DNA of 64,000 bases from an uncultured Methanosarcinales archaeon (GTDB taxonomy: Archaea; Nanobdellota; Nanobdellia; Woesearchaeales; JACPIF01). Both the position numbers and the translations under genes were made by a program. Location of the stretch: assembly GCA_964602245.1 (NCBI GenBank), contig CAZRPY010000006.1, positions 77 through 64,076 on the forward strand. Reading direction: 5' to 3'. The notes beneath the pieces were generated by a model. It was not told the DNA's origin and did no database searches. It saw nothing but the letters and a program-made list of their open reading frames with translations. This document shows, one piece after another, positions 1-64,000 of this stretch; the first letter of the stretch is position 1; the number at the start of each line of letters is the position of its first letter.

Positions 1-255
1 TCAAATGTGGATTATGTTTATGATAAAGATCCTAGAAAGCATTCTGATGCAAAACCAATAAAGCAAATGAGATGGCAAGAAGTGCTTAAAATTGCTGGAA
101 AATGGAAGACTGGAATGCATACTCCATTTGATCCTGAAGCTTCAAAATTAGCTAAAAGTCTAAAGATTAGAGTTGTTATTGCTAATGGAAGAAATTTAGG
201 AAATTTAAAGAATATTCTAGAAGGGAAAGGGTTTATAGGAACTATTATTTCTTAG
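1..255 (+). CDS. pyrH: UMP (uridylate) kinase, archaeal type, C-terminal fragment; 5' end lies outside the window
   Basis: Frame is open from base 1. The tail ...FDPEASKLAKSLKIRVVIANGRNLGNLKNILEGKGFIGTII resembles the C-terminus of amino-acid-kinase-fold archaeal PyrH. Confidence 0.7.
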   Translation, partial: SNVDYVYDKDPRKHSDAKPIKQMRWQEVLKIAGKWKTGMHTPFDPEASKLAKSLKIRVVIANGRNLGNLKNILEGKGFIGTIIS

Positions 256-292
256 CTATTTTGTGAATTTCTGATTGAGAAGCTTTATATAA

Positions 293-601
293 TCAGCATC
301 TAGCAAACTCTTCTTTCATGTCATAGAATATCTGGCAGAACTTTTTTGTTGCAACATTAAGCTCTTTTTTACCTCTTTTTGTAAGCTTGTACTTTTTCTC
401 TTTACCACCATTCTTGACTTCTTGTATAAAGCCACTTTCGCTTAAAGCCTTTAAAACAGGATAAATTGTGCCAGGGCTTGGCTTTGTGCCTCTTCTTTTT
501 TTAATTTCCGCTCTTATATCTTCTCCTGACATATTCTTTTTGCGTATTAGTCTCAATACTATAAAACTCAGAAAACCCCTCATATCGCAGCATTCTCTCA
601 T
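293..601 (-). CDS. PadR-family winged-helix transcriptional regulator
   Basis: MRGFLSFIVLRLI...MSGEDIRAEI...GTKPSPGTIYPVLKALSESGFI is the classic PadR wHTH signature; the ~100 aa size fits. Confidence 0.85.
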   Translation of the reverse strand: MRECCDMRGFLSFIVLRLIRKKNMSGEDIRAEIKKRRGTKPSPGTIYPVLKALSESGFIQEVKNGGKEKKYKLTKRGKKELNVATKKFCQIFYDMKEEFARC

Positions 602-640
602 ATTTTAAAGATTTACTAGCCAATATTTATACTTTTCTAA

Positions 641-701
641 ATATCGTATAACCGATATGTTTAAATATAAGCTGCACTTTCTTATATCGTATAACCGATA
701 T
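641..701. promoter_or_regulatory. Two identical 18-bp palindromic boxes ATATCGTATAACCGATAT (641-658, 684-701); candidate PadR operators
   Basis: Exact duplicate. Each has ATATCG/CGATAT inverted arms. Located in the divergent spacer between the PadR gene and the small ORF at 717. Confidence 0.6.
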
Positions 702-716
702 TACGGAGGTGAAAAG

Positions 717-857
717 ATGCAAGGGTATGGATGTTGCGAGGCGAGAAGCTTCTTCACAAAAGAAGAAAAGATAGACATGTTAAAAGATTACAAGGACTCT
801 CTTGAAAAAGAAGCCAAAGGCGTAGCAGAGAAAATAAAGCAGCTTGAAAAGGAATAA
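717..857 (+). CDS. Small Cys-Cys / coiled-coil protein (46 aa), possibly DUF5320-like
   Basis: GGAGGTG Shine-Dalgarno lies 6 nt upstream of the ATG at 717. MQGYGCCEARSFFTKEEKIDMLKDYKDSLEKEAKGVAEKIKQLEKE. The longer ORF-track start at 657 runs through the operator boxes and is unlikely. Confidence 0.55.
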   Translation: MQGYGCCEARSFFTKEEKIDMLKDYKDSLEKEAKGVAEKIKQLEKE

Positions 858-908
858 TTTTTTTTATTTTTTTATCACATATACATTTGAAATATCAAAG
901 GTGATATT

Positions 909-1199
909 ATGAATTTGCCATGGGGAGATGAAAAGAGCAATAAGTTTGTAACTAATGTTGGTTTAATTACAAGTAATGGTCCTTATGGACATAATATAAT
1001 GGCAGCTGAATGGACACATCATATTTCTTATAACCCTGGATTAATAGCTGTTTGTATACAAGATAGGTTTGATCTTATGGAAGTTGCGGAAGCTATGAGT
1101 ATGAAAAATAGAGCTGCACCAGTCTATAAAGTTATGCAAAGTATTGATTACTTAAGAGAAAGAGAAATCAGAGGAAGGAAAGTTTTTGTTAGAAGATAA
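909..1199 (+). CDS. Flavin reductase-like (FMN-binding split-barrel) protein, unusually short; possibly truncated
   Basis: AGGTGAT SD upstream. The N-terminal NVGLITSNGPYGHNIMAAEWTHHISYNPGLIAVCI matches the flavin-reductase-like domain. At 96 aa it is about half the usual length. Confidence 0.5.
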   Translation: MNLPWGDEKSNKFVTNVGLITSNGPYGHNIMAAEWTHHISYNPGLIAVCIQDRFDLMEVAEAMSMKNRAAPVYKVMQSIDYLREREIRGRKVFVRR

Positions 1200-1270
1200 A
1201 ATTTTGATAGTTCCTTTTTCTATATTGCTATCCAATAAGTTTAAATAAACCATTTCTTAGAAATATAAGT

Positions 1271-2935
1271 ATGACTATTAGCCAGAATATACAGGATTTG
1301 AAGAGATTCCAGCAAGTATTGTATGTGTTGTTTAAGCATGAGATGGGATTATTGATTTCTAAGTTTAGGCTTAAAGATTACTTGACATTACAGGAAAGAT
1401 TAGAGAAAGAGCAATTAGCTAAGCTTAACACTCAACCAGTTAGAATTAGAATGGCTCTTGAAGAGCTTGGAGCTACATTTGTCAAGCTTGGGCAATTACT
1501 TAGCTTAAGGCCAGATTTAATACCTAAAGAATATGCAGAAGAATTTTCTAAGCTGCAGGATAAGGTTAAACCTTTTGCTTCAGATATTGCAATTAGGGTT
1601 ATACAAGATGAATTAAAATTGCCGTTAGAGGATATTTTTGCAGTTTTTAATCCAGAGCCATTGGCAGCAGCATCTCTTGGACAGGTACATGAAACTCAAT
1701 TAAAGAAAGGTGATAAAGCAGTAGTTAAAGTTCAAAGACCTAAAATAGACCAGCTAATGAGAACTGATATTGATATAATGCATCATTTTGCTAAATTACT
1801 AGAAGCTTATTATCCAGAAGTTTCCAAATTTATTAATCCAAGAGATATAGTAAAAGAGTTTGAAAGATATACAGAAGCTGAATTAGATTATTTAAGAGAG
1901 GCGAAGCATATTGAGCATTTCTATGAACAGTTTAAAAATGATAAGAATGTGAAAATACCTAAAGTTTACCAAAACCTTTGCTCTAGAAAGGTTTTGGTAA
2001 TGGAGAAGATAGAAGGAATTCCTATATTCAATATTAAAAGAGATGTTAAGTATGATAAAAAGCTGATAAATAAAATCTTAACAGATGCTATGCTGAGGCA
2101 GATATTTGTTGATGGCTACTTTCATGCAGATCCACATCCAGGGAATATTTTTGTAATAGATAGGGATAAGATTGCTTTGCTTGATTTTGGTATTGTTGGA
2201 GTTCTAGACCAAGATATGAAGGAGAATATTACTAATTTGTTTATTGGCATGGTTGATGGCAACTTGGACATGATGGCAGAGGCTATGGTTAAGCTGGATA
2301 TTGTGGAGACTGATACAAGCTTAATAGCATTAAAAAAGGATTTGTATGAAACATTTGCTGAATACCATAATACGTCAATGAAACAATATGACATAGCAGT
2401 AATTTTTCATAAGCTTGTTGAGCTAGCTAAGAGAAATAATATCACCTTATCTAAAGATTTTGTTTTATTGGGAAAGGCTTTGATAACATTGCAAGGGATT
2501 TCCAAGGAGCTTGATCCAGAGTATAATATAGTTGCTGCTTCCAAGCCATTTGTGCTGCAGTTAATAAAGAAAAAGACATCTATGCAGGAGATATGGAAAA
2601 GAGTAAAGAAAACTGGAATGCAATTAAGGGATTTTGTGCAAGATTTTCCTGAGAAAACGAGCTTGCTGCTAAGAAGAATGAAAATAGCTGATGAGAATCT
2701 GCAGGCTATTGACAAAGATATTAGGACAATGACAATTGAGATGGATAGGTCAAGCAATAGAATAACTTATGGCTTGATAATAGCTGCCTTGATTATTGCA
2801 ACTGCAATTACACTGCCTTTTAATGCCTATACTCTATTTGGATTTCCTGCTTTATCTTTTGTTGCTATAATTATTGCTATTGTGTTAACTTTAATGTTGT
2901 TATTTTCAATATTGAGAGAGAAGAGAGTGATATAA
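1271..2935 (+). CDS. ABC1/UbiB-family atypical protein kinase with C-terminal transmembrane helices
   Basis: ALEELGATFVKLGQLLSLRPDLIPKEY, AAASLGQVH and FHADPHPGNIF motifs typify ABC1/AarF/UbiB. The C-terminus is hydrophobic. Confidence 0.9.
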   Translation: MTISQNIQDLKRFQQVLYVLFKHEMGLLISKFRLKDYLTLQERLEKEQLAKLNTQPVRIRMALEELGATFVKLGQLLSLRPDLIPKEYAEEFSKLQDKVKPFASDIAIRVIQDELKLPLEDIFAVFNPEPLAAASLGQVHETQLKKGDKAVVKVQRPKIDQLMRTDIDIMHHFAKLLEAYYPEVSKFINPRDIVKEFERYTEAELDYLREAKHIEHFYEQFKNDKNVKIPKVYQNLCSRKVLVMEKIEGIPIFNIKRDVKYDKKLINKILTDAMLRQIFVDGYFHADPHPGNIFVIDRDKIALLDFGIVGVLDQDMKENITNLFIGMVDGNLDMMAEAMVKLDIVETDTSLIALKKDLYETFAEYHNTSMKQYDIAVIFHKLVELAKRNNITLSKDFVLLGKALITLQGISKELDPEYNIVAASKPFVLQLIKKKTSMQEIWKRVKKTGMQLRDFVQDFPEKTSLLLRRMKIADENLQAIDKDIRTMTIEMDRSSNRITYGLIIAALIIATAITLPFNAYTLFGFPALSFVAIIIAIVLTLMLLFSILREKRVI

Positions 2936-3008
2936 GTTAGTTATATGCAAAAATATATAAATCGCAAGTTCAATAAAACTATAAAAAGCGTTATCAAAGA
3001 GGTGTTAT

Positions 3009-3224
3009 ATGGTACTGAGGCATATTAGGAGAGGCTTGGTTAAAGCAGCAGCTGTTGGCATAGTAGCAGCTAGAAAGGTTAAACATGCTGTAATTGGAAA
3101 GAAGGGCAGCAAGAAAAGAGCTAAAGTCAAGAAGGTGGCAAAGGCAGCAGCTAAAATGGTTGCAAAGAAAGTGGCAGCCAAGGGAAAGAAGTTAGCTAAG
3201 AGGGTTGCAAGAAAGTTAAGGTAA
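3009..3224 (+). CDS. Extremely basic Lys/Ala-rich small protein (71 aa); putative nucleic-acid-binding
   Basis: GAGGTG SD upstream. By hand count 27 of 71 residues are K/R and none are D/E. Low-complexity AKK repeats. Confidence 0.55.
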   Translation: MVLRHIRRGLVKAAAVGIVAARKVKHAVIGKKGSKKRAKVKKVAKAAAKMVAKKVAAKGKKLAKRVARKLR

Positions 3225-5660
3225 TTTTTCTTCTAAATACTTCCTTAGTCCAGCAGGTCTGGAAAAGGCAAATACATGCTTAATACCTAATTGCTGTGAA
3301 AACATTAATACTGCTTCTATAAGCTGAGTTCCTACTGAACTATTTTCTGAAAATAAAATCCTGGCATTGTTTATTTCCGGATAAGCAAAAAGTATGCTAT
3401 AACCTAGCGCATCTTTATCCTTATTTCTTCCACCTTTAATTACTGATATAAGCTTTGCCCCTTTTTTAAGCCCTCCCTTAGGTTTTTTATGGAATCGCAC
3501 AATTGGATCTATGTTACTTTTGAGATAATCATCTAAATATTTATCTGCAAGTTTTTTCAATAGAATGTTATTCACTTTCTTTTTCCTTGACTTATGATTA
3601 TCAGATTTATTTTCTTTGCGTAATGTTGAGATAGCTACACAGACAAGTGCCTTGCCATCTGGATTATTTGTAGAGAGAGTGCCTTTATCTGTTAGTCTAT
3701 CCCATTTTGTTTTTTTTAGAGCTTCAATATTGTTTGCTCTTAATGCACTTACAGTGCCTAGAAGATTGTTGTTAAAGTTCAAAGCACCTATTAGAAAGCC
3801 GTTCTTGCTTCTTATTCTGAATTCTTTTTCTGTTGATGTTAAAGGATACCATCTCTTATTGTTAATTTCTACTGCTTTTTTAATTACTTCTCTCTCATAA
3901 GGGAATATTTGCCTGAATATAAATGAATGATTTTTAGCGATAACCCCCTTAATCTCCTTAATATTGCCTAAACTTGTTAATTTTGGAAACATTTCTTTAA
4001 TCTTTGTTCTCTGTACTTTTCCTGTTGATGTCATAGGCAATTCGCTAGAAGAAATTTCAACAACCTTTCTTGGGCTTTCATATATGCTTAAGTTTTTTAT
4101 CTTTGTGTTTTTCCAGTTATTTGTTATGCTCTTAATAATCTCTTTTCTCTTTTCTTTACTCACATTATCCTTAAAGACAATTACTGCACCAATCTCTTCT
4201 CCAAATCTTTTGTCTTCATAACCTATAACATATACCTGATCAATTTCATGATAAGCTCTTTTTAATGCAAGTTCAACTGCCAATGGAGAAATATTAATGC
4301 CACCTTTTATAATTATCTCCTTTATTCTACCAGTGAGAAAAAAGAATTTTTCACTATTAATTATTTTATAATATCCTAGATCACCTGAATGAAACCAACC
4401 AAATTTAAAAGATTTTTTTGTTTCCTCTAGCTCTTTAATATACTCTTTCATGATTCCTGGGCCTCTAATGCATATCTCACCAATTTCATTCTCCCTTGCT
4501 TCTTTTCCATCTTTTAGTGTAGTTACATTGGTCCATTTCATCTCTGTTCCAATAGTATTGCTCCTTAGAAGCTCAAAGTATTTTGAATTTAGAATTTCAT
4601 TTTCCTTTACTTTATATGGCATGCCTGTAGATCTGAGTGAGGTTTCTGTCTGGCCATAGCCCTGAATAAGAGGGATTTGGAATTTTCTTACAAATTCTTC
4701 TGCTTCAAGTGGTTGTACAGGAGCTGAGCCAATTTGAATTCTGCTGACCTTTAGCTTATGCCTTATTTTATTGAATATTTCTTCTTGAGATAACTGATCA
4801 TGGCATATAGTTGGAACTATTGAAGTAATAGTTGCTTCTGTCTCAGCCAGGGTTGGGAAAAATCCAGAATTTGAGTAGCCTGGAGTAAGAATTATTGTTC
4901 CTCCTTTTAGAAGTGTTGCGAGAACAAAGGTTGTAGAATTTATGTGATGTAAAGGCAAAATGGTCATGAATCTTTCATTTTCCTTAATATTAAGCCAGTC
5001 TGCAATACTGTCAGCATTTGATATAAGGCTTTCAACTCTTAACAAAGCCCCTCTTGGGAAAGCAGTAGTTCCAGAGGTATAAAGTATCAATGCATCATTT
5101 TTAATAGGACTGTTTAAATAAATTGGAGTTTCTTTTTCTATAAGTTTAACGAAATCTTTTAAGCTACTGAATTTTATAACTTTTATTTTTGAGTTAGCTC
5201 TAACGTTCTTAATTACTCTATTAAGCTCTGCTTCTGCATTCTCGTCAGTTGTATCAGTCTTTATGAATAGTGCCTTACTTTTAGTTTGCTTAATTTTATA
5301 GAGTATGGATTCTAAAGAGTCTCTTTTTGAGTCTAAAGGCACAGTGATTATTGAAGAAGACCAAGAGGCTAAATTTAAGAAAAGTATCTCAGGTGAATTC
5401 TTCATTAAAAAAACAATTCTCTCATTCTTTCTCATATTAAGTTTTTTTATTAAATAAGAAGATGTTTTTCCAACAATTTCTTTTAACTGTTTATATGAAA
5501 AGATTGTTTTCTTGTTATCTTCTAAATATACTAGTGCCTCCTTGTCTGGAAACTTTTTGGCATAGAAATCTAACAAATACGATACTGATTTAAATGGGGA
5601 TGTAAATTTAACTAATTGTCTGTTCTTAATTAAACTATATTGAGTTAATTGTGTCAACAT
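3216..5660 (-). CDS. AMP-dependent synthetase/ligase (ANL superfamily) fused to a ~245-aa uncharacterised C-terminal domain (possibly acyltransferase-like)
   Basis: ANL core motifs are present: YTSGTTAFPRG, GYGQTET, SGDLG, GRIKEIIIKGGINISP, TSTGKVQR. They are followed by a long extra domain ending ...QLIEAVLMFSQQLGIKHVFAFSRPAGL. Confidence 0.8.
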   Translation of the reverse strand: MLTQLTQYSLIKNRQLVKFTSPFKSVSYLLDFYAKKFPDKEALVYLEDNKKTIFSYKQLKEIVGKTSSYLIKKLNMRKNERIVFLMKNSPEILFLNLASWSSSIITVPLDSKRDSLESILYKIKQTKSKALFIKTDTTDENAEAELNRVIKNVRANSKIKVIKFSSLKDFVKLIEKETPIYLNSPIKNDALILYTSGTTAFPRGALLRVESLISNADSIADWLNIKENERFMTILPLHHINSTTFVLATLLKGGTIILTPGYSNSGFFPTLAETEATITSIVPTICHDQLSQEEIFNKIRHKLKVSRIQIGSAPVQPLEAEEFVRKFQIPLIQGYGQTETSLRSTGMPYKVKENEILNSKYFELLRSNTIGTEMKWTNVTTLKDGKEARENEIGEICIRGPGIMKEYIKELEETKKSFKFGWFHSGDLGYYKIINSEKFFFLTGRIKEIIIKGGINISPLAVELALKRAYHEIDQVYVIGYEDKRFGEEIGAVIVFKDNVSKEKRKEIIKSITNNWKNTKIKNLSIYESPRKVVEISSSELPMTSTGKVQRTKIKEMFPKLTSLGNIKEIKGVIAKNHSFIFRQIFPYEREVIKKAVEINNKRWYPLTSTEKEFRIRSKNGFLIGALNFNNNLLGTVSALRANNIEALKKTKWDRLTDKGTLSTNNPDGKALVCVAISTLRKENKSDNHKSRKKKVNNILLKKLADKYLDDYLKSNIDPIVRFHKKPKGGLKKGAKLISVIKGGRNKDKDALGYSILFAYPEINNARILFSENSSVGTQLIEAVLMFSQQLGIKHVFAFSRPAGLRKYLEEKLP

Positions 5661-5752
5661 ATTATTACTCCAGATTTTTAAACAATTCTCTAGTCAAAAA
5701 TTCATAAAGCTTCATATAACCCCAAAAAAGTTTTTTAAATAACTAGTATTAT

Positions 5753-6001
5753 TTAGTTAGGCATTTCTACTTTTTCTTCCAATCTTTGAGAACCCTTGAA
5801 AGACTGGTCATGCCAGGAATCCCTGCCAGAGCTTAGAAAATTAACCTTAATCCTTATATGCCTGCCGCAGTTGCATCTAGTTGTTTTATAGTGCAAAGTG
5901 CCGATAAAATCAGAGTCCCATTTATTAGCTAATAAGTCATTCCTGCAATAAAGGCATTTAAACCTAGCATCAAAATCAGTCACATGAGTTTTCCATGCCA
6001 T
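5753..6001 (-). CDS. Small zinc-ribbon-like hypothetical protein
   Basis: CLYC...CNCG cysteine pairs. Its ATG overlaps the cutA stop by 1 nt (TAATG). Confidence 0.5.
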   Translation of the reverse strand: MAWKTHVTDFDARFKCLYCRNDLLANKWDSDFIGTLHYKTTRCNCGRHIRIKVNFLSSGRDSWHDQSFKGSQRLEEKVEMPN

Positions 6002-6318
6002 TATTTAGTTACCTCTTTAAGCCATTTTAAATAAGCCTTATTAGCCCTTTTAACATTAATCGCTATAATACAAGGCACAGTATAGCTATGAAGCTTCCTT
6101 ATTTCTTTCTCTATTATACTATAATTCTTTTCCTGAGCCTTAATAAGCATTGCGATTTCCTTGTCCTCAACTATCTTGCCCTGCCACCAGTAAAGGCTTT
6201 CTATTGGAAATATATTAGCACATCCAGCTAGCTTTAGCTTTAACAAATGCTCGGCTATCTTAACAGCCTCTTGCTTGTCATTGCATGTTACATAGATATC
6301 TATCATAGTAATAGCCAA
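6001..6318 (-). CDS. cutA: Divalent-cation tolerance protein CutA
   Basis: 105 aa. CANIFPIESLYWWQGKIVEDKE...HSYTVPCIIA is the CutA1 signature. Confidence 0.85.
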   Translation of the reverse strand: MAITMIDIYVTCNDKQEAVKIAEHLLKLKLAGCANIFPIESLYWWQGKIVEDKEIAMLIKAQEKNYSIIEKEIRKLHSYTVPCIIAINVKRANKAYLKWLKEVTK

Positions 6319-6420
6319 CTTACTAAGTATTTAAGTATTACTAATATTTTTATAATAGTACTAAAAAATATTTTATAGCAGTTCTGGTACCTTGAGTAGT
6401 GCTATATAGCCTTAGCAGCC

Positions 6421-7128
6421 CTAGTATTGCATTGGTCTTAGGTGAACTTCTGTAATATTAGCATTATCTCCAAGACTTAATGTGTAGGCTATTAGCTCTG
6501 CTACTTCCTCAGGGTTAAGCATCTTGGCTAGTTCTGACTTTGATTTTCTTTTGTAATGCATTGGCGTGTTAACAGGGCCTGGGCAAATTGCAGTAACTTT
6601 AACATTATATGGCTTTAGCTCTTCTGAAATTGCTTCTGTTATGCCAATTACACCAAACTTTGAGGCTGCATAAGCACTTCTATCAGCTCTACCTTGTCTA
6701 CCAGCACCAGATGAAATATTAATTATATGCCCTTTTTTCTGCTTTTTCATTGCTTGAGCAGCGTATTTGCAGCACAAGTAGAGTCCTCTTAAATTTATGT
6801 CCAAAGTTTCATCTAACTCATTTGTATCAAATTCGTCAATATTTCCTGTATAGAACACTCCAGCATTATTTATAATTGCATCAATCATGCCAAACTTGTT
6901 CTTTACTATACTTATCATGTCTTTAATATCGCCTTCATTTTTTATATCTACTTTAATGCTCATAACTTGTCCTTTTATTTTTCTAATAGCCTCAGCTACT
7001 GTGTCAAGCCCTTTTATGTTTCTTGAGGCTATGACAATAATTGCACCTTCTTTAGCAAGCCTTATAGCTGTTGCAGCACCTATCCCAGAAGAAGCTCCTG
7101 TGATAATAACTACTTTGTCTTTTAGCAT
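6421..7128 (-). CDS. Short-chain dehydrogenase/reductase (SDR) family oxidoreductase
   Basis: TGASSGIG cofactor motif, NNAG, YAASK catalytic motif. Start chosen at MLKDKVVIITG (7128); the ORF is open up to 7179. Confidence 0.85.
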   Translation of the reverse strand: MLKDKVVIITGASSGIGAATAIRLAKEGAIIVIASRNIKGLDTVAEAIRKIKGQVMSIKVDIKNEGDIKDMISIVKNKFGMIDAIINNAGVFYTGNIDEFDTNELDETLDINLRGLYLCCKYAAQAMKKQKKGHIINISSGAGRQGRADRSAYAASKFGVIGITEAISEELKPYNVKVTAICPGPVNTPMHYKRKSKSELAKMLNPEEVAELIAYTLSLGDNANITEVHLRPMQY

Positions 7129-7222
7129 GTTAATCATAACTTTATTTACTATCATTATATTTCTATAGAAATCTGGCAAATCATATGCAATATAAAAAGG
7201 TTTAGAATAAAAAAAACTAAAA

Positions 7223-7798
7223 TCACTTAATAAGCCCTTTCTTCTTAAGTAAAAGGTATGGGTATCCCCTCAAATCTGGTTGTGAAGCATCGATACCTAA
7301 ACTTTTAGCAAACTCAAACAGTCTCATCCTAGTAATATCAATGCCTCCTAAATCTTTTAGCGATTCAATCTCAATAAAATAGCCGAGCTCTTTTACTATG
7401 TCCAAAGAAATCTCAAATTCATCATTGTAATGATATATCTCCCGCTCTTTCTCAACATTGATGAGTGGCGTTATATCCAGCGCATTGAACATCTTCTCTA
7501 ATTGCTCCTGATTTTCAATTTTAGTTTCAAATTCATCACAATGTGTTGCAACTTTAGTATTCTCCTGATACCAATGTTTATAACTTAATATAGCAGCATC
7601 TCCACGTGTCCTTATACTTAACCATTCAAAAGGAAACTCTGGCTTAATGAAATTGCGATGTGCAGGTATGAAATATTTATCCAACTGATGATTTTTCTTA
7701 ACAAATGTGGCAACTGTTTTTAGAGTCTCTTTAGCCTGGAAAAAAGCAGATTTAGAAAGCTCAATCTTGATTTCGACTTCAATATTATCGTGAGCCAT
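7223..7798 (-). CDS. CYTH-domain protein (class IV adenylate cyclase / triphosphate tunnel metalloenzyme family)
   Basis: N-terminal IEVEIKI (ExExK) motif and ~190 aa length fit the CyaB/CYTH family. Confidence 0.7.
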   Translation of the reverse strand: MAHDNIEVEIKIELSKSAFFQAKETLKTVATFVKKNHQLDKYFIPAHRNFIKPEFPFEWLSIRTRGDAAILSYKHWYQENTKVATHCDEFETKIENQEQLEKMFNALDITPLINVEKEREIYHYNDEFEISLDIVKELGYFIEIESLKDLGGIDITRMRLFEFAKSLGIDASQPDLRGYPYLLLKKKGLIK

Positions 7799-7831
7799 GA
7801 GAGATGATAACAGATACTGCTATTTAAAATT

Positions 7832-8557
7832 TTAGCCAGCAATCCCCCATTTCTCTATTTTAATCTGGCTAATTCCAGCGCCCATTTCCCTAAGCAATTT
7901 AATCATGTCATCTATCATCTTATCTGGACCACAGACAAAGAATAAAGTATTGTTAAAATCTTCTATATTGGCATCTATCATCTCTCTGTCAATCCTGCCT
8001 TTATGGCCATTCCAATTATCGTTATCTTGTAGCCTAGTCATTGTAAGAGTGATTTTTACATTTCCATTCTTATTGAGATTTTCAAGTTCTTCTTTGTAAA
8101 TTACGTATTCAGGAGACCTTACACTGTAGAGAAGCTTAATCTTATTTGGCAATCCTTTATTTATTATATATCTTATCATGCTCATTATTGGAGCTAAGCC
8201 AGTACCTCCAGCTATCATTACCAAATCTTGCTTATAGTCCTCTTTAAATACAAAATGTCCAATCGGGCCTCTAATCTTAACTTTATCTCCTACCTGCAGC
8301 TTTGTCATTCTTGTTGAGAAAGGGCCTTCTCTCTTAACAGTAACTTCTATCCAGCCTTGGGATTCTGGTGAAGATGAAATAGAGAAAAATTTAGTTCTGT
8401 TGCTTTCCTCACCATCAATAAAGCCAAACATTATATACTGCCCTGGTATAAAGGTTATACTTTCATGCTCAGGAAGCTGTATCCTTAAGGTTACAGTATC
8501 TGGACTTTCAACTATTACCTTGCTAATTGTGCATATAACCCAGTCTTTAGGATTCAT
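7832..8557 (-). CDS. Ferredoxin-NADP reductase-like FAD/NAD(P)-binding oxidoreductase
   Basis: FFSISSSP (RxYS-type FAD motif) and GGTGLAP (NAD motif). Two-domain size of 241 aa. Confidence 0.75.
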   Translation of the reverse strand: MNPKDWVICTISKVIVESPDTVTLRIQLPEHESITFIPGQYIMFGFIDGEESNRTKFFSISSSPESQGWIEVTVKREGPFSTRMTKLQVGDKVKIRGPIGHFVFKEDYKQDLVMIAGGTGLAPIMSMIRYIINKGLPNKIKLLYSVRSPEYVIYKEELENLNKNGNVKITLTMTRLQDNDNWNGHKGRIDREMIDANIEDFNNTLFFVCGPDKMIDDMIKLLREMGAGISQIKIEKWGIAG

Positions 8558-8647
8558 CTTCTTTTTCGATTAGAGAACTATATTTAAGTTTTATGAATTC
8601 TTTGCCAATTAATAACTTTTAAATAGACTTGATAAATCCTTTGGGAT

Positions 8648-9607
8648 ATGAGTAAGTTCGTATTTTCCAATGTACTTGGAGTATTTATCCTTGATGAGAA
8701 ATTTGAGATAGTTGATAAAAGGCTGTTTAAGGATTTGCATGAATATGAGATGAGGCAAATCTATATAGATGAGCTTAAAAGAAAGCATAAAAATTTGGAA
8801 GAGGTTGATAAAGCAGATAAAGCAGCTCTGCAAAAAGTTTTAGCTAACTTTAAGAAGCAAGACTTTTTTACTGACTTTTATGAAAGAAATTTAGAAATAA
8901 CAAAACAAGATATAAAAAATTCTGTGAAAGAAGACAGTTTGCTTGTGTCGGCTGTAAGTACAATAGAAGAGATTGATAAAATAATTAATCTTCTGGCAAA
9001 GAGGTTAAGAGAGTGGTATGAGCTTTATAATCCTGAAATATCAAAGCTTGTTGATGATCATGAGAAATTTATTAGTACTATAATTAAGAAATCTAAGAAA
9101 GAGATATTAGAGCAGCTCAGACTTTCCAGTAAGACTGCAATGGGAGCAGATCTAGAAAAAGAGGATATTAATGCTATAATGAATCTTGCAAACCATGTAA
9201 ATGAGCTATATAAGTATAAGGAATCTTTGGAAGCATATATTGAAAATATGATGGAAGAATTGTGTCCTAACTTGCTAGCAATTACTGGGGCAAGTATTGG
9301 CTCAAAATTAATCAGGCATACAGGATCATTGGAAAGGCTTGCAATCCTACCAGCGTCAACTATACAAATTTTAGGGGCGGAAAAGGCTTTGTTCAGGCAT
9401 TTAACTAAAAAGGCAAAGATGCCAAAATATGGCATAATTTTCCAGCACCCATTAATTCTAAAAGTACAAAAAGAGGAAAGGGGCAAGGCTGCAAGAGCTT
9501 TGGCTGATAAGATAGCAATAGCTGCGAAAGTTGACAGGTTTAAGGGAAAATTTATTGCAGAGCAATTGCTTCAAGAGTTGCATAAGAGGTTTGGTCAATG
9601 GAAATAG
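8648..9607 (+). CDS. nop5: C/D box snoRNP protein Nop5 (Nop56/58 homologue)
   Basis: ILGAEKALFRHL...PKYGIIFQHPLI...RGKAARALA is the Nop domain. Overlaps the downstream fibrillarin gene. Confidence 0.9.
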   Translation: MSKFVFSNVLGVFILDEKFEIVDKRLFKDLHEYEMRQIYIDELKRKHKNLEEVDKADKAALQKVLANFKKQDFFTDFYERNLEITKQDIKNSVKEDSLLVSAVSTIEEIDKIINLLAKRLREWYELYNPEISKLVDDHEKFISTIIKKSKKEILEQLRLSSKTAMGADLEKEDINAIMNLANHVNELYKYKESLEAYIENMMEELCPNLLAITGASIGSKLIRHTGSLERLAILPASTIQILGAEKALFRHLTKKAKMPKYGIIFQHPLILKVQKEERGKAARALADKIAIAAKVDRFKGKFIAEQLLQELHKRFGQWK

Positions 9608-10269
9608 TTAAATCAAAGTTTGAAGGCATATTTTTTATAGAAAATGGTATGAAGAAGTTGTTAACACGAAATATCACTCCAGGCTTAAAATTCTTTGATG
9701 AAGAGCTTTATGAAAATGGTGCTTACAGGCAGTTTGATCATAGAAGGAGTAAGTTAGCTGCTGCAATAATGAAAGGCTTATCACAATGGCCTTTTAGGAA
9801 AGATAGTGTAATGCTTTATCTTGGAGCTTCTCATGGCTATACATGCTCATTTTTGTCTGATATATTACATGAGGGATTAATTTTTGCAATTGATTTTGCT
9901 CCTAGAGTAGTTAGAGATTTAGTTTTCCTAGCTGAGCAAAGGAAGAATATTGGAGCTATACTTGCAGATGCAAATAATCCTTACAGTTACTTGCATAAAG
10001 TTTCTCAGGCAGATATAGTTTATCAGGATGTAGCACAAAGAAATCAGGCAGAGATATTTCTTAAAAATTGCAGAATTTTATTAAAACCAGAGGGTTTTGG
10101 ATTTATTGCAGTTAAAGCAAGGTCAGTAGATGTAACTAAAAAACCTAAAATTATTTTTAAGGAAACAAGAGAGATGCTTGAAAAAGAACTGGTAATTGTG
10201 GACTATAAAGAGCTTGAGCCTTTTGAAAAAGCTCATGCAATGTTTGTTTGTAAGAAGAAAAACCAATAA
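9598..10269 (+). CDS. flpA: Fibrillarin-like rRNA/tRNA 2'-O-methyltransferase
   Basis: RSKLAAAI...VLYLGASHGYTCSFLSDI...DVAQRNQAEI. Typical fibrillarin in the canonical nop5-flpA operon. Confidence 0.9.
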   Translation: MEIVKSKFEGIFFIENGMKKLLTRNITPGLKFFDEELYENGAYRQFDHRRSKLAAAIMKGLSQWPFRKDSVMLYLGASHGYTCSFLSDILHEGLIFAIDFAPRVVRDLVFLAEQRKNIGAILADANNPYSYLHKVSQADIVYQDVAQRNQAEIFLKNCRILLKPEGFGFIAVKARSVDVTKKPKIIFKETREMLEKELVIVDYKELEPFEKAHAMFVCKKKNQ

Positions 10270-10410
10270 TGTCAAAAACCACCATTTATAGAATGGTAGC
10301 ATGTTGCTGAACGCAAAAGTTATCAGTGGTTTTTGAGCATGCTCAAAAATTCCAGTGATTTAGGTAATTATATAAACCACTATTCATATAGAATAGTGGA
10401 ATTTTTGACA
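10270..10410. repeat. 141-bp imperfect nested palindrome (two inverted ~70-bp hairpin units)
   Basis: Termini tgtcaaaaa / tttttgaca. Centre gagcatgctc at 10335-10344. Each half closes on itself (tcaaaaaccac/gtggtttttga; tcaaaaattcca/tggaatttttga) and holds an inner hairpin. Confidence 0.7.
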
Positions 10411-10441
10411 TTTAAAAATATAAAGACTTAACTTGCTAAGA

Positions 10442-11794
10442 ATGGTAATTAAAGTATATAATACATTAACACGAAAAAAAGAATTATTTAAACCTATTAA
10501 AGGCAAGAATGTAAAGCTTTTTGTATGCGGACCGACTGTTTATGATTACAGCCATATAGGACATGCTAAAACTTATACACAGTTTGATGTAATAGTTCGG
10601 TACTTGAGATATAAAAAATATAAAATCTTCTACTTACAGAACGTAACAGATATAGATGACAAGATAATTAATAGAGCTAAAGAAGAAAGTAAAACTTGGA
10701 AAGAGATAGCATATTTCTACCTAAAAGCATATTATGAGGATATGAAAGCTTTGGGCATTAATTCTGTTAATAAATATGCAAGAGCAACTGATTATATTGC
10801 AAGAATTATTAGTCAAGTGCAAAGGTTGGTTAAGAAAGGTTATGCATATAAGATTTCAGATGGCTATTATTTTGACTTAAAGAAGTTTAAGAATTATGGG
10901 AAGTTAGCAGGAAGGACTTATTTAGATGCAGATGATGCAGTATCTAGGATTGATGAAAACTTGGAGAAGAGGAATAAAGGGGATTTCTGCTTATGGAAAT
11001 TTTATAAGCAAGGAGATCCATTCTGGGATTCACCATTAGGCAAAGGCAGGCCTGGATGGCATATTGAGGATACTGCAATAACTGAAAAAGAGTTTGGAGT
11101 ACAATATGATATGCATGGCGGAGCTAGAGACTTAATATTTCCCCATCATGAGGCAGAGATTGCACAGATGGAATCTATATCTAGAAAAAAGCTTGTTAAA
11201 TATTGGATACATACAGAGTTTCTTACTGTAAGTAAAGAGAAAATGTCAAAAAGTCTTGGCAATATTATTCCTATTAGAGAAGTGCTAAAGAAATATGATG
11301 CTAGAGTTTTAAGATACCTCTATATTTCAAGCCATTATAGAAGCCTGATAAATTTTGATGATGAATTATTAGAGCAAAGCAAGAATTCTTTGCAAAGATT
11401 GAATGATTTTATGTTTAGTGTGAAGAATGGAAAAGATAAATATAATTTAGGCTTAATCAGGAAAACAAGAGAAAGATTTATTAGAGCTATGGATGATGAT
11501 TTTGATACACCTAAAGCATTATCTGTTATATTTGACTTTGTTAGAGAGGTTAATAAGAAAGGAGGTGGCAAAAAAGCTTATAACTTAGTGCTTGAATTTA
11601 ATGAAATATTTGGTATATTAAATTTTGAGGAAGCTAAAATTAGCAAGGAGATTGAAGCATTAATTAGAAAGAGAGAAGAAGCAAGGAAGAGAAAGGATTT
11701 TAAACTTGCAGATTCTATTAGAACAGGACTAAGGAGTAAAGGCATAATAGTTGAGGATACTGATAAAGGGTCTGTATGGAAGTTAGTTAAATAA
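10442..11794 (+). CDS. cysS: Cysteine--tRNA ligase
   Basis: HIGHA and KMSKS motifs. MVIKVYNTLTRKKE N-terminus. The ATG at 10442 is preferred over the TTG at 10433. Confidence 0.93.
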   Translation: MVIKVYNTLTRKKELFKPIKGKNVKLFVCGPTVYDYSHIGHAKTYTQFDVIVRYLRYKKYKIFYLQNVTDIDDKIINRAKEESKTWKEIAYFYLKAYYEDMKALGINSVNKYARATDYIARIISQVQRLVKKGYAYKISDGYYFDLKKFKNYGKLAGRTYLDADDAVSRIDENLEKRNKGDFCLWKFYKQGDPFWDSPLGKGRPGWHIEDTAITEKEFGVQYDMHGGARDLIFPHHEAEIAQMESISRKKLVKYWIHTEFLTVSKEKMSKSLGNIIPIREVLKKYDARVLRYLYISSHYRSLINFDDELLEQSKNSLQRLNDFMFSVKNGKDKYNLGLIRKTRERFIRAMDDDFDTPKALSVIFDFVREVNKKGGGKKAYNLVLEFNEIFGILNFEEAKISKEIEALIRKREEARKRKDFKLADSIRTGLRSKGIIVEDTDKGSVWKLVK

Positions 11795-11825
11795 AGAGAT
11801 AGTAAATTATATTTTTTTATTTTGT

Positions 11826-14800
11826 TTATTTTGGCTTCATTTTATTACTCTTTACTTTCATAGCTATGAAAATAGCAATTAGCATGGACATAGCAGATGC
11901 TATAATAATCAGCCATATGGTATTGTTTGGCTTTTCCTGCTCTGGCAGTGGTATTTCAACATTTACTGGAACAGTTTTTTCTATTGTATTGCCATCTTGG
12001 TCAAGGGCTGTTAATAATAGATCTCCTGTAAAACTTTTAACTACTGTACTTTTTTCCTTTATTATGAAACCAGTTAAAACTTGTTTTTTGCCCTCAGAAA
12101 TATTCCTAGCTTTAAGCAAAAAGTCCATTGAAATGCCTTTGCTTAAGACAGTATCAGTATAGCTGATATTAAGATAAGAAGCTAAATCTTTTGATAGCTT
12201 TAAATTAACATTTTTTACATCACAATTTCCAGAGTTTTCTATGAAACCTTTTATTAAATCATTCTCAACAAATGATATATAGCCAGGTAGAGCAACATTA
12301 AGCTCATAGCTGCATTTTTCTTCTCTTTTTTCAGGTAGTTTTTCTTCCTGTTTTGGAGTTTTGTCTTCTGTTGGAACTGAAGGAGGTATTACTTCTTGTA
12401 CATCTTGAACTTGTGGTTGAATTTCTTGCTTATCCTCTTCATCACTGCTCCTGCCTCCACCACTGGTTGAAGGGATAGGAGCTTGGCTATGGCTACCAAA
12501 TATTGCATAAGTGCTGGCATGATTGACAGTAACTGTTATAGAATTTTCAGTTGCATTTACTATTGAATTTAGCTCCTGCCATGTAGAGCTTGTTTCATTA
12601 AAATAATAAATTTTTAATGTATTCTCATCTAGTCCTGCTGCTCTCACTTCTTCATCAGTATAATATATTTTTATTGTTAGTGAGCTAATATTCTGCTTAG
12701 TTGCATTGTCTATTACTATGTCCAAGTATTTGCCGAGAGAAGGCATATTTGGAGATGCATTCTTTATGTTACTTGAAAATTCAGTTACAACTATAGAGAC
12801 ATTTGAGATATCTTTTAATGTAGATATTTGTAGTATGGCATTTGCATTTGATATATTGAGATTTATTTTTTCATCTTTTAGCAATTGGATAGAATTATTT
12901 AGGAAAGCACTTTTTGCGTATTGTGATAAAGCAAGAACTGCCTTATTTACATATCTTATTTTATTTCCATAGCTATCTATTAATTCTGGGCTTAAGAGAT
13001 AGGTCCCAGTTGCTAAAGCTCCTGCGTTAATAGAGCCTGTATATATTATTCCATCAGATGAAGAAAGGCTTACAGTACTAATTTCCTTATTTTCTGTACT
13101 AATAAAAATGTTTACAATTGAAATATTATTATCATCTGAGGCGTTTAATGTTATGTTAATAATATCTCCAATGTTTGCTATATTCTTACTTAGTCTCAAC
13201 CCAAATATTCTAGGAGGTATTGAGTCGTAAACACATGATATAGAGCTTCCATTGTCACTTGGTAGGCTATTAGCTGTATTACAATCATTTATGTCAATAT
13301 AATATTTGATTTTTATATTATTTGGAAGGCATGACGTATAATTAATGCTCCACTTTTCGTTGCATGTTTGAGTTTTATAATAAATGCCAAAATCATAAAG
13401 AACAGGAGTATTAGTTCTTTCTGATGCCAGAATTGCCTTTAATCTTATTTTCCCACTAGAAATATTTAATGCGCTTAGATTATTATTTGTTATTAAGTTC
13501 CAGGAGCTGCCTGAATCTACAGAGTAATAGTAAGTAATATTTTGTGAATTTAATAAATCAGATTTTACAAATGAGTCAAAATTTAGCAGTTTGTTAATGT
13601 CAAAATCCTTTGTTTCAATAGCTGCTGATGAAGGATAACTAGTAGTACTGGAGCTAATTGATATTTCATTTAAGACTGGAGTTTTTGTTCCATCACCCTC
13701 AAAAATAGCCAGATATTGGAGCCATTGGTTGCTGTTATGAATATTGTTTAATTTTGTTCCAGAGCTTGTGTAGTAATCCTGTTCTGATGTTGGACCTTGC
13801 CATGATTTGCTGGATAAGTCATTTTGATTACTTGCAGTTCTTATCTTAAATTTAAGTGAAGTTGCTGAAGGAATATCTGCACTAAAGCTTATATTTTCCC
13901 AGTTTGAATGTGGGGTATTATATGCTATTGAAGTGAAATTTCCTGATATTTGATATTTAGTTTCTTCTGGTTCTAAAGATACAGATGGCTCTGGCTCAAT
14001 ATATTTTCTAACAAGAATATCGTCAATATAGCCAATTGCCTGGCTAACTTCAAAAACAATATCTCCAGAATCTTCAATGTCATCATCATTATCTGAGAGC
14101 ATTAGGGCATTGTTATACCAAAGCTTCAGATTTTCATTCCAAACTACAAAAGCTATAGTGAATAACGTTCCATCATGTGGATGATATGTGCTTGTAGTGT
14201 TCTTTATAATGTATTTTGTTCTCTTTTCTTTTGCAATTGCAGGACTCGGGTATTCATTGCCAGAAATATGAACTGTGTAATACTCATCATTTTCAGTCCA
14301 TCTTAAGCCAATGCCAACTGTTGAATTTTCATGATAGCTGCCTGTTACAGAGTAAGTTACTTTTGCATAAACATCCTTTATATTTAGTCCTAGCCTTAAT
14401 CCAGAGTCATGATCATCAGTTGTGTTAAATAAAATTCTGTTATTATCATAGCTAAGGTTCATGAAATTATTGCAGCTGCCATGGTAGCAGAGCCAGTTGC
14501 CCTGTTGATAACTGCTTAAAGTATTTGCAGAGAAATCATCCCACTTTAAGTAGATATTGTTCCTATTAGAAGGGGCATTAGTTGCAGCTGAGTTGCCATA
14601 ATATAAGTAATAATTATTATCTGCTGAATTAGCATTAATTGTTTTTGCTTTGAACCATATTTCTGTAGCAATTGAATTACAACTATTTTCATTAATTCTA
14701 TCTAATTCAATGTTTGCATTTGTGTTGCTATCAAAGTAGACAACTCTTAAATCTTCACAATCAGCTTTTAACTTGTTATTTGCTATGAGATACTGAGTAT

Positions 14801-15269
14801 CTAAAATAAATTTAACAGAGTAGTTGCTAACTACAGAAGATGCATTATTTGTAACAATAAGCCTTTTCCTGAATTTATAATTAGAATCCCACCAGTTTGA
14901 TTTACTAGCTAACTTTAAGTTTCCTCCTGAGTAATTTACATTGTTAAATGTGCCATTTTTAAAGTCATCATCATTTGTTTGTATCCAGGTAGAGATATTC
15001 TTAATTGGTATAAGCTTTGCCTCACCAGTACTGAGATTTACTAGGCCATTGTCATAAATATAATCTGTTGGAGTGTCAAAACTCCAGTTCTTAAAATCCT
15101 GGACAGTTTCATAGACTGCTAAGCCAATATAACTAGGCTTTAATAGAAAAGAAATACCTATTAGGATAGCTATAAATAATATGAAAAATGCATAACCTAT
15201 GACAAGCTTATTAGAATGACGATTCTCTACACTTTGTTTGGACTTACTGCTAACTTTCTTCTTAGCCAT
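11826..15269 (-). CDS. Giant (1147 aa) surface protein with N- and C-terminal TM anchors, a DUF2341-like and a LamG/ConA-like region, and a Ser/Thr/Asn-rich beta-repeat body
   Basis: WWDSNYKFRKRLIVTNN...DLRVVYFD resembles DUF2341. N-terminal TM helix LVIGYAFFILFIAILIGISFLL. PEQ-rich linker, then C-terminal TM helix TIWLIIIASAMSMLIAIFIAMKV. Confidence 0.7.
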   Translation of the reverse strand: MAKKKVSSKSKQSVENRHSNKLVIGYAFFILFIAILIGISFLLKPSYIGLAVYETVQDFKNWSFDTPTDYIYDNGLVNLSTGEAKLIPIKNISTWIQTNDDDFKNGTFNNVNYSGGNLKLASKSNWWDSNYKFRKRLIVTNNASSVVSNYSVKFILDTQYLIANNKLKADCEDLRVVYFDSNTNANIELDRINENSCNSIATEIWFKAKTINANSADNNYYLYYGNSAATNAPSNRNNIYLKWDDFSANTLSSYQQGNWLCYHGSCNNFMNLSYDNNRILFNTTDDHDSGLRLGLNIKDVYAKVTYSVTGSYHENSTVGIGLRWTENDEYYTVHISGNEYPSPAIAKEKRTKYIIKNTTSTYHPHDGTLFTIAFVVWNENLKLWYNNALMLSDNDDDIEDSGDIVFEVSQAIGYIDDILVRKYIEPEPSVSLEPEETKYQISGNFTSIAYNTPHSNWENISFSADIPSATSLKFKIRTASNQNDLSSKSWQGPTSEQDYYTSSGTKLNNIHNSNQWLQYLAIFEGDGTKTPVLNEISISSSTTSYPSSAAIETKDFDINKLLNFDSFVKSDLLNSQNITYYYSVDSGSSWNLITNNNLSALNISSGKIRLKAILASERTNTPVLYDFGIYYKTQTCNEKWSINYTSCLPNNIKIKYYIDINDCNTANSLPSDNGSSISCVYDSIPPRIFGLRLSKNIANIGDIINITLNASDDNNISIVNIFISTENKEISTVSLSSSDGIIYTGSINAGALATGTYLLSPELIDSYGNKIRYVNKAVLALSQYAKSAFLNNSIQLLKDEKINLNISNANAILQISTLKDISNVSIVVTEFSSNIKNASPNMPSLGKYLDIVIDNATKQNISSLTIKIYYTDEEVRAAGLDENTLKIYYFNETSSTWQELNSIVNATENSITVTVNHASTYAIFGSHSQAPIPSTSGGGRSSDEEDKQEIQPQVQDVQEVIPPSVPTEDKTPKQEEKLPEKREEKCSYELNVALPGYISFVENDLIKGFIENSGNCDVKNVNLKLSKDLASYLNISYTDTVLSKGISMDFLLKARNISEGKKQVLTGFIIKEKSTVVKSFTGDLLLTALDQDGNTIEKTVPVNVEIPLPEQEKPNNTIWLIIIASAMSMLIAIFIAMKVKSNKMKPK

Positions 15270-15333
15270 TTGTAGTTTATGTCCCTATTCTTATATAATC
15301 CCTTTAGAAATAGCTTTAAAAACCTTGCTTTCC

Positions 15334-17775
15334 CTACACTTCAATTGAAAGTTTTATTGGATATTTTGATGAAGAGATATTTGCTTTGTCCGAGTTTGTC
15401 AGCTCAATCTTCTCAGCTTTTGTAACAGATTTAATGTCACTTTCCAGGTCTTTAATATTTTCTTTATACTTTTCTGCAGAGATTATAATATTTTTTAACG
15501 GAGCAGTCATGGAAAGCTTTTTCTCAGTCTTGTATTTTCTGACAAGAGAGATAATTTCTATTGCAATATCACCTGTTTGCTCAGCCTTATCATTAATTAA
15601 TTTATTACTAGTTCTTGGCCATGATGCAATATGTATGCTTTTCCTGTTTTCTATTTCTGAGAAGTATAACTGATAAATCTCATCTGAGATATAAGGCATT
15701 ATGGGAGCAATTAATTTTAGGATAGATAGAAGGGCATTATATAATGTGTATCTGGTAGAATCATAAGCTTCCTTAGGATATTTATCTTTGTTGTATAACC
15801 TATCTTTGACTATCTCAAGATAATTATCACAGAAAATGTGCCAGAAGAACTTTTCTGTATCTGTTTTTACCTTATAATATTCATATCTGTCAAAGGCTTT
15901 AGTGCAATTTTTAATTAACTTATTTAATTTTGACAAGAGCCATTTATCAATCTCTTGGAGCTTTACCCTTTTATTTGGCTTATAATCCTTTAAGTGCATT
16001 AATGCAAACTTGCTTGCATTCCAGAGCTTAGTTGAAAATTTTTGGCCTGTCACTAAATCTTTCTCTTGGTATGGCAGATCATCTCCTAGCTTGCTGCCAG
16101 CTGACCAGAACCTTAAAGCATCTGCACCAAATTTCTCTAGAACATCCTGAGGATCAATTACATTCCCAAGGCTTTTTGACATTTTCTTACCATGAGGATC
16201 AAGGGCATGTCCAGAAATAATTGCCTCATGCCATGGATTAGTTTTATGATGCAACTGGCTCTTTACAACAGTGTTGAATAACCAGAATGTGATAATATCA
16301 TGAGCCTGAGGTCTTATACTCATAGGAAATAATTTACTGTAAATTTGCTTATCTTTAAAAAGTTCAACTGCAATCTGTGGAGTTAAGGAAGAGGTTGCCC
16401 AAGTATCTAGAACATCTTTTTCAGGAATAAAATCATTACTGCCACATTTGCAGTTTTTATTTGGCTTATCTTTTAAAGGGTCAACTGGCAGATATTCTAT
16501 GTTTGCAAGTATAACTTCATTACATTTCTTGCAATACCATAATGGAAAGGGAACACCGAAATAACGCTGCCTTGAGATGCACCAGTCCCATTTCAAGCCT
16601 TTAATCCAGTTATTATACCTAGCTCTCATATGCCTAGGATGCCATTTCAGTTTTCTGCCTGCTTTAAGGAAATCTTTTTTCAAGTCAAGATAGCGGATAT
16701 ACCATTGCTCTGTTCTTATGTACTCTATTGGAGTGCCACACCTTTCATGAGTATTAACTATGTGTTTTATCTTTTCACTCTTAACTAAATTGCCAGATTT
16801 TTCCAGTTCTTTTATGATTACTTGCCTTGCCTGCTCTGACTTTAGGCCTTTTAGAATTCCTGCCTCTTCTTTTAAAGTTCCATCTGGAGCCATTATATCA
16901 ATTGGCTTTATTTCAGGATGCCTTAGCATCCAGTCAATGCATTCAACACCGCCATAAGTGCAGTAGTAAACAACACCAGTGCCATATTGCATATCAGTAT
17001 AGGTATCTGGAATGATTAGAACTTTTCTGTTATAGATGGGAAGAATTACTAGTTTGCCATGATATTTCTTGTATCTCTTGTCGTTTGGATGTACTGAGAC
17101 TCCAACACAGGCAGGCATTAGCTCAGGTCTTGTAGTTGCAATTGTAATGCTGTCATCTCCTTCAATATCTAGTTTTATGTAACTTAAAGTGCTTTCAAAC
17201 TCCTTGTCTTTGGTTTCAACTTGTGCTATTGCAGTCTGGCAGCTTGGACACCATATTATTGGTGCTAATGTTCTATAAACTCTGCCAATATTATAGAGCT
17301 CAATGAAGGATCTCTGAGAGATTCTTCTGCAATGCTCGTCAATTGTTGAATAATAAATAGAGAAGTCACAGCTCATAGCTATCTTTTTCCAGTCTTCAAT
17401 GAAATCTGGAGTGATTTCTTTTAAAGTCTCTAGGCAAAGCTTTATGAAATCCTCTCTAGGCATGTTTTTACTTCTAACACCTTTCATATTTTCAATTAAC
17501 CTTTCAGTTGCCAAGCCATTGTCATCTGTGCCAAAAGGGTAGAAGATGTTGTAGCCTCTCATTCTCTTATAGCGAACAATAATGTCCTGCTGGCTATAGC
17601 TGAAAGCATGACCTAGATGCATTCTGCCTGAGACAGTTGGAGGAGGAGTATCTATGCTATAGATAGGCTTATCAGAGTCTGGGTCAGAGTCAAATCTGTA
17701 AATGTCTTCTTTTTCCCAATATTGCCGTAGCCTTTGCTCAGCTTCTTTGAAGTTGTAGGTTTTTGTGAGCTCCAT
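15334..17775 (-). CDS. valS: Valine--tRNA ligase
   Basis: PPTVSGRMHLGHAFSY (HIGH-type) and KMSKSLGN motifs. 813 aa class Ia synthetase with a ValRS-like N-terminus. Confidence 0.9.
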   Translation of the reverse strand: MELTKTYNFKEAEQRLRQYWEKEDIYRFDSDPDSDKPIYSIDTPPPTVSGRMHLGHAFSYSQQDIIVRYKRMRGYNIFYPFGTDDNGLATERLIENMKGVRSKNMPREDFIKLCLETLKEITPDFIEDWKKIAMSCDFSIYYSTIDEHCRRISQRSFIELYNIGRVYRTLAPIIWCPSCQTAIAQVETKDKEFESTLSYIKLDIEGDDSITIATTRPELMPACVGVSVHPNDKRYKKYHGKLVILPIYNRKVLIIPDTYTDMQYGTGVVYYCTYGGVECIDWMLRHPEIKPIDIMAPDGTLKEEAGILKGLKSEQARQVIIKELEKSGNLVKSEKIKHIVNTHERCGTPIEYIRTEQWYIRYLDLKKDFLKAGRKLKWHPRHMRARYNNWIKGLKWDWCISRQRYFGVPFPLWYCKKCNEVILANIEYLPVDPLKDKPNKNCKCGSNDFIPEKDVLDTWATSSLTPQIAVELFKDKQIYSKLFPMSIRPQAHDIITFWLFNTVVKSQLHHKTNPWHEAIISGHALDPHGKKMSKSLGNVIDPQDVLEKFGADALRFWSAGSKLGDDLPYQEKDLVTGQKFSTKLWNASKFALMHLKDYKPNKRVKLQEIDKWLLSKLNKLIKNCTKAFDRYEYYKVKTDTEKFFWHIFCDNYLEIVKDRLYNKDKYPKEAYDSTRYTLYNALLSILKLIAPIMPYISDEIYQLYFSEIENRKSIHIASWPRTSNKLINDKAEQTGDIAIEIISLVRKYKTEKKLSMTAPLKNIIISAEKYKENIKDLESDIKSVTKAEKIELTNSDKANISSSKYPIKLSIEV

Positions 17776-17868
17776 GGTAGCAATAAAATTAGAAGGCGAT
17801 ATTTAAATATTGTTATAATAACTCTACAAACCACAAACAATTTATATTCTACTATTTTTTATCACTCT

Positions 17869-19011
17869 ATGAAAAAAGTTCTCATCCTTGGAGCAGGCTT
17901 TGGCGGATTAACTGCTGGTAGTATTCTTGCTGGGCATAAACAGATTGAAGTCACACTTGTTGATAAAAAAACAAAGTACTACATGGGCTTAACCAAGCTC
18001 TGGGTAATGATAGGTAAGAATTCCCCTGAGCATTATATGCATCAATACAGTGCACTACCAAGCAGAAAAGAAATCAAATTTGTGCAGGATGAAATTATTG
18101 ATATTGATGTAAATAATAAGACAGTGCAAACAAGGAAACAAACATTAGCTTACGATTATCTGATTATAGCATTAGGCGCAGACGTTGCTCCTGAACTTAT
18201 CCCAGACGTTAAAGAGCATGCAATTAATCTCTACAACATGCATGGAGCAGTAGCCTTGCATGAAAAGCTTAAAACTTTTACTAAAGGAAGAATTGCTCTA
18301 TTGATTTGCAGACCTCCTTACAAATGCCCTGCGGCTCCGTATGAAACTTTGTTCTTGCTCCATGATTTCTTCAGCAAGAAGGGAATTCGTAACAACATAA
18401 AACTTGAGGTCTATACACCAGAGCCACAGCCATTACCCCTAGCAGGCCCAGTCATAGGAAGCCATATCACAAAAATGCTTGAGCAAAAAGATATTGGCTA
18501 CAATTATGGACATAAAGTTACACAGGTTGATAGCATGTCAATTACCTTTGAAAATGGTAAACAAATTAGTGCAGACCTTATCATTGCAATACCACCGCAT
18601 ATAGCCCCACAAGTTGTTAAAAAAGCTGGATTAATAGATGAATCTAGCTGGATTCCCGTGGATAAAAAAACACTTGCTACTAAGTTCAATAATGTCTATG
18701 CAATTGGTGATACTACTATCATTAAACTTGCAAATGGTCTGGCATTACCCAAAGCTGGCATATTTGCTGAAGAGCAGGCAAAAGTTGTTGCACAAAATAT
18801 TATTAATGAAGTCATGGGCAAGCATGAAATAATAGAATTTCAAGGTAAAGGATACTGTTTCTTGGAAACAGGTGATAATGAAGCAACTGCAATTGAAGGA
18901 AATTTCTATGGTGAGCCAAATCCACAACTGCAGCTCAAAGAAACATTAGCCAAGTATTATAAAGAAAAAGAGTTATTTGAGCAGCAAAGAATTAAGGAAT
19001 GGTTTAGCTAG
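17869..19011 (+). CDS. FAD-dependent pyridine-nucleotide-disulfide oxidoreductase (sulfide:quinone oxidoreductase / NDH-2-like)
   Basis: MKKVLILGAGFGGLTAG dinucleotide fold, YKCPAAPYE, AIGDTT. The upstream ORF extension (17734-17868) overlaps valS and is rejected. Confidence 0.75.
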   Translation: MKKVLILGAGFGGLTAGSILAGHKQIEVTLVDKKTKYYMGLTKLWVMIGKNSPEHYMHQYSALPSRKEIKFVQDEIIDIDVNNKTVQTRKQTLAYDYLIIALGADVAPELIPDVKEHAINLYNMHGAVALHEKLKTFTKGRIALLICRPPYKCPAAPYETLFLLHDFFSKKGIRNNIKLEVYTPEPQPLPLAGPVIGSHITKMLEQKDIGYNYGHKVTQVDSMSITFENGKQISADLIIAIPPHIAPQVVKKAGLIDESSWIPVDKKTLATKFNNVYAIGDTTIIKLANGLALPKAGIFAEEQAKVVAQNIINEVMGKHEIIEFQGKGYCFLETGDNEATAIEGNFYGEPNPQLQLKETLAKYYKEKELFEQQRIKEWFS

Positions 19012-19355
19012 TTTCTCAAAAATCCAATTAATAAACCACTAATTCCAACAATACTATGCAATATTGTATCTAGCCTATTAAAAGCATCTAAATTTGCGAA
19101 GTCTGGAAAGGTAAAGCCAAATAATGCTACAAAAGTAAAGAATGCTCCATTAGCTAAGCAGAATGGTTTCCAGAATCTTTGATTGCTCCAGCCATAATAA
19201 AGAACAATAGTGCCAAGCGATACATGAAATATTTTGTGCCATGTTTCTGGACGATGACCAAATTGATAGTAGTCTGCAACTAAAGAAATGAATACTAACA
19301 CGAAGAATATGCCTATTAGCCTTGTGTACCATTTTTGAAGGAATTCCGGCTGCAT
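19008..19355 (-). CDS. Small integral membrane protein (4 predicted TM helices)
   Basis: Hydrophobic segments throughout. Stop overlaps the convergent oxidoreductase stop. Confidence 0.5.
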   Translation of the reverse strand: MQPEFLQKWYTRLIGIFFVLVFISLVADYYQFGHRPETWHKIFHVSLGTIVLYYGWSNQRFWKPFCLANGAFFTFVALFGFTFPDFANLDAFNRLDTILHSIVGISGLLIGFLRN

Positions 19356-19407
19356 AATTATTTGATTAATCTAAAACTATTAAAACCCTTTGCACTTTCC
19401 TAGCCTT

Positions 19408-20607
19408 ATGCTGTGGACTAAGAAGTATGAGCTTAAGAAATTAGATGATGTTATAGGGCAGGAAAAGGCTATTAAAGAGCTTAAAGAATTTATAGAGAAT
19501 TTTAAAAGGCAGAGGAAAAAGGCTTTACTGCTATATGGTCCAGCTGGAACAGGTAAGACAACAGTGGTTTATGCTCTTGCCAGTGAGTTTAATCTAGAGA
19601 TATTAGAGATAAATGCATCTGATTTAAGGAATAAAGAGCAGATTGAATTAGTATTGGGAAATGCAGTCAGGCAGAGAAGCTTGTTTTTCAGCAGTAAATT
19701 GATTCTTGTTGACGAGATTGATGGCTTAAATACTATGGAAGATAGAGGAGGGATTTCTGCTTTAGCTAAGATTATTGTAGAAACAACATTTCCAATAATA
19801 ATGACAACTACTAATCCTTTTGAATTTAAGTTCAGCTCTTTAAAGAATAAAAGCAAGCTAGTTGCTTTTGATTCAGTTGATCATAATTCAATTTTTAATC
19901 TGCTAAAAAGGATTGCTGATAAAGAGAATTTAGAATATAAGGAAAGTGACTTGAAAAAATTGTCTAGAATGTGCGGTGGTGATGTTAGAGCAGCTATTAC
20001 AGATTTACAGATACTTTCAATAGTAGATGGCAAGATTAATTCAGATGATATTGGGCTGCTTAGCAATAGGAATAAGATTGAGAGCATTATTAATGCCTTG
20101 ATTAAGGTTTTCAAGAGCACAGATTCAAGTATTGCAGCAAGGGCATTTGATAATGTTGATGAGGACATGGATAGCATCTTTCTGTGGATTGAGGAGAACA
20201 TACCAATTGAATACAAAAATGCCAGAGATTTGGCAAATGCCTATGATATGCTTTCTAAGGCAGATGTTTACAGAGGAAGGATTAAGAGGAGGAATGACTG
20301 GAGATTTCTGGTTTATAGCAATTCTTTCCTTACAACTGGCATTGCCTCAGCTAAAGAAGAAAGGTATAGGGGCATTACTATGTATAAGCCAACTGGAAGA
20401 CTGCTAAAGATATGGATGGCTAAACAGAAGAACCTTAAAAGAAAAGCTATAGCTGCTAAACTGGCTAATAAGACACATTGCTCAACTAGAGAGGCTTTCA
20501 GGACCATACCTCTTATAAAGCCATTATTTAAGGCTAATAAGGCTTCTAAGCAATTGGGTTATGAGCTTAATCTTGATAGAGAAGAGTTAGATTGGCTTAG
20601 AAGGTGA
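19408..20607 (+). CDS. rfcL: Replication factor C large subunit (AAA+ clamp loader)
   Basis: MLWTKKYELKKLDDVIGQE..., Walker A GPAGTGKTT, LILVDEIDG. Archaeal RfcL-like C-terminus. Confidence 0.85.
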   Translation: MLWTKKYELKKLDDVIGQEKAIKELKEFIENFKRQRKKALLLYGPAGTGKTTVVYALASEFNLEILEINASDLRNKEQIELVLGNAVRQRSLFFSSKLILVDEIDGLNTMEDRGGISALAKIIVETTFPIIMTTTNPFEFKFSSLKNKSKLVAFDSVDHNSIFNLLKRIADKENLEYKESDLKKLSRMCGGDVRAAITDLQILSIVDGKINSDDIGLLSNRNKIESIINALIKVFKSTDSSIAARAFDNVDEDMDSIFLWIEENIPIEYKNARDLANAYDMLSKADVYRGRIKRRNDWRFLVYSNSFLTTGIASAKEERYRGITMYKPTGRLLKIWMAKQKNLKRKAIAAKLANKTHCSTREAFRTIPLIKPLFKANKASKQLGYELNLDREELDWLRR

Positions 20608-20796
20608 GTGCTATAAGAAGAAACTCTGATATTAGTTTAGTATTAAATATATATAAAACACTATAAAAATACATTATAAATAAAAATCTGTATCTTTATT
20701 GGAATATTAGCAAATAAGATTTAAATATCTGGCTGTTTATATTAGATGATTGGCGCAAGAATAGACAAGAACTAGAAAAAAAGAAATCAAATAATA

Positions 20797-20902
20797 ACTT
20801 GCATTAACGACGCTTGCTATGCAAGCTGTGCGAGAGGTCCGCTTCGGTGATGGAACTTGAATGAAGCGGACAGGTAGACAAAATAAACCAAAAGTGCAAG
20901 TA
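20797..20902 (+). ncRNA. GC-rich structured element, family copy D (minimal three-helix form); structured sRNA or MITE-like element
   Basis: Closing helix acttgca / tgcaagt. P2 gcttgc-tat-gcaagc. P3 gtccgcttc (20837-45) / gaagcggac (20863-71). Conserved acaggtagac. Homologous to 41162-41315 and the other copies. Confidence 0.55.
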
Positions 20903-20946
20903 AATGAAAATCAAGAAATCAAAAGCAAACTCAAAGGTGATCCAAA

Positions 20947-21036
20947 ATGACAACAATAATACTTCCAATATGGAACAGTGCAAGAAGGATGATTAGGATA
21001 GCTAAAAGCCTTTATGAGATGATAGACTTTGATTAA
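20947..21036 (+). CDS. Putative 29-aa peptide MTTIILPIWNSARRMIRIAKSLYEMIDFD
   Basis: AGGTGATCC (20935-43) is complementary to the archaeal 16S 3' end and lies just upstream of the ATG. It is 45 nt downstream of element D. Too short for any other support. Confidence 0.3.
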   Translation: MTTIILPIWNSARRMIRIAKSLYEMIDFD

Positions 21037-21082
21037 GGCTGTTGTATGGCTTTAATCTATATTGAATAGGTTAACTTTATAC

Positions 21083-21976
21083 CTATTTTCTTCGGTATAT
21101 CCAACCTACTCCTTTTCTTGAGAAGTCGTAACCTACTCTATCCATACCCTCTATAGATTGCAGAGACTTCTGCAATGCGAACGATTGTTCTCTAGCTAAT
21201 TGAGGACCTGGACCTGAAAACTCTAAGTACTCCTGAGCAAAAATTGCATCGAATACTCTGGCTATTAACTCATGATCAAAATTGACTTTCCTTGCTTCCT
21301 GTCTTGTAACATGAGGCTCGCTTCCAAACAAGAGCTGAAGTCTTTGTGGGCTATATCTTGCTCTGGCATGCTTTTCTGCATCAATTCCTGGTTGAGTGTA
21401 GCCAAACCCTTTATTATCTTCTTTAACTTTTAATGGATAAGCGCCATGCTGCATTGCCTTTTTTGCAAGTGGGATGTCATTTTTATTACCTCTTTCTATT
21501 TCTATAGCCACATACTTTATAGGTTTTCTATGAATCTCAAATGATTTTGTGTTTAGATGCCCCTTTAGTCCGCCTACAAGAGTATCAATAACTTCTGTTG
21601 AAACCCCTCTTGCACGAGCAGCATATCCCATAAACATCATAGGCTCACCTTTAACATCTAATAGGCTTCCATAAACTGCAGCGACTGGTCTTCCATTACT
21701 ATCTATTGCAACATAAGTAGCATGTCTGTATGTACTATTAATGACATCTCCTGATGGTACATTCATAAGTTCTCTTTGCTCTTGTGTCATTCGTCTAGGG
21801 GAAGTTTCAAGAAGTCTTTGAGCAAGCATTCTCTTCCTTAAAAACGCCTTATCTTCGGTATATTCAGGGCCTACTCCTCCTTGGATAAGCACCATAGTTC
21901 TATCAAATAGCCTTCTAAATCTATCAGAAGCCTTGTATTGAAGTTCAACAATTTTTACTTCTTGGTCTAAGGTCAT
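21083..21976 (-). CDS. Hypothetical protein (297 aa), visibly higher G+C than its surroundings; weak acetyltransferase-like motif
   Basis: Long ORF with non-low-complexity composition. MFMGYAARARGVSTEVIDTLVGGL loosely resembles GNAT motif A. No firm family assignment. Confidence 0.6.
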   Translation of the reverse strand: MTLDQEVKIVELQYKASDRFRRLFDRTMVLIQGGVGPEYTEDKAFLRKRMLAQRLLETSPRRMTQEQRELMNVPSGDVINSTYRHATYVAIDSNGRPVAAVYGSLLDVKGEPMMFMGYAARARGVSTEVIDTLVGGLKGHLNTKSFEIHRKPIKYVAIEIERGNKNDIPLAKKAMQHGAYPLKVKEDNKGFGYTQPGIDAEKHARARYSPQRLQLLFGSEPHVTRQEARKVNFDHELIARVFDAIFAQEYLEFSGPGPQLAREQSFALQKSLQSIEGMDRVGYDFSRKGVGWIYRRK

Positions 21977-22111
21977 TTATTTTAACCCCTTTTGCTACAT
22001 GAGCATGTTTGTTATATAAGCCTTATGACATAACTAATATATAAACCCTATGAATTATCACCACTATATAGTAATATCTACTAATTAATATATGAAAATA
22101 ATTGATAGCCT

Positions 22112-22651
22112 CTAATACCCCCTACTAAGCCTTCTAAATAGCTTTAGGATGTGCATTATTAGTATAGGGATAATGATAACACTTATTGTGGCTAAATCTA
22201 ATGGCATAGAGCCATCTACCCATATTAAAGCTAACATTGTAAAGAAGGTATCTATTGAGGCTCCTCCAAGGATATGGACTAAGAACATTGGTAGCATTTT
22301 GGTAAAGGCAAAGAGCATTAAAAGCCCTGCATAGGCAAATAAGGCTATGCTTAGTATGGTTCTAGGACTAGGATTAGTAAAGGATTCAAAAGAGAATTTA
22401 CCTGCGTCTGTTACAATAGGAGAAATCATTATAGCTACATATATGCTAGAAATACTGTTCTCAAGTAAATCAGATTCTTTAATGTCACTGTCTGAACTGC
22501 TGACAAAATAATAAAGCTCGAATATAAACCAAATGCCTATAAGAGGGAAATAGACTAAAGGCTCACTCATAATAAGCTTGCCAATTTGTGCAATTCTTTC
22601 TGGTATTAAAGCTAGGAAATTTGTTGATATTTGTGGAATTGCTATTGCCAT
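22112..22651 (-). CDS. Integral membrane protein (about 5 TM helices), unknown function
   Basis: Hydrophobic helices. Separated from the upstream membrane-protein gene by 2 nt. Confidence 0.55.
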   Translation of the reverse strand: MAIAIPQISTNFLALIPERIAQIGKLIMSEPLVYFPLIGIWFIFELYYFVSSSDSDIKESDLLENSISSIYVAIMISPIVTDAGKFSFESFTNPSPRTILSIALFAYAGLLMLFAFTKMLPMFLVHILGGASIDTFFTMLALIWVDGSMPLDLATISVIIIPILIMHILKLFRRLSRGY

Positions 22652-22653
22652 TT

Positions 22654-23109
22654 TTAATGCACATGAAATGTTATAGTTTCAAATATAGTTGCAAAGCTGA
22701 GCAAAAAGATAATATCTTTTAATGAGAGTAATGAGCCAGTGAATAATAAGTCAAGGATAAAATAGGATAGTAAAAAAATTAGTGCTATAGTGTAAAGTGG
22801 AATAACTCTCTTTAATATCTCAAATAAAGTAGGTTTGGTATTTATTCTATATTTTACTATAATGCTGACAATAGCGATAGATAGAAGAAATAAAATAATT
22901 ACAAGAAGCCAAGGTAATTCTTGGTTATTTGTCTTTAATCTTTTGATAAAGAATAAGCCTAGTGATAAAGTAAATATGATTGAGGCAATAGAGAAGAAAT
23001 GCCTTTTCTTTATCTCCAAGTTGAAGAATTCAAATATTACTTGCTCTTCTGCTATAAAGAGTTCTTTAACCTCTTGTTTTAGAGTGGAGCTTTTCCTTTT
23101 GGAAGGCAT
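22654..23109 (-). CDS. Integral membrane protein (about 4 TM helices), unknown function
   Basis: Basic N-terminus followed by hydrophobic helices. Same strand and operon-like spacing with 22112-22651. Confidence 0.55.
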   Translation of the reverse strand: MPSKRKSSTLKQEVKELFIAEEQVIFEFFNLEIKKRHFFSIASIIFTLSLGLFFIKRLKTNNQELPWLLVIILFLLSIAIVSIIVKYRINTKPTLFEILKRVIPLYTIALIFLLSYFILDLLFTGSLLSLKDIIFLLSFATIFETITFHVH

Positions 23110-23204
23110 GCTATTTTAGCTATAATACTACTATAAATATATTGTTCTAGTATCATCTACTAAAATGTAGAAAGGTTTATAAAAACTCTTTTATTTCCAA
23201 GAGT

Positions 23205-23627
23205 ATGAACTACCAATTACCACCATATGTACTTAAAGATAGGATAAGCCTATCAAGTTGGAATCCTCCAGGTGTATTAATCCTTTTATCTGAAACAGCC
23301 TCAGTAGATAAAACACAAGCATTAGCAGATATTTTATGTGAGATAGCTCATGCAAATACAGGATATCCTTATCAGCTTACACCAGAGTCAGGGAATTATG
23401 AGGTTGAGCATCGTTTTAGAGTTAGTGTTGCAGGAAAAATTAATCCTTTTATCCATCTGCCTTCATATAAAGTGGATGCACTAAAAGCCCATCCTGATTC
23501 TATAGAGGGAGCAGAAGGTCTTGTTGCTATCGTAAGTGCTAATACATCATGTCCGCATTGCATACAATCATTAGATTTTATTCCTCCTATTCTGAAAGGA
23601 ACAGTAGCACATGATAATGCCCTTTGA
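23205..23627 (+). CDS. Hypothetical protein (140 aa)
   Basis: Non-repetitive composition. No recognisable motif. Confidence 0.5.
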   Translation: MNYQLPPYVLKDRISLSSWNPPGVLILLSETASVDKTQALADILCEIAHANTGYPYQLTPESGNYEVEHRFRVSVAGKINPFIHLPSYKVDALKAHPDSIEGAEGLVAIVSANTSCPHCIQSLDFIPPILKGTVAHDNAL

Positions 23628-23695
23628 TTCTTCAGTCTTTTATTTTTTATATAAAACACAAACCTTTTTAAGTTTATATTCAGCATGGGATACCT

Positions 23696-25246
23696 ATGAA
23701 AGAAAGTAAACCCAAAGATGCCAGCAAACAGACTATTTCAATAGAAGAGATGGCAGCTTTCTGCAAAAGAAAAGGTTTAGTATATCCAAGCTCTGAGATT
23801 TATGGGAGCTTAGCAGGGTTTTTTGATTTTGGGCCTTTGGGAGTTGAATTAAAGAATAATATTAAGCAGCACTGGTGGAAAACTTTTGTGCAGGCAAGAG
23901 ATGATATCGTTGGAATAGATGGCTCAATAATAGCTCATCCTTTGGTTTGGAAGGCTTCAGGGCATGTTGATAGCTTTGCAGATGTTCTTGTTGATTGTAA
24001 TAAATGTAATTCAAGGCATAGAGCAGACCATCTTATTGAGGATAAGCTTAAGATTAATACTACTGGATTGGCTTTAGAAGATTTAGAAAAAATCCTGAAA
24101 GAGCATAAGGTGAAATGCCCTAAATGCGGATCAGTTTTAGGAGAGCTTAGAACTTTTAATTTAATGTTTACAACTAATATTGGTCCAGTTGAGGTAGAGA
24201 GTGCAAAATCTTATTTAAGGCCAGAGACAGCACAATTGATTTTTACAGATTTTAGATTGGTACATGAAAATTCTAGGTTGAAATTACCTTTTGGGATTGC
24301 GCAGATAGGCAAAGCATTTAGAAATGAAATCTCTCCAAGAGATTTCTTGTTCAGGATGAGAGAGTTTGAGCAGATGGAGATAGAATATTTTATTCATCCT
24401 GATAAAATAGATGAATGTCTTTTTATTGATGAAGTAATAGAGCATGAAATTCAAATATTATCAGAAGAGATGCAAAAACATAATAAAGAGCACCAAAAAA
24501 TGAAAATAAAGAATGCTTTAGATAAGAAAATAATTAAAACAAAATGGCATGCTTACTGGCTGACAAAATCGCATAAATGGTTTATAGCATTAGGAGCAAA
24601 GCCAGATAATTTTAGGATAAGACAGCACATTGCTACAGAGTTAAGCCATTATGCACTAGAAACATGGGACCTTGAATATAGATTTCCATTTGGATGGAAA
24701 GAGTTGCAAGGACTAGCTAACAGGACAGATTTTGATTTGCAGCAGCATATGAAAGTTTCTGGAAAAGATCTTTCATTATTTGATGAGGAAACAAAAAGAA
24801 AGATAGTGCCTTATGTAATTTGTGAGCCTAGTTTAGGAGTAGAAAGGGCTTTTCTTGTGTTTTTATTTGATGCTTATAATTATGATTCAGAAAGAGAAAA
24901 TGTTGTATTAGAATTAAGTCCAGAGCTTGCGCCTTATAAGATTGCTGTCTTCCCTCTTCTGTCAAATAAAGATGAATTAGTTGCTAAAGCAAAAGAAGTC
25001 CATGATAACTTAAAGATATATTTTGCATCATTCTACGATGATAGTGGCTCGATTGGCCGTAGGTATAGTAGACAAGATGAGATTTCAACGCCTTACTGTA
25101 TTACTGTTGATTTTGAAACTTTGACAGATGATAGTGTTACAGTTAGAGACAGAGATACAACTGAACAGCATCGAGTTAAGATAAAAGATTTGAAGAACAT
25201 TATAGGAAAGTTATTGAGCAAAGAAATGCATTTTTCTGATATCTAG
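23696..25246 (+). CDS. glyS: Glycine--tRNA ligase (archaeal/eukaryal alpha2 type)
   Basis: YPSSEIYGSLAGFFDFGPLGVELKNNI, RPETAQ, GLANRTDFDL, GVERAF and the anticodon-binding tail. Confidence 0.92.
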   Translation: MKESKPKDASKQTISIEEMAAFCKRKGLVYPSSEIYGSLAGFFDFGPLGVELKNNIKQHWWKTFVQARDDIVGIDGSIIAHPLVWKASGHVDSFADVLVDCNKCNSRHRADHLIEDKLKINTTGLALEDLEKILKEHKVKCPKCGSVLGELRTFNLMFTTNIGPVEVESAKSYLRPETAQLIFTDFRLVHENSRLKLPFGIAQIGKAFRNEISPRDFLFRMREFEQMEIEYFIHPDKIDECLFIDEVIEHEIQILSEEMQKHNKEHQKMKIKNALDKKIIKTKWHAYWLTKSHKWFIALGAKPDNFRIRQHIATELSHYALETWDLEYRFPFGWKELQGLANRTDFDLQQHMKVSGKDLSLFDEETKRKIVPYVICEPSLGVERAFLVFLFDAYNYDSERENVVLELSPELAPYKIAVFPLLSNKDELVAKAKEVHDNLKIYFASFYDDSGSIGRRYSRQDEISTPYCITVDFETLTDDSVTVRDRDTTEQHRVKIKDLKNIIGKLLSKEMHFSDI

Positions 25247-25283
25247 GATAAAAAGAGACAAAATTAAATATTAACAATTTCTC

Positions 25284-25718
25284 TTACTCTTCTTTATTTA
25301 GTTGCTCTAAAAAGACTTTCGCACTTATTATTTTAATTTCTTTATAAGTTTTTATTTCTAATAGATGCCTATCTCCAGTTATTATATCAGCTTTAGCTGT
25401 AAGAGCGCAGTTAATAAATTTATTATCTGGAGGGTCTGTTGTAATAATTTTCTCATTAAATACCGGTTTTATAATTATCGAATATTTTCTAAAATTATTT
25501 AGAATAAACTTTTTGTAGTCCTCATTAATATATTTCTTTAGTAAAGGCCTCTCTATTACCTCTGTTATCTCTTGAATAATTTCTAGAGATGTATAATTAA
25601 TCAACTTAGTCTTAAATAATAGCTCTAAAATCTTAGCTGGTTTTCCATCTTTGGATATGGTAGCTGAGATAACTATATTAGTATCTATTACTATTTTTGG
25701 TTTTTCTTGCTGCATCAA
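25284..25718 (-). CDS. vapC: PIN-domain ribonuclease toxin (VapC-like)
   Basis: KIVIDTNIVISA... and ...ITGDRHLL PIN acidic motifs. Overlaps the upstream antitoxin gene. Confidence 0.8.
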   Translation of the reverse strand: MMQQEKPKIVIDTNIVISATISKDGKPAKILELLFKTKLINYTSLEIIQEITEVIERPLLKKYINEDYKKFILNNFRKYSIIIKPVFNEKIITTDPPDNKFINCALTAKADIITGDRHLLEIKTYKEIKIISAKVFLEQLNKEE

Positions 25719-25941
25719 TCTCTGCCTCTATTTTCTCAGGAGACAGCTTCTTGGCATTTCTTCTGAATTTTCTAAATTCAGCTACAATCCCTTTTGTGTC
25801 AAGTTTCTTCATGACAATAGTATCATTATCTAGAGCACTGACTACAAAGACTGTATCAGTTGAAGCACCAATTTCCTGCCTTATCTCCTTCGGTATTATT
25901 ATCTGTCCTCTTTCAGACATTTTTGCTGTTTCAATTGCCAT
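25678..25941 (-). CDS. vapB: AbrB/MazE/SpoVT-family antitoxin (VapB-like)
   Basis: MSERGQIIIPKEIRQEIG swapped-hairpin motif. 87 aa. Immediately upstream of the PIN gene. Confidence 0.8.
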   Translation of the reverse strand: MAIETAKMSERGQIIIPKEIRQEIGASTDTVFVVSALDNDTIVMKKLDTKGIVAEFRKFRRNAKKLSPEKIEAEIDAARKTKNSNRY

Positions 25942-25961
25942 AGCACATCACCAGCATTAAG

Positions 25962-25996
25962 TACGTTAAACGTATTTATAAGCTTTACGTATTTAT
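25962..25996. promoter_or_regulatory. Candidate antitoxin operator: 13-bp palindrome TACGTTAAACGTA plus direct repeat ACGTATTTAT x2
   Basis: Palindrome at 25962-25974. ACGTATTTAT at 25970-79 and 25987-96. Begins 21 nt upstream of the vapB-like start. Confidence 0.45.
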
Positions 25997-26148
25997 CTTC
26001 CTTTTAGATATATAGAAAATAAACCCCTTTATATATCTCACGCGAGAATGTCTAGTGACCAGTGGTATATTGCATAGTTCGGATTAAAATTCTATAAAGA
26101 ATAAAACTCACAAATACTTTTATAAATATCTACTAGTTACCTTTAATT

Positions 26149-26859
26149 ATGACAGTACTCATTGTTAAGAATATTACAAGAGAAGGTCTTGGATTATTGC
26201 AAGAATTACTTGATGAACATAGTATTCCTTACTATATTGTTGATTTGGATAAAGGAGAACTGTTCCCAGATCCTCACCGGTATAAAGCAGTTGTTGTGCT
26301 AGGCGGTCCTGATTCTGCTAATGACACTACACCAAAAATGCAACAGGAACTGCAACGCATTAGGGAAACTGTTAAAGCTGAAATACCTTATCTTGGAGCA
26401 TGTTTAGGTATGCAGACTTTAGTGAAAGCAAATGGAGGAGAAGTATATAGAAATGCTCTTAAAGAACTTGGCTGGCGAGGTCCCGATGATGATTTTTTTA
26501 GCATAGAACTAACTTCTGAGGGAAGAGTAGACCCACTATTCAGGGGCTTGGAATCCAAGCTGAATATTTTTCATTTACATGGTGAGACTGTTAAACTAGG
26601 TCCGAACATGGTATTGTTAGCTACGGGAAAATACTGTCAGGTGCAAGCAGTTCGTGTTGGTAGTAATGCATATGGCTATCAGGGTCATTTTGAGCTTACA
26701 CCGGAAATGTTTGAAACATGGATAACTCAAGATTCAGATCTTATCCCTCTTGATAGGGAAGCATTACGAAAAGACTATGCATTGATTAGGCAAGAATATG
26801 AAGCAACTGGTAAGCAGATTCTTACGAATTGGTTAAAGATTGCAAATTTAATCAAATAG
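26149..26859 (+). CDS. Class I (type 1) glutamine amidotransferase-like protein
   Basis: GACLGMQ nucleophile elbow and GHFE. Higher G+C than neighbours. Confidence 0.75.
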   Translation: MTVLIVKNITREGLGLLQELLDEHSIPYYIVDLDKGELFPDPHRYKAVVVLGGPDSANDTTPKMQQELQRIRETVKAEIPYLGACLGMQTLVKANGGEVYRNALKELGWRGPDDDFFSIELTSEGRVDPLFRGLESKLNIFHLHGETVKLGPNMVLLATGKYCQVQAVRVGSNAYGYQGHFELTPEMFETWITQDSDLIPLDREALRKDYALIRQEYEATGKQILTNWLKIANLIK

Positions 26860-26884
26860 TTCTTAAGACACTACGATTAAAAGA

Positions 26885-26958
26885 TGGGGTTGCCCGGATT
26901 TGAACCGGGATCACAAGGCCCCGAACCTTGGATAATAGCCAAGTTATACCACAACCCC
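26885..26958 (-). tRNA. tRNA-Pro (anticodon CGG), no encoded CCA
   Basis: Reverse complement reads GGGGUUG-UG-...-CAAGG-UUCGGGG-CCUUG-UGAU-CCCGG-UUCAAAU-CCGGG-CAACCCC-A. 7-bp acceptor, canonical T-loop, U33, G37. The D-stem is weak and AU-rich. Confidence 0.85.
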
Positions 26959-27044
26959 AAGCAATAATAGAAAATTTAAGCTGATTATTTAAGTTTTGTT
27001 AACTTATTATAAGAATTACATTTAGTACAAATTTTATCTCTTAT

Positions 27045-27240
27045 TTGCACTTTCTTCACAATTGCTATACCTATAGGAAGCCCTGCTTCCTAAATGTCTC
27101 GGAACAAAGGAAATCTCGATTTCCTAGTCTCGAAAATCGTATATTTTCGAAACATAGTTCCTCAACTAGTCCGCTTCATTTATGTTTCTTTGATGATTAG
27201 CGGACCTTGGCAAGGCACGCAGTTCGTGCCCGTAGTGCAA
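27045..27240 (-). ncRNA. GC-rich structured element, family copy C (longest, with an internally duplicated module)
   Basis: Minus strand reads ttgcactacgggcacgaactgcgtgcc...gtccgct...agcggac...gttgaggaac...ttcgagactaggaaatcgagatttcct...gttccgagacatttaggaagcagggcttcctataggta...agtgcaa. Confidence 0.55.
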
Positions 27241-27271
27241 TTATTATTATTAATTGATTAGAGGATTATAT

Positions 27272-28273
27272 TTATTGTTGAGATTTTTCATATTGTGCTA
27301 TAACTTTATCTGCAACTTCTTTTGCATCGTTAGAAGAAATAGCAAATCCTAGGCTTTCAAAGCCGCCTATCTTAAAATTGTTTATGCCAATTATTTCTTT
27401 CTTAATATTGACTAAAGGCCCTCCTGAGTTTCCCGGATTTATTGGAACATCTGTTTGGATATAAGTTGCTCCGTTAGTAGCCAATCTTTTAGCACTAACT
27501 ATGCCTTCTGTAACTGTGAATGATAAACCTGCGGGATTTCCTAGAGCAATTACTTTCTGGCCAATACTAACTTGATCTGAATTACCAAATTCCATGCTTT
27601 TGAAAGTGCCTTGAACTTTTAGTATTGCAATATCTTTATTAGCATCATAGCCAATTAATACGGCATCTAGATTTCTTCCATCATAAGTATTAACTTTCAC
27701 AGAAGATGCATCTGCTATTACATGCACATTAGTAATTATATAGCCTTTTGAACTGATTATTGCACCTGAGCCTTGTCCTAAATTAGTTTTTACACTAACA
27801 GTTGACTGCAAAACATCATTTACTATAGCTGTGAAATCAGAGCTGCTAACCCTGATTTCAGCTAACTCTTTCTTGAGATCATTAAGCTTTATGTCGCTTT
27901 GCTGCTCAATCTCATCAATTAATTTGCTTAATGTGTTTATCTCCTGTTTGCTCTGTTGCTTGAAAACTTTTAAATCAGAATCAATAAAGCCAATTTGTGA
28001 GCTTAAATTCTTTCCCAAGCCTTTAATATCAGCTGATAAACTTTCTCTTGTATCTTTAATAGAATTTAACAAAGCATTATTTAGCTCAGCAATTCTCGCA
28101 AGATAGTCCAGTCTTGTCTCTTCTAGCTTACTATTGTAATAAAAAAACAAACCTGCTAATACTAAAATAAATATAATATATGTAATTATTTCTCTTTTAT
28201 TGAATAATTTTCTTTTTGGATGTTCAGCAATTAATTCTTTTTTTAACATTTTTAATCTGAATTTTTTAAACAT
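27272..28273 (-). CDS. Membrane-anchored trypsin-like serine protease (HtrA/DegP S1C-like) with an N-terminal coiled coil and no PDZ domain
   Basis: Catalytic His (TNVHVIAD), Asp (DIAILKV) and Ser (GNSGGPL). N-terminal TM helix plus ~110 aa of heptad-rich sequence. The protein ends shortly after the protease domain. Confidence 0.8.
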   Translation of the reverse strand: MFKKFRLKMLKKELIAEHPKRKLFNKREIITYIIFILVLAGLFFYYNSKLEETRLDYLARIAELNNALLNSIKDTRESLSADIKGLGKNLSSQIGFIDSDLKVFKQQSKQEINTLSKLIDEIEQQSDIKLNDLKKELAEIRVSSSDFTAIVNDVLQSTVSVKTNLGQGSGAIISSKGYIITNVHVIADASSVKVNTYDGRNLDAVLIGYDANKDIAILKVQGTFKSMEFGNSDQVSIGQKVIALGNPAGLSFTVTEGIVSAKRLATNGATYIQTDVPINPGNSGGPLVNIKKEIIGINNFKIGGFESLGFAISSNDAKEVADKVIAQYEKSQQ

Positions 28274-28328
28274 TTAATTAATTTGATTTTGTGATAATTT
28301 TTGAATATTTGGTTTTACTACTTTAATG

Positions 28329-28943
28329 TTATTTCTTATTATAAATTTGCATTAATCTTTTTCCAACAATAGCCATAAAAAATATTATTAAAACTATTAA
28401 TATAAATGAAAAAAATGCAAAGTATTTGTTTAGAGTGGATTCTTTAACAGGAGATAATCTTACACTTATTGGTTCAATCTTAAATATTTTACTGGAAACA
28501 GATATTGAATCCTTAGTAGAAACTTCTACACCAGCAATATAATCTACCGGAATTAAGTTTTTAGTGTTAAATGTTTTAAGATATGAGGTTTGCTTGTTAA
28601 TAGACATAGTATCTTTCTCTTCAAATAACACAGCACCTTTTGCCGATTTTAAAAAGTAAATTAAGCCTACATCTGTAGATTCTAAGTTTCCTAGTGTAAA
28701 TAAGGTAACCTGGACTTTAATGTCTGTTCCTTCTGGAATAATTACATACTCTGCTGGAATGTCTAAATTTACACTAACAACAACTTTAGTTAGATTTACA
28801 TTTTTATTTAATTGTGATTTATGGATGAAAAAGCCAGTATGAGATGGTGATATTAGAAAACCAAGTATGATTAAAGTCATAATTATTACGCTGAATATTG
28901 CCTCTCTTGCAAGTTTAATGTTAAAATCTTTTTCTTCTTTCAT
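28329..28943 (-). CDS. Hypothetical membrane/surface protein (N- and C-terminal TM helices, beta-rich middle)
   Basis: Hydrophobic termini. 4-nt ATGA overlap with the upstream HTH gene. Confidence 0.5.
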   Translation of the reverse strand: MKEEKDFNIKLAREAIFSVIIMTLIILGFLISPSHTGFFIHKSQLNKNVNLTKVVVSVNLDIPAEYVIIPEGTDIKVQVTLFTLGNLESTDVGLIYFLKSAKGAVLFEEKDTMSINKQTSYLKTFNTKNLIPVDYIAGVEVSTKDSISVSSKIFKIEPISVRLSPVKESTLNKYFAFFSFILIVLIIFFMAIVGKRLMQIYNKK

Positions 28944-29470
28944 GTTGACTTATCTTCAGTTTTCTTTTTATGCCTGTTTGAAACAGTAACAATAGTTGTG
29001 TAGTTGCGATTGAGCATTTTAGCTATCTCAGAATAGCTTAGACCATAAGTCTCACGAAGAAATGCTACTAATGATTCTAGAGTTGAGTAATTCCTATCTG
29101 CAAAAGCAGAAACAGGAATGTAATATTGAGTTTTAACAGGATAAAACTTACTAGTCATCTTTTTCTTAGAATTCTGATAAGTAACCCAGATAGTTTTATC
29201 ACTTCTATTTAATAGCTTAGCAATCTCTACAAAGCTAAGATTGAGATTTTCATGAAGATATTTTACAATAGTTTCTAAGGCACTTAGAAAATCATTCTGG
29301 AAAACAGTTAAAGGAATTTCATAAACATTTTCCTGCAAAAGTTTGTTTAGTAGTGCAATAAGCCTTAGCTTTTCACTTCTGGAAAGGCTTGCGAGCTTAC
29401 TAAAAGGAATTTCCTTAGCACTATCTATAAAATCCTCTTGCTCGCTATTAGTAATGTCTTTAGCTGGCAT
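28940..29470 (-). CDS. Tandem double-HTH DNA-binding protein (two sigma-70 region 4/LuxR-like repeats)
   Basis: Internal duplication: ...LNLSFVEIAKLLNRSDKTIWVTYQNSKKK and ...YGLSYSEIAKMLNRNYTTIVTVSNRHKKK. Confidence 0.6.
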   Translation of the reverse strand: MPAKDITNSEQEDFIDSAKEIPFSKLASLSRSEKLRLIALLNKLLQENVYEIPLTVFQNDFLSALETIVKYLHENLNLSFVEIAKLLNRSDKTIWVTYQNSKKKMTSKFYPVKTQYYIPVSAFADRNYSTLESLVAFLRETYGLSYSEIAKMLNRNYTTIVTVSNRHKKKTEDKST

Positions 29471-29496
29471 ATTTACTATCTAACATATTATCTAAC

Positions 29497-29701
29497 TATT
29501 ATTATGTAAACATAAAATATATAAACTCTTCTATTATAAATATTACTATGTAGATATAAGTATTATTTTGTAGTCTAGAAGTATTATTATTTAAATTTGT
29601 TCTGGAATATTAATATTATTATGTAATTGTTTTATATTATTATTTAATAGGAGCTATATACGACTTAACTAGAAATTTTATGAACTAACTGGTATTATTA
29701 T
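29497..29701. repeat. Array of seven TATTATTAT-type boxes (five exact, two variant) in the 260-bp spacer upstream of the double-HTH gene
   Basis: Exact TATTATTAT at 29497, 29582, 29614, 29635 and 29693. Variants at 29541 (TATTACTAT) and 29561 (TATTATTTT). Four are followed by GTA. Spacings are 44, 20, 21, 32, 21 and 58 bp. Confidence 0.55.
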
Positions 29702-29730
29702 ATAGTTATTTAATATTAATATATCATTAC

Positions 29731-31998
29731 TTATTCACTTCTTTTAACATTTCTTTTCAGCCATTCCTGCCATTCTGCAAATATCTTCTTGGAGTCAAGA
29801 AAGTCTGTGTCTTCCTTAATCCTGCCAGAGATCTTATGGAATTCGTCATTGCTTAGAACTACAAAATCAGCTTCAAGCAAATCTGGATTATTCATTTGAG
29901 CAGAGAAATTAACTAATGTTTCTTTTATTTTTGCTCTTAACAATATGTTGTCCCAGACTGCATCCCAGTTGCCAGCCCATTCCTTGACATTTCCTGCAAT
30001 TGATTTTAACACATCAGAGTCACCATTAAGCAGATCATCACTTGGCTCAAGCTGATCAGATTTTGAATCATATTTCATTAAATCAATAAAGCCTTTTTCT
30101 ATCAGAGGATCATTTTCCCAATGCTTTCTTACTTCTGTAATTTGAGTTACTCTTCTCCATCTATGCAAGCCGTCTGCACTTCTTATTGGATTGGCAACAA
30201 TAATGACATCAGTTGCCTTAAAGCTAGTTTTAGGAACTCTTAAGTCATTTACAACTCTATCAAAAACACCATAAGGAGAATCTCCATGAATTGTTCCTGC
30301 AACAACATTTGCTAGTGCACCTATACGCATTGCCTCATATAAAGCTCTGGCTTCCTCACTTCTAACCTCACCAACTATTAAGCAGGAATCTCCCATTCTT
30401 AATGTTGTTCTAATACCTTCATCAGATGGAACTTCAGTACTGCCTTTAGTCAGTGCAGCAGCAACTTTCATTGATTGCAAATTGTAACCTAGCTTTCTTA
30501 AAGGTCCAGTTGGAATCTCTAAGGTGTCCTCTATGGTCAGGATTCTATACTTGCGCATAATTTCTGTCATTAATGCAGTAAGCAATGAAGTCTTCCCAGC
30601 ACTTCTTGTGCCTGCTACTAATATAGTTCTTGAGCCATCTACAAGAAAGCTAATAATGCCTGCTGCTAATGGTGAAAGCATTTGATTTTTAATAAACAAA
30701 GGCAAGGTCCATGGCTTATCTCTATGGCGTCTTAAAGCATAGGCAAGACCAAAAGGGTTTAATGGCTGGGATATTACAGCTACTCTTGCAGATGCTCCCG
30801 GAATATTTAGCTCAGTGTCAAGTATTGGATTTGCCTCATCTAAAGGCCTGCCAGAAATCAGCCTTAGCTTTGATGCCCATGACTCTGCTTCACTAACAGT
30901 TGGTATAATATTAGTCATGCAGTCATCAAAGTCTTCATGGACAATAAACATTGGGATCTGGCCCATTGGAGAGTTAATTGTTATATCCTGAATTTTCTCA
31001 TCCTGCAATAAAACTTCAATTAGGCCAAAACCAACAGTATATCTTATCAGAATCTTAGTTAATTCTTCTATCTCTTTCTGGCGGAGCTTTAGATTTCTAT
31101 AATTTGCAAGCTCTTCAATTAAATCATGGCCAACATTATAGAAAACCTGTCTCATCCTCTCAGGATCAATAAATTCTGTCCTGGTTGGCTTGTGCTCAGA
31201 CATAATTTTTCTGGCAATGTCAATTATCTCATACTTGTCTTCTGTAAGCTTGAATTCTGGAGGTATTATATGATATAGATATTGAATTGTGTTTGGAAGC
31301 TTGAATATTGTGACTTCAGTATCATCAATGCTATAGCTATCTATCTCTTCTGCATCACTGGGATAAGATGCCATTAGCTTAGTGAACATGAAATCAGGCT
31401 TTATAATTGGAGTAAAAATTCTTCTGTAGATTTCTCTATCGCCTAGTTTATGCCCTGCGAGAAATGGTTTTGCCAGATCAACTAATTTTGTTCTTTCAAG
31501 AGAATGAAGGATGACATTTAATATATGCACAAATTTTGTTGAGCAATCTACTTCCTGCTTATCAACAGCTTTCGTGAGTTTTATCTCTTCTCTGCGTAAT
31601 AAACGCTTAAGATCTGTATATGCCCCTAATGGATCGCTTTTGAATAATTGAAATAAGACGAATTGAAGCTCGTTATAGTAGAGAGTAGCATAATCCTTGC
31701 AAGCTGGATCTGCAAAAAGCTGGAAGCTAAGCCTTTGTTTAACTAATTTATTGTAAATCTTGGCAACCTCTATAATCATTTGTGTTTGGGCAGTGTCATA
31801 TTCATAATCCCTTTTCTGATAGAAAATTATTTTAGTTACATTACCAGCTTCAAGCAATATATCTATGGTCTTGGACATTGTGACTGCATCATCCTCAAGA
31901 GCAGGTAGTCTTGTGTAGGCTTCACAGTCTATTCTTAGAATTATGTCATCACCTTCTCGGACAATATCGTAAGAAAAAATACCTTTCTGCTCTGCCAT
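29731..31998 (-). CDS. Type II/IV secretion-system ATPase (GspE/VirB11/FlaI superfamily), 755 aa with long N- and C-terminal extensions
   Basis: Walker A GTRSAGKTS, ILTIEDTLEI, Walker B region LIVGEVRSEEA, His box GTIHGDSP. Confidence 0.88.
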   Translation of the reverse strand: MAEQKGIFSYDIVREGDDIILRIDCEAYTRLPALEDDAVTMSKTIDILLEAGNVTKIIFYQKRDYEYDTAQTQMIIEVAKIYNKLVKQRLSFQLFADPACKDYATLYYNELQFVLFQLFKSDPLGAYTDLKRLLRREEIKLTKAVDKQEVDCSTKFVHILNVILHSLERTKLVDLAKPFLAGHKLGDREIYRRIFTPIIKPDFMFTKLMASYPSDAEEIDSYSIDDTEVTIFKLPNTIQYLYHIIPPEFKLTEDKYEIIDIARKIMSEHKPTRTEFIDPERMRQVFYNVGHDLIEELANYRNLKLRQKEIEELTKILIRYTVGFGLIEVLLQDEKIQDITINSPMGQIPMFIVHEDFDDCMTNIIPTVSEAESWASKLRLISGRPLDEANPILDTELNIPGASARVAVISQPLNPFGLAYALRRHRDKPWTLPLFIKNQMLSPLAAGIISFLVDGSRTILVAGTRSAGKTSLLTALMTEIMRKYRILTIEDTLEIPTGPLRKLGYNLQSMKVAAALTKGSTEVPSDEGIRTTLRMGDSCLIVGEVRSEEARALYEAMRIGALANVVAGTIHGDSPYGVFDRVVNDLRVPKTSFKATDVIIVANPIRSADGLHRWRRVTQITEVRKHWENDPLIEKGFIDLMKYDSKSDQLEPSDDLLNGDSDVLKSIAGNVKEWAGNWDAVWDNILLRAKIKETLVNFSAQMNNPDLLEADFVVLSNDEFHKISGRIKEDTDFLDSKKIFAEWQEWLKRNVKRSE

Positions 31999-32180
31999 TA
32001 AATAACCCTCTTTTATTAGCTATTAGTTGCTATGATATAAATATGATATAAAATTATAGTGAAATGATGTGTTTAATAATATTTCTAAATCTTTTCTTTA
32101 ATTTCTCTTTGATTATTTGGATATTACCACTATCTTATGCTAACATAAGATTAATATTAGATGGAGAGTATTTTTACTTT

Positions 32181-32570
32181 ATGGAGAATTATCAAATTCC
32201 TCTGCCTGAGGGAAGATTGTCAGATATAGCTGATAGCGTAAATGAGCTGAGTTCAATGCTTAAGGTAATAGAAGATAGGCAAACTAATCTAAGAAGAAAG
32301 AATCAGCTTACTGAGCAAAATATGCTCAACATGAATAAAAAACTTACTTCAGACATTAAGGCATTATCTTTAGAGTTAAGTGAGACTAAAAAGCAATTAG
32401 ATGAAATATCTGAAAAATTGTTGCAGTTTATTAATGAGCTAAAGAAGTGTGCAAAAAAGGAGGATGTTAGGATAATTGAGAAATATCTGGAGTTCTGGAG
32501 CCCTATTAATTTTGTAACAAGAGAAGAGGCAGAGAGAATGATTCGAGAAAATATAAACCAGGAGCTATAG
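32181..32570 (+). CDS. Coiled-coil protein (129 aa), unknown function
   Basis: Heptad-rich sequence. Start placed at MENYQIPLPEG. The ORF-track extension from 32064 is a low-complexity hydrophobic read-through of the promoter region. Confidence 0.5.
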   Translation: MENYQIPLPEGRLSDIADSVNELSSMLKVIEDRQTNLRRKNQLTEQNMLNMNKKLTSDIKALSLELSETKKQLDEISEKLLQFINELKKCAKKEDVRIIEKYLEFWSPINFVTREEAERMIRENINQEL

Positions 32571-32571
32571 C

Positions 32572-32659
32572 CTATAGAGAATTTTGATTATCTATCATAT
32601 TTGTCAAAATTCTCTTAGAGAACTTTGAATATATAAGGGTTATTCAAAGTTCTCTATAG
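32572..32659. repeat. Four-motif hairpin cassette, copy 1 (motif CTAWAGAGAAYTTTGA in + - + - orientation)
   Basis: gagaattttga (32577-87) pairs with tcaaaattctc (32604-14). agagaactttgaat (32617-30) pairs with attcaaagttctct (32642-55). The outer motifs are also mutually complementary. Confidence 0.7.
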
Positions 32660-32720
32660 AAAGTTATTTAAAGCGAGAAAATAAGGGTATTTTAATCTAA
32701 AATTTATTCAGCATGTTAAA

Positions 32721-33365
32721 ATGGTCTTTGGTATAGGTAAGAAAAAACAGGAAGAAATCGGTCCTAGTGCTAATACACCCCCTATTAATCTAGTAATGAA
32801 TATGAGGCAGCAGGGATTGACTAATAATCAGGTTATACAGAATTTGCAAAGAATGGGGTATCCTCCTAATCTTATCTTTGATGCTTTGAACCAGGCAGAT
32901 ATTAAGGGCAGTGTGCAGCAGATTCCTCCGGATTTCTTACAGCAACCACAGCCGCAGTCGCAGCCACAGCAACTGCAAATGCCAGGTATGGAATTTCCAC
33001 AGCCTCAGGAGCAGGAGGAGGTTAGCAAGGAAAGTGTGGAAGAAATGATAGAAACAATTATTGATGAGAAATGGGAAGAGTTGATGAAGAACATAAATAA
33101 GATAATTGAATGGAAAAACAAAGCTGATGCTAAGGTAGCTTCACTTGAACAGGAGTTTAAAGATTTAAAGGCCGATTTTGACAAGCTTCATAATGCCATT
33201 CTTGGAAAGATTGCTGATTATGACCAGAATATAATTAATGTGGGAACAGAGATTAAGGCTATGGAGAAGGTTTTCCAGCAGATAATACCCACTTTCACAG
33301 AGAATGTTAATGAGCTTTCCAGGCTAACACAGGGTATGAAGAAAGATATCCAAAAGAAAAAGTAA
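32721..33365 (+). CDS. UBA-like N-terminal domain / Gln-Pro-rich linker / coiled-coil protein
   Basis: GLTNNQVIQNLQRMGYPPNLIFDALNQA resembles the UBA MGF/Y-loop pattern. Then QQPQPQSQPQQLQMPGMEFPQPQEQEE, then a heptad-rich C-terminus. Confidence 0.6.
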   Translation: MVFGIGKKKQEEIGPSANTPPINLVMNMRQQGLTNNQVIQNLQRMGYPPNLIFDALNQADIKGSVQQIPPDFLQQPQPQSQPQQLQMPGMEFPQPQEQEEVSKESVEEMIETIIDEKWEELMKNINKIIEWKNKADAKVASLEQEFKDLKADFDKLHNAILGKIADYDQNIINVGTEIKAMEKVFQQIIPTFTENVNELSRLTQGMKKDIQKKK

Positions 33366-33574
33366 ATAGACGCCTGTGGCTAATGGTATTCAGATTTTAA
33401 TTGAGGATACTTATAGTGTGTGATAGAATTGTAATTGAAAATTTATTTTCTAGTTTATTATATATTGCAAATTTAATTATTAAAATAAATGTCTAAATTA
33501 ATCTTTAATCTATTGTATCTAATGATGGAATAAGAATTAATCTAGCATACCCCCCAGTCTGCGACGCATTAATT

Positions 33575-33672
33575 ACTATAGATAATTTTGAAATATATCA
33601 ATTTTGTCAAAATTCTCTAAGAGAACTTTGAATGAAATGGTAAAAACAAGGGATTATTCAAAGTTCTCTATA
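33575..33672. repeat. Four-motif hairpin cassette, copy 2 (direct repeat of 32572-32659)
   Basis: ctatagataattttga ... tcaaaattctc (33607-17). agagaactttgaat (33620-33) pairs with attcaaagttctct (33656-69). Same motif order, longer second loop. Confidence 0.7.
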
Positions 33673-33673
33673 A

Positions 33674-34249
33674 TTATTTTTGAGGAGTTACTGCTAATTT
33701 TTGAATTGTAAAAGCCCCTATTAGCAGAATAAGGGTCATGCCCAGGATTTTTGGGTGTGTTATGACCTTAAAAAATGAAGAAGTCCCTGCACCGCCAGTT
33801 TCACCAGCTTCTCTTGCAGTTACATTACCTACAGTACTTGCAGCTTCAGGAGTTTGGCCTGCGCCAAATGTTACGTGAGATAATGAACCTAGTCCGATAA
33901 CTAGGGCTATTGAAACTACCCACCATATAATATAATTGTACTCCTTGCTCTTTAAAACTCCCATAATATCTTCGTTGCTTGTGCCAAATACCTTAAATGC
34001 AAGTATCATAAAAACAGCAAAGATAAATAATAGTACAAACCAAGGGGCCATTAAGTTTATAACTCCCCTAACAGTTGGCGAGAAGAGTAATGAAATAGCT
34101 AATAATAAAGCAACTAGCCCATGAATTGCCTTGCTCTCGCCAAATAGCTTAGTATAGGAAACAATCCCATAGACAATAACTAAAACAAAAAGAAAAGAGA
34201 ATATTATAGAAAAATTCTGCAATAAGCCAACATCTAAAGGAGTAGCCAT
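33674..34249 (-). CDS. Polytopic membrane protein, divergent third member of a tandem paralogue trio
   Basis: Same TM layout as the two upstream genes. Gly/Thr/Ala-rich loop before the last helix. Confidence 0.55.
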   Translation of the reverse strand: MATPLDVGLLQNFSIIFSFLFVLVIVYGIVSYTKLFGESKAIHGLVALLLAISLLFSPTVRGVINLMAPWFVLLFIFAVFMILAFKVFGTSNEDIMGVLKSKEYNYIIWWVVSIALVIGLGSLSHVTFGAGQTPEAASTVGNVTAREAGETGGAGTSSFFKVITHPKILGMTLILLIGAFTIQKLAVTPQK

Positions 34250-34251
34250 TT

Positions 34252-34839
34252 TTATCTGCCAGGGCCTCTAAACATTCTATCAATACCTTCTAGCATTCTT
34301 GTTCCTGGTGTTCTTTGTTCTCTTGTAATTAAATAGACGATTATGGCAAATACTAGTATAACTATAACTAGTGTTATAGTCTCTTCACCAAATGTGCTAA
34401 CAAACCAGTCCCAGCCACCAAACCAGCCAGTAGCTGCGCCAAAAATCCATATCAGACCTATAATGCCTATAATTGCAGCTACACCAGACCAACTTCCTAT
34501 GCCATAAGTAGTTGGGTAAAATATGCCTACAACTACTATAAGCATAAGTATTGCAACTATCAATAATGAAATTTGGGGTAAGACAGTATTCAATATCTCT
34601 ACAATGTCAGTACCAGAAGGGTAGGAGTTAGTGACATGAGGTATAACCACAAGAAGAGCTATTACTAAAGCTATCATAGTGTTTATGTTTTTCTTTTCCT
34701 CGCCAAGAATCTTTGTTTTCTGAAGAACTGCAAATATTAAAGTAAAAATAAGCAAAAAGGGCAATAATACGTCAGTAAGACCTAAGTTTTCTAGATTAAT
34801 TATTGCATCTTGAAATGTTTGACCTACTCTTAATGCCAT
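34252..34839 (-). CDS. Polytopic membrane protein, paralogue 2 of a tandem trio
   Basis: LGLTDVLLPFLLIFTLIFAVLQKTKILGEEKK aligns with LGIFDVVLPFLLVFTIVFAILEKSRVLGTEE of 34843-35523. Confidence 0.6.
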   Translation of the reverse strand: MALRVGQTFQDAIINLENLGLTDVLLPFLLIFTLIFAVLQKTKILGEEKKNINTMIALVIALLVVIPHVTNSYPSGTDIVEILNTVLPQISLLIVAILMLIVVVGIFYPTTYGIGSWSGVAAIIGIIGLIWIFGAATGWFGGWDWFVSTFGEETITLVIVILVFAIIVYLITREQRTPGTRMLEGIDRMFRGPGR

Positions 34840-34842
34840 CTT

Positions 34843-35523
34843 TTAGTGTCCCTCTTTTTTAGGCTCAGCTGATTTTTTCTTATCTCCTGTAACGAGCCAC
34901 ATAAATATAAGTATCACTATTAATAAAATTATCGATGCAACTGCCCTTGAGCTCCAATGATCTACTAAGAAATTCCAAGCAGTTTCTAGCCATGTATCAC
35001 CATCCTCTGTCTTTAAAGCGTTCAGAAAAACACCAATGATGCCAATAAACATTATTACCATAAAAATGATGTTCCATGGGTTAGTTAGGTAAACACCCTC
35101 TGGAGATTCTTTGTGGAAAGCTCCTATTAAGAGAAGGAAAAATACGCCAAGTACTAAAAGTACCACTATCTGTCCAGATACCTGTGTTATAGTCTCTACT
35201 AGCCTGGAAGAAGCAACTACAAGGAAAGAAATTACAAATGCTGCCATAGCATTAAGGTTTTTCCTAGGGTATTTTTTGCCTTCAATCTCTTCTGTGCCTA
35301 GAACCCTGCTTTTCTCAAGTATGGCAAAGACTATAGTAAAGACTAAGAGGAAAGGTAAGACAACATCAAAAATGCCTAACTGATTAAAGAATTCTATTAC
35401 ATTTCTAAAGGTAGAATCTTCAGCCATTAGTAAATTACTTAAAAAGTCAGTATATAAAACTTTCGTAACAAATGATGAGGCATAGGAACTAATGTTCCTG
35501 GTCTCAAACAAAGTTTGAGACAT
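34843..35523 (-). CDS. Polytopic membrane protein, paralogue 1 of a tandem trio
   Basis: About 5 TM helices. Shares its N-terminal motif with 34252-34839. 3-nt intergenic gaps suggest one operon. Confidence 0.6.
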   Translation of the reverse strand: MSQTLFETRNISSYASSFVTKVLYTDFLSNLLMAEDSTFRNVIEFFNQLGIFDVVLPFLLVFTIVFAILEKSRVLGTEEIEGKKYPRKNLNAMAAFVISFLVVASSRLVETITQVSGQIVVLLVLGVFFLLLIGAFHKESPEGVYLTNPWNIIFMVIMFIGIIGVFLNALKTEDGDTWLETAWNFLVDHWSSRAVASIILLIVILIFMWLVTGDKKKSAEPKKEGH

Positions 35524-35607
35524 TTGGAGCCTCAGGCGGCATTCACTTCGTTCAGCCCCCTAAATTAAGTAATAACCTTTATATAAATAAGCATAATAGC
35601 CAATATT

Positions 35608-36189
35608 ATGATTAATAAAAAGGATTTTTGGGAATTGATTAATGAGCTAGCAAGCTATGATGCACAGCGAGAGATTATGATTAAGAAGAGCAGGGATGTT
35701 TTAAAGCTGTCAAAACAGCTTATATATGCTTTGCATAGGGATAACCAGAAGGAGGCAGATAGTATAGCTGGTAAGCTGCAAAAAGAGAAAAAAGAGTTGG
35801 ATAAGCTAACTGTCAGCCATAAGGGTATGGATTTTGAAGGATCTTATTCTGAAGCTTTACAGGAATTTGTTGAGGCTTGGTGCTATTATGAATTTGTTAA
35901 GAATAAGAAAATACCTAGCAACAATGAGCTTAAAGTAGATGCAGAGGCATATCTTGGAGGTATAAGTGACTTAACAGGAGAATTGACTAGGAAAGCTGTG
36001 CTAATGACAATTGCTAAGGATTTTAAAACAGTGGAAGAGATTAAAGCATTAGTTGAAGAAATACATGCTTTATTTCTAAAGATGGATTTAAGGAACAGTA
36101 ACTTAAGGAAAAAGGCAGATGCTATTAAATGGAACCTTAAGAAACTGGAAGATGTGATGTATGATATTAGGATGAAGAAAGGTGCTTAA
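35608..36189 (+). CDS. Translin-family protein
   Basis: REIMIKKSRDV...QEFVEAWCYYEF...AYLGGISDLTGELTRKAV...LRKKADAIKWNLKKLEDVMYDI follows the translin pattern. Confidence 0.75.
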   Translation: MINKKDFWELINELASYDAQREIMIKKSRDVLKLSKQLIYALHRDNQKEADSIAGKLQKEKKELDKLTVSHKGMDFEGSYSEALQEFVEAWCYYEFVKNKKIPSNNELKVDAEAYLGGISDLTGELTRKAVLMTIAKDFKTVEEIKALVEEIHALFLKMDLRNSNLRKKADAIKWNLKKLEDVMYDIRMKKGA

Positions 36190-36321
36190 TTACGCTAATT
36201 AATTTAAGTTTACATACATATTTGCTAATATTTTCTCTATAAACTTCTATTTATATTTTGTGCTTGACCCCTCAAAATCTATCCATAACCTTTTTAAAGT
36301 ATATTCTAATCACTTTTGGGT

Positions 36322-38076
36322 ATGAGAAGTCATACTTGTGGAGATCTAACAATAAAAGATGTTGGGAAAAAAGTAACTTTGTGTGGCTGGGATCATTCTA
36401 GAAGGGATCATGGTGGGTTAATTTTTATTGACATTAGAGATAGATATGGACTTACACAGATAGTTTTCCATCCAGATAAAAAGGATATCTTTAGGATAGC
36501 AGAGAGCTTAAGGAGAGAGGATGTTATACAAGTTACTGGCAAAGTAGCCAGAAGACCAAAAGGAATGGAAAACAAAAGCCTGAAAACAGGGCAGATTGAG
36601 GTTATAGTTGATTCTATTAAAATAATTAACAAAGCTCAGACACCTCCACTTGAGATTGAAGATAGGATTGATGCAAATGAGGAGATGAGGTTAAAGTACA
36701 GATATCTTGACTTGAGAAGACCTAAGATGCAGCATTACTTGCTGATAAGGCATAAGGCAATGTTAGCTGCAATGAGGTATCTTGATAGTAAAGGTTTTGT
36801 GCACATTGAAACTCCAATGTTAGTTAGAAGCACCCCAGAAGGAGCTAGAGATTATATTGTTCCAAGTAGAGTTAATCCAGGGAAGTTTTATGCACTGCCA
36901 CAAAGTCCACAGCTTTACAAACAAATATTGATGATAGCTGGTTTTGATAGATACTTCCAAGTTGCTAGATGCTTAAGAGATGAGGATTTAAGAGCTGACA
37001 GACAGCCAGAGCATACACAGATAGATATAGAGATTAGCTTTGCAGATGTTCCAGAGCTGCTTGATATTTATGAAGGATTGATTAAGGCTATCTTTAAAGA
37101 TGCTGGGAAAATTGAGTTTAAAGAAAAATTCAAAGTAATGGATTATGAAGATGCTATGCTAAAATATGGAACAGATAAGCCTGATTTAAGATTTGGATTA
37201 GAATTGATAGATGTAACAGATATTATGACTAAATCTGATTTTGAAGTTTTTAAGAATGAAATAAAAAATAAAAGAATTGTTAAGTGCATTAATCCTGCAA
37301 AGGATTTCTCCAGGAATGAGATTGATGATTACATTAAGTTCTGCCAGGAGCATGGAGCAAAAGGTATGGCATGGATGAAAGTAACTAAAAATGAATTGGA
37401 ATCTAATATTGTGAAATATTTCTCTAAAGAGTTGCAGAAAGAAATAATAAAGAAGACAAAGGCAAAAAATAATAGCTTTTTAATGTTTGTTGCAGGAAAG
37501 CCTAAATTAGTTAATGAGGTATTATCAAAATTAAGAAATAAGCTGGGAGAAGATCTAGGATTGATTAAAAAGAACGAGTTTAAGTTCTGCTGGATAGTTA
37601 ATTTTCCATTATTTGAATGGAATGAAGAAGAAAGTAGATGGGATCCAATGCATCACATTTTTACCAAGCCTTTGGATGAAGATATTAAATATCTTGAAAC
37701 AGATCCTGGAAGAGTAAGATGTTACCAGTATGATTTAGTTTTGAATGGAGTGGAGCTTGGAAGCGGTAGCCTAAGAATTGATAATCCAGAGCTGCAGGAA
37801 AGGGTGATGAAAGTTATAGGCATTAGCCATGAGCAAGCTCAGAAAAGGTTTGGATTCTTGCTTGAAGCCTACAAATATGGAGCTCCAACACATGGAGGAA
37901 TAGGCTTGGGATTTGATAGGATTGTTGCAATGATGCTCGGCTTTAATGATATAAGAGATGTTATTGCTTTTCCAAAAAATAAGGCTGCTGAATGTCCAAT
38001 GGATGATAGTCCTAGTGAGGTTGATGAGAAGCAATTGAAAGAGTTGAATATTAAGACAGATATTGCTAAGGGATAA
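36322..38076 (+). CDS. aspS: Aspartate--tRNA ligase, bacterial type (with GAD insertion domain); probably non-discriminating
   Basis: RSHTCGDLT, DHGGLIFIDIRDRYG, QSPQLYKQILM, CLRDEDLRADRQPEHTQIDIE, GGIGLGFDR. About 585 aa, which includes the bacterial insertion. Sits next to gatC and upstream of gatA and gatB. Confidence 0.9.
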   Translation: MRSHTCGDLTIKDVGKKVTLCGWDHSRRDHGGLIFIDIRDRYGLTQIVFHPDKKDIFRIAESLRREDVIQVTGKVARRPKGMENKSLKTGQIEVIVDSIKIINKAQTPPLEIEDRIDANEEMRLKYRYLDLRRPKMQHYLLIRHKAMLAAMRYLDSKGFVHIETPMLVRSTPEGARDYIVPSRVNPGKFYALPQSPQLYKQILMIAGFDRYFQVARCLRDEDLRADRQPEHTQIDIEISFADVPELLDIYEGLIKAIFKDAGKIEFKEKFKVMDYEDAMLKYGTDKPDLRFGLELIDVTDIMTKSDFEVFKNEIKNKRIVKCINPAKDFSRNEIDDYIKFCQEHGAKGMAWMKVTKNELESNIVKYFSKELQKEIIKKTKAKNNSFLMFVAGKPKLVNEVLSKLRNKLGEDLGLIKKNEFKFCWIVNFPLFEWNEEESRWDPMHHIFTKPLDEDIKYLETDPGRVRCYQYDLVLNGVELGSGSLRIDNPELQERVMKVIGISHEQAQKRFGFLLEAYKYGAPTHGGIGLGFDRIVAMMLGFNDIRDVIAFPKNKAAECPMDDSPSEVDEKQLKELNIKTDIAKG

Positions 38077-38098
38077 TTTTATTGGTTGTGGGGTCAAT

Positions 38099-38383
38099 AT
38101 GAACGTTGACAAAGAGTTAATGGAGCACATTGCAGAACTTGCAAGGCTAAAACTTAAGAAAGAAGAAGTTGATAAGTTTACTCCTCAGCTAAAAGAAGTT
38201 CTAGATGTATTTACAAAGTTAAGTGAGGTTGATACTCATAATGTTGAGCCTAGTTTTCAGCCTGTTATGATAAAAAATGTACTGAGAAAGGATGAGGCAG
38301 GGAAATGTTTGAGCCAGGAAGATGCATTGTCTTTGACAATTCACAAGAAAGAAGGCTATTTTAAAGGGCCTAGAGTTGTTTAA
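38099..38383 (+). CDS. gatC: Asp/Glu-tRNA amidotransferase subunit C
   Basis: MNVDKELMEHIAELARLKLKKEEVDKF...VEPSFQP is typical GatC. Confidence 0.85.
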   Translation: MNVDKELMEHIAELARLKLKKEEVDKFTPQLKEVLDVFTKLSEVDTHNVEPSFQPVMIKNVLRKDEAGKCLSQEDALSLTIHKKEGYFKGPRVV

Positions 38384-38933
38384 AATGCACAAGCAATTAA
38401 AGCTTTTCTTAACTGCAAATGCCTTTTTTGTATTAGCAGTAGGTATGTTTGGGCCTATTTATGCTATATTTGTTCAGAAAGTTGGAGGTGATATACTTGC
38501 TGCTGGAACTGCTTGGGCAATCTTTACAATTATTTCTGGTATTGGTATATTATTCATGGGGAAAATACAAGACAAAATAAAAAGGGATAAGCCCTCTATA
38601 ATACTAGGTTATGCTTTAATGAGTCTTGGATTTTTGGGCTATTATTTTGTTTCTAATGTCACTCAGTTATTTTTAGTGCAGATATTATTAGGAATTAGTA
38701 CAGTAGTATTGACTCCTGCTTACGATTCATTTTACACAAAATATTTGGAAAAAGGAAAGTTTGCTTCTCAATGGGCAGCATGGGAGGGTATATGGTATCT
38801 AGTAACAGGTATTGCTGCACTAGTTGGAGCATTTCTCGCAAATTTGTTTGGCTTTAGAATACTATTCTTGATTATGTTCTTTGTATCACTTATTGGTTTA
38901 TTTTTATCAATGCAATTGAAGGAGAAAAAATGA
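38376..38933 (+). CDS. Six-helix MFS-like half-transporter (185 aa)
   Basis: Six hydrophobic helices resembling one MFS half. Overlaps the gatC stop and the downstream hydrolase start. Confidence 0.55.
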   Translation: MFKMHKQLKLFLTANAFFVLAVGMFGPIYAIFVQKVGGDILAAGTAWAIFTIISGIGILFMGKIQDKIKRDKPSIILGYALMSLGFLGYYFVSNVTQLFLVQILLGISTVVLTPAYDSFYTKYLEKGKFASQWAAWEGIWYLVTGIAALVGAFLANLFGFRILFLIMFFVSLIGLFLSMQLKEKK

Positions 38934-39685
38934 AAGAAATTCCTGTCGCATTTAAGTCAGGGAATAAACAGTTAATTGGAGTCTTACATCTACCTAATAA
39001 GAAAAATGCTCCATGTGTAATAATGTGTCATGGTTATGGTGGCAATAAGCAGGGGAATCCAAGCAGAACTTTTGTAAAGACTGCTAGATATTTCTCAAAA
39101 AGTGGTATAGCATCTTTGCGATTTGATTTTTATGGATGTGGTGATTCAGAAGGTAATTTTGAAGAACTTACAGTGACAAAGCAAATAGAAGATCTTGGGT
39201 CTGCTATTGATTTTGTGCAAGGTTTTGGTGGTATCAATAAAAATAAAATTGCTGTTTTAGGCTGGAGTAGAGGTTCAGCTATATGTATTCTAAGAGCAGC
39301 AAAAGATAGAAGAATAAAATGTATAGTAAGTTGGGCAGGAGAAGCTGATTTTCAAAACCAATGGCCAAAGCAATATATTATAGAAGCGAAGAAGGGAGGT
39401 TATTTCTATTCACGCTGGTGGGGCATAAAGACTACATACAAAGCTTTCTTAGATGAGTCTAAGTACAATATCTTAAAATTGCTCAAGAAAATGCATGTGC
39501 CATTTCTTGTACTTCATGGTAACCGAGATGAAAATGTAGCTCTATCACAAGGAGAATTGTTATATGAACATGCAAATAGTCCAAAGAAAATAGTTATAGT
39601 GAAAGGTGCTGACCACTCATTTACAGGATTTGAAAATAAAGTTATGAAAGAAACATATTCATGGATTAAAAGATGGCTAAAATAA
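38930..39685 (+). CDS. Alpha/beta-fold hydrolase
   Basis: HGYGGN oxyanion region, GWSRGS nucleophile elbow, C-terminal GADHSF. Confidence 0.8.
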   Translation: MKEIPVAFKSGNKQLIGVLHLPNKKNAPCVIMCHGYGGNKQGNPSRTFVKTARYFSKSGIASLRFDFYGCGDSEGNFEELTVTKQIEDLGSAIDFVQGFGGINKNKIAVLGWSRGSAICILRAAKDRRIKCIVSWAGEADFQNQWPKQYIIEAKKGGYFYSRWWGIKTTYKAFLDESKYNILKLLKKMHVPFLVLHGNRDENVALSQGELLYEHANSPKKIVIVKGADHSFTGFENKVMKETYSWIKRWLK

Positions 39686-39701
39686 ATGAAATTAAATCTC
39701 G

Positions 39702-41132
39702 ATGATGAACTTAAAAGAATATATTGCACAAGTTAAGTCAGGAAGCCTAGATATTATTGAGGAAACTCATAAGGCTATAGAAAATGCTAAGAAAATTAAT
39801 TCTATCTATAATTATTTTAATGTTATTTGTGAGGGGCATGCAATAACACAGGCAGAAAAACTAAAGGAGAAGATTAAACAGAAAAAGGCAAATGGAAAGC
39901 TACTAGGTGTTTTTATATCTGCTAAAGATAGCATATGTGTTAAAGATGTTGAGAGTACTGCTGGAAGCAAGATTCTTTCTGGCTATAAGCCCTTGTTTGA
40001 TGCACATGTCATTAAAAGAGTTAAGGAAGAGGATGGCATTATTATAGGAAAGACTAGCCAAGATGAGTTTGGATTTGGAAGCTTTAGCGTTAATATTGGC
40101 ATTGGCTATAAAGTTCCAAAGAATCCTTTTGATTTAGATAGAAGTTGTGGAGGCTCTTCAGGAGGGGCAGCAGGTATAGCTCAGAAAGCTAACTTTGCTC
40201 ATATTTCTTTAGGTGAAAGCACCGGTGGCAGTATTGCAGCTCCTGCATCTTTTTGCAGTGTTTTTGGATTATGCCCAACATATGGCAGAGTTTCTAGGTA
40301 TGGATTAATAGATTTTGGAAATTCTCTGGACAAGATTGGAGCTGTTGGAAAGAGTGTTTATGACACCAGATTATTGCAGTCTGTAATTTCTGGATATGAT
40401 GAAAGAGATAGCACTTCATTAAATGTTAATGAGGAAGATTATACTAAAATTATTGGAAAGAGTTTGAAAGGAATGAAGATAGGTATTATAAAAGAGGCTT
40501 TTGGTAATAATGATGAGGCTGTTGAGAAAAATGTTTATGATGCGATTGAAAAATTAAAAGAAAAAAAGATTGAGGTTGAACCAATTAGCCTAGAATTGCC
40601 GATAAAATATGGGTTAGCTGTTTACTATATTTTAGCAACTTCTGAGGCTTCAACTAATCTTGCAAAGTATTGTGGAATGAGATATGGCATGGCAGAGCAT
40701 TTAGAGGGTAATTTTAATGAATACTTTACTAAGGTAAGGAGCAATAATCTAGGTGATGAGGCAAAAAGGAGAATTATTTTAGGAACATTTGTTAGGATGT
40801 CTGGGTATAGAGATGCTTATTACATAAAAGCTGCAAAAGTAAGGACATTAATGATTCAGGAATATAAAAGGGCTTTTAAGAAATTTGATGCATTAGTTAG
40901 TCCTACTATGCCTATACTGCCGCCAAAGTTTTCTGATATAGCAAAATTAACACCATTGCAGAATTATATGATGGATGTATTATTGCTAGGACCTAATGTG
41001 GCTGGACTGCCACATATGAATGTTCCAGTTGGGTTTGAAGGAAAATTGCCTGTTGGCATGCTGCTAACATCAGATCATTTACAGGAAGGTAAGTTATTGC
41101 AGATTGCTAGCGTGTTTGATGAAAAACAATAA
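39702..41132 (+). CDS. gatA: Asp/Glu-tRNA amidotransferase subunit A (amidase signature)
   Basis: GGSSGGAA amidase signature, SKDSICVKD, GLPHMNVPVG. Confidence 0.92.
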   Translation: MMNLKEYIAQVKSGSLDIIEETHKAIENAKKINSIYNYFNVICEGHAITQAEKLKEKIKQKKANGKLLGVFISAKDSICVKDVESTAGSKILSGYKPLFDAHVIKRVKEEDGIIIGKTSQDEFGFGSFSVNIGIGYKVPKNPFDLDRSCGGSSGGAAGIAQKANFAHISLGESTGGSIAAPASFCSVFGLCPTYGRVSRYGLIDFGNSLDKIGAVGKSVYDTRLLQSVISGYDERDSTSLNVNEEDYTKIIGKSLKGMKIGIIKEAFGNNDEAVEKNVYDAIEKLKEKKIEVEPISLELPIKYGLAVYYILATSEASTNLAKYCGMRYGMAEHLEGNFNEYFTKVRSNNLGDEAKRRIILGTFVRMSGYRDAYYIKAAKVRTLMIQEYKRAFKKFDALVSPTMPILPPKFSDIAKLTPLQNYMMDVLLLGPNVAGLPHMNVPVGFEGKLPVGMLLTSDHLQEGKLLQIASVFDEKQ

Positions 41133-41161
41133 GTAGAATAAAAATAATAGAATAAAAAAAA

Positions 41162-41315
41162 ATTTGCACTATGAGCACGAACTGCGTGCTATATAAGGGT
41201 CCGCTTATCAGTGATGTAACTTCCCATGTAGCGGACATGTTGAAGGAACAATGTTCCGAGACATTAGGAAGCCGCAGCTTCCTACAGGTAGACCCAGTGC
41301 TCACAAATTGCAAAT
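41162..41315 (+). ncRNA. GC-rich structured element, family copy A (five-helix form)
   Basis: Closing helix atttgca/tgcaaat. Hairpins gcacg/cgtgc, gtccgct/agcggac, ggaac/gttcc, ggaagc/gcttcc. Conserved gagac and acaggta. About 46% G+C by hand count in an AT-rich background. Confidence 0.6.
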
Positions 41316-41341
41316 AAAATAAATTGATAATTAAAATAAAA

Positions 41342-42766
41342 ATGAGTAAACAACATTTTATAACTGATATTGTGATAGGTTTAGAGGTGCACGTAGAGCT
41401 AGACTGCAATACTAAATTGTTCTGCAGTTGCCCTACTAAAGGAAGTGAAGAGCCTAATACAAGAACATGTGAAGTATGCTTAGGGATGCCTGGAAGCAAG
41501 CCAGTGTTGAATGAAAGAGCAGTAGAGTATGCAGTTAAGCTTTGTATGGCAACTCATTGTGAGATTTCTCCAATATTAGTTTTCTCAAGAAAATCTTATT
41601 TCTATCCAGATATGGCTAAGAACTATCAGATAAGCCAGTATGAAATACCATTAGGAAAAAATGGGAAAATAGTGCTTAGCAATGGCAAAGAAATTTGGTT
41701 AATAAGGATACATATTGAAGAAGATCCTGCTTCTTTAGTGCATCCTGCTGGAATGAGGGAATCTGGATATGTTCTAGTGGATTATAATAGGAGTGGCAAT
41801 CCATTGGTAGAGATAGTTACAGAGCCTGATATTGCAAGTGCAGATGAAGCTAGAGATTTTATGAAAAAGTTAGTCAGCATACTAAATTATTTAGAAATAT
41901 TTGATTTAAATAAATGTGTTATTAAGGCAGATGCAAATGTTTCTATTAAGGAATCTGGTTATACTAGAGTTGAGATTAAGAATATAACTGGCTTTAAGGA
42001 GATTGAAAGGGCTATTGAATATGAAATAAAAAGGCAGAAAAAAGAGGTTAGTGAAGGAAATAAAATACATCAGGAAACTAGAGCATGGGATTCTGACAAA
42101 GGTGTTACACATTCCCTTAGGAAAAAAGAGGCTGAAGAGGATTATGGATATATCATTGAGCCAGATTTAGTTGTTACAAATATAAGTAATGAGTATCTTG
42201 ATAAAATAAAAGAAAGTTTGCCTGAGCTTGCTGAACAGAAGATTAAAAAGTTTTTAGAGAAGCATGGTATAAAGAAAGAAGATGCAGAGATACTTGCGGC
42301 TGAGAAAGAATTGGCAGAACTATATGAGAAAGTTGCAGAAGATATTAATCCTGAGCTTGCTGCTAAATGGCTAAGAAGGGAGTTAATGAGAGTAGTGCAT
42401 TATAGTGATAAAACACTAAAAGAAATTAAGATTGACGAGAAAAATCTTATTGCACTGCTTGAGTTAATTGAAAAGAAAAGGATTACAGATAAAGTTGGAC
42501 AAAGGCTAATGGAGATGTTAATAGCTAAGCCATTTGATGTTAAAGAATATGTGAAGAAAGAGAAATTAGAAGCACTTGCAGATGTTTCTGAGCTTGAGGA
42601 TATATGTAGGCAAGCTATTGAGGAAAATCCTAAAGCAGTTAAGGATTATAAGGCAGGAAGACTAGAAGCATTAAACTTTATTGTTGGAGCTGTGATGAAA
42701 AAGACTAAAGGCAAGGCAACACCTAAAGAGGTGAATGATATATTAAAAAGACTAATTGGCTTATAA
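41342..42766 (+). CDS. gatB: Asp/Glu-tRNA amidotransferase subunit B
   Basis: IGLEVHVEL, CEVCLGMPGSKPVLN, DYNRSGNPLVEIVTEPD. Start set at MSKQHF. Confidence 0.92.
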   Translation: MSKQHFITDIVIGLEVHVELDCNTKLFCSCPTKGSEEPNTRTCEVCLGMPGSKPVLNERAVEYAVKLCMATHCEISPILVFSRKSYFYPDMAKNYQISQYEIPLGKNGKIVLSNGKEIWLIRIHIEEDPASLVHPAGMRESGYVLVDYNRSGNPLVEIVTEPDIASADEARDFMKKLVSILNYLEIFDLNKCVIKADANVSIKESGYTRVEIKNITGFKEIERAIEYEIKRQKKEVSEGNKIHQETRAWDSDKGVTHSLRKKEAEEDYGYIIEPDLVVTNISNEYLDKIKESLPELAEQKIKKFLEKHGIKKEDAEILAAEKELAELYEKVAEDINPELAAKWLRRELMRVVHYSDKTLKEIKIDEKNLIALLELIEKKRITDKVGQRLMEMLIAKPFDVKEYVKKEKLEALADVSELEDICRQAIEENPKAVKDYKAGRLEALNFIVGAVMKKTKGKATPKEVNDILKRLIGL

Positions 42767-43996
42767 TTATTTCATCTCAATATTTAGCTCTTCAAATAAT
42801 CTTTCAGCCTCTTCTTTAACTCTTTTTTCAAAGTCTGCTAGTCGTTCTCCTTCCTTTCTTTCCTGGCTTAATAGGGTCATTAGCTCCTTAATCATTTTTT
42901 TTTCTGAGTCTATACTTACATTTTCAAGCTTAAACTGTCCAAGCTGCTCATTAATTATGGAATCTTCAATTTCCTGCTGGGATTTTACTTCTACATAGAC
43001 AGAATCAAACTCTGGAGAGGTTAGCTTTGCAGTGTTTTTCATTACAAAGTAAGCTGATTTATCATAAAATTGCTGGAAAATTTCCTTATAATTAATATCT
43101 GAAGGTCTGCCAGAAAGGAGTTTGCCATACAGCCTTATGGTTACAATTGTATTAATAAATTCTTTATTTTTAATCTCCTCATTGATAGCTTTTTCTACAT
43201 CCTCAGGTGTCATGCCAGTACAATCTAAAATAATTTTAAACAATGGATACACTTGAATTGGTTGCCATGATAATTCACCATCATCATAAATATAAAAGCC
43301 GCCTCTCTCAAGCTTTTCTAACTCTTTAAAGTTATTAGGAAATAATGGGCCCGGATAGGCAATTAAGCCGTAACCTTTCTCTTTTTTTTGAAAAACATCA
43401 TGAACATGGCCTGCGGCATAGTAGTCAAAGCCTTTTGGCAACAATGATAATGGAGAAGCGTCCATCTCAGCTAAATCTTCAGGCTTGAACTCATTAATTG
43501 CTGAATGGAACATAAAGATTTTGAAGCCAGTCTCATTTTCTAAATTATCTTTATACAACTGCTCGTAAAAGGATTTTTCTAGCTGTCCTTTTTTGCCTAA
43601 TATTCCTGTTATCTTTGCATTAGTTTTTTTGTCAATTGTAAATTTCAAATGTAGCTTATTGTCAATTACTTTTCCCTTGCAGACATTAGTGAATAAACCT
43701 GCATTCTCTATAACATCTATCATTGTCTTGCCAGTTGGGCTGTAATCATGGCTGCCAGCTATTACATAAACTGCAATATCCGAGTCTTTTAGCTGCTTAA
43801 ATTTAGCTACCACATCTTTTAATAAATCCATTGCTGGCAATGAGGTATCAAATAAATCTCCTGAAATAAGTATAAAGTCAACATTATTTTCTATGCAAAT
43901 GTCCATAGCCCTGAGAAAAGCTAGGGTGCTAACATTCCTTAACCTTGGCTCTTTATAGCTGCCAATGTGGCAATCTGAGAGATGTGCAAATTTCAT
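42767..43996 (-). CDS. mre11: DNA double-strand break repair nuclease Mre11
   Basis: MKFAHLSDCHIG, ILISGDLFD, IAGSHD, GHVH metallophosphoesterase motifs. Immediately downstream of herA. Confidence 0.85.
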   Translation of the reverse strand: MKFAHLSDCHIGSYKEPRLRNVSTLAFLRAMDICIENNVDFILISGDLFDTSLPAMDLLKDVVAKFKQLKDSDIAVYVIAGSHDYSPTGKTMIDVIENAGLFTNVCKGKVIDNKLHLKFTIDKKTNAKITGILGKKGQLEKSFYEQLYKDNLENETGFKIFMFHSAINEFKPEDLAEMDASPLSLLPKGFDYYAAGHVHDVFQKKEKGYGLIAYPGPLFPNNFKELEKLERGGFYIYDDGELSWQPIQVYPLFKIILDCTGMTPEDVEKAINEEIKNKEFINTIVTIRLYGKLLSGRPSDINYKEIFQQFYDKSAYFVMKNTAKLTSPEFDSVYVEVKSQQEIEDSIINEQLGQFKLENVSIDSEKKMIKELMTLLSQERKEGERLADFEKRVKEEAERLFEELNIEMK

Positions 43997-44037
43997 AAGA
44001 AGAGAAGAGAACAGGGTTTTAAATATTTTTGTGATTT

Positions 44038-45552
44038 TTATTCTAATCCTACACCACTGAAACTCATTGTACGCTCTTTCTTGGCACTTTTAACATTATC
44101 CTCAAAGTTAGGGATTTTAAGGGGAATGGCAAATTTTGAGAAATTACTAGTTAATATCGCTTCTCCAATGTCTAAAGCTGCGATATTTCTACTGTCTGTG
44201 CTTAAGTCTTGGGCAGCACTGTCAATAATTGCTTGCCTTTCAGGAGCCATTTCCATGCCTAGAATAATTTTTGTGTTCATATTAGCTAAAATATCTCTAG
44301 GAATTAAGCTTGGGATTTGGGTTATGGCTGTTAAGCCAACTTTAAATTTCCTGCCTTCTCTAGCAATAGTGGAAAATATATTACTGCCTTTCTCAAGAAC
44401 CTCTTTGCCTAAAACTCTAGGAGCTTCCTCCAGGATTATTGAGATGACAGGCTTGTTGTCTAGTTCTCCAGCAAGCTTGTAATACTTGTACCTATTGAAT
44501 ATCTCTGTTGCAATTAAAGTTCCTATAAGAATTTCCTGCTGACCAGAAAAACTTGAAGTATCAACTATAACGGTGTTAGCATTTTCAAGATCTCTTGCAA
44601 TATCTGCTACAGTTGTTTGGCCAGCTTGTGTGTCAAAAATACCATTGCAGAGTATGTTATATTCTTTAAAATCCAAATCCAGCAAGTAAAGCATTCTTCT
44701 TCTGATTACAGAGATTGTATCATCCTTAAACATCTCTATTGGCTTTTCTGTAATAACTGCCTCAACCCATTTCCTGCCATATTTCTTGAAAAACATGTTT
44801 AATGCCTGTTTCTGGGGATCACTGAAGTCAACAACACCTTCAAAATGCTGTGGCTTCAGTATATCTAGATTTACTTTAAGGCTTCTGGAGCCTGATGGAG
44901 GGTTTCTTGGAGTATAATAGATAACTTTCTTAGAAGGATGGTCTTTAAGCCCTAGCTTATTTCTTCCATAATATTCATCGTGAGGATCTAGGACAAGAGC
45001 TGCACAATAATCCTTTCCAGTAGAATCCCATAATAGATTTGCAACTAAGACACTCTTGCCTCTACCAGTAGTGCCTGGAATAAGAATATGATGAGAAAAG
45101 ACTTTATCACCTTCTAAGTAAATATCAACATCTAAGGTTTTTGAACCGCTTCTAAGTTTTCCTAAGAATAATGCATTTTTTGGTTTTCTTAAAAAGGCTA
45201 GATCTTCTTTTGTAACCTCTCTAACTTCAGAGAAAACTTGAGGCAAGTCTTTGCTTATTAATACTTGATTGCCACTTATTGTTATAAAGCTCTTCATAAA
45301 AGCAATATTATAATTTCTAAGTTTTTCATCAAAAAGCTCAAAATCAGTTTCTTCTTCTAGCTTTAAGCCTGATATTAGCTCTAGGTTTTGGTCAGATATC
45401 TGCGAGCCATACTGCAAGTCATAAACCTGAGATAAAATCTTAATGCCATTATTCTCAGCTACAAGAATCTCGCCTAGCTCTATCTTGGCATTTGATTTCT
45501 GCCTTACCTTTATCTTGCCGAACTCTCCAGATATTACTTGACCTTTGCTCAT
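44038..45552 (-). CDS. herA: HerA-type hexameric DNA helicase/translocase
   Basis: Walker [27 protein letters not shown]-barrel-like N-terminus. Confidence 0.85.
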
Positions 45553-45693
45553 AGAGCAATGGCTAGAGAGTGGTTATTTAAATTTTTATGCAAATTGTAA
45601 AGCAATAAATCATTTTGTTAGTAATTATTAATAAACAATTACTTTTGCCAGTTACTAAATAAAGAAAATAAATAGAAAAATAAAAGAAAAAGC

Positions 45694-45942
45694 TTATCTT
45701 CTCCTTCTTCTTCTCCCGCCTCTCACCATCTTTGCTCTTGAGATATCACCTGATCTATCAATAAAGTAGAGGTAACCCTTCTGTTTTTTAACACCAGCTT
45801 TTGCCACAACTTCTACTTTGGCTCTGCCCTTTTTCCTGCCACCACGAGACATCTTTGCTCTAGAGACATTTCCGCGCTTATCTACAAAATATAGATACCC
45901 GTCCTGCTTTTTCACACCTACTTTTGCAACTTTTTCTGCCAT
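45694..45942 (-). CDS. Small highly basic protein made of two ~40-aa tandem repeats (GYLYF[VI]D...SRAKM.RGGR)
   Basis: The halves VAKVGVKKQDGYLYFVDKRGNVSRAKMSRGGRKKGR and VAKAGVKKQKGYLYFIDRSGDISRAKMVRGGRRRRRR align residue for residue. Confidence 0.6.
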   Translation of the reverse strand: MAEKVAKVGVKKQDGYLYFVDKRGNVSRAKMSRGGRKKGRAKVEVVAKAGVKKQKGYLYFIDRSGDISRAKMVRGGRRRRRR

Positions 45943-46003
45943 TTAAATACCCCCTTTAGAGTTTTTGATATTAGAGCATATTAGGCTCTATAAGACTTTT
46001 TCT

Positions 46004-46100
46004 CGTCTTATTTTCATATTCTTTGACGAACTAGTTTATAAATGTTGCGGAAAATAAGACGAATTCCGAGACTAGGAATCAAGTTCCTATGTTGAGGAAA
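46004..46100 (+). repeat. Fragment related to the structured-element family (copy F): 12-bp hairpin plus a ccgagac-taggaa/ttccta-tgttgaggaa module
   Basis: cgtcttattttc (46004-15) pairs with gaaaataagacg (46050-61). attccgagactaggaatcaagttcctatgttgaggaa matches the inner module of copy C. Confidence 0.4.
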
Positions 46101-46114
46101 TTTTCTGTGGTAAG

Positions 46115-46807
46115 TCATACTTTCTCCAGCTTTATTATCTGGTCTATCTCAAGCCTGGAGATTGAGCAGCCATGAAGCTTTACACCCCATAGAACGCTTT
46201 CCAATAAGACTTTCTTAGCATTTGGAATATCTGCAATAAAGCTGTCAAGAATGCCGAGCTCAAAAGCCAATGTAACAAGTTCTGAAGATCTTATTATTTT
46301 TATATCTCTATTTAGTAGATTCTTAAAATTTGATAGAGCATCATGATTGATGTCCACTTTTATATTTAATCTTTCACTTAAAATTTTCTTGAGCAAATGA
46401 GGGCCTTCAATTAAAAGCCTAGTTGTTCTCTCGTCAATAACAAGCAGATCAGAATTATTAATTGCTGTAGCTGCAAGAGACTGCATCTCAGCATGCTGTA
46501 CTATAACTAAATTTTTCTTTTCTGAGATATAAGCATGGTTTGCATAGTCTAATAATTGTAAAGACTTTTGTTTTATGTCAAATGAGTCAATAACTTCTAG
46601 AGTTCCATTTTTAATTATCTCCATTATCTGCAGAGCCTCAAACTTGAACCTTTTTGTTGCAATAGGATGCTCAACTAACTCATATTTAGACGCTTTAGTA
46701 ATGTAAAAATCACCTTTATATGCCTGCTTTAGCGGCTTAAGAATCCAGAGCAAATTGTTAGTTGTAAGGCTAATTACAGGGCCAGTGTCAAAAACTATGT
46801 TCCTCAT
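46115..46807 (-). CDS. PIN-like domain protein (predicted nuclease)
   Basis: MRNIVFDTGPVISL N-terminus and a later VIDERTTRLL acidic motif are PIN-like. The family is not firmly identified. Confidence 0.4.
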   Translation of the reverse strand: MRNIVFDTGPVISLTTNNLLWILKPLKQAYKGDFYITKASKYELVEHPIATKRFKFEALQIMEIIKNGTLEVIDSFDIKQKSLQLLDYANHAYISEKKNLVIVQHAEMQSLAATAINNSDLLVIDERTTRLLIEGPHLLKKILSERLNIKVDINHDALSNFKNLLNRDIKIIRSSELVTLAFELGILDSFIADIPNAKKVLLESVLWGVKLHGCSISRLEIDQIIKLEKV

Positions 46808-46851
46808 TTTATCTATGATTAATTTTTATATTCCGAATATTAAAGGTGCAA

Positions 46852-47403
46852 TTATCTGTTAAATACTGATCTTGCAATAAATAATCTGTTTTTAACATTT
46901 ACAGGATTTTCTTCAATATCTGATATTTTTGTTTTTCCGACATAGCTCATTAACTCCCATTTTGAGATGCCAAGGAGCTCAGCAGCTCTTCCACTAGATA
47001 GGCCATGCTCATATAGCTTTGAGCCTTTCTTTATTTTTGCTTTTTCAATTACCTCTTCTATGTATATGCCAAGCTTAGAATCTAATTTTGAAACTATCTC
47101 AAGAACCTTTTTTCCTATCTCCCTAAAGCTATTTATATCATTTTTCTCAATCATAGATTTTGATTGCTGGAACAGCCTAATTAGTTGAGAGCACTCTTCT
47201 TTGCATTCTGCATGCCTTTCTAAAATCTTTGAAACAGAATAAGTGATTATAGCCATTGATATTGAATCTTGATCCTGGAAGATTGAAGCACTTTTTATAG
47301 TTTTGTCGCTTAATGATTTTATAAGAAGAATATCACCTTTTTGCAATGCTTGAATGATAAGCTCAAGTGTTTGCATTATCAATAATCTTGTTTGCTCTTC
47401 CAT
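46852..47403 (-). CDS. Helical protein with a C-terminal HTH (UPF0175/antitoxin-like)
   Basis: GRAAELLGISKWELMSYVGK near the C-terminus. Directly upstream of the PIN-like gene. Confidence 0.4.
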   Translation of the reverse strand: MEEQTRLLIMQTLELIIQALQKGDILLIKSLSDKTIKSASIFQDQDSISMAIITYSVSKILERHAECKEECSQLIRLFQQSKSMIEKNDINSFREIGKKVLEIVSKLDSKLGIYIEEVIEKAKIKKGSKLYEHGLSSGRAAELLGISKWELMSYVGKTKISDIEENPVNVKNRLFIARSVFNR

Positions 47404-47512
47404 TACTCTTATTAAAATTTGTAAGGTATATAAAAATTTCTATTAAACAGAACCTTACACTGGAGTATTATCCTAAAGTTATTGATTCTATTATTGATGA
47501 AATCTAGATTAA

Positions 47513-48691
47513 TTATGATAATTGTGATACTTCAATCCTTGTAATAAATGTAAATATTAATGCTAAAACTCCAAGAAATACTAGTGCATGAGACAAAGTA
47601 ATATCTGCCAATAGTCCAACAATTGGATATAAAATAGCAATCATAATTTTTTCCAATAGCGAAACTGAAGATAAGACTGTAGCACGATTTCTACTTTCAA
47701 TATGTTTATTCATGAAATCCGATAGAATTGGTGAACGTAGGATTTTCAATCCAGAGATTAAGAAAATACTTAATAAGACGAAATATACATTTTTGGACAT
47801 TGCGAGTCCGACAAATAACACAGATGGAATTAAAGCAGAATAAAAAAGAATATTCTTCATTCCAAATAAACTTCCTAATCGTTTGACATTAAACAGCAAC
47901 AGGATTGCAAATAAATTATATCCTGCTCCAATGAATCCGTAATAAGCCACATCTATTCCTATACTTCCTGATAGAGGCTGATAAAACCAAAACATGAAGA
48001 ATGTTATAGAAGATATTAAGATAGAATTTATTGCAAATGCCCTTAATATTTTATTACTATATAATTGTTTTAGTCCATCAATTCCCAATTTTACAAAATT
48101 TTCAGTTGGCTCATGTCGTTTTGGCTCTTTTATTGAGAAGTATATGAAAAATGCTAATATTGAGAATAGAGCTGACAAAATGAATGTAAAAGCTAATGAA
48201 TTCGGATATGGAATAAAATTAGAACCTGCTACTAATGAGCCTAAAGGCAATGAAATAAGAATTCCTAATGTTCCAGCAGCTTCATATCTTGATAGATAAT
48301 ATCTTCCCTGCTTTTTTTTCTTTAATTCAATTAATGAATCGTAAATTAATGCCTTATCAGCTCCAGAAATTAGTGCGCATCCAAGTGCACCAATAAATTC
48401 AGCCAAATAAAGAACATAATAGCTTCTTGTGAATCCAAATATCAATAAGTCAATCCCAAAAAACAAAACACCAAGAGCTAGAGATACTTTTCTTCCATAT
48501 TTATCAGCTACAATGCCTGTTGGGATTTCTAGTAATACTATCCATAATATAAACCATGCTTGCAGGATAAAGATTTTAGTATAATCTACTTGAAGCCAAT
48601 CTAAAAAGTATGGAACTGAAATAGCTCCAAAGAAATTTAAATTGCTTAAAAATCTTGCTATATAGCTCTTGTGAATGTTGTTAAATTGCAT
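47513..48691 (-). CDS. MFS transporter
   Basis: 12 predicted TM helices. GIVADKYGRK loop 2-3 motif. Confidence 0.8.
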   Translation of the reverse strand: MQFNNIHKSYIARFLSNLNFFGAISVPYFLDWLQVDYTKIFILQAWFILWIVLLEIPTGIVADKYGRKVSLALGVLFFGIDLLIFGFTRSYYVLYLAEFIGALGCALISGADKALIYDSLIELKKKKQGRYYLSRYEAAGTLGILISLPLGSLVAGSNFIPYPNSLAFTFILSALFSILAFFIYFSIKEPKRHEPTENFVKLGIDGLKQLYSNKILRAFAINSILISSITFFMFWFYQPLSGSIGIDVAYYGFIGAGYNLFAILLLFNVKRLGSLFGMKNILFYSALIPSVLFVGLAMSKNVYFVLLSIFLISGLKILRSPILSDFMNKHIESRNRATVLSSVSLLEKIMIAILYPIVGLLADITLSHALVFLGVLALIFTFITRIEVSQLS

Positions 48692-48838
48692 TTATTTAAT
48701 AATCAATGATATAATTTATTAATATTATGTTGTGTAAAAGAGTAGTTACTAGCATTCCTAACTTTTCTTAACAGAAAAGTATATATACAGTATGTTTTAG
48801 TAAGACGCACTAATACTAGTTTTAAGGTGTTGGTTTTA

Positions 48839-49471
48839 ATGTTAGATATAATACCTAAGTTCATAAAGAAAGTTCTGAATGCATTATTTAAGAGGAAGAG
48901 GCATATTAAGCTTGGCTTGTATGGGCCGCCTAATGGTGGCAAGACTACTCTAGCAAATAGGATATGCCAAGACTGGCTAGGAGAGGAGATGGGCAACGTC
49001 TCTAGTATACCTCATGAGACACGAGAAATAAATGTAAAAGAGCAGATTAATGTCAAGAGCAAGGGTAAGGAACTGTCATTTAGCTTAATAGACACGCCAG
49101 GTATAGCTACAAAGATAGATTACGAGGATTTTATGAAATCTGGAATGACAGAGAGCTTGGCAAAGAAAAGAGCAAAAGAAGCTACAAGGGGGGTTATAGA
49201 TTCCATAAAATGGCTTGATGACATGGATACAGTAGTAATAGTGCTTGATGCAACTAAAGATCCTTATTCCCAGGTCAATATCACTATTGTTGGAAATTTA
49301 GAGGCAAGAAAAATTCCTGTGCTGATAGTTGCAAATAAAATAGACCTGAAAAGAGCTAATTTAAAGAGAGTCCAGGCAGCATTTCCTCAGTACAGTGTTG
49401 TAGGCATATCAGCTAAGCGCGGTGATAATATAGACAAATTTTATGAAGCTTTATTTGTATTAGCAGGCTAA
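48839..49471 (+). CDS. Small P-loop GTPase
   Basis: G1 GPPNGGKTT, G3 DTPG, G4 NKID. AAGGTG SD lies 9 nt before the ATG at 48839. Confidence 0.8.
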   Translation: MLDIIPKFIKKVLNALFKRKRHIKLGLYGPPNGGKTTLANRICQDWLGEEMGNVSSIPHETREINVKEQINVKSKGKELSFSLIDTPGIATKIDYEDFMKSGMTESLAKKRAKEATRGVIDSIKWLDDMDTVVIVLDATKDPYSQVNITIVGNLEARKIPVLIVANKIDLKRANLKRVQAAFPQYSVVGISAKRGDNIDKFYEALFVLAG

Positions 49472-49472
49472 A

Positions 49473-49871
49473 ATGCTAACCCTACAATTTATTCCGCATA
49501 GTGAGATTGAGCATCTTGGAAGTGCAAGAAGGGTTAAAAAACTGCTTGATTTAGTTAAGCAAGATAAGATTGTATTGCTTGAGGGGAGGCTAAGAGAGCA
49601 AGAGGAAAAAGATTTAATAGAAATTACAATGGAGGAGATTGATAATAAGTTTAAGGGCATAGAGCTTAGTGTAGTGTATCCTGATAATAAAAGTAATAGC
49701 TTATTAAAGAAGCTAAAGCATGGAATGATTAAGGCATTACTTGGATATAGGCAGGGGTTAACAATAATAGGGCCTGCCTCTATAGTCAAGGAGATTAAGA
49801 AGGATCCTGAAAAGATAGAATTATTAATAGTGGATAAGAGCAAAGGTAAAAAGAGAAAGATTAAAAGATAA
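49473..49871 (+). CDS. Conserved archaeal protein, DUF2073-like (from memory)
   Basis: Follows the GTPase with a 1-nt gap. I recall this family as the usual neighbour of such GTPases in archaea. Not verifiable here. Confidence 0.5.
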   Translation: MLTLQFIPHSEIEHLGSARRVKKLLDLVKQDKIVLLEGRLREQEEKDLIEITMEEIDNKFKGIELSVVYPDNKSNSLLKKLKHGMIKALLGYRQGLTIIGPASIVKEIKKDPEKIELLIVDKSKGKKRKIKR

Positions 49872-49883
49872 TATTATAATAAA

Positions 49884-50076
49884 TAATTTGCATAACGAGG
49901 CACGAGTTAGCAAGTACAGAACTGCGGTTCTGTAAGTACCTGCGTGCCTTTACCATAAGTCCGCTTATCCATGATGTATTGTGTGGTAGCGGACAGGTTG
50001 AGGAACTGCGTTCCGAGACCTCCGGAAACCATAGGTTTCCGACAGGTACTACAATAAGTCACAAAGTTGCAAGTTA
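49884..50076 (+). ncRNA. GC-rich structured element, family copy B (P2 carries an extra nested hairpin)
   Basis: taatttgca/tgcaagtta closing helix. aggcacg...cgtgcct with an inner acagaac/gttctgt hairpin. gtccgct (49959-65) / agcggac (49988-94). gttgaggaac-tgc-gttccgagac. cggaaacc/ggtttccg. acaggta. Confidence 0.6.
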
Positions 50077-50159
50077 ATATTAATAAATTGAATAATATAT
50101 ATTAAAATAAAATTTAATAACACTAAAAAATAAGAAAAATCTAATAAAAAGTGATTAAC

Positions 50160-50573
50160 ATGCCTCATCAATGTGTAAGATGTAATACTTTCTACGCAGA
50201 TGGTTCTAATGAAATATTGACTGGATGCAATTGTGGTGGCAAGCTATTTTTCTTTATGAAGCAGGAAAAGATGGAGGAATTGAAAAGGCTGCAGGAATAT
50301 GCTAAAAAACTAAGTTCAAAAGAGAAGCAAGAGATTGAAGAGGATATCTATGAAATTGCTGGAAGCGAGATAGACAGGACTGAACCAGTTGTCCTTGACT
50401 TGGAATCTGTCAGAATAATTGAGCCAGGAAAATATGAAATTGATTTAGTCCAACTCTTTAAAGGAGAGCCTCTGATATTTAAGCTTGAAGAAGGCAAATA
50501 TATGATTGACTTGATAGAGACTTTTAGAAGCATGGGAAAGCAGAAACAGACAAATAGGAAAAAAAGAGGCTAG
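50160..50573 (+). CDS. Zn-ribbon-containing protein (DUF2072-like, from memory)
   Basis: MPHQCVRCNTFY...GCNCGGKLFFF zinc ribbon followed by an acidic helical region. Confidence 0.55.
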   Translation: MPHQCVRCNTFYADGSNEILTGCNCGGKLFFFMKQEKMEELKRLQEYAKKLSSKEKQEIEEDIYEIAGSEIDRTEPVVLDLESVRIIEPGKYEIDLVQLFKGEPLIFKLEEGKYMIDLIETFRSMGKQKQTNRKKRG

Positions 50574-50574
50574 A

Positions 50575-51744
50575 TTAAATTTTGCTCGCATATATTTTAG
50601 CGTCATTAATTACTTTCTTTAAAGGAATATTATGTTTTTCAGCTATTTTAACACAATCTTCATATTCTGGGGAGATATTCAGTACTTTGCCATTTAATTT
50701 GCCAATCTTAAGTGTTATTTCTCCATACTTGGTCTTAACTTTTCTTTTTTCTATATCCAGTCTTTTCCTTGCAGTTGGATAAATTCTCATACCTAAGGTG
50801 GTTGTTTCTTTAAAAATAATTTCAGCTAATTTATCTGTATCATCTATTTTGCATATTACTGATAGCTTTATCCCTGGCCTTTGCTTTTTTATCATTATAT
50901 TAGTTAGAAAAACGTCTAATACGCCATTAGCAAATAATTTCTCCATTAAATATTGATAAATTTGAGGGTTCATATCGTCAATATTTGTTTCTATCATGTT
51001 TGTTATCTCTTCTTTTGGGTTTCTTTTTACTTCTTCACCTAGAAATACTCTTAAAACATTTGGATGCTCAAATTCATGATTACCTGCACCATAACCTATC
51101 TTTTCTAGCGTAAATTCTGGAGTTTGAAATTCTGCTAATGATAGAATAGCTGCACCTGTTGGAGTTACTAATTCCTTATCAATATCAATAGGTCTTATTT
51201 TTGCATTTGAATTCTTTAATATCTCTATTGTTGCTGGTCCTGGATTTGGCCATTTCCCATGAGAGAATTTTATGAAGCCATTGCCTAATGGAACTGAAGA
51301 AGAATATATTTTATCTATGCCTAATTTATTTAAGCATATAGATGTTGAAATAATATCTACAATTGTGTCAATTGCTCCTATCTCATGAAAGGTTAGCTGT
51401 GAAAGTGCTTTATTATGTATTTTAGACTCAGCTTTTGCAATATTATTAAGTATTCTGATTGCCAAATCCTTTACTTGTTTTGAAAGCCTGTTTTTTTCTA
51501 TTACGGTTAATATATCATTATAGTTTCTTTCATGTACTTTTGCTTTTTTGTCTATTATCACATTAAATTTAGTTGCTATAATGCCCTTTTTATTAACTTT
51601 CTTTGCTTCGATGTGATACCCTTTTAGATTTAATTTATTCAGCTCTGATTTTAGGTAATTGATAGGAATTCCTAAATCTAGCAGTGCACCAGCTGTCATA
51701 TCGCCTGATATGCCTGAAAAGCAGTCAAAGTAGAGTATTTTCAT
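50575..51744 (-). CDS. larC: Nickel-pincer cofactor biosynthesis protein LarC (nickel insertion, DUF111)
   Basis: MKILYFDCFSGISGDM N-terminus, HEIGAIDTIVDI. 389 aa single-chain form. Confidence 0.85.
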   Translation of the reverse strand: MKILYFDCFSGISGDMTAGALLDLGIPINYLKSELNKLNLKGYHIEAKKVNKKGIIATKFNVIIDKKAKVHERNYNDILTVIEKNRLSKQVKDLAIRILNNIAKAESKIHNKALSQLTFHEIGAIDTIVDIISTSICLNKLGIDKIYSSSVPLGNGFIKFSHGKWPNPGPATIEILKNSNAKIRPIDIDKELVTPTGAAILSLAEFQTPEFTLEKIGYGAGNHEFEHPNVLRVFLGEEVKRNPKEEITNMIETNIDDMNPQIYQYLMEKLFANGVLDVFLTNIMIKKQRPGIKLSVICKIDDTDKLAEIIFKETTTLGMRIYPTARKRLDIEKRKVKTKYGEITLKIGKLNGKVLNISPEYEDCVKIAEKHNIPLKKVINDAKIYASKI

Positions 51745-51746
51745 TT

Positions 51747-52325
51747 TTATTTCACCTTTACAGCATCAATAAAAATCATAAAAATACCAGTATGGTTGTT
51801 TATTTTAAAGTCATTATCTTCAAGAAGCTTAAACAATTCTTGTTTCGTAAACATAGATTCTGGAGGAAATAGCTGCCTTATAGGCCAGATAAAAGTTTGT
51901 TTTGTAAAATCCATTATATAGAAATGGCCGCCTCTCTTCAGTACTCTAGCAGATTCCTTAATTACTTTAGGATATTCTTTGATATGGTGCAAAGCTTCTG
52001 TTTCAAGCACATAGTCAAATTCTTCATTTTTAAAATTTAATTTTGTGCCATCTCCCTGTTCAAATTTAACATTCTTTAAATGCCCATTTCTCTTCTTGGC
52101 TAAATAGATTTGACTTTTATCATAATCTATTGAAATTATTTTTATATTTTTGTATTCTTTGCTTATTAACTTGCTAGTTTCTCCAACACCACAACCAATC
52201 TCCAAGACTCGGCCTTTTAATTCCTTATTTATAAATCTAAATAGCGAGGGGAAAAATATAATCTTATGGAAAAGATTACAAAAATCAGAGTTTACAAACC
52301 ATTTCTCAAATTTGTGCATTTCCAT
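51747..52325 (-). CDS. Class I SAM-dependent methyltransferase
   Basis: VLEIGCGVGE motif I. Embedded between larB and larC with 2-nt and 28-nt gaps. Confidence 0.75.
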   Translation of the reverse strand: MEMHKFEKWFVNSDFCNLFHKIIFFPSLFRFINKELKGRVLEIGCGVGETSKLISKEYKNIKIISIDYDKSQIYLAKKRNGHLKNVKFEQGDGTKLNFKNEEFDYVLETEALHHIKEYPKVIKESARVLKRGGHFYIMDFTKQTFIWPIRQLFPPESMFTKQELFKLLEDNDFKINNHTGIFMIFIDAVKVK

Positions 52326-52353
52326 ATTCTTTTTAATTTTAGTACTAGCTACT

Positions 52354-53091
52354 TTATTTATTAATCAAGCTAGCAAAATAGCCTGCGCCAAATCCATTGT
52401 CTATATTTACAACAACAATTCCTGGGCAGCATGAGTTTAGCATTGAAAGTAAAGCAGATAAGCCTTGGAAATTTGAGCCATAGCCAACTGATGTTGGAAC
52501 AGCTATAACTGGCTTTGAGGTTAAGCCGCAGATTACAGAGGGCATCGCACCTTCCATTCCAGCAATAGCAATTATTACATTTGGTTCTTCAAATTTATCT
52601 ATATTTTTTAGAATTCTTTGAATTCCAGCAACACCAATATCATGTATTACTTCTACATTATTGCCCATTAATTCTGCTGTAACTTTAGCTTCTTCTGCAA
52701 CTGGAATGTCAGAAGTCCCTGCAGTTAAAATTAATATTTTACCTTTCTTTTGATTTAAGATTTTATTTTTTCTTATTACTATTGTTCTTGCAATTTTATT
52801 GTATTCGGCATTTTTAAATCTCTTAATTATAACTTTGGCAGTATCTTCTTTAACTCTTGTTAGAAGTGTACTGGAATTATTCTTACTCATGTGCTTAGCA
52901 ATCTTTACTACTTGTTCAGCTGTCTTGTTCTGGCAAAATACAACCTCTCCAAAACCTTTTCTTAAATGCCTATGATAGTCTATTTTTGCAAAATCAATAT
53001 CCTTAAAAGGGAGAGTCCTTAACTTACTTAGAACATTCTTTTCTTGGATCTTTCCATTCTTGAAATCCTGGAGAAGCTGTTGGACATTCAT
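52354..53091 (-). CDS. larB: Nickel-pincer cofactor biosynthesis protein LarB (NaAD carboxylase/hydrolase, PurE-like)
   Basis: ILTAGTSDIPVAEEA and GMEGAMPSV are PurE/AIR-carboxylase-like. The N-terminal extension is typical of LarB. Confidence 0.8.
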   Translation of the reverse strand: MNVQQLLQDFKNGKIQEKNVLSKLRTLPFKDIDFAKIDYHRHLRKGFGEVVFCQNKTAEQVVKIAKHMSKNNSSTLLTRVKEDTAKVIIKRFKNAEYNKIARTIVIRKNKILNQKKGKILILTAGTSDIPVAEEAKVTAELMGNNVEVIHDIGVAGIQRILKNIDKFEEPNVIIAIAGMEGAMPSVICGLTSKPVIAVPTSVGYGSNFQGLSALLSMLNSCCPGIVVVNIDNGFGAGYFASLINK

Positions 53092-53092
53092 A

Positions 53093-53965
53093 TTATTTAA
53101 TTTCAGATAATTTAATGACAGATTCTTTTAACATAGCATTATTTAAGTTGCCAGATTTGAATTCTCTTAAGTCAAGAGTTGTGAACTTGAAGCCAACCTC
53201 TTTGAATCTCTTGTCTATAATGTCTTTATTTTGTACTATTAGCAATATATCCTCAGCCTTAACCTCAATCCTTGCAATATCATCATGATGCCTTACTCTG
53301 AATTCTTTAAAACCTAAATCTTCAAGTAAGCTTTCAGCTAAATCAATCATTCTTAACTTTTGTGGTGTTATTTCCTTGCCATAGGGAACTCTTGAAGAAA
53401 GACAGGGTGATGAGGGCTTGTCATGGGTAGGTAGATTGTAGAACTTTGAGAGCTGTCTTATATCCTGCTTTGTAAAGCCTAGCTCTTTTAACGGGCTTCT
53501 AATATCGTGCTCTGATGCAGCTTTCATTCCAGGCCTGTAATCAGATAAGTCATCGTAATTTGTACCGTCTATGATATGTGGAATATTCATTTCTTTTGAT
53601 AAACTAGTAAGCTTAGTATATAACTCATCTTTACAGAAATAACATCTGTTACTAGGATTTTGCTTATAATTCTCATTATCTAGCTCTTCAGTACTAATTA
53701 TCTTATGGTTAGCTCCGATTAATTTTGCCATATTAATAGCATCTCTGAAATCTTTTTCTGCAATTGAGGGAGAATAAGCTGTAACTGCAATAGCATTATT
53801 GCCAAGCACTTCAGTAGCGACTTTTGTTAAGAAAGTTGAGTCAACACCACCTGAAAAGGCTATAATTACTTTATTCATTGCTCTTAGCTCTTTTTTTAAT
53901 TTGTATAGTTTCTCTTTTAACTCTGGATTTAAGTCTTCTTGTTTTTGCTTTAACTTAACTTTCAT
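53093..53965 (-). CDS. larE: ATP-dependent sacrificial sulfur transferase LarE (PP-loop)
   Basis: AFSGGVDS PP-loop and the SPCLSSR cysteine motif. Confidence 0.85.
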   Translation of the reverse strand: MKVKLKQKQEDLNPELKEKLYKLKKELRAMNKVIIAFSGGVDSTFLTKVATEVLGNNAIAVTAYSPSIAEKDFRDAINMAKLIGANHKIISTEELDNENYKQNPSNRCYFCKDELYTKLTSLSKEMNIPHIIDGTNYDDLSDYRPGMKAASEHDIRSPLKELGFTKQDIRQLSKFYNLPTHDKPSSPCLSSRVPYGKEITPQKLRMIDLAESLLEDLGFKEFRVRHHDDIARIEVKAEDILLIVQNKDIIDKRFKEVGFKFTTLDLREFKSGNLNNAMLKESVIKLSEIK

Positions 53966-54648
53966 AATAAACCTCCCAAACCTATTTTGTAAATAATTGA
54001 TAAGCCAAGGAAAATGCTGATTAAGGCTGAGAAAGCTTTTAGTGCATTTTTGGTATTTTCTAACCTTGCAGGAATTAGCGTGAAAGGAATTGATATTATT
54101 GAGCTTATGAGCATCATTCCTAGGATTGAGCCTGCTCCAAAAATTAAGATGTACAATAATCCTAACCAGATAGAATTAATAGTGCTTAACACTAATAAGG
54201 AAAGGACAGCACTTCCTGCTAAGCCATGCAATATTCCTATATATAATGATTTATGTGTATGATTATGATGATATCTAATATATTTATGGGAATGAAAGTG
54301 TAAATGACTATTGGTTCCATGTTTATGTCTATGGATATGCACTTTATCCTTTACTATTTGTATTGCTAAATTTATTCCTAGTATTAAAAGCATGATTCCT
54401 ACAATTAGTTCAAATGATAAAGCTAATTTTTCTGGGATTGAAATTTTTAATAGTAAGATAACTAAGCCAATTGCTAGCAAGGCTATAGTATGACCCAGGC
54501 CCCAGAACATGCCAAGCAGGGAAGCTTCTTTTATAGTTCTATCTTTAGAAATCATAGTAGAGATTGCAGCTATATGGTCTGCATCCAGTGCATGCTTAAT
54601 TCCTAGCAGGAAACCAAAGCCTAGTAATGTGAAAGGCAAAATACTCAT
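53962..54648 (-). CDS. Nickel/cobalt transporter (NicO/RcnA-like) with a His-rich loop
   Basis: LGIKHALDADHIAAI signature. Loop HIHRHKHGTNSHLHFHSHKYIRYHHNHTH. Six TM helices. Confidence 0.8.
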   Translation of the reverse strand: MSILPFTLLGFGFLLGIKHALDADHIAAISTMISKDRTIKEASLLGMFWGLGHTIALLAIGLVILLLKISIPEKLALSFELIVGIMLLILGINLAIQIVKDKVHIHRHKHGTNSHLHFHSHKYIRYHHNHTHKSLYIGILHGLAGSAVLSLLVLSTINSIWLGLLYILIFGAGSILGMMLISSIISIPFTLIPARLENTKNALKAFSALISIFLGLSIIYKIGLGGLL

Positions 54649-54747
54649 AATACTTCGAATTATACTAATTTAGAACAGCTTATAAATATTACGTTTTTTA
54701 GAATAGTAACACCAAGATTTATATATCAAATTATTTTTCTTATCTTT

Positions 54748-55134
54748 ATGGCAGATAAAATAGCAAGAACAGGGGTTTCTTTTGATCCATATTTACTCAA
54801 AAGATTTGACGAGTACATTAGGCAAAAGGGTTATAAGAAAAGAAGTGAAGCAATATCTGATATTGTAAGAGAAAGGGTGTTTAAGTCAGAAGAAAAGCAA
54901 GTAGTTGCTGTAATAAGGATTATTTATGACCCCAGAGAGGGGCACTTTAATGTTAATTTAACAAAGTTTCAGCATGAATATAACTGTTTGATATTATCTA
55001 CAACAAGGGTTTATCTTGACTACCACACATGCCTTGAGATAATGGTTGTTAAGGAAAGTAGGGAAAAATTAAAAAGAATCCTTAAGAAACTTAAAAAGCT
55101 GAATGTTAAAGATGTGAGGATGGAGATTGTTTGA
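54748..55134 (+). CDS. nikR: Nickel-responsive transcriptional regulator NikR (ribbon-helix-helix plus ACT-like domain)
   Basis: TGVSFDPYLLKRFDEYI...RSEAISDIVRE RHH domain. C-terminal H...H..C candidate metal ligands. Confidence 0.8.
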   Translation: MADKIARTGVSFDPYLLKRFDEYIRQKGYKKRSEAISDIVRERVFKSEEKQVVAVIRIIYDPREGHFNVNLTKFQHEYNCLILSTTRVYLDYHTCLEIMVVKESREKLKRILKKLKKLNVKDVRMEIV

Positions 55135-55157
55135 CTATCTTTAAATTACTAAATTTT

Positions 55158-56069
55158 TTAAATTCTTTGATTCACAGCAGCCCACAATATAGGCAAGGCA
55201 ATAGTAACATCACAGCTAACATCAACATATCTAGCTTTCTCTCTCAGCTTGCCCCAGGAAATACCTTCTTTTAGCTTTGCTCCTGAACTACCGCCATATT
55301 CTTCTCTATCAGTTGTTATTTGTATGCCATAATATGCTCCTTTACTAAATTGCATGCTCTGCTGAATATAATTCTTGGGAACTCCACCACCAAGATAAAT
55401 AATACCTGCTCTTTTGCATGTCCAGGCAATATCAAGAATTTCTTTCATATCTTCAAAAGCATTTACACTAATATTTTTTCCTTTAGCTAACCTGCCCCAG
55501 ACCATTAAACCAATTCCTGAATCAGCTATAGCAGGGCAGAAAACTGGAAGCTTCTTTTCATAACAGATCTTTAATAAGCTTCTTTTTGGTGTTAATCTGC
55601 CAATTTGCCAAAGAAACTCTTTAATGTCAGTACATTTTTCAAAAACCTGCCAATTCTTTTCAAAGAAATCTTCCATTTTCTCATAAACCTTAGCTGGCAT
55701 ATAGGAATCATACATCCTAACTAAGCCCTTTTTGTAAAGCTTAGCATCATCTGCATTTTCATCTCCTTGGTAATGAGCAAAGCCTAGAGCTTCTGCTAAA
55801 TCATGAGTTAAATTAGCTCCAGTTGTAACAAAAACATTAACATGGCCAGATTCTAGCATGTCTAGCATTATTTCTCTCATGCCACTAGAAATCATTGCTC
55901 CTGCAATGCCTAGGAAGATAGTGCAATCCTTATCCTTAATCATCTGCTCAAAAATAGATACAGCCCTGCCTAGCCTACCAGAGCCCATGACATTAGTTGC
56001 TTCCATCGTCTTGAGAAGCTCTGATACAGAAATTCCTTTTGTGATTTTGATATGGTGGACTGGCTTCAT
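55158..56069 (-). CDS. dys: Deoxyhypusine synthase
   Basis: IFLGIAGAMISSGMR, GGGVPKNY, SWGK. Start set at MKPVHH, giving an ATGA overlap with the upstream methyltransferase stop. Confidence 0.85.
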   Translation of the reverse strand: MKPVHHIKITKGISVSELLKTMEATNVMGSGRLGRAVSIFEQMIKDKDCTIFLGIAGAMISSGMREIMLDMLESGHVNVFVTTGANLTHDLAEALGFAHYQGDENADDAKLYKKGLVRMYDSYMPAKVYEKMEDFFEKNWQVFEKCTDIKEFLWQIGRLTPKRSLLKICYEKKLPVFCPAIADSGIGLMVWGRLAKGKNISVNAFEDMKEILDIAWTCKRAGIIYLGGGVPKNYIQQSMQFSKGAYYGIQITTDREEYGGSSGAKLKEGISWGKLREKARYVDVSCDVTIALPILWAAVNQRI

Positions 56070-56680
56070 TTTATGTTCTTTGCAAGTACCCAAAACTGCC
56101 TTTCTCCACCAATTTTGAGTATTTTGCTCCATAATATTTCAAATCCTGAATTTTTTATCATCTTTGCAGTTCTCTTTGGATTATAAAAACTCCAGAACAT
56201 TGGAACTCCAAGATAATTTCTTACAGTTTCTTCCCATGTATTTGTGCCGCTAGCATTGAGCATCATAACTCCGTTGGGTTTCAATATTTTGTGCAAACTT
56301 CTATAGATTTTAGAGTGCTTTTCACGAGGTATATGTATGATAGCGTAGAAAGATACTGCTCCATCAAAAAAATTAGAGGGAAACCTCATCCTTGTTATAT
56401 CCATTTTAATAAATCTTGCATTTCTAACATTTTTCCTTGCTAGCTTTAGCATACCCTCTGCAAAATCAATTCCAGTTACTTTGTAGCCTTTATTAATAAG
56501 GAATTTTGTTACTGGCACTCCTGCTCCGCATCCTAAGTCAAGCACTCTTGACCCTTTTGGCAAAAATCTGGAGAATCTTGCTAGTAAGGGATTACTTATA
56601 TAGATATTACGTTGCATATGATATTTCTTGGCAATTTTTGTGTGGCCTGCTTTAACTATTTGAGATTTTCTTTTTTGCAT
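56066..56680 (-). CDS. Class I SAM-dependent methyltransferase
   Basis: VLDLGCGAGV motif I. 204 aa. Confidence 0.8.
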   Translation of the reverse strand: MQKRKSQIVKAGHTKIAKKYHMQRNIYISNPLLARFSRFLPKGSRVLDLGCGAGVPVTKFLINKGYKVTGIDFAEGMLKLARKNVRNARFIKMDITRMRFPSNFFDGAVSFYAIIHIPREKHSKIYRSLHKILKPNGVMMLNASGTNTWEETVRNYLGVPMFWSFYNPKRTAKMIKNSGFEILWSKILKIGGERQFWVLAKNIK

Positions 56681-56742
56681 TTTTATATAAGTCTATGCTT
56701 AGAGAAATACGGGATATTTATAAATTATTGTTCGCTTTAGAA

Positions 56743-57486
56743 TTATTTCTCAGGATAAACCGCAATACCTTTATCAGTAATATCCATGGAAATAACACCT
56801 TTCTTATGGTTTGTTCTTCGCATCTTGACTATTCTTAAAGCCCTATCGCCTTTGCCGCCTATGCCTGCATAATGTAGTGCAATAACAGAGTCACAGATAA
56901 ACTCTTCAACACCATATCTTGAAAGGCTATTGTAGTTGCCAGATTCTGCTAGATCACCTACTATTTCGGATGTTAGCATCGAAGTACAGTTTAACCTTTT
57001 GAGAAGAGCTGCTAAGCTGTATATCTCTTTTCTAATATCGTAATTGCTTTTAAGACCCATTGCAAAAACAGAAATAGAGTCTATTACAACCCTTTTTGCA
57101 TTTATTCTTGAAATCTCTCTTATTAGTCTGGCTTGTAAATCAGTTGTTTCATAAGGGCCAAAATATACAAATTGCACCATACCAGATCTTTCAAGTGCAT
57201 CAAAATCCCAGCCAAATTCTTTCATATCACGCTTTAGATTGTCTAAATCTTCTTCAAAAGAGACATATAAGCCTTTTTCACCATATTCTACTGCACCATA
57301 ATACAAGAATTGTGCAACAAAAGCTGTTTTACCAGTTCCAGGACCTCCTGAAATAAGGTTAACAGAGCCATTAATTAAGCCGCCAGAACAGAGCTTGTCA
57401 AAACCAGGAATGCCAGTAGGAACTCTAGCATTTTCTTTTACTTTAGATTCAAGTTTGGGCTTTAGCACTTGTTTTGTTGTTGGCAT
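56743..57486 (-). CDS. KaiC/RecA-superfamily ATPase (ArlH/FlaH-like)
   Basis: PTGIPGFDKL...GGPGTGKT Walker A, VVIDSIS Walker B. Single KaiC-like domain, divergent from the pilus/archaellum-type ATPase operon. Confidence 0.8.
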   Translation of the reverse strand: MPTTKQVLKPKLESKVKENARVPTGIPGFDKLCSGGLINGSVNLISGGPGTGKTAFVAQFLYYGAVEYGEKGLYVSFEEDLDNLKRDMKEFGWDFDALERSGMVQFVYFGPYETTDLQARLIREISRINAKRVVIDSISVFAMGLKSNYDIRKEIYSLAALLKRLNCTSMLTSEIVGDLAESGNYNSLSRYGVEEFICDSVIALHYAGIGGKGDRALRIVKMRRTNHKKGVISMDITDKGIAVYPEK

Positions 57487-57621
57487 AAGATTAATCTCTT
57501 AAAATAGGCTTATAAACCTTTTGTGTTACTTTTGGGTTAGTATGCTTTCTATAATCTTATCCTGTAATTAAGAAAAACCTTTATATAAGTCTACACAATA
57601 TAGCTAGTGTAGGGGTTAATA

Positions 57622-58359
57622 ATGGGGAAAACTGATGTTATAGAGACTGGAGTAGATAAATTAGTGGAACTTATCAAAAAAGAGAAAAGAATTTCTGTTA
57701 AAAGTGCTGCGGTGAAGCTTGGTGTTTCAACAGCGCTTATTGAGGAATGGGCAAATTTCCTTGAAGAAGAGGGATTAATTGATATAGATTATAAGGTTAC
57801 AACACCTTATCTAGTGGAAAAGCAGCTAAGCAAAGAGCAATTGGAGGAGAAAAAACAACAGTTCTATCAAGAAAAGGAAATATTGCTCAGGAAGGCTGAA
57901 AATACTTTAGAATTTCTTGATGACCAAGGAGAAGAAATTAAGACTATTAGACAAGAGTTTAAAAGGTTTAAGGATGATATAGAAAAGGAAATAGAGTTTG
58001 CCAAGAGAGATTTAAGAGAACTAGAAGACACATTAGCTAATATCAAAAAGAAAGAGAAAGAGATAGAAGAAGAGGTTTTAAGAGGCAGAGAAGCTACTAA
58101 TAGGTTTCAGCAAATAGTTGATAAAAAGCAAAGCATAGAAGAGTTAGTAAAGAAGATTGATAAGGATAAGACAGAATTAAGAGAGCAGGTAATAAAGCTT
58201 GTAGGGATAGTTAAGAGCTTAGGGGCTTCTATGGATACAAAAGAAAATAAGGAGCATATAAAAGATATGCAGGACAAGTTTGCAGAGGTCCATGAGAAAA
58301 AGGTTGACATTGAGGAAGAGCTTAAAGAACTTTCAAAGCTAATAAAAGGAATGAAATAA
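57622..58359 (+). CDS. Winged-helix N-terminal domain plus long coiled-coil protein
   Basis: ISVKSAAVKLGVSTALIEEWANFLEEEGLI wHTH-like segment, then about 170 aa of E/K-rich heptads. First gene of the ATPase operon. Confidence 0.55.
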   Translation: MGKTDVIETGVDKLVELIKKEKRISVKSAAVKLGVSTALIEEWANFLEEEGLIDIDYKVTTPYLVEKQLSKEQLEEKKQQFYQEKEILLRKAENTLEFLDDQGEEIKTIRQEFKRFKDDIEKEIEFAKRDLRELEDTLANIKKKEKEIEEEVLRGREATNRFQQIVDKKQSIEELVKKIDKDKTELREQVIKLVGIVKSLGASMDTKENKEHIKDMQDKFAEVHEKKVDIEEELKELSKLIKGMK

Positions 58360-58377
58360 AACAAAAGAGAGGGGTAG

Positions 58378-60057
58378 ATGCAAGAGCAAAGATATACCTT
58401 TATTTCAGATAAGATACCTATAGATGTAAGAATTTATGAAGGAGACGAGTTTGTGCCAGTCTATGATATCTCAATACAGGCTATAAGCAAATCAACTGAT
58501 GTTGTGCTTCAGAAGATAAGAGATGAGCTTGTTTCTAAGATAAGCCTGGGCACAATTGATATTACAGATCCAAAGAAAAATGAGCTAATTGAGCAGAAGT
58601 TTGGGGAACAGATTAATTTACTGCTAAGAAAGTATTTTCCAATGTCAGATGAAAATACACTGACAATCCTTTATTCCTATTTTATAAGAAAGAATCTTGG
58701 CTTGGGGGATATAGAAATTCTGATGGATGATATTAATCTTGAGGAGGTTGTAATTAATAATTCTAGAGAAAATGTATGGGTTTATCATAAGAAATTTGGA
58801 TGGCTGAGAACTAATATTAAGATGGAAAATGAAGAGCAGATACAGCATTATGCGAGGATAATTGCAAGGAAATCTGATAAACAGATAACAATTCTCTCGC
58901 CTTTAATGGATGCATCTCTTGAATCCGGGGATAGAATTAATGCGACTTTCTACCCAGTATCAATTAAAGGGAATACTTTAACTATTAGGAAATTTGCATC
59001 AAAGCCATGGACCATCACAGATTTCTTGAAGGATAGGACAATTTCAACTTCTGTTGCAGCTTTAATATGGCAGGCAATACAATTTGAGCTTTCTGCATTA
59101 GTTGCAGGAGGAACAGCCTCAGGAAAAACTTCTATGCTTAATGTTTTGGCGTCCTTCTTTCCGCCAAACCAGAGAATAATTTCAATAGAAGATACAAGAG
59201 AGCTGCAATTGCCTAAATTTTTGCACTGGATTCCTATGTTGACTAGGCTGCCAAATCCAGAAGGCAGGGGAGAGGTTAGCATGCTAGATCTTTTAGTAAA
59301 TTCTCTTAGGATGAGGCCTGATAGAATACTAGTAGGAGAGATAAGAAGGCATAAGGAGGCAGAGGTTTTGTTTGAAGCTATTCATACAGGACATTCAGTT
59401 TATTCAACTGTGCATGCGAATGATACAAGAGAGGTTATCACAAGACTAACTAACCCACCTATTGAGATTCCTCCAAGCATGCTGCAGGCAATATCCATGA
59501 TTATAGTACAGTACAGAAATAGAAGGACAGGTTTAAGAAGGACTTTCCAGATATCTGAGATGACACCTGATGGAACAGCAAGAGTATTAATGCAGCTTGA
59601 TATTTCCAGAGATAAAATTGACAAATTAGTTGATTCAATTAATTTATTCAGTTCAATAAGCCTATTGACAGGAATGACTGACAAAGAGATTTTACAAGAT
59701 CTTAAAGAAAAGGAAAAAGTGCTTAACTGGCTAGTTGCAAAGAATATAGATACTGTTGATAGTGTGGGCAGAGTTATGGCTGAATATTATACTAAAAAAG
59801 AGCAGTTTATGCAGATAGTAGATAAAAATAGGGATTTGCAGGAATTAAAGATAGAAAGAGTAATTCCCATATCACAGGTACCAGCAAAAAGTATGGAAAA
59901 GATAATGAAACCTTTAAAGCCTTTAAAAATAGAAAAGGAGAATTTGCCAAGAGCTATTAAAGAAATTAAACAACCTGTAAAATCCAGAACAAATGAGTTA
60001 GATTATGGTTTGGATAAAATAAAGCAGGATTTAAAGAGATTGGGTATTAGAAAATAA
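58378..60057 (+). CDS. FlaI/ArlI/PilB-type secretion ATPase
   Basis: Walker A GGTASGKTS, IISIEDTRELQ, ILVGEIRRHKEAE, GHSVYSTVHA. Confidence 0.9.
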   Translation: MQEQRYTFISDKIPIDVRIYEGDEFVPVYDISIQAISKSTDVVLQKIRDELVSKISLGTIDITDPKKNELIEQKFGEQINLLLRKYFPMSDENTLTILYSYFIRKNLGLGDIEILMDDINLEEVVINNSRENVWVYHKKFGWLRTNIKMENEEQIQHYARIIARKSDKQITILSPLMDASLESGDRINATFYPVSIKGNTLTIRKFASKPWTITDFLKDRTISTSVAALIWQAIQFELSALVAGGTASGKTSMLNVLASFFPPNQRIISIEDTRELQLPKFLHWIPMLTRLPNPEGRGEVSMLDLLVNSLRMRPDRILVGEIRRHKEAEVLFEAIHTGHSVYSTVHANDTREVITRLTNPPIEIPPSMLQAISMIIVQYRNRRTGLRRTFQISEMTPDGTARVLMQLDISRDKIDKLVDSINLFSSISLLTGMTDKEILQDLKEKEKVLNWLVAKNIDTVDSVGRVMAEYYTKKEQFMQIVDKNRDLQELKIERVIPISQVPAKSMEKIMKPLKPLKIEKENLPRAIKEIKQPVKSRTNELDYGLDKIKQDLKRLGIRK

Positions 60058-60129
60058 AATGGATTATTATGAAAATAAATTTAAAAACAATTAAGATATA
60101 AAAGAATAAAGAATATTAAAAGATAATAA

Positions 60130-60266
60130 CTTGCACTACGACGCCAACTTCGTTGGCTGTGCCATTAGTCCGCAACCGTTGTGCCAATTATAAGATATAA
60201 AAATTATAGGGGGATTACAAATTAAGTGATTAAAATAATAGCACTAAAATAAACAAATTTGCAAAT
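60130..60266 (+). ncRNA. Structured-element family copy E (5' half and 3' tail conserved, central P3 degenerate)
   Basis: cttgcactacgacgccaacttcgttggctgtgccattagtccgc parallels copy D. The 3' tail actaaaataaacaaatttgcaaat parallels D's acaaaataaaccaaaagtgcaagt. No gcggac partner is present. Confidence 0.4.
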
Positions 60267-60302
60267 TATATAAAACTCAAATAAAATTCAAAAATAATAG
60301 GG

Positions 60303-61124
60303 GTGGTAGAGATTTTACCTGTATTTGCTAAAATAGCAAAAGGCTTGCCTGCATTAAAGCTGCATTTGAACCAAGCTGGGATGGATATGAAGCCTGAGGC
60401 CTTTGTGCAGAAAACCTTTATCTCATCATTTTATCTAGCATTTGGAGTTGTTATTTTCCTGTTTTTTATGTTATTAAGACTAGAAACTTCTTTATTATTT
60501 CTAGTTCCATTATTCTTAGTTTTAATTTTTGGGTTATTTACATACATGCTAAAGATACCTCAGGCTAGAGGTATTCAAAAGGCTAAAGAGATTGACAAAG
60601 AAATAGTTTATGCAGGAAGGTTTATACAGATTGAGCTTGAATCAGGAGTGCCATTGTATAATGCACTTGCAACAGCTGCTAAGAGCTATAAGCATATTGG
60701 AGCCCATTTACAAGAAATAGTTGATAAAATAGAGCTGGGAACTCCGATAGAAACGGCCCTTAACGAGACAATTGAGTTTACTCCATCAGAGAAGTTTAGA
60801 AAGGTGTTATGGCAGATTGTGAATTCCCTTAAGACTGGAGCAGAGGTTTCAAAAAGCCTCGAGGCAACACTTGATCAGATAAGCAAGGAGCAGTTAATAG
60901 AAATAAAGGCTTATGGGCATAAGCTGAATCCTATTGCAATGTTTTACATGATTGTTGCAATAATTGTGCCTTCACTTGGAATGGCTATGCTTGTTATACT
61001 CTCAACCTTTTTAGGCTTTAATCTGACCTTTCCATTATTAATGACTATATCTGCATTTATAGCTTTTATACAATTTATGTTTATTGCAATAATAAAAATG
61101 TCTAGGCCGGCTGTGGAAATATGA
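60303..61124 (+). CDS. Type II secretion system F-domain membrane protein (TadB/FlaJ N-half-like)
   Basis: One T2SSF domain (YAGRFIQIELESGVPLYNAL) flanked by TM helices. GTG start after GGGG. Confidence 0.75.
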   Translation: MVEILPVFAKIAKGLPALKLHLNQAGMDMKPEAFVQKTFISSFYLAFGVVIFLFFMLLRLETSLLFLVPLFLVLIFGLFTYMLKIPQARGIQKAKEIDKEIVYAGRFIQIELESGVPLYNALATAAKSYKHIGAHLQEIVDKIELGTPIETALNETIEFTPSEKFRKVLWQIVNSLKTGAEVSKSLEATLDQISKEQLIEIKAYGHKLNPIAMFYMIVAIIVPSLGMAMLVILSTFLGFNLTFPLLMTISAFIAFIQFMFIAIIKMSRPAVEI

Positions 61125-61134
61125 GCTGAATAAA

Positions 61135-62166
61135 ATGAAGGAAAAAATTTTTGAGAGGATAGAGAAGGCATTTTTTTCCAAGAGCTTAAAGTATGCATTA
61201 CTGAATAATATGAAAAAGGCTGGGATAGAGATGTCTCTTTATGAGCTTTTTACCAAGCTTTATCTCCTGAGTTATGCTTTGACAGTTATTGTGCTTGTTT
61301 ATGTAGTAATTAATATTTTTGAGTCCAAGAGTTTTGGAATCCTTAATTTTATTATAACAATGTTAAGCCTAGGCATCATATCTTTTGCATTTAGCTTCTT
61401 TTTATTGTTAGTTGGATTCTTTTTGTACATGAATTTAAGAATCTATAATAGGACTAAGGAGATAGAAAAAGTCTTGCCAGATTTTCTGCAATTAGCTTCT
61501 GCAAATATTAGAGCGGGGATGTCAATTGACAAGGCTTTATGGTTTTCTATTAGGCCAAGATTTGGTATCCTGGCTAAAGAGATTGAAATTGTTGCAAAGA
61601 AAACTATGGCTGGTGAGGACCTTGAAGAGGCTTTAAGAGAATTTGCATCTAAATATGATTCTCCAGTCCTGGAAAGAACAGTCAACTTGCTTGTGGAAGG
61701 CTTAGATGCTGGAGGCGAGATTGGAGATATGCTTAATAGAATAGCCTCAAATATACAGGAGAATCAGTTAACAAGAAGGGATATGGCAGAGAGTGTTACC
61801 ACTTATGTTATCTTTATAACTTTTGCAACAATTGTTGCTGCTCCAATGCTGTTTGCATTGTCATTTGAATTGCTTACAGTAGTTACAACATTGTCAGCAG
61901 ACTTAAATTTTAGCGAGCAGGCAGTAGGGGCATCTATACCAATAAAATTTTCCACAGAGGGCATAAAATTGGAGGATTTTAGAGTATTTGTATTCACAAA
62001 CTTAATAATAACATCAATATTCTCTGCCTTAATTGCCGCTACTATCCAGAAAGGAAATGTCAAGGCAGGTGTTAAATCAATACCTATGTTTGTTATTTTG
62101 ACATTAAGTTTATTTTTTGTGATTTCAAAGGCCTTGCATGGGCTTTTGAGCGTGTTTTTTGTTTGA
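61135..62166 (+). CDS. Type II secretion system F-domain membrane protein (TadC/FlaJ C-half-like)
   Basis: LPDFLQLASANIRAGMSIDKAL T2SSF motif. Multiple TM helices. Confidence 0.8.
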   Translation: MKEKIFERIEKAFFSKSLKYALLNNMKKAGIEMSLYELFTKLYLLSYALTVIVLVYVVINIFESKSFGILNFIITMLSLGIISFAFSFFLLLVGFFLYMNLRIYNRTKEIEKVLPDFLQLASANIRAGMSIDKALWFSIRPRFGILAKEIEIVAKKTMAGEDLEEALREFASKYDSPVLERTVNLLVEGLDAGGEIGDMLNRIASNIQENQLTRRDMAESVTTYVIFITFATIVAAPMLFALSFELLTVVTTLSADLNFSEQAVGASIPIKFSTEGIKLEDFRVFVFTNLIITSIFSALIAATIQKGNVKAGVKSIPMFVILTLSLFFVISKALHGLLSVFFV

Positions 62167-62200
62167 AAGATATTAATAAAAGAAGATTAAAAGAAAATTT

Positions 62201-62659
62201 TTAGTCGAATCTAATGCGTTTTATCTTATCCCACTCCTCATAGGTGAGACTTTGATCTTGCTCACTATTAATTTCTATAGTATTTATAAATATGTCAGAC
62301 ATTTTATCTTTTTTCATGACTTCTCTAAGCGTTTTCTTCAGAGCAAGCTCAAATTTCTTCGCTTGACTCTTATTGACAAAGTGTGCATTCATAGCTACAG
62401 GAGCTTCAACCATAACCTCAAAAAATCCTCCTTTTTCTAAAATAAAACGCTCATAGCTTTTGGCTTCAATTACGTCCATTCCCATATAATATATAGATTC
62501 TTTATAATTCTTCTCAAGCTTGTCAATAAATTTTATAAGTTCCTTTTTTGCACGTTCCTGTTCTTCAATACTTTCTTTTAAGGTCTTTGTCTTTCTAACA
62601 GCGAAAGGGAGAAGTTCTCCAACATCAAGCGCAGGGACAAATATATGCTTAATTCTCAT
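62201..62659 (-). CDS. Hypothetical protein (152 aa)
   Basis: Clean ORF with balanced composition. No recognised motif. Confidence 0.45.
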   Translation of the reverse strand: MRIKHIFVPALDVGELLPFAVRKTKTLKESIEEQERAKKELIKFIDKLEKNYKESIYYMGMDVIEAKSYERFILEKGGFFEVMVEAPVAMNAHFVNKSQAKKFELALKKTLREVMKKDKMSDIFINTIEINSEQDQSLTYEEWDKIKRIRFD

Positions 62660-62863
62660 ATTAGCATTATTAAAATTTTATTATATATAAAATGTTTTAT
62701 AATTTTGATGAATTTATAAATTAATTGCTTAAGACTTTACCTCTGGCTTTAGCCCGATGGTAATCTTTTTCTTAACCTTTTATAATAAAATGTGTGATGA
62801 TTAGAAAGATTTGCCACGCATTTTCTGATTGAGTTAGTTTGAGCTTTCTTTGCTTGTGGAACC

Positions 62864-63016
62864 ATGGAGTTAAAAAGTTATTCATATAATGTAGGTCAGA
62901 GTGCTTACCATTTAATATAGAAGCCAAAGTGGTGCCATGATTTGCCACAAAGGAGATTACTTCCTTTGCTTAACCTTAGATACTCTTCCCTAAAGAGTGT
63001 AGGAGGCTCATTTTAA
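62864..63016 (+). pseudogene. Remnant of an IS200/IS605-family Y1 transposase (tnpA) N-terminus with an in-frame stop
   Basis: Translation MELKSYSYNVGQSAYHLI*KPKW... parallels the TnpA N-terminus (..KS..NV....YH[IL][IV]W.PKYR.., as recalled for IS608 TnpA). TAG sits where Trp is expected. The reading frame decays afterwards. Confidence 0.4.
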
Positions 63017-63076
63017 AGTAGTAAATATACAAAGATTTAAATACTAGTAATATGTTTTAGAGCTTAGTGGTTTAAA

Positions 63077-64000
63077 ATGTATAAATCTATTGCTGAAGAT
63101 TATCATCAAATGATTGCACCAACTGTAGATGATTTTCTAAGGAAGGATATTACACTAGCAGATAGGGCAAGAAATACAAGAACACGAAGAATAGTTGGAA
63201 TGACAGGATTAGCTCTTTATGCTCTTACAATGTTTAGTATAGGTGCTCCAGCACTGGCAAGAGCTGAGACTAATCAACAGACATCTGAGCCAACTACTAT
63301 AGAATTATCTATTATATATGATTCAAATCAAGGAACAGATAATAATGGATTAGATAATAAGCTAAATGATAGTATCCAAGATGCAAAATCAAAAGAGAAT
63401 GCTAGAGCACCTGTTCCTATCTATAATTCAGAAAGTGGAGAACTTCTTCCAGTTTTCGGACAGCAAGATCCAAATGGATATTTAGCAAATGAAACAAATG
63501 GAAATTCTATTGATGCATTAGCAAAACCTGATCAAAGTGGTTCTCAAAATCCAGAGAAAAGTTTTGTAGAAAAGCTTATTAAGTTAGAATATGCGCTTGA
63601 TGATGATGTAAATCAAGGAAATTATGGTCAAGCAGCTCTAAAATTAATACCAAACTGTGTAGTAAAACTTTCCTTAGGTTCAGTAGCTGGTGTAGCTTAT
63701 CCTGTCAAACAAGCATGGGATTTTAGAAATGATACTAAAATGTACACAGATCCAGAAGAAGAAAGAGGCCATAGATGGGGAAGAACCATGCCTCATATTC
63801 TTGTAGGTGCTTACATAGTAAACTTTTTCTATAACATCTGGAAACATATGACACGTAAGCCTTGGGACTTTGGAGCTAATGTTGCATGTTCTGTAGGATT
63901 AGCGGCAGGCTTAGGAGCTTTTGATGGCGGAAGTAATAGATCACAACCTGCACCATCACCAGCAACACCAGGAGCAGGCGGTGGAGCCGTTGGAGGAGCA
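63077..64000 (+). CDS. Secreted/membrane-associated hypothetical protein, 5' part; continues beyond the window
   Basis: Hand translation from the ATG at 63077 is open to base 64000 (308 codons). TRRIVGMTGLALYALTMFSIGAPALARAE looks like a twin-arginine/Sec signal. Ends in a Gly/Pro/Ala-rich stretch. Confidence 0.6.
   Translation, partial: MYKSIAEDYHQMIAPTVDDFLRKDITLADRARNTRTRRIVGMTGLALYALTMFSIGAPALARAETNQQTSEPTTIELSIIYDSNQGTDNNGLDNKLNDSIQDAKSKENARAPVPIYNSESGELLPVFGQQDPNGYLANETNGNSIDALAKPDQSGSQNPEKSFVEKLIKLEYALDDDVNQGNYGQAALKLIPNCVVKLSLGSVAGVAYPVKQAWDFRNDTKMYTDPEEERGHRWGRTMPHILVGAYIVNFFYNIWKHMTRKPWDFGANVACSVGLAAGLGAFDGGSNRSQPAPSPATPGAGGGAVGGA

Follow-up and report, generated by a model that had tools for sequence, protein, structure and literature searches.

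Copy D, a compact three-helix element, is probably a copy of a lineage-restricted, non-coding and modular interspersed repeat in a Woesearchaeota genome, with the behavior of a MITE-like, non-autonomous mobile element. The repeat family is previously undescribed, and no description of it was found in the literature. Five copies (A to E) are present in the window, the 64-kb stretch of DNA analyzed here, which corresponds to a density of 78 copies/Mb. The family shows several of the features by which MITEs are recognized: it is small (< ~600 bp), non-coding and multi-copy, it has terminal inverted repeats, and its insertions are polymorphic at the sites of copies B, D, and C. The short open reading frame (ORF) downstream of copy D looks like an accidental neighbor.

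Copy D is located in a spacer between two convergent genes, with the following features.

19390-20607, plus strand: gene for the RFC large subunit (RFC-L), with AAA/Rad17/RFC-lid domains
20608..21082, no strand: 475-nt spacer between the convergent genes for the RFC large subunit and the 297-aa protein, apparently lineage-specific as a whole
20781..20791, plus strand: left 11-nt direct repeat AAGAAATCAAA flanking copy D, a candidate target-site duplication
20797..20902, plus strand: copy D, a minimal three-helix copy of the family (fold z = -4.57; 120 bits with the covariance model R1)
20913..20923, plus strand: right 11-nt direct repeat AAGAAATCAAA flanking copy D
20935..20943, plus strand: Shine-Dalgarno-like AGGTGATCC, ending 3 nt before the ATG at 20947, with its GGTGA core ending 6 nt before it
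20947..21036, plus strand: 29-codon ORF MTTIILPIWNSARRMIRIAKSLYEMIDFD (29 aa), beginning 45 nt past copy D
20977..20984, plus strand: second AGTGCAAG, inside the ORF, not above chance
21083-21976, minus strand: gene for the 297-aa protein, which is without a Pfam domain

A closing helix, P2 and P3 had been proposed for copy D in a preliminary description, and this structure is borne out both by reading the sequence and by the minimum free energy (MFE) fold. P1, the closing helix, pairs ACUUGCAUU (20797-20805) with AGUGCAAGU (20893-20901) over 9 bp, one of them a U.G pair. P2 consists of GCTTGC (20812-17), a TAT loop and GCAAGC (20821-26). P3 is a perfect 9-bp stem established by GTCCGCTTC (20837-45) and GAAGCGGAC (20863-71); it encloses a 17-nt loop, ggtgatggaacttgaat, and is followed directly on its 3' side by AGGTAGAC (20872-79). 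The MFE fold comprises P1, P2, and P3 and has an energy of -36.5 kcal/mol, compared with -23.3 ± 2.9 kcal/mol for 200 dinucleotide shuffles (z = -4.57; 0/200 shuffles equally good). The complementary strand is nearly equal (z = -4.22), and energy alone therefore cannot tell which of the two strands matters. The fold of copy D and the existence of the family are far beyond chance.

The P3 loop had also been likened to a kink-turn, which was not established. In the 11 P3 hairpins that we read directly, a GA adjoins the 7-bp stem on the 3' strand in some copies only, and the GA of the 5' strand is 5 nt (copy D) or 7 nt (other copies) off, as compared with a 3-nt bulge. Copy A is devoid of a GUGAUG-like box. 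A kink-turn or box C/D motif, which calls for a canonical stem, a 3-nt bulge and tandem sheared G.A/A.G pairs, was not recognized in this loop. Readings of the three-helix junction as a kink-turn, C/D, H/ACA, hammerhead, or 5S structure were set aside as well, since their consensus features are absent and Rfam is silent.

A search of the window for the P3 arms returned four copies, and the covariance model R1, built from copy D and two metagenome copies, revealed the fifth with filters on or off. The copies other than D are the following.

27043..27242, minus strand: copy A, between an HtrA-like gene and tRNA-Pro, with P1-P5 and, nested in the P4 loop, another module of the P4-P5 type
41162..41315, plus strand: copy B, with P1-P5, between gatA and gatB
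49886..50074, plus strand: copy C, with P1-P5 and P2 extended by 38 nt (49907-49944), between oapB and oapC
60129..60266, plus strand: copy E, disrupted, with the P1 5' strand, P2, J23, and GTCCGC intact and the tail AAAATAAACAAATTTGCAAAT kept

Family members measure 105-200 nt and have no ORF in common. Intact copies have the termini AyTTGCA and TGCAAr, a junction with CGA(C/G) followed by the P2 hairpin, the P3 stem GTCCGCT/AGCGGAC, and AGGTA(G/C/T)A. A GTGCSA-type junction between P2 and P3 is observed in copies D and E and in most metagenome copies; in copy E, the 3' strand of P3 and AGGTAGAC are replaced. Copies A, B, and C contain an additional P4-P5 block, GGAAC-nnn-GTTCC-GAGAC followed by AGGAAGC-nnn-GCTTCCT, which is an optional module. 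The inverted termini AyTTGCA ... TGCAArT pair over 6-9 bp in copies D, A, B, and C and are often extended by adjacent A/T bases, as in (A/T)ATA-AyTTGCA. The ends of the family, (A/T)ATA-AyTTGCA ... TGCAAr-TTAT, form "P1"; they are weaker in several metagenome copies (TTAGCA or TTCGCA versus TGCAAA). An A/T-rich box lies directly outside each terminus, and the body of the element is richer in G+C; the window has ~33% G+C.

The family extends to other genomes. A pattern scan of metagenome contigs yielded 37 matches, 27 of which are on contigs of 44-69% G+C without family context and look like chance. The remaining 10 are on low-GC contigs with genuine copies (L009, L010, L018=L032, L021=L030, L027=L034, L040, and L042), which come from four metagenomes, and further copies are found in L053/L054. 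At least eight more distinct copies are present in related contigs beyond the five of the window. The copies on low-GC contigs are mostly minimal and D-like, among them L040 (120 bits with R1), L021 (118 bits), L009, L010, and L042. In agreement with the earlier proposal that copy D represents the conserved core of the family, near-identical minimal copies recur in the contigs of other genomes. The homologs of the GatB and OapC proteins of the window are from Candidatus Woesearchaeota (DPANN archaea), which assigns the window to this group. Rfam 15 gave no match to the family in the window at the gathering score, and permissive searches returned nothing relevant with E up to 10 (copy D), 5 (copy B), or 1 (L009, L010, L021, and L040). 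Copy B had no match in phage and plasmid collections by blastn, and two pattern scans of viral contigs found no family copies.

Comparison with related loci reveals both filled and empty sites. Copy B occupies a spacer of 209 nt between gatA and gatB (41133-41341). This site is empty in the closest relatives, namely in L048/L049 (GatB 83% identical), where gatA and gatB overlap, and in L050 (GatB 85% identical), where the two genes are 15 nt apart; synteny is otherwise kept around gatA/gatB in these three loci. The site of copy C is empty in L055 (OapC 87% identical), which has a 95-nt spacer without the element. In L053, the corresponding spacer measures 593 nt and accommodates a nested array with a copy of the C subtype. 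L053/L054 belong to the same metagenome-assembled genome (MAG) as L001 and to the same contig as L049.

L001 is the closest relative at the copy D locus and is syntenic with the window over 8.6-20.6 kb, with an amino-acid identity of ~78-80% (79% for RFC-L). In L001, the stop codons of RFC-L (11217-19) and of the convergent ORF (11232-34) are separated by 12 nt, and the end of the convergent ORF (…LESIEGRDSIGF…) matches that of the 297-aa protein of the window (…LQSIEGMDRVGY…). The spacer of 12 nt in L001 compares with 475 nt in the window, and copy D and the 29-codon ORF are absent from L001. From this comparison, the 475-nt spacer in its entirety, copy D and the ORF included, is specific to the lineage of the window. 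Homologs of the 297-aa protein in L045, L046, L047, and L052 (45-53% identical) do not adjoin RFC-L, and these loci therefore give no test of copy D. An exact look-up of the 297-aa protein of the window gave no record.

Copy D is flanked by the 11-nt direct repeats AAGAAATCAAA. A shared flank word of at least 11 nt occurred in 1 of 110 mismatched flank pairs. The shared words are shorter at copy B (9 nt, AATAAAAAT, found once at the empty L050 site) and copy C (8 nt). Across the copies, the mean longest shared word was 7.5 nt for true pairs and 6.9 nt for mismatched pairs, a difference that is not significant, and only copy D stands out. The repeats around copy D would fit an insertion next to pre-existing sequence.

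Nested arrays in L010, L032, and L053 display a common order, with outer 5' halves, an inner complete copy, and then the outer 3' halves in reverse order. In the array of L053/L054, at least three older, broken copies surround one that is complete and of the C type; four additional …ATAGTTGCAAAG ends come next. In L010 and L032, the outer 5' half comprises a P1 strand, P2, GTCC…, and the start of the P3 loop. The outer 3' half reads …GCGGAT-AGGCATAC-AAAAT…TGCAAAT in L010 and …GGAGGAC-AGGTAGAC-AAAATACAC…TTGCAAAG in L032, and both match copy D (p = 0.001 and p < 0.001). Decay is observed in the outer halves of the nested arrays and in the disrupted copy E. In L010, L042, L034, L032, and L021, the break in the outer P3 loop comes immediately behind AAACTT or AGACTT; in L009, which fits more loosely, it comes behind AAGATT. 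A homologous composite is common to at least two of these six contigs. L009 and L021 were considered as orthologous loci, which was rejected: their flanking genes differ, and the similarity covers the element and ~110 nt only.

The junctions in the P3 loops bear on the alternative that the element is a non-autonomous derivative of the IS200/IS605 type, which would move as single-stranded DNA, have its hairpins recognized as DNA, and insert 3' of (A/G)ACTT without target duplication. All six interrupted loops break right after AAACTT, AGACTT or AAGATT, the empty D site of L001 contains AAAGACTT, and the empty C site of L055 contains TGACTTT; the empty B site, in contrast, has no ACTT motif. The frequency of the AAAGACTT 8-mer is about one per 16 kb on each strand, and the (A/G)ACTT motif was noticed after the fact. 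A preference for A/T-rich, TATA-like target sequence is likely, and (A/G)ACTT as a specific target motif is only suggested. Hairpins are the conserved feature of the family and there is no convincing general target-site duplication, as such a mechanism would predict. However, the element has inverted termini (P1), which IS200/IS605 elements lack, and P2 and P3 are unlike each other, with a P2 sequence that varies freely. In IS608 and ISDra2, by comparison, TnpA binds left-end and right-end hairpins that resemble each other and are conserved. The element is co-oriented with the upstream gene at 10 of 11 independent loci, a strong bias that would suit this alternative, but the orientation is that of the surrounding genes (copy A, with minus-strand genes around it, is itself on that strand) and not one direction of replication. 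Neither a Y1 transposase nor TnpB was seen in the window and the element-bearing contigs. A similar comparison can be made with the haloarchaeal palindrome-associated IS200/IS605 elements, which resemble the family in that they center on hairpins, do not code for protein, are biased in orientation and may have a short specific target, and from which the family differs by its inverted termini, its dissimilar hairpins (one of them variable), and the absence of TnpA/TnpB nearby. Similar subterminal hairpins, termini without inverted repeats and a fixed 4-5-nt target, which characterize IS200/IS605 elements, are not what the family displays, and we consider this origin quite improbable.

In the MITE-like reading, an enzyme encoded elsewhere in the genome would recognize the termini and/or the P3 hairpin and move the element. 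In the window and the element-bearing contigs, no transposase or other shared protein was found near any copy, and no autonomous element with the same termini was found in the ~0.3 Mb of related DNA inspected. New copies land in A/T-rich intergenic DNA, including the A/T-rich P3 loop of resident copies; insertions into these loops give rise to the nested arrays, and the outer copies then decay. The folds may be maintained because copies that are not intact fail to propagate, or because co-transcription with its neighbors is a condition for the element to be tolerated. The latter possibility is suggested by the orientation of the element, which is nearly always that of its neighbors, and by a sense strand without oligo-T terminators. 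The sense strand and the flanks are A-rich and without oligo-T, while the antisense strand contains T-runs, such as T9 at copy B, that would act as terminators in archaea. Copy D would have been inserted into a spacer found only in this lineage, between two convergent genes, with the Shine-Dalgarno-led ORF as a neighbor and not a component.

The family is like MITEs in its size of 100-200 bp, its non-coding nature, its many intergenic copies, its short inverted termini and A/T-rich insertion sites, its presence or absence between close relatives, and its nested and decayed copies. It differs from them by an elaborate multi-helix interior with compensatory changes and invariant motifs, which most MITEs are not known to require. 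The density of 78 copies per Mb observed here is of the same order as the 105 MITEs/Mb reported in a census for a Woesearchaeal genome, which is among the highest archaeal densities (PMC11602168).

Several bacterial repeats offer further parallels. Strong predicted single-strand folds are shared with REP/BIME, the pneumococcal BOX, the Neisseria Correia (NEMIS), and ERIC elements. The modular build, with an internal module that is optional or repeated, is reminiscent of the A-B(n)-C arrangement of BOX. Like these structured repeats, the family occupies 3' UTR or intercistronic sites, would be co-transcribed with its neighbors, and occurs in mosaic or nested arrangements. There is no sequence similarity to them, and the host in this case is an archaeon. 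REP is a single palindrome of 20-40 nt with GTAG that is mobilized by RAYT, and neither the GTAG palindrome nor RAYT mobilization is seen in the family.

DPANN archaea have tiny genomes, in which repeats that fill ~1-2% of the intergenic space stand out. The family is a concrete and well-delimited case: sites are found both filled and empty, copies are nested, the build is modular, and the covariation of base pairs is unusually clear. It also carries a warning for annotation and RNA-motif searches, as intergenic elements that covary and fold well can be mobile repeats in these genomes.

The region downstream of copy D had been read as a possible leader. The Shine-Dalgarno-like AGGTGATCC at 20935-43 and the ATG at 20947 that opens a 29-aa ORF are present as described, except that AGGTGATCC starts 33 nt after the end of P1 and not 45 nt. 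It is the sole exact copy on both strands of the window, and variants with one mismatch are no more frequent than expected (6 in the window, against 7). Shine-Dalgarno use is rare here, with a match of at least 5 nt in 5 of 55 long ORFs, and the signal of the combined Shine-Dalgarno sequence and ORF cannot be separated from post-hoc selection. The codon-usage score of the 29-codon ORF is intermediate, at 0.26 per codon compared with 0.38 ± 0.15 for real genes and 0.01 ± 0.23 for spurious small ORFs; a lower score is obtained for 20% of real 29-codon windows, and one as high for 16% of spurious ORFs. The peptide has no Pfam match. A tblastn search against all fetched loci gave noise only, and no other copy is accompanied by a similar Shine-Dalgarno-led ORF; conservation of the ORF beside homologous elements, which the preliminary description had put forward for checking, was not observed, the ORF being absent from L001 as well.

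The spacer outside copy D has no significant similarity to family copies or other fetched sequence, which indicates that the ORF is not part of the element. A decayed outer copy around copy D, with the second AGTGCAAG as a P1 strand and the Shine-Dalgarno sequence as a relic of GGTCCGCT, was also considered and rejected, as local alignments of these flanks to family copies did not exceed those of shuffles (p = 0.24 upstream and 0.94 downstream). The ORF is probably not functionally linked to copy D. It could be a young orphan gene, a suggestion we make tentatively and with some doubt.

For copy D to be a cis-regulatory leader, the start codon of the 29-codon ORF and its ribosome-binding site would have to be opened or blocked by two alternative closing helices, formed with the proximal or the distal AGTGCAAG. 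The distal AGTGCAAG exists inside the ORF, at 20977-20984 rather than 20976-83, and it can pair with the 5' strand of P1 over 8 bp. When this pairing is forced, the energy is -50.9 kcal/mol versus -54.9 kcal/mol, that is, 4 kcal/mol less stable, and the distal helix is not part of the MFE fold. Moreover, AGTGCAAG is not enriched, with four occurrences in the window against 2.5 expected. The unique 9-nt Shine-Dalgarno match with correct spacing from the ATG and a codon score compatible with coding are in line with a leader, and there is no oligo-T between copy D and the ORF, so that a shared transcript is possible. Against these points, the association of copy D with an ORF is unique among at least 12 family copies, copy D, the ORF and the entire spacer are absent in L001, direct repeats bracket copy D as for an insertion, and Shine-Dalgarno sequences are rarely used in this genome. 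Downstream of the ORF there is only the 3' end of the convergent gene, which leaves nothing for a leader to regulate. With a weaker alternative helix, no co-directional gene downstream and no similar ORF elsewhere, the leader-type arrangement is unsupported, and we regard it as very improbable.

Copy D does share with leader-peptide or alternative-helix attenuators and riboswitch leaders a structured region upstream of a Shine-Dalgarno-led short ORF and a duplicated strand. It differs from them in having no regulated gene downstream, an unconserved arrangement and a weaker alternative helix, and the same element is found elsewhere beside unrelated genes (gatB, oapC, a T2SS-F-like gene, and tRNA-Pro). 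A leader-peptide attenuator was thus rejected on account of the convergent downstream gene, the absence of the region in L001 and an alternative helix that is 4 kcal/mol worse. For the family as a whole, a riboswitch was rejected because the downstream genes, which also include PRPP synthase and 2-hydroxyacid dehydrogenase, have nothing in common. The locus illustrates, for annotation, that Shine-Dalgarno-led mini-ORFs near such repeats can be bystanders.

The conservation of base pairing was analyzed on a model-fitted alignment of 12 copies, in which the fitting to the structure favors the structure. In P2, all six pairs are changed on both sides, and 90% of the cells are paired compared with 28-37% when the partners are slid by 1-3 columns; none of 500 shuffles reaches the observed values. 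Read directly, P2 forms perfect hairpins with at least eight different sequences. The only pair of the P3 stem (GTCCGCY/RGCGGAC) that varies is the seventh, with U-A in 10 copies and C-G in L053. P5 shows compensatory differences between copies (AGGAAGC/GCTTCCT, CGGAAACC/GGTTTCCG, and AGGAAAT/ATTTCCT). Template switching that corrects quasi-palindromes can likewise produce covariation in the hairpins of DNA repeats, and covariation is therefore no proof of selection at the RNA level.

Copy C of the window and the inner copy of L053 allow a closer comparison. The 38-nt extension of P2 is identical in both (38/38), and their P3 loops agree over the first 13 nt. In the genes on either side, DNA identity is only 79% (oapB) and 76% (oapC). 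The basal P2 stem (GGCACG/CGTGCC versus GCCT/AGGC) and one P3 pair differ in a compensatory manner. Judged from these alignments, an identity of the P2 extension above that of the flanking genes points to either a sequence-specific function or a very recent exchange of the module.

These features would also suit multi-copy genes of a small structured RNA, stable and acting in trans, whose invariant P3 would serve RNP formation; each copy would be transcribed from a TATA-type promoter of its own, and gain, loss and nesting would reflect gene duplication instead of transposition. In addition to the strong covariation of P2, compensatory changes in P1, P3, and P5 and the conserved P2 extension, the junctions and loops CGAC, GTGCSA, UAUCCAUGAUGUA, and AGGTAGAC are conserved across genomes. 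Furthermore, a box, AAAGACTTTAAATAA, is located 5-6 nt upstream of many copies and resembles the promoter of tRNA-Pro in the window. Its position is difficult to reconcile with such genes, however, as the usual archaeal distance between the TATA box and the start (~25 nt for tRNA-Pro) would place the start near P2 and exclude P1. Close relatives lack the element at three sites, many copies are disrupted or decayed, copies reside inside operons (gatA/gatB) without an oligo-T terminator after them, and there is no relative in Rfam. Small RNA genes of this kind are, in our view, unlikely.

For a MITE-like repeat, the A/T-rich box on the left side may serve as a TATA element, with transcription starting near P2 and running into the downstream gene. 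P1 would then be an inverted repeat at the DNA level rather than an RNA helix, and the element might be a mobile promoter with a structured leader. A related and rather speculative possibility, to which we give a low probability, is that the family is an RNA element of DPANN archaea, selfish or domesticated, rather than an ordinary relic of a DNA transposon. It would be a cassette for a small RNA or a 5' leader that brings its own promoter, would need its fold for propagation or for the function of an RNP in trans, and would home preferentially into the TATA-like loop of its own P3. If a reading at the RNA level were true, the family would constitute a new archaeal RNA class with its own promoter and a new class of archaeal mobile RNA gene. 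Some segments of the family are conserved more strongly than is predicted for a decaying selfish repeat. Three parts are relevant to an RNA element: the P3 hairpin, which is invariant, the UAUCCAUGAUGUA loop, which is conserved, and the 38-nt extension of P2.

In one relative, copies of this hairpin-rich repeat family lie nested in one another between the genes for the origin-associated proteins B and C, the spacer that holds copy C in the window.

Window 49473-50573: oapB and oapC (Pfam PF09846 and PF09845), on either side of copy C
L053 2430-2960 (= L054), in the MAG of the closest relative (GCA_964491335.1): oapB-oapC spacer with elements nested at least four deep
Window 49907-49944, L053 2598-2635 and L009 ~660-700: 38-nt extension of helix P2, AGTTAGCAAGTACAGAACTGCGGTTCTGTAAGTACCTG

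The inner copy of the L053 array (~2583-2712) has GTCCGCC/GGCGGAC as P3, is devoid of P4-P5 and is followed by four more …ATAGTTGCAAAG ends. The P2 extension is exactly the same in the window and in L053, two genomes in which the flanking genes are 76-79% identical, and a near-identical version is present in a broken copy in L009, a further comparison locus. The extension is either under strong constraint or a sub-module that spread recently. A replication origin may be located near oapB/oapC and copy C.

Insertion into loops affects modules and not just entire copies, as observed in copy A, where the P4 loop houses a second P4-P5-like module.

Window 27107-27157, minus strand: extra P4-P5-like module within copy A, TCGAAAAT/ATTTTCGA-GAC and AGGAAAT/ATTTCCT
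Window 60129-60266: copy E, broken

Copy E retains the 5' strand of P1, P2 (GCCAAC-TTC-GTTGGC), GTGCCATTA and GTCCGC. This intact part is followed by ~80 nt of unrelated sequence, including a second TGTGCCAATTA, and the 3' tail, AAAATAAACAAATTTGCAAAT, resembles that of the minimal copy D. Some of the mobile units may extend past the core: L009 763-985 and L021 3443-3649 have different flanking genes, and their 71% similarity runs ~110 nt beyond the element core on the 3' side.

Two element copies are located upstream of tRNA genes, each co-oriented with its gene.

Window 26883-26959, minus strand: tRNA-Pro(CGG), copy A ~80 nt upstream
L021 3281-3390, minus strand: tRNA gene, element copy ~150 nt upstream

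The L021 gene spans 110 nt, compared with 71 positions in the Rfam model, and therefore probably contains an intron.

The short gatA-gatB spacer, occupied by copy B in the window, is a repeated place of novelty within the group; in L051, a relative at 72% identity, it holds a 65-aa hydrophobic ORF instead (9801-9998). A tblastn search of the syntenic L001 contig found no counterpart of the pyridine-nucleotide disulphide oxidoreductase gene at window 17734-19011.

Shine-Dalgarno use is rare in the window, with matches of at least 5 nt in 5 of 55 long ORFs. The 96-aa ORF at 909-1199 carries AAAGGTGATATTATG, and exact AGGTGATCC occurs solely ahead of the 29-codon ORF beside copy D.

A second repeat, distinct from the family, is present in two copies of ~75 nt, 1003 nt apart, which share 41 nt at 90% identity and each contain the inverted repeat AGAGAACTTTGAATA…TATTCAAAGTTCTCT.

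Window 32590-32670: first copy
Window 33593-33670: second copy

The pair brackets an ORF of 214 aa (32721-33365) with no Pfam match; the two copies could be origin-type boxes or mark the ends of a further mobile element.

Follow-up and report, generated by a model that had tools for sequence, protein, structure and literature searches.

We argue that the folded sequence between a serine protease gene and tRNA-Pro in a Woesearchaeota genome, which we call copy C, belongs as a composite member to a mosaic, lineage-restricted family of non-autonomous mobile elements of a MITE- or BIME-like kind, with a fold that is selected and strand-specific and that would be carried in sense transcripts. We give this reading a probability of about 0.6. 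Copy C lies in a 64-kb stretch of DNA that we analyzed as a whole (the window), and it is the most elaborate member of the family there. The family is a set of previously undescribed folded intergenic repeats of a DPANN (Woesearchaeota) archaeon. Its units and cassettes are present in some related genomes and absent from others, and its stems keep their pairing via compensatory substitutions in orthologous copies. The main rival to a mobile element is a class of RNA that is selected by the host, and it is the sequence conservation and the compensation in situ that keep this rival alive.

DPANN archaea have small, tightly packed genomes, and we know of no catalogued families of repeats or RNAs for them. 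Nor did we find anything comparable in the full-text literature on repeats and structured RNAs of DPANN archaea or Woesearchaeota. At a density of about one copy in 13 kb, a genome could hold dozens of these structured elements. The family splits gene pairs that are otherwise translationally coupled, such as gatA/gatB, and genes downstream of a copy, tRNA-Pro among them, may receive promoter-like ends from it. Should the host select the fold, this would be a new class of archaeal RNA; a selfish element would be an archaeal counterpart of the bacterial BIMEs and REPINs, with a putative mobilizing enzyme.

The structure of copy C

Copy C occupies positions 27045-27240 on the minus strand, and reading that strand returned the sequence that the earlier note had quoted. 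It combines a mini core (P1-P2-P3) with an alpha cassette and a nested beta cassette, and covariance model R1 scores it at 105.5 bits (E = 2e-24). In order, the RNA has the 5' strand of P1 (UUGCAC), P2, P3, GUUGA-GGAAC...GUUCC-GAGAC (P4), P5, and GUGCAA. The 5' strand of P1 (27235-27240, minus strand, like all the parts that follow) closes the element by pairing with GUGCAA at 27045-27050; of the six pairs, the outermost has a probability of 0.42 and the other five have 0.9-1.0. Another reading of P1 is as a terminal inverted repeat. The P2 hairpin is GGCACG-AACUG-CGUGCC (27214-27230), and the P3 hairpin is GUCCGCU...AGCGGAC (27169-27205), with a stem sequence that is nearly invariant in the family. 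The alpha cassette (27073-27168, with beta inside it) sits between GCGGAC and AGGUA of the core and is made up of P4a, a tandem G.A/A.G, P4b (GGAAC/GUUCC), GAGAC, and P5 (AGGAAGC/GCUUCCU). The beta cassette (27104-27152) lies in the loop of P4b; it reads UUUCGAAAAU..AUUUUCGA-GAC-UAGGAAAUC..GAUUUCCU and is flanked by CTATGT and CTTTGT.

The earlier note had described a second stem-GAGAC-stem unit in the loop of P4 (GGAAC/GTTCC), and this architecture is correct. The note had also said that its view would fall if the nested module did not fold. It does fold. The first nested hairpin has pair probabilities of 0.93-1.0, and the second has 0.78-1.0 for seven of the eight pairs that had been listed, the eighth being impossible with a loop of 2 nt. 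P4b and P5 are at 0.99-1.0, and of P4a (the outer part of P4) 2-3 pairs are left. As a whole, the 196-nt RNA has a minimum free energy of -70.1 kcal/mol, as compared to -43.3 +/- 4.7 in 200 shuffles (z = -5.7). The fold under the family constraint reaches -69.4 kcal/mol, which is 0.7 or less above the minimum.

Family members in the window

With BLAST and covariance model R1, we found five copies in the window; there is also one stand-alone cassette. Three copies are full (A, B, and C), one is a mini copy without the GAGAC module (D), and one is a relic of the 5' end (E). The basic core has about 105 nt, is enriched in GC, and folds as a three-way junction, with P1 closing it, a variable P2, and a conserved P3 (GUCCGC/GCGGAC). 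Cassettes have about 42-50 nt and two hairpins, in the form stem-CGAGAC-stem. The alpha type is placed between P3 and AGGUA, and the beta type is found in the loops of hairpins or alone in intergenic DNA.

Copy A (41163-41315, plus strand, 134.6 bits with R1) is core plus alpha and lies between gatA and gatB. Copy B (49887-50074, plus strand) lies between oapB and oapC; it is full and has a 33-nt hairpin insert in the loop of P2 (49907-49939). In copy D (20797-20901, plus strand, 23.8 bits with R1, E = 0.003), P1-P2-P3 are followed by AGGUAGAC directly after GCGGAC, and there is no GAGAC cassette; this copy still folds well (-36.5 kcal/mol, z = -3.9). Copy E (60130-60173, plus strand) retains the 5' strand of P1, P2 (GCCAAC/GUUGGC), and the 5' strand only of P3. 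The stand-alone cassette (46042-46097, plus strand) is of the beta type, is antisense to the neighboring genes, and has a direct repeat, ATGTTGCG...ATGTTGAG, around it.

The GAGAC module thus occurs on its own elsewhere in this DNA, a point that the earlier note had raised. The pattern CGAGAC-N1-5-GGAA..TTCC has five matches in the window, as compared to 0.00 expected. A 27-nt block of copy C matches copy A at 41164-41190 (two matches versus none expected). The identity of about 80% that the earlier note had given for C and A is slightly too high, as BLAST gives 75% along 96 nt and 78% along another 63 nt. Across the copies, the z-scores of the folds range from -3.9 to -5.7. Family copies have a GC content of 42-47%, as compared to 33.6% for the window, and P1 (TTTGCA..TGCAAA, 6-10 bp) is found at the ends of every complete copy.

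None of the copies matches an Rfam family: a scan of the whole window with Rfam 15 (which includes ribozymes, riboswitches, sRNAs, SRP, 5S, RNase P, C/D, and H/ACA) gave no hits at the gathering thresholds. Local Rfam scans over copies C, A, and D at E <= 10 gave, besides the tRNA, chance matches of 8-21 bits, which are far below the cut-offs.

Presence and absence in related genomes

We searched for relatives with exact-pattern scans, with covariance model R1, and, for the alpha, beta, and gamma cassettes, with regular expressions. The related sequence that we sampled amounts to about 230 kb and covers part of each genome. In the exact-pattern scans, the family core was found only in AT-rich contigs of one lineage (L002-L021). 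Three of the pattern matches (L001, L005, and L013), two of them from Planctomycetota and the third being L013, are due to chance in GC-rich DNA. A scan of IMG/VR for a viral or plasmid source gave one match, which was a false positive. R1 found no family member in the neighborhood of gatB in four other Woesearchaeota (36 kb in all) or in L022-L024. Given the pattern scans and these negatives, the family is narrow, as far as we have sampled. The MAG that shares the element carries the same Woesearchaeota-like genes as the window.

The clearest series comes from the site of copy C itself. In L031, whose protease is 77% identical to that of the window, protease and tRNA-Pro are separated by a 35-nt spacer with no element. 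In L030, whose protease is 85% identical, the site holds a mini core only, with GCGGAC|AGGCAC and no cassette. The window has core, alpha, and beta at this locus. The single AATAATTA of L031 corresponds to AATAATAA...AATAATCA on either side of copy C. We see this stepwise series, from an empty site to a mini core, to a core with a cassette, and to a nested cassette, as an unusually clear record of a folded element that grows by modular insertion.

Other loci show similar differences. The gatA/gatB pair of the window is split by copy A; in relatives, the two genes overlap by 4 nt (L022, L023, and L028) or are 15-16 nt apart (L024), and the sites in L022 and L024 are empty. L022 is syntenic to the site of the stand-alone cassette and has an empty site there, which reads ATGTTGCGaaaatc. 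Where L022 has tttataaATGTTGCGaaaatc, the window has ATGTTGCG, then 39 nt, and then ATGTTGAGgaaat, which makes an 8-nt direct repeat. The ortholog of copy B in L032 is a mini copy (GGCGGAC|ATGGATTC) with an identical 33-nt insert in P2, and at each side of the alpha cassette of copy B there is a perfect direct repeat of 7 nt, GACAGGT. The L016 copy is also mini and lacks the alpha cassette, like copy D. In all, the direct repeats of 7-8 nt that we saw are GACAGGT, ATGTTGNG, and AATAATNA, and those around whole units lie in AT-rich DNA of low complexity. The whole-unit repeats could be due to chance, and only the cassette repeats (GACAGGT and ATGTTGNG) are compositionally distinctive. Also, the differences between genomes could reflect deletions or gene conversion instead of insertions.

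Elements also accumulate at particular sites. Copies interrupt one another in L006, L007, L009, L010, L021, and L032, with mosaic, nested arrays in L006, L010, L021, and L032. In one case, a full copy lies within the P3 loop of a mini copy whose P1 (CUUGUAUAC/GUAUAUAAG) is fully compensated; stacked 3' ends (..GTTGCAAAG) are also seen, and some of these copies have an additional hairpin module at the 3' end. Several of the loci are common to more than one lineage, and their contents differ. Between oapB and oapC, the window has a full copy, L032 has a 593-nt array, and L034 has an 18-nt relic. At the T2SS-E/F locus, the window has a relic (copy E) and L004 has a composite element at the orthologous position. 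Bacterial BIMEs are known for this same mosaic pattern.

On our reading, cassettes insert into the core at defined places, and copy C is a core with alpha, plus a beta within alpha's first hairpin. The same intergenic loci repeatedly carry elements, some of them nested. We regard the steps of insertion as shown, like the compensation in the stems. The spread itself would take place at the DNA level by means of a transposase supplied in trans, with insertion at staggered cuts, as for MITEs.

The origin of the nested cassette

The earlier note had called the inner unit of copy C a nested duplication, and we disagree. The nested beta is 77% identical to the stand-alone cassette at 46042-46097 and 75% identical to a cassette in the P3 loop of L014, which is from another genome, but it is just 63% identical to the alpha module that hosts it. 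So the inner unit is an inserted member of a separate subfamily and not a local copy. The location of beta-type cassettes varies as well: beta is in P4b in copy C and in P3 in L014 and L008. The related copy in L006 is uninterrupted there and has no cassette.

Conservation of the stems

Pairing has been maintained even as the sequences diverged. Between copy C and its ortholog in L030 (AGCGCG/CGCGCU), the 7-bp stem of P2 has two compensatory double changes and no unpaired change, and the flanks of P2 are about 80% identical. Similarly, the base of P2 is compensated between copy B and its L032 ortholog, with GGCACG/CGUGCC versus GCCU/AGGC. At least eight different stem sequences are found for P2 across copies, and all of them pair. 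In P1, four of six pairs are changed on both sides across copies. Taking 16 copies together, 95.9% of cells pair and seven pairs show double changes, which none of 500 shuffles reaches.

Other parts of the element are conserved in a different way. In P3, five of the seven pairs are invariant in the 16 copies, and the innermost pair is U-A in eight and C-G in six. Because P3, P4b, and P5 hardly vary, they are conserved in sequence and not only in structure. The 33-nt insert in P2 is identical at all 33 positions between copy B and L032, although the proteins of these genomes are 78-83% identical. In 9 of 11 copies, the fold is better for the sense than for the antisense strand, and together with an invariant U.G pair, this points to one strand.

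Some of these observations count against our preferred reading. P3, P4b, P5, and the 33-nt insert are much more conserved than one would expect of selfish DNA in decay, and pairing is maintained in situ at orthologous loci; this fits an RNA that is selected by the host as well or better. On that account, the family would be a true structured non-coding RNA that is not primarily mobile. It would come from a 3' UTR or an intercistronic region, form a three-way junction, and work in trans or by binding a protein. The cassettes would then be expansion domains with a function, and the copy number would result from occasional duplication. Besides the compensatory substitutions, the near-invariant junctions and stems, and the insert that is unchanged across genomes, this account can draw on the conservation of loci across lineages, on the sense orientation at 12 of 13 independent loci, and on the persistence of the elements in a streamlined DPANN genome. 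Nevertheless, we think it unlikely. Some copies have decayed to relics (copy E and the 18-nt remnant in L034), and in arrays, copies interrupt each other. Also, insertions in operons are flanked by direct repeats, there is neither a conserved promoter at about -26 before P1 nor a T-rich terminator after it, and the family is absent from the 36 kb of other Woesearchaeota loci that we sampled. A more specific version, which we also think unlikely, would be a new host-selected class of structured DPANN RNA: a three-way junction, transcribed in sense in 3' UTRs and between cistrons, to which two-hairpin CGAGAC cassettes of conserved sequence are added (they could bind protein or be catalytic, and could move from loop to loop) and whose function at orthologous loci is kept by compensatory evolution.

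Orientation, neighbors, and transcription

The elements face the same way as the gene upstream of them in 13 of 14 cases, or at 12 of 13 independent loci (one-sided binomial p ~0.002). Among tandem gene pairs, the element is in sense in 9 of 10. Because the orientation of the elements flips with the direction of the genes at 20.8, 27, and 41 kb, a bias toward one replication strand does not fit. Several copies start 15-33 nt after stop codons. The genes that adjoin the elements are all housekeeping genes, and the window as a whole encodes OapB/OapC, Nop5, fibrillarin, several aminoacyl-tRNA synthetases, and GatA/GatB. The named homologs of GatB and of the protease are labeled Candidatus Woesearchaeota or Nanoarchaeota, at 56-72% identity, which places this archaeon among the DPANN.

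The copies are probably co-transcribed with the gene upstream. In that case, the stable fold would act in the transcript, most likely as a barrier at the 3' end or between cistrons or as a structure that binds protein, as has been proposed for bacterial REPs and BIMEs. An independent promoter for the element is unconvincing: the TATA-like, AT-rich runs lie directly against P1, at -14..-2, and would put the start inside P2, which does not suit an RNA that contains P1. We found neither a conserved promoter at about -26 before P1 nor a T-rich terminator after P1 among the copies.

Could the element instead be a small self-cleaving ribozyme or a riboswitch that processes operon transcripts or regulates them? 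It has many copies, in sense, between cistrons, and the junctions (ACGA, UGUGC, AGGUAGAC, and CGAGAC) are conserved while the peripheral stems vary and tolerate insertions in their loops. But no ribozyme or riboswitch in Rfam matches even at E <= 10, the flanking genes share no function, and because mini and full forms coexist, the GAGAC module is dispensable. We consider this reading very improbable.

Some other identities can be set aside. Neither the GUGAUG of the P3 loop nor the tandem G.A of P4 provides the box order that a C/D-box or H/ACA RNA requires. P4 is not a K-turn, as it lacks the 3-nt bulge and is a continuous helix with the tandem G.A, and the same positions in beta are Watson-Crick pairs. 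No model for 5S RNA, SRP-Alu, or a tRNA-like origin matches, and ARAGORN finds tRNA-Pro only. We considered origin-recognition boxes because copy B lies between oapB and oapC, but the polarity of the dyad (GGAA..TTCC) is wrong for them, and the loci of the other copies are unrelated. Finally, by inspection, this is not an archaeal bulge-helix-bulge intron, in which two 3-nt bulges around a 4-bp helix would bring the insertion boundaries together: the ends of the cassettes lie in separate hairpins, and P1 is a continuous helix of 6-9 bp without bulges.

Comparison with known repeats

The family has much in common with the bacterial REP, BIME, and REPIN sequences. These, too, consist of short, GC-rich hairpin units in mosaic combinations. 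They lie outside genes, as a rule just 3' of them or between cistrons, and probably share the transcript of the upstream gene, and their arrays vary between strains at conserved loci while the pairing of the hairpins is maintained. On the other hand, our family is archaeal (DPANN), and where the bacterial sequences have a single palindrome of 20-40 nt, it has a three-way junction of about 105 nt as its unit. Its cassettes are nested in loops instead of alternating head to tail. It has no GTAG or CGTC tag, and instead TGTTGA or GAGAC motifs precede the hairpins. In the parts of genomes that we sampled, we found no RAYT gene flanked by hairpins of the family, and direct repeats flank the insertions.

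MITEs offer another comparison, including the Correia elements or NEMIS of Neisseria, ERIC/IRU of enterobacteria, and the MITEs of Sulfolobus and the haloarchaea. These are non-coding, about 100-200 bp long, and have terminal inverted repeats (P1 in our family) and flanking direct repeats. They insert between genes, including within operons, are co-transcribed, fold as RNA, and can carry promoter-like ends. What is atypical for a repeat that binds a transposase is that the sequence of P1 varies with compensation, and it is the inner parts of the element, P3 and the cassettes, that are most conserved. The family has no known parent insertion sequence. Also, cassettes of about 45 nt with their own repeats are, to our knowledge, smaller than the MITEs that have been described.

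A third group is the PATEs derived from IS200/IS605 and the guide-RNA scaffolds of TnpB and IscB, which, like this family, are hairpin-rich, strand-specific, present in multiple copies, and non-autonomous. The two hairpins and the conserved 5' flank (TGTTG) of the cassettes fit a PATE of the IS200/IS605 type; the direct repeats of 7-8 nt do not. No gene for TnpA, TnpB, or IscB lies beside any copy, and the sequence of the family is unrelated to the IS200-like ends in L030.

Which enzyme, then, would move these elements? There is no transposase or reverse transcriptase among the open reading frames of the window or beside the copies at 10 related loci (from partial genomes). The only transposase that we saw is an IS200-like Y1 (Y1_Tnp) gene in L030, and it is flanked by same-strand hairpins (CCAGTC-TGT-GACTGG) that are typical of IS200, unrelated to the family, and absent from the window. 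A transposase with matching ends is thus missing from what we sampled, which weighs against our preferred reading.

This Y1 gene, present in the closest relative, does lend something to the idea that an HUH/Y1 enzyme moves the cassettes, and maybe the cores as well, as hairpin elements of single-strand DNA, like REP/RAYT or the IS200/IS605-derived PATEs, with the conserved 5' flank TGTTG as the target or cleavage motif. (The biology of REPs and RAYTs is reviewed in PMC3733652.) The two hairpins of a cassette are similar and in direct order, the 5' flank (A)TGTTG/T is conserved at every cassette, and the structure is strand-specific, with the invariant U.G pair. Still, the hairpins beside the Y1 gene are not those of the family, the orientation of the elements tracks the direction of genes and not the replication strand, and the hairpins are not headed by GTAG or CGTC. 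Target-site duplications do not arise in Y1 transposition, and the 7-8 nt direct repeats that flank the cassettes are contrary to it. So we regard this mechanism as quite improbable.

The adjacent tRNA-Pro

The earlier note had suggested that copy C is part of the precursor of tRNA-Pro and is processed from it. Some of what it relied on stands. Copy C lies on the same strand as both the trypsin-like (HtrA-like) serine protease gene (27272-28273, minus strand, Pfam Trypsin_2, E = 2e-30) and tRNA-Pro (CGG) (26885-26958, minus strand, identified by ARAGORN and, with 51.2 bits, by the Rfam tRNA model). The distances need small corrections. From the stop codon of the protease gene (27272-27274) to copy C there are 31 nt, not 32, and from copy C to the tRNA there are 85-86 nt, not 87, depending on whether the 5' end is at 26958 (Rfam) or 26959 (ARAGORN). 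There is no run of more than four T between copy C and the tRNA; because the same holds between the protease gene and tRNA-Pro, transcription may read through from one into the other.

The rest of the evidence is against a shared precursor, which we find hard to credit. The other four copies are away from tRNAs, so that one of five copies is near a tRNA, and ARAGORN finds just one tRNA in the window. In L031, the tRNA is present and the element absent. Also, a promoter-like motif lies between copy C and tRNA-Pro. Nothing requires that copy C be processed from a precursor that it shares with the tRNA, and its adjacency to tRNA-Pro looks incidental and is not a property of the family.

The promoter-like motif is AACAAAACTTAAATAATCA (26982-27000, minus strand), which resembles BRE/TATA and is conserved with L030; its TATA part is at -34..-27 of tRNA-Pro. 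Between copy C and the tRNA, AACAAAACTTAAAT is identical in L030 at 16 of 16 positions, and the spacer around it is less conserved. Given this conservation, tRNA-Pro probably has its own promoter. Because a motif of the AACAAAACTTAAAT type is absent from L031, the promoter was possibly delivered by, or formed at, the 3' arm of copy C, and more generally, the AT-rich 3' arm of these elements might supply a promoter-like motif to a downstream gene. In a comparison of motifs, the same kind of BRE/TATA-like sequence was found 26-33 nt before the ATG of other genes.

Inserted modules and their neighborhoods

The P2 loop of copy B, the hairpin element between oapB and oapC, holds a 33-nt hairpin insert (49907-49939, plus strand) that is conserved in a related genome: all 33 of its nucleotides are identical at locus L032 (2600-2632), and the proteins of that genome are 78-83% identical to those of the window. 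The P2 stem around the insert is altered between the two, but the insert itself is not. A version with two differences is present at another related locus, L007.

Some copies of the element contain an additional module in their 3' part, with the conserved order CUAGUUAAUG, then the hairpin GUAUC-RCA-GAUAC, then GGUAGUAAUUAGUC. We found it at four loci of related genomes: L010 (4460-4540), L021 (about 3190-3250, minus strand), L032 (2750-2830), and L007. Because it also appears to stand alone upstream of arrays (copies that interrupt one another), the module would be a further type of cassette.

Because copy A is present, gatA and gatB are separated by 209 nt in the window (the region from gatA through copy A to gatB is 41132-41342); in relatives, these genes overlap by 4 nt or are 15-16 nt apart. 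The A/T-rich 3' arm of copy A brings AAATAAAATAAAT, which resembles a TATA box, to about 18-30 nt upstream of the gatB ATG; this may give gatB a start of its own.

Elsewhere in the window, AAAA[AC]TT(T)AAATA motifs (8591, 26996, and 45586, all on the minus strand) precede start codons at 26-33 nt, and no Shine-Dalgarno sequence is visible at these sites, which suggests that this organism uses BRE/TATA promoters and leaderless mRNAs.

The protease/tRNA-Pro locus

In the window, the T-loop of tRNA-Pro(CGG) (26885-26958, minus strand) is uninterrupted. In two relatives, the gene is interrupted at a common T-loop site, between GGTTCRAATC and CGGGC: by 22 nt in L030 (gene at about 2200-2296) and by about 78 nt in L031 (about 8492-8646). 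ARAGORN detected neither interrupted gene. These insertions are probably non-canonical archaeal introns that differ among close relatives. The prolyl-tRNA synthetase gene (23696-25246, plus strand) lies 1.6 kb from the tRNA in the window, and the order of prolyl-tRNA synthetase, PIN-domain gene, and protease is kept in L031.

L030 also contains an IS200-like insertion: a Y1 transposase gene (3128-3586, minus strand; 152 amino acids; PF01797) flanked by hairpins on the same strand, CCACCAGTC-TGT-GACTGGTGG and CCCCCAGTC-TGT-GACTGGGGG. The window lacks this insertion in its syntenic stretch and contains neither of the two hairpins anywhere.

Annotation issues

The Rfam scan of the full window at the gathering threshold gave no matches, not even the tRNA, which scored 51 bits (cut-off 29 bits) in a scan of a 1.2-kb stretch. 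The miss is a filter effect, and it bears on how negative results should be read.

Finally, L002-L004 and L032 belong to MAG GCA_964491335.1 (CAZBGH01), which carries the title "uncultured Methanosarcinales archaeon" but has Woesearchaeota-like genes for GatB, OapC, and the protease. The MAG is probably mislabelled or mis-binned.

Follow-up and report, generated by a model that had tools for sequence, protein, structure and literature searches.

A probably mobile, modular and structured intergenic repeat family in a Woesearchaeal archaeon and one sister lineage

The 64-kb stretch of DNA analysed here (64,000 nucleotides; hereafter designated the window) comes from a Woesearchaeota-like DPANN archaeon, and within it the spacer between gatA (stop codon at 41132) and gatB (ATG at 41342) holds a multi-hairpin element, hereafter copy A, at 41160–41317 on the plus strand. 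The 5′ strand of its closing helix P1 (41162–41168/41309–41315) is the left terminal inverted repeat (consensus ATAAYTTGCA), and the helix encloses the P2 hairpin (41174–41190; AGCACG-AACUG-CGUGCU, stem core 41175–41179/41185–41189), the P3 hairpin (41199–41236; GUCCGCU...AGCGGAC), which is the most conserved helix, and a double-hairpin module (41237–41285). The module, placed between GCGGAC and AGGUAGAC, comprises P4a (AUGUU/GACAU), P4 (GGAAC/GUUCC; 41245–41249/41253–41257), GAGAC, P5 (GGAAGC/GCUUCC; 41267–41272/41277–41282) and UAC. In a preliminary description of this element, copy A and all of its helix strands had been placed correctly base by base, those of P4 and P5 included, and the island of about 46% G+C reported there agrees with a G+C fraction of 0.45 for copy A against 0.336 for the whole window. 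The predicted fold of copy A has an energy of −54.6 kcal/mol (z = −5.05), its score with a covariance model built from this copy alone (model R1) is 209.7 bits, and an independent ENA assembly (L081) holds an identical copy. A 48-codon open reading frame (ATG at 41172 to TAA at 41316–41318) spans copy A exactly; copies B, C and D contain in-frame stops, and we take the frame as a coincidence.

The window contains five copies (A–E) of this 110–200 nt element and two solitary P4–P5 double-hairpin modules. Copy B (49884–50077, plus strand; 110 bits with the scaffold model R2 described below) lies between oapB and oapC and combines the scaffold with both a 37-nt P2-extension hairpin and the P4–P5 module. 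Copy C (27041–27243, minus strand; z = −7.3) follows the gene for a trypsin-like protease and precedes tRNA-Pro, the sole tRNA that ARAGORN finds in the window, by 82 nt, and carries a second module nested within its P4 loop. Copy D (20795–20903, plus strand; 57.7 bits with R2) is a minimal scaffold of P1, P2, P3 and tail without the module, and copy E (60127–60269, plus strand; 28.5 bits with R2), between T2SSE-like and T2SSF-like genes, retains P1, P2 and the 5′ strand of P3 intact, its 3′ half having decayed (folding z = −1.4). The solitary modules are found at 46 kb (46048–46093, plus strand; CGGAA/UUCCG, GAGAC and GGAAU/GUUCC) and, in a divergent spacer, at 35.5 kb (35481–35525, minus strand; GUCUCAAAC/GUUUGAGAC, then GGAAC/GUUCC and UAUG). 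Thus, the five places named in the preliminary description indeed hold copies, with ends adjusted by a few nucleotides; the fragment listed at 46004–46100 is present, but only at about 46048–46093 and as a complete P4–P5 module with no piece of scaffold, and the 35.5-kb module is an addition to that list. The statement that every full copy sits between co-directional genes fails for copy D, the neighbours of which converge (19390–20607, plus strand, and 21083–21976, minus strand).

This family is far beyond chance expectation in the window and folds well. The pattern GTCCGC..GCGGAC occurs 4 times against 0.00 expected, folding z-scores range from −4.5 to −7.3 apart from the decayed copy E, and model R1 recovers copies C, B and D with E-values of 8e-14, 1e-13 and 6e-7, respectively, the next match having E = 0.6. 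These agreeing results bear out the proposed dispersed multi-hairpin family as genuine and as having a conserved architecture, at a density of 5 scaffolds and 2 modules per 64 kb. The copies are not near-identical, their mutual identity being 52–94%.

As far as sequence searches tell, the family is confined to the source lineage and one sister MAG (GCA_964491335.1) among 185,579 species genomes. A strict P4–P5 pattern, which gave 0 matches in these genomes and 0 in JGI metagenomes, wrongly implied a single-genome family, and it was a probe for the P2-extension hairpin that revealed the sister MAG, the 26-nt hairpin of copy B matching 6 contigs, all of that MAG. A P3 pattern matched about 25 of its contigs; the other matches of this pattern were singles in unrelated genomes, almost exclusively of G+C-rich bacteria, and were taken as chance. 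Likewise, model R1 missed every sister copy in the loci searched with it, because it is dominated by the P4–P5 module, and the scaffold model R2 was used instead. R2 gave 43 matches in 247 kb of window and sister loci, 38 of them from the sister MAG; in more than 120 other relatives, represented by about 1.77 Mb, it found none, so that the covariance-model search of relatives proposed earlier led to one sister MAG only. A viral origin or vector was rejected, as two pattern matches were put down to chance and the covariance model finds nothing in the viral sequences that had been matched. Between the two genomes, copies are 80–87% identical (the 37-nt hairpin being essentially invariant), at least equal to coding DNA (about 80%), with an identity of only about 80% for the proteins; to account for the copies, either purifying selection or a recent exchange between the two lineages is needed.

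The scaffold, 110–145 nt long, consists of the P1 inverted repeat, hairpins P2 and P3 and an A-rich tail, and the full length ranges from 109 to 220 nt across copies. A 10-nt terminal inverted repeat, ATAAYTTGCA/TGCAARTTAT, which forms P1, stands at the ends of 39 aligned copies, the termini of which read A(T/C)AAT(T)NGCA ... TGCAA(R)(K)TAT. The smaller hairpin modules have fixed places, which are occupied in some copies and vacant in others: P4–P5 after P3 and the 37-nt extension in the P2 loop. The P4–P5 module is missing from copy D and most sister copies, where GCGGAC runs directly into AGGUAGAC; in copy B it is flanked on both sides by the direct repeat GACAGGT, and it occurs alone not only at 46 kb and 35.5 kb in the window but also once in the sister MAG (L173). 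P2 is hypervariable and always paired, with at least nine stem sequences in the same frame across copies; the P2 variants reported before (gcacg/cgtgc in A and C, gcttgc/gcaagc in D, gccaac/gttggc in E) are correct, as are those of P5 (ggaagc/gcttcc in A and C, cggaaacc/ggtttccg in B). Moreover, nested copies lie inside P3, the loop serving as insertion site, at four sister loci (L135, L234, L145 and L164), and composites with identical junctions are found there.

Compensatory change was analysed quantitatively on 43 aligned copies. In all, 89.4% of helix cells were paired, compared with 30–41% in slid controls; 17 of the 30 pairs had altered on both sides, and double-change cells numbered 78 against 24.6 ± 3.8 in shuffles, none of 500 of which reached the observed covariation. 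By helix, 81% of cells were paired in P1 (both-side change in 5 of 9 pairs), 93.5% in helix 2 (double changes in all 4 pairs) and 96.5% in P3, with a closing pair of U-A in 20 copies and C-G in 13. The compensatory changes claimed from a few copies thus withstood the covariation check, far above both kinds of control. The mismatches, however, were equally often G.U (32) and A.C (31), and the covariation accordingly does not single out the RNA (sense) strand; template switching is also able to yield paired double changes (PMC8794818).

Comparison with sister-lineage contigs revealed that three of four checked sites (those of A, E and the 46-kb module) are empty and that the site of B is filled. 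L082 (83%) and L084 (85%), the two closest relatives by GatB, have no element at the site of copy A, and in them, as in most relatives, gatA and gatB overlap or abut; the comparison of gatA–gatB spacers suggested in the preliminary description thus came out as an empty site. The E site is empty in sister contig L085, and the 46-kb module corresponds to a clean 49-nt gap in the L082 alignment (window about 46055–46103), bordered on both sides by ATGTTG(C/A)GGAAA in an otherwise conserved spacer. In the sister lineage the oapB–oapC spacer contains a copy without the module (L135:4579–4721); its orthology with copy B is not established, the identity being 84.7% against 87.2% to a paralogue in L139, and the closer relative L133 (OapC 87%) has an oapB–oapC spacer of only 95 nt, which contains no more than a remnant of the element's 5′ end. 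Conversely, one sister copy lies upstream of aspS, where the window has none. Of the pattern that the preliminary description would have read as a plain MITE, the clean empty sites are therefore found, but the copies have diverged from one another, and their structure is kept.

The element matches no Rfam family (tRNA, SRP, RNase P, C/D, H/ACA, small ribozymes and HEARO included), in line with the preliminary description. Searches against Rfam gave nothing at the gathering threshold in the window; for copy A, matches up to E = 10 were no more than noise, and the 58 kb of sister loci yielded tRNAs alone at E ≤ 0.1. It does show several features of a MITE, namely terminal inverted repeats, a short, non-coding and multi-copy nature and insertion polymorphism. 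No transposase was found among the window ORFs scanned or the 221 ORFs of 30 sister loci (part of each genome), and 175 kb of sister loci held no multi-copy ORF and no transposase-like ORF bounded by the termini. The conserved functional RNA gene or class implied in the preliminary description is not upheld, in view of the restriction to two lineages, the empty state of three of four sites, the terminal repeats, module mosaics, nesting and decay, and the equality of G.U and A.C. The element is best read as a new lineage-restricted, modular, MITE-like structured intergenic repeat, not as a conserved housekeeping RNA gene.

Collectively, the family is probably a mobile, non-coding structured intergenic repeat, MITE-like and akin to bacterial ERIC/BOX/REP-type elements, of one Woesearchaeal and one sister lineage. 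Copies have been gained in AT-rich spacers, the sister genomes differ in them, and copies decay; their movement in trans would be due to a transposase recognising the terminal repeat. Presumably they are transcribed within the flanking mRNAs as tolerated read-through RNA, and the survivors in the operons of a compact genome would be those insertions that fold compactly and permit RNA polymerase to read through; the copies are overwhelmingly sense-oriented relative to neighbouring genes, and their sense strand is almost free of terminator-like T-runs (counts below). Helix pairing may be maintained by selection on propagating copies, and template switching during replication, by which both hairpin arms would be repaired in one event, may add to it. 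Counting against a mobile element are the lack of a transposase in the regions searched, the lack of a target-site duplication that stands out in the AT-rich flanks, the divergence of the copies and their high identity across the two genomes; a classical cut-and-paste MITE, moreover, needs no internal local hairpins with compensatory changes. A second, classical MITE family in the same sister MAG shows clear 7-bp duplications.

The position of the copies relative to genes bears on a reading that we regard as possible, though unlikely, namely that they are cis-acting RNA elements beneficial to the host, the folded domain of which would protect the upstream mRNA from 3′ exonucleases, mark a processing site or bind a protein, perhaps through the 37-nt cUGCGg hairpin, and which would have spread owing to their usefulness, whatever moved them. 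Of the 23 copies placed between co-directional genes, 21 are sense and 2 antisense, so that the earlier claim of a shared orientation with neighbouring genes holds as a strong bias, but the solitary 46-kb module is antisense to its flanking genes. The copies mostly lie just 3′ of stop codons (median about 85 nt). Among 44 copies the sense strand has 2 T-runs of T4 or longer and none of T5 or longer, compared with 51 and 10, respectively, on the antisense strand; U-tracts are the archaeal terminator signal (PMC8716108). The sense strand also folds better than the antisense strand in copies A–D. These observations, the strong covariation and the lack of a matching Rfam family are in favour of an RNA-level benefit, as is the P2-extension hairpin, which is nearly invariant between the two genomes although their proteins are only about 80% identical, and which has a UNCG-type tetraloop (cUGCGg) closed by C-G on the sense strand. 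However, purging of polar insertions also yields an orientation bias and T-run avoidance. The genes that would be served are unrelated (gatA/gatB, oapB/oapC, a pilus ATPase, a protease and a tRNA), the closest relatives have no element at these positions, copy E has undergone decay at its site, G.U and A.C mismatches balance, and nested and truncated copies resemble insertion debris more than designed domains. The invariant 37-nt hairpin, the sense bias, the T-run avoidance, the kept helices and the absence of a transposase from the regions searched nevertheless leave room for something else, which we consider distinctly unlikely: that these are more than selfish DNA, namely RNA domains at work in a streamlined DPANN cell (for example, protein-binding punctuation that sets the processing or stability of polycistronic mRNA), or modules spreading into one another's loops via an RNA or single-strand intermediate without a classical transposase.

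Movement as single-stranded DNA hairpins by a Y1/HUH-type enzyme (IS200/IS605 TnpA or RAYT-like), a model in which the family would be the archaeal counterpart of PATEs or REP/BIME elements, is judged very improbable. Such movement would suit a P2 in which the hairpin and not the sequence is conserved, as well as symmetric G.T and A.C mismatches, which are expected for either DNA strand or for neutral decay, and the strong strand bias. It is also consistent with the absence of a detectable target-site duplication: a scan over boundary offsets with k = 2–8 gave matches little above the permuted expectation (at best 15 against 8.4) in A+T-rich flanks, and a clear flanking direct repeat was seen only at the module of copy B. 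A short A-rich motif (ATAA/ATAAA) precedes nearly all copies, and loop-flipped variants of one hairpin (CAC-TTT-GTG and CAC-AAA-GTG) exist. On the other hand, the 10-nt terminal inverted repeat has no counterpart in IS200/IS605 elements and PATEs, the window and the sister loci searched (part of each genome) showed no ORF of Y1 or RAYT-like type, and the orientation follows local gene direction even for the opposite-facing neighbours C and D, which lie 6 kb apart, and is therefore not tied to the direction of replication. In its ends, and in the lack of such an ORF from the regions searched, the family departs from IS200/IS605-derived PATEs and REP/RAYT elements, which have subterminal hairpins but no terminal inverted repeats, and an associated Y1/HUH transposase.

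That each copy is an independent small-RNA gene with its own promoter, one of a paralogous family acting in trans, can hardly be credited: TATA-like boxes (TTTAAATA, TATAATAA) do stand directly upstream of many sister copies, and the fold is compact and stable on a sense strand without internal T-run, but the boxes end 3–11 nt before P1, so that transcription from them would begin about 20 nt within the element and leave out the 5′ strand of P1, which covaries; in the window copies no box stands at a constant distance, the elements are not followed by a T-run terminator, the sites are polymorphic between the sister genomes, and copies decay.

Bacterial ERIC/IRU, BOX (boxA-B-C), REP/BIME, Correia and RUP elements are transcribed together with their neighbouring genes and fold at the RNA level. 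The present family resembles them in being modular or mosaic, with a variable number of modules (as in BOX), conserved stems and a preference for 3′ UTR or inter-cistronic positions, but it is archaeal (DPANN) and without sequence relation to ERIC, BOX, REP, Correia or RUP; moreover, REP-type elements rely on RAYT genes, none of which was seen here. With prokaryotic MITEs, including the dense ones of DPANN and Woesearchaeal genomes (about 105 per Mb in one surveyed Woesearchaeal genome; PMC11602168), the family shares a small size (here 110–220 nt), a non-coding, multi-copy and intergenic nature, terminal inverted repeats, lineage specificity, sites filled or empty in close relatives, nesting and a density of about 100 per Mb. 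The present family differs from MITEs in the lack of a demonstrable target-site duplication and of a partner transposase in the regions searched, in its diverged copies, and in an interior of branched local hairpins kept by compensatory change instead of a long palindrome or filler. It is also like yeast mitochondrial GC clusters (PMC4478555), double-hairpin elements and sponge hairpin elements (PMC2800124), which are mobile G+C-rich hairpins or double hairpins in A+T-rich spacers of organelle genomes, insert into each other and have no identified transposase; P4–P5, indeed, is a double hairpin of about 45 nt that is also solitary. In contrast to the organelle elements, the host is a cellular archaeal chromosome, the units lie within a scaffold bounded by inverted repeats, and the sense bias is strong.

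DPANN genomes are very small, yet about 100 copies per Mb of a structured repeat lie here inside operons. As a probably mobile repeat, the family would be a natural case of a compact archaeal genome tolerating mobile DNA, the survivors being sense-oriented, compactly folded and without terminator-like T-runs. It also offers a caution for RNA-gene discovery, as a G+C-rich island that folds excellently and covaries significantly can be a mobile repeat, and covariation on its own is no proof of RNA function. If, instead, the RNA-level reading were true, a new class of archaeal mRNA-embedded regulatory domain would be at hand. Being confined to two lineages, the family could also mark strains or lineages in groundwater metagenomes.

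Several further identities were rejected. A tRNA-like origin is not borne out, as ARAGORN detects tRNA-Pro only; an archaeal bulge-helix-bulge intron does not suit a P1 that is continuous (7–9 bp) and bulge-free in copies A–D; and by inspection neither the R′/R″ boxes of integron attC sites fit nor IS6-type ends, which have TTGCAA alone in common and in the wrong orientation. A replication origin with ORB boxes, to which the oapABC neighbourhood had pointed, is at odds with copies spread over 40 kb and many contigs. For a C/D-like kink-turn, P3 and the P2 extension were inspected by hand in 12 copies, in which neither the bulge length nor the opposing GA is conserved. RUGAUG-like words occur in some P3 loops.

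Copies of one multi-hairpin element enclosed by a closing helix (P1) occur at five places in the window. Copy A, the reference (41160–41317, 158 nt), lies between the gatA stop (41132) and the gatB ATG (41342) and has a G+C content of 0.45 against 0.336 for the window; the others are D (20795–20903, plus strand), C (27041–27243, minus), B (49884–50077, plus, between oapB and oapC), and E (60127–60269, plus), which has decayed by loss of its 3′ half. The preliminary description had located copies B–E, and the coordinates and helix strands of copy A, correctly. Its statement that every full copy lies between co-directional genes fails for copy D, which sits between convergent ones, and its 46-kb "fragment" (about 46048–46093, plus) holds as a site but is a complete, solitary P4-P5 double hairpin, antisense to the adjoining genes. 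An additional solitary module lies at 35481–35525 (minus).

The element family stands far above chance expectation. GTCCGC..GCGGAC occurs four times in the window versus 0.00 expected, the copies have folding z-scores of −4.5 to −7.3, and a covariance model (R1), built from copy A as the sole sequence with the helices as originally described, retrieved copies C (E = 8e-14), B (E = 1e-13), and D (E = 6e-7) from the window, the match after these being at E = 0.6. No known RNA family was recognized: Rfam gave no match at the gathering threshold over the whole window, at E ≤ 10 on copy A, or on the sister-lineage copies. An Rfam family, a kink-turn RNA, a BHB intron, and an attC site were all excluded as identities of the element. 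A 48-codon ORF (ATG..TAA, 41172–41318) covers copy A almost exactly, probably by coincidence, since stops interrupt the corresponding frames of B, C, and D. Copy C precedes tRNA-Pro(CGG) (26883–26959, minus) by 82 nt and shares its orientation, and in the sister metagenome-assembled genome (MAG) GCA_964491335.1 another copy (L221:5130–5245) precedes, by 142 nt, a tRNA match of 110 nt (L221:4879–4988, minus) that presumably contains an intron.

The ends of 39 aligned copies form a 10-nt inverted repeat, ATAAYTTGCA...TGCAARTTAT, corresponding to P1, within which follow an ACGA(C) joiner, P2, a UGUGCCAUUA-like joiner, P3 (GUCCGCY...RGCGGAC), and an A-rich tail (AGGUAGACAAGGUAACCAAAC). Extra modules of three kinds are present or absent. 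In copies A, B, C, and the sister copy L173, the P4-P5 module (a first hairpin, then GAGAC, a second hairpin GGAA..UUCC, and UAYRG) lies precisely at the junction of GCGGAC with AGGUAGAC. Copy D and the majority of sister copies are without it, and the 46-kb and 35.5-kb sites consist of it alone; in copy C it is duplicated within its own P4 loop, and in copy B the direct repeat GACAGGT flanks it on both sides. A 37-nt extension, GUUAGCAAG-UACAGAAC-UGCG-GUUCUGUA-AGUAC, occupies the P2 loop of copy B and many sister copies. Moreover, whole copies are nested within the P3 loop of others, with junctions identical in the sister loci L135, L234, L145, and L164, so that the composites themselves have multiplied. 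Such a mosaic, nested construction is the appearance of mobile repeats.

GatB of the window shows at most 72% identity to that of any of 185,579 species genomes, where its best matches all come from Woesearchaeota/Nanoarchaeota MAGs, which identifies the window as that of a DPANN archaeon. Its housekeeping genes include aaRS genes, gatCAB, oapABC, and pilus ATPases, and no transposase was found among 20 window ORFs scanned. The genes for a GTPase, OapB, and OapC (48827–50573) constitute the "origin-associated" oapABC cluster. No Pfam match at E ≤ 0.001 was obtained for the 297-aa ORF adjoining copy D (21083–21976, minus) or the 230-aa ORF adjoining the 46-kb module (46115–46807, minus), the latter being kept in the sister lineage, there with only a faint DUF3368 match.

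A strict P4-P5 pattern had no matches in genome and metagenome collections, and R1 had none in 1.2 Mb of relatives' gatB loci or 0.55 Mb of their pilus-ATPase loci. Among the closest relatives (GatB 83–85%, OapC 78–87%), the one with 78% OapC carries a recognizable copy in its oapB-oapC spacer, with the 37-nt hairpin as in copy B. Used as a probe, the 26-nt core of this hairpin matched six contigs, all from GCA_964491335.1 (CAZBGH01), and about 25 contigs of that MAG also contain a P3 pattern; elsewhere this pattern had single matches in unrelated genomes, which with few exceptions are bacterial and rich in G+C, and these matches were taken as chance. A scaffold covariance model (R2) from five sister copies and copy B detected 43 copies in 247 kb at E < 0.01, of which the window accounts for 5 and loci of the sister lineage for 38; over 120 further related loci (1.77 Mb) and viral contigs yielded no match. 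The covariance-model search envisaged in the preliminary description thus returned copies only from the window and sister-lineage loci; the family is real and abundant, and restricted to two related lineages.

Comparison of gatA-gatB spacers, also envisaged there, revealed no element at the copy A site in the relatives with 83% and 85% GatB, where the genes overlap or lie 15 nt apart; copy A with its A-rich flanks is surplus sequence in the window, and the spacer is absent in most other relatives too. Sister contig L085 lacks an element at the copy E site. At 46 kb, the conserved spacer of sister locus L082 aligns on both sides and leaves a clean 49-nt gap at the module, with ATGTTG(C/A)GGAAA on each side. 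Conversely, a copy upstream of aspS is present only in the sister. The oapB-oapC site is occupied in both genomes, but common ancestry of this insertion is unproven, since copy B is 84.7% identical to the sister copy there versus 87.2% to a paralogue elsewhere, and L133, a nearer relative, has a spacer of only 95 nt. The sister-lineage spacer has expanded to 593 nt, containing a nested copy, a split outer copy, and four tandem TAGTTGCAAAG end-fragments. L082 has its own 32-nt insertion (13950–13985, orthologous to window position ~45965), an unrelated small hairpin CCCTGAAAA-GTTTCT-ATTTTCAGG, in the spacer that acquired the P4-P5 module in the window.

The compensatory helix changes proposed earlier are far above the shuffled and slid controls. 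In the 43-copy alignment, itself fitted to the covariance model, standard pairs make up 89.4% of 949 pair cells, compared with 30–41% when 3′ partners are slid by 1–3 columns; 17 of 30 pairs changed on both sides, double-change cells numbered 78 versus 24.6 ± 3.8 after shuffling, and none of 500 shuffles equalled any observed covariation measure. P2 takes at least nine different stems in one frame, all paired (GCACG/CGUGC, GCUUGC/GCAAGC, GCCAAC/GUUGGC, GCUCAC/GUGAGC, GCCUUC/GAAGGC, GGCUCU/AGAGCC, CUCAGC/GCUGAG, GCUCAG/CUGAGC, and GCCU/AGGC), and 20 copies close P3 with U-A, 13 with C-G. The paired structure is maintained, but two points restrict the conclusion. Single mismatches are symmetric (32 G.U versus 31 A.C), the outcome expected from neutral decay of single copies, with no sign of favored sense-strand wobble pairs. 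Moreover, replication template switching can alter both hairpin arms at once (PMC8794818), giving "compensatory" change in the absence of RNA-level selection. One P2 subtype occurs in two loop-flipped forms, GTCAC-TTT-GTGT (L135:4518–4560) and GTCAC-AAA-GTGT (L137 and L164 flanks), which are mutual reverse complements within the same frame, suggesting DNA-level hairpin inversion.

By simple ORF calls, 21 of the 23 copies between co-directional genes are sense and 2 antisense (two-sided binomial, ~7e-5); five others lie between convergent and two between divergent genes. Copies C and D face opposite ways, each following its local genes, so that orientation does not reflect a replication-strand effect. 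Runs of T4 or longer number 2 on the sense strand of 44 copies (T5 or longer, 0), against about 17 T4 runs expected from base composition and 51 on the antisense strand (T5 or longer, 10); A-runs are at the expected number. In archaea, U-tracts signal termination (PMC8716108); no terminator-like sequence was seen 3′ of copy A, and the next gene begins 7–300 nt further on. Most simply interpreted, the copies are transcribed as parts of their neighbors' mRNAs; operon insertions that terminate transcription would be eliminated.

The family is probably a MITE-like, structured mobile repeat, of which only copies that do no harm under transcription are retained. What has been shown is its limited distribution, the occurrence of both occupied and vacant sites, the terminal repeats, the modular and nested construction, and decay, as well as maintained helices, sense bias, and T-run avoidance. 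Copies would be mobilized in trans by an end-recognizing enzyme and co-transcribed with their neighbors, and the reason for helix persistence would likewise be a presumed part of this reading. Its weak points are the missing transposase (175 kb of sister loci held no multi-copy ORF and no ORF bounded by the termini), the lack of a resolvable target-site duplication, when a second, classical MITE of the sister MAG displays clear ones of 7 bp, and the high cross-genome identity of copies, 80–87% and not below the ~80% of coding DNA, with the 37-nt hairpin nearly invariant, which calls for recent exchange or for purifying selection acting on active copies.

A host-beneficial cis-acting RNA (stabilizer, processing mark, or protein-binding site) appears unlikely, and function at the RNA level in general is possible but doubtful. 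The sense strand of A–D folds slightly better than the antisense strand, and the most conserved hairpin presents a C(UGCG)G tetraloop on the sense strand; the ten such hairpins are copies of one module and count as one observation only. A single-strand hairpin element of the PATE or REP type, mobilized by an HUH/Y1 enzyme, is improbable given the terminal inverted repeat. Independent small-RNA genes are very improbable, as the upstream TATA-like boxes lie too near P1 and would leave out its covarying 5′ strand.

As a mobile repeat, the family shows, or is compatible with, four of five defining MITE features, the exception being the partner transposase, and behaves like bacterial ERIC, BOX, and REP-type repeats; its free double-hairpin module resembles mobile G+C-rich hairpins of A+T-rich organelle genomes (PMC4478555, PMC2800124). 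Seven units per 64 kb match the ~105 MITEs per Mb of a Woesearchaeal genome in a prokaryotic census (PMC11602168). The preliminary description was accurate overall and its finding genuine, but its new class of functional RNA becomes a new family within an established type of element, instructive for combining strong covariation with a transcription-compatible design.

Other repeats were also noticed. Two ~80% identical copies of a different palindromic repeat (32572–32658 and 33576–33672), each with the inverted repeats TAGAGAATTTTGA..TCAAAATTCTCT and GAGAACTTTGAATA..TATTCAAAGTTCTC, flank a gene for a Q/P-rich low-complexity protein (32721–33365). The sister lineage has a second, classical MITE family of ~175 nt, 90–99% identical (L137:2602–2794 and L141:4479–4645, contigs of GCA_964491335.1, and L085:1489–1691, a JGI metagenome contig), with 16-nt terminal inverted repeats (ACGGCTCTGTCCTAAA..TTTAGGACAGAGCC), clear 7-bp target-site duplications such as CTCCATA, and a central word, ATGATGTAAAC, common to P3 loops of the studied family.

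Follow-up and report, generated by a model that had tools for sequence, protein, structure and literature searches.

A folded, modular interspersed repeat between oapB and oapC and its lineage-specific family in Woesearchaeota

What separates oapB from oapC in this archaeal genome, and is the G+C-richer island between them a dedicated RNA gene? The question arises in a 64,000-nt stretch of DNA (the window, 33.6% G+C overall) from an organism that the source names of homologues of its OapB place in the Woesearchaeota. The stop of oapB lies at 49871 and the ATG of oapC at 50160, leaving a 288-nt gap between two genes of the + strand. Pfam assigns the products to OapB (PF09846, E = 2e-20) and OapC (PF09845, E = 2e-25), and the gene upstream of oapB encodes a small GTPase that is OapA-like. 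The island, at 49884-50076 (+), is 193 nt long; it is referred to here as copy B and fills the spacer. A first-pass annotation of this DNA had implied a dedicated structured RNA gene tied to the GTPase/OapB/OapC string. This does not agree with the unrelated gene contexts of other copies or with the site turnover, nesting and decay described below, and the interpretation as a whole is partly supported. We conclude that copy B is a member of an undescribed, lineage-specific family of small, modular, folded interspersed repeats.

Position and fold of copy B

The unconstrained minimum-energy (MFE) fold of copy B recovers five helices (P1-P5) along with an extra hairpin. The element and its immediate flanks, in order along the DNA, comprise:

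49867-49883, + strand: A/T-rich leader, directly 5' of P1, beginning 5 nt before the oapB stop
49884-49892 with 50068-50076, + strand: P1, TAATTTGCA with TGCAAGTTA, 9 bp including one U-G
49898-49949, + strand: P2 as a whole, from the MFE fold
49898-49904 with 49943-49949, + strand: outer stem of P2, AGGCACG with CGTGCCT, from the MFE fold
~49905-49942, + strand: accessory tip module of P2, from the MFE fold
49916-49933, + strand: extra hairpin within P2, ACAGAAC-TGCG-GTTCTGT, from the MFE fold
49950-49958, + strand: J2/3 junction, TTACCATAA, from the alignment of 23 copies
49959-49994, + strand: P3 as a whole, whose 22-nt loop includes ATC and GATGTA
49959-49965 with 49988-49994, + strand: stem of P3, GTCCGCT with AGCGGAC
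49997-50041, + strand: accessory P4-P5 module
49997-50006 with 50010-50019, + strand: P4, GTTGAGGAAC with GTTCCGAGAC, 10 positions including tandem G.A/A.G
50023-50030 with 50034-50041, + strand: P5, CGGAAACC with GGTTTCCG
50042-50067, + strand: conserved 3' junction and tail (ACAGGTA..CACAAAG)
50077-50090, + strand: A/T-rich trailer, ATATTAATAAATTG

The 193-nt extent and the helices had been described in the first-pass annotation, as had the closing helix of 9 bp with one G-U and the hairpin hosted by P2; the sequence and the unconstrained fold confirm all of them. The description of P5 as rewritten yet still paired holds for the pairing. P5 reads GGAAGC/GCTTCC elsewhere in full-length copies, and rather than wholesale rewriting we find in copy B one compensatory change (G-C to A-U) and one extra pair at each end. 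P4 reads GTTGA-GGAAC...GTTCC-GAGAC, with the tandem G.A. The full leader string, GATAATATTATAATAAATAA, extends over 49867-49886, its last 3 nt overlapping P1, and the trailer resembles AATAATATCAAATAACTCA, the trailer behind many copies elsewhere (e.g., L017, L036, L037 and L045; L numbers denote the loci and contigs compared with the window).

Copy B has a minimum free energy of -74.1 kcal/mol, compared with -48.2 +/- 4.2 kcal/mol for 200 dinucleotide shuffles (z = -6.16), none of which folds as well. The reverse strand folds less well (z = -4.70). The element contains no plausible ORF, and indels are not multiples of three.

Rfam 15 returned no match in the whole window at gathering thresholds, and at E <= 1 only the tRNA-Pro and three chance matches elsewhere. 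At E <= 10, the interval 49700-50300 gave only rli34, which is unrelated and lies outside the element, and no self-cleaving ribozyme family. A tRNA- or tmRNA-like identity was rejected because ARAGORN calls no tRNA at copy B, its sole call in the window being the tRNA-Pro at 26883-26959. In a kink-turn, a canonical and a non-canonical stem are separated by a 3-nt bulge and, after it, tandem sheared G.A pairs. The tandem G.A of P4 could suggest such a site for L7Ae, but GUU pairs with GAC and leaves no bulge, and there is no complementary C-stem 5' of GUU. Box C/D RNAs carry the boxes RUGAUGA (C) and CUGA (D), and H/ACA RNAs a pseudouridylation pocket and an ACA box. The P3 loop offers only a C-box-like RUGAUGU, with no D box; the 'ACA' of the element overlaps the P3 stem, with neither pocket nor upper stem. 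The features required of a bulge-helix-bulge are likewise absent from the sequence.

A lineage-specific family assembled from modules

Five copies are present in the window, beginning at 20793, 27040 (-), 41158, 49882 (copy B) and 60125. The four others are:

41158-41320, + strand: copy A, full type, between gatA (39702-41132) and gatB (ATG at 41342); nhmmer E = 1e-10, covariance model 48.4 bits, z = -5.28
27040-27245, - strand: copy C, full type, downstream of an HtrA-like protease gene and upstream of tRNA-Pro; z = -7.04
20793-20906, + strand: copy D, mini type, downstream of an RFC-like AAA+ gene; covariance model 113.1 bits, E = 2e-23
60125-60275, + strand: copy E, degenerate, between the T2SSE ATPase and T2SSF genes; covariance model 37.2 bits

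The module order that the first-pass annotation gave as common to copies A and B is indeed seen at 41158-41320. Copy D consists of P1-P2-P3-tail (AGGTAGAC-AAAATACAC...) without P4-P5. In copy E, P1, P2 and J2/3 are intact and the 3' strand of P3 is lost. A 297-aa ORF without a Pfam match (21083-21976, -) is convergent with copy D.

Beyond the window, scanning metagenomes for a P3-based pattern yielded 18 loci, 16 of them real. A covariance model of the mini core finds 23 distinct copies in 173 kb of contigs of the clade and, with filters off, none in 93 kb from more distant relatives. The pattern GTCCGCTN{15,35}AGCGGACNNGTTGAN{0,1}GG gave 14 matches in a scan of GTDB genomes, a chance-level number, all in high-GC bacteria, and a profile search confirmed none of them; a scan of viral contigs gave no matches. 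Outside the family copies, the window shows no enrichment of the terminal motifs GTTGCAAAG and AATAAYTTGCA. We found no description of such a repeat family in the literature.

The family unit consists of an A/T-rich leader, the three-helix core P1-P2-P3, a conserved A-rich tail and an A/T-rich trailer, and element size ranges from ~110 to 210 nt. Two optional hairpin modules are added in copy B, a P2 tip of ~38 nt and a P4-P5 block of ~45 nt. The tip module, GUUAGCAAGUACAGAACUGCGGUUCUGUAAGUAC, recurs nearly unchanged in L017, L039, L041 and L048 within different outer stems, and copy B is in effect a GCACG-type P2, like those of copies A and C, with the tip module placed in its loop. P4-P5 is found only in the five full copies (A, B and C of the window and those of L038 and L043) and is missing from the oapB-oapC copies of L017 and L021. 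In copy C, a second P4-P5-like unit is nested in the P4 loop. At 46054-46101 (+) an isolated 48-nt hairpin (z = -3.35) has the motifs of P4-P5, circularly permuted (..TTCC-GAGAC-hairpin-GTTGA-GGAA..). The syntenic spacer of L017 lacks this hairpin, so the accessory module was inserted here separately. The first-pass annotation had seen a conserved core with variable insertions at helix tips. A folded family is what we find, with the qualification that the P2 tip and P4-P5 are separable modules and not expansions of one RNA.

Copies within one genome are only ~65-75% identical, and paired structure is under selection at the family level, as covariation, slid controls and a test of P2 show. In a model-guided alignment of the 23 copies, 85.8% of cells are paired, compared with 80.9% after partner shuffling and ~33% after sliding, and covariation scores 0.143, compared with 0.080 for shuffles (0 of 500 as high). 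P2 stems are wholly different between subfamilies (GCUUGC, GCCUCC, UUUUGC, GCCUCG, GCACG, GCUCAGC and others), and P2 variants are common to subfamilies across loci and genomes. MAFFT alignments were unsuitable for this helix (with whole copies MAFFT misplaces the P2 insertion of copy B, and with isolated P2 hairpins its alignment is not structural), so we used an explicit partner-shuffle test. Canonical pairs number 73 of 78, compared with 39.8 when partners are exchanged (0 of 2000 as good), and most of the 5 non-canonical pairs come from 2 of the 13 entries (L043 and the row W_B/L017), which are in the wrong register. The P3 stem is nearly invariant in 22 copies, and three copies have a double change at the seventh pair (U-A to C-G). 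Covariation supports P2, and P3 at one pair. P1 is 81.7% paired across the family, with frequent C.A mismatches in the TTCGCA subfamily. P4 is identical in all five full-length copies and therefore has no covariation support of its own.

The strongly conserved unpaired stretches are UGUGCC, AGGUAGAC and the GAUGUA loop. The consensus of J2/3 is UGUGCC-AAAA and that of the tail is AGGUAGAC-AAAAUACAC-AAAnCG. Visual inspection suggests a possible J1/2-J2/3 pairing (UACG/UGUG; in copy A, UAUG/UAUA). The two strands of the mini core fold almost equally, the forward strand being the more stable in 14 of 23 copies. Because these energies barely differ, the strand is chosen mainly from gene orientation and the oligo-T asymmetry, together with U.G pairs and the tandem G.A.

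Site turnover, nesting and orientation

The first-pass annotation had stated that the GTPase, DUF2073 and DUF2072 genes are usually immediate neighbours. Comparison of oapB-oapC spacers shows that this was right and that the insertion is lineage-specific (OapB identities are to the window protein):

Window: 288 nt, with copy B
L021, OapB 94%: 227 nt, with a mini copy that has an insertion in P3
L017, OapB 87%: 593 nt, with a copy nested in an older copy, plus fragments
L023, OapB 84%: 146 nt, with a diverged G+C-rich version in which P2 and P3 are compensated
L053, OapB 83%: 54 nt, without the element
More distant relatives, OapB 67-75%: 1, 2, 5, 9, 31 and 33 nt, without the element

The version in L023 (47% G+C), at 1197-1342, has P3 GUCCGCGA/UCGCGGAC and neither P1 nor leader. 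Its P3 variant recurs in a second copy at 9470-9594, at the contig end, and the covariance model detected neither of the two. In L017, four spaced TAGTTGCAAAG repeats (the P1 3'-strand motif) follow the nested element at 10190-10310, still in the oapB-oapC spacer; single TTGCAAAG motifs lie behind copies in L036, L038 and L043, and the window itself shows no enrichment of the motif. Between oapA and oapB there are 2 nt in the window, 72 nt in L017 and 80 nt in L053 (875-955), where the spacer includes a small G+C-rich, hairpin-like stretch, TGTTGTGCCATGCGCAGCACC.

Presence and absence at orthologous sites is seen at two more places besides oapB-oapC. Between gatA and gatB the window carries copy A with leader and trailer (~209 nt), and in L045 gatA and gatB share an ATGA overlap. 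The GatA and GatB proteins of the window and L045 are 82% identical, and the L045 DNA is ~80% identical to window 36-44 kb. Upstream of an aspS-like gene, L045 carries a nested pair and the window is empty. Orthologous copies also differ by whole modules at 87-94% identity of the flanking proteins (L017 and L021 compared with the window).

At least 10 of the 23 copies are nested in the P3 loop of a second copy and split it into two halves, the order being outer 5' half, A/T-rich leader, complete copy, trailer and outer 3' half. Insertion points within the loop vary by 3-9 nt. The outer copies are mutually different, some of them decayed, and the inner ones often belong to one subfamily, which argues for repeated insertion into one loop and not for a composite unit. 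The element behaves as a mobile interspersed repeat. P1 (TTTGCA/TGCAAA, up to 9 bp in copy B) forms an inverted repeat with frequent mismatches, and the leader and trailer travel beyond it. The flanks are A/T-rich, with a possible ATC duplication at nested junctions that is inconsistent across copies; no target-site duplication or exact element end was definable from the copies compared. Upstream of the approximate 5' ends of the 23 copies we saw no common fixed motif of the 4-5 nt that a constant target would have.

We found no partner transposase, recombinase or reverse transcriptase and no parent element in the window or the loci, nor did we see tnpA or tnpB there. At the contig end of L038 (8019-8276, -) we noted an N-terminal fragment of an IS630/Tc1-like transposase (…RITPRPKHIKNDPVKVNEF…), which lies ~7.7 kb from a family copy and has no homologue in the window.

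The neighbours of the family include oapB/oapC, gatA/gatB, the HtrA-like protease gene and tRNA-Pro, the RFC-like gene, T2SSE/T2SSF and many others in the loci. A riboswitch or gene-specific cis-regulatory RNA was rejected because these show no consistent gene family. Insertions are carried by the operons gatA-gatB, oapB-oapC and T2SSE-T2SSF. Copies are co-oriented with the upstream gene in 16 of 18 cases and with the downstream gene in 17 of 22. Oligo-T is the archaeal termination signal, and on the sense strand of 23 units, flanks included, there are no runs of five or more T and 24 runs of five or more A. Given the sense orientation and the absence of sense oligo-T, we infer that the element is probably read through within the host mRNA and folds there. 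Antisense copies would act as archaeal terminators and be polar, which would explain both the orientation bias and the tolerance of copies inside operons.

In most of the 23 copies the A/T-rich leader upstream of P1 includes a TATA-like box. The leader recurs near-identically in nested copies (AAAAACTTTAAATAAAAYAA) and therefore travels with the element. Many genes of the window have a TATA box (TTTAAATA, TTTATATA or TTTATAAA) that begins 29-32 nt ahead of their start codon (e.g., the ORFs at 1271, 7798, 8648, 17775, 23205, 26149, 35608, 45552, 47403, 54748 and 62659). This suggests that most mRNAs of the organism may be leaderless, which would fix promoter spacing at 30 nt from TATA box to start. 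An independent RNA gene with its own promoter was considered, since the leader resembles promoters, but with a 30-nt spacing the start would fall inside P2, so neither a promoter role nor an independent RNA gene is supported.

Nature of the family

We judge it a little better than an even chance that the family consists of structured, mobile but non-autonomous repeats that resemble REP/BIME, BOX or MITE elements and are passively carried in host mRNAs. The mobile part of this reading is supported by multi-copy lineage restriction, filled and empty sites, nesting, decay, subfamilies and orientation bias. The family would have colonised intergenic spacers, including those inside operons, of one group of Woesearchaeota (DPANN archaea). 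Transcription would probably pass through the element as part of the host mRNA, in which it would fold, and antisense insertions, creating archaeal terminators, would be selected against. Integration would probably depend on an enzyme acting in trans and reading folded hairpins, in RNA or in single-stranded DNA, as the insertions in hairpin loops suggest, with the invariant P3 as its likely handle. Counting against mobility are the lack of a transposase or recombinase partner and of target-site duplications or exact ends, and the low identity among copies of one genome counts against a recent MITE burst.

Bacterial REP/BIME and pneumococcal BOX elements are small, high-copy extragenic hairpin mosaics that are co-transcribed, form stable RNA and are preferred insertion targets. 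The family shares with them small size, lack of coding capacity, high copy number, extragenic location, hairpin modules, probably also co-transcription and stable RNA folding, and the role of preferred target for further insertions. It differs in being archaeal (DPANN) and unrelated in sequence, and in its core, where a junction of three helices, with P3 invariant and the junction strands conserved, takes the place of a simple palindrome. No RAYT-type gene or GTAG-type 5' tetranucleotide was seen for the family, and nesting of its copies in a single specific loop is much commoner.

MITEs include the Correia elements of Neisseria, ERIC, RUP and, among archaea, Sulfolobus SM1-4, and cut-and-paste MITEs are usually without orientation bias. 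The family resembles MITEs in being short, non-coding, non-autonomous, intergenic and multi-copy (5 copies in the window, 23 in 173 kb), with possibly inverted termini (P1 as an inverted repeat of 6-9 bp), presence/absence polymorphism, nested copies and sites inside operons. Unlike MITEs, its copies are not near-identical but strongly diverged with compensatory stem changes, it has no recognisable target-site duplication or identified parent transposon, and it is orientation-biased.

Integration directed to hairpin structures is also known from class C bacterial group II introns, which target terminators, and from IS1397-like elements, which target the loops of REP sequences. Those elements are autonomous and protein-coding (the intron being a ribozyme as well), whereas the family has no ORF in its ~110-210 nt. 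The unusual traits of the family are the three-helix junction with an invariant hairpin, the compensated subfamilies and the marked self-nesting in one loop.

The conserved unpaired stretches and the compensatory changes are also expected of a functional RNA bound by a host factor, and the element could be a host-selected structured RNA, acting in cis in the operon transcript (as a processing site, 3'/5'-end stabiliser or cistron insulator) or as a small RNA bound via P3, that spread by duplication and was kept as useful. This we regard as possible but rather unlikely. Strong covariation in P2, the compensated change in P3, the sense orientation to neighbouring genes and freedom from terminator signals would all fit, as would insertion between functionally coupled genes without visible harm. 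The oapB-oapC site is occupied in four related genomes, with helices compensated even in the 47%-GC relative, and this could reflect retention by selection. Against such a role, gene contexts are mutually unrelated, sites filled in one genome are empty in a close relative, and degenerate and interrupted outer copies occur. Orthologous copies differ by whole modules while the flanking proteins remain 87-94% identical, and the TATA-like box of the leader would start transcription inside P2.

We hold it improbable that the family is an RNA-centred mobile element or a DPANN-specific ribonucleoprotein RNA, in which the folded transcript, bearing the invariant P3 and junction strands, would be the active agent and the DNA copies its footprints; the transcript might insert itself into exposed hairpin loops via a small circle, or serve as a recognition RNA for a recombinase. 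More doubtful still is a selfish element acting at the RNA level, whose folded transcript or small circle would insert into exposed hairpin loops of other transcripts or of DNA by ribozyme- or ligase-type chemistry and later become fixed in the genome. In its favour, all three kinds of nesting (a copy in P3, the tip in P2 and P4-P5 in the P4 of copy C) are in hairpin loops, the permuted hairpin at 46054-46101 fits a circle that can open at more than one point, and the three-way junction has invariant junction nucleotides. However, only one permuted module is seen, single-stranded DNA exposes hairpin loops just as well, and there is no reverse transcriptase or ribozyme signature, including at the E <= 10 threshold for self-cleaving ribozymes.

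Descent from a single-strand DNA transposon of the IS200/IS605 type, with a hairpin-reading Y1 HUH transposase moving the element, is very improbable: the family shares with such palindrome-associated elements its dependence on hairpins, strong strand and orientation bias, G.T-tolerant stems and lack of clear terminal inverted repeats or duplications, but they carry similar left and right hairpins, whereas the variable P2 and invariant P3 are dissimilar, and no constant 4-5-nt target was apparent ahead of the copies and no tnpA or tnpB was found in the window or the loci.

For the preferred reading, a mobile structured repeat carried in host mRNAs, the setting is of interest. The genomes of DPANN archaea are tiny and densely packed and are generally considered poor in mobile elements, and here one lineage tolerates ~1 structured repeat per 13 kb, including sites between genes coupled in translation. 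With its sense orientation to neighbours and its lack of a terminator signal, the element appears adapted to harmlessness, and by targeting its own hairpin loop it would direct new copies to a safe site. Recent genome dynamics in uncultured archaea have a natural marker in this family, and the invariant P3 is a likely handle for finding a hairpin-recognising recombinase or RNA-binding protein. It also calls for caution in the discovery of RNA genes through GC islands in AT-rich archaea, as a structured and covarying sequence is not necessarily a dedicated RNA gene.

Several other features of the window were noted. Adjoining oapC, at 50575-55134, is a cluster of genes for the nickel-pincer cofactor and nickel handling (LarC-like (Ni_insertion), a methyltransferase, LarB-like (AIRC), LarE-like (NAD_synthase), NicO and NikR), assigned by Pfam matches on the identical contig L001. 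Two small lysine/arginine-rich ORFs lie at 45694-45942 (-) and ~3010-3222 (+). The one of 82 aa has an internal duplication (…KKQDGYLYFVDKRGNVSRAKM… occurs twice) and no Pfam match, and is kept beside a DUF3368 gene in relatives.
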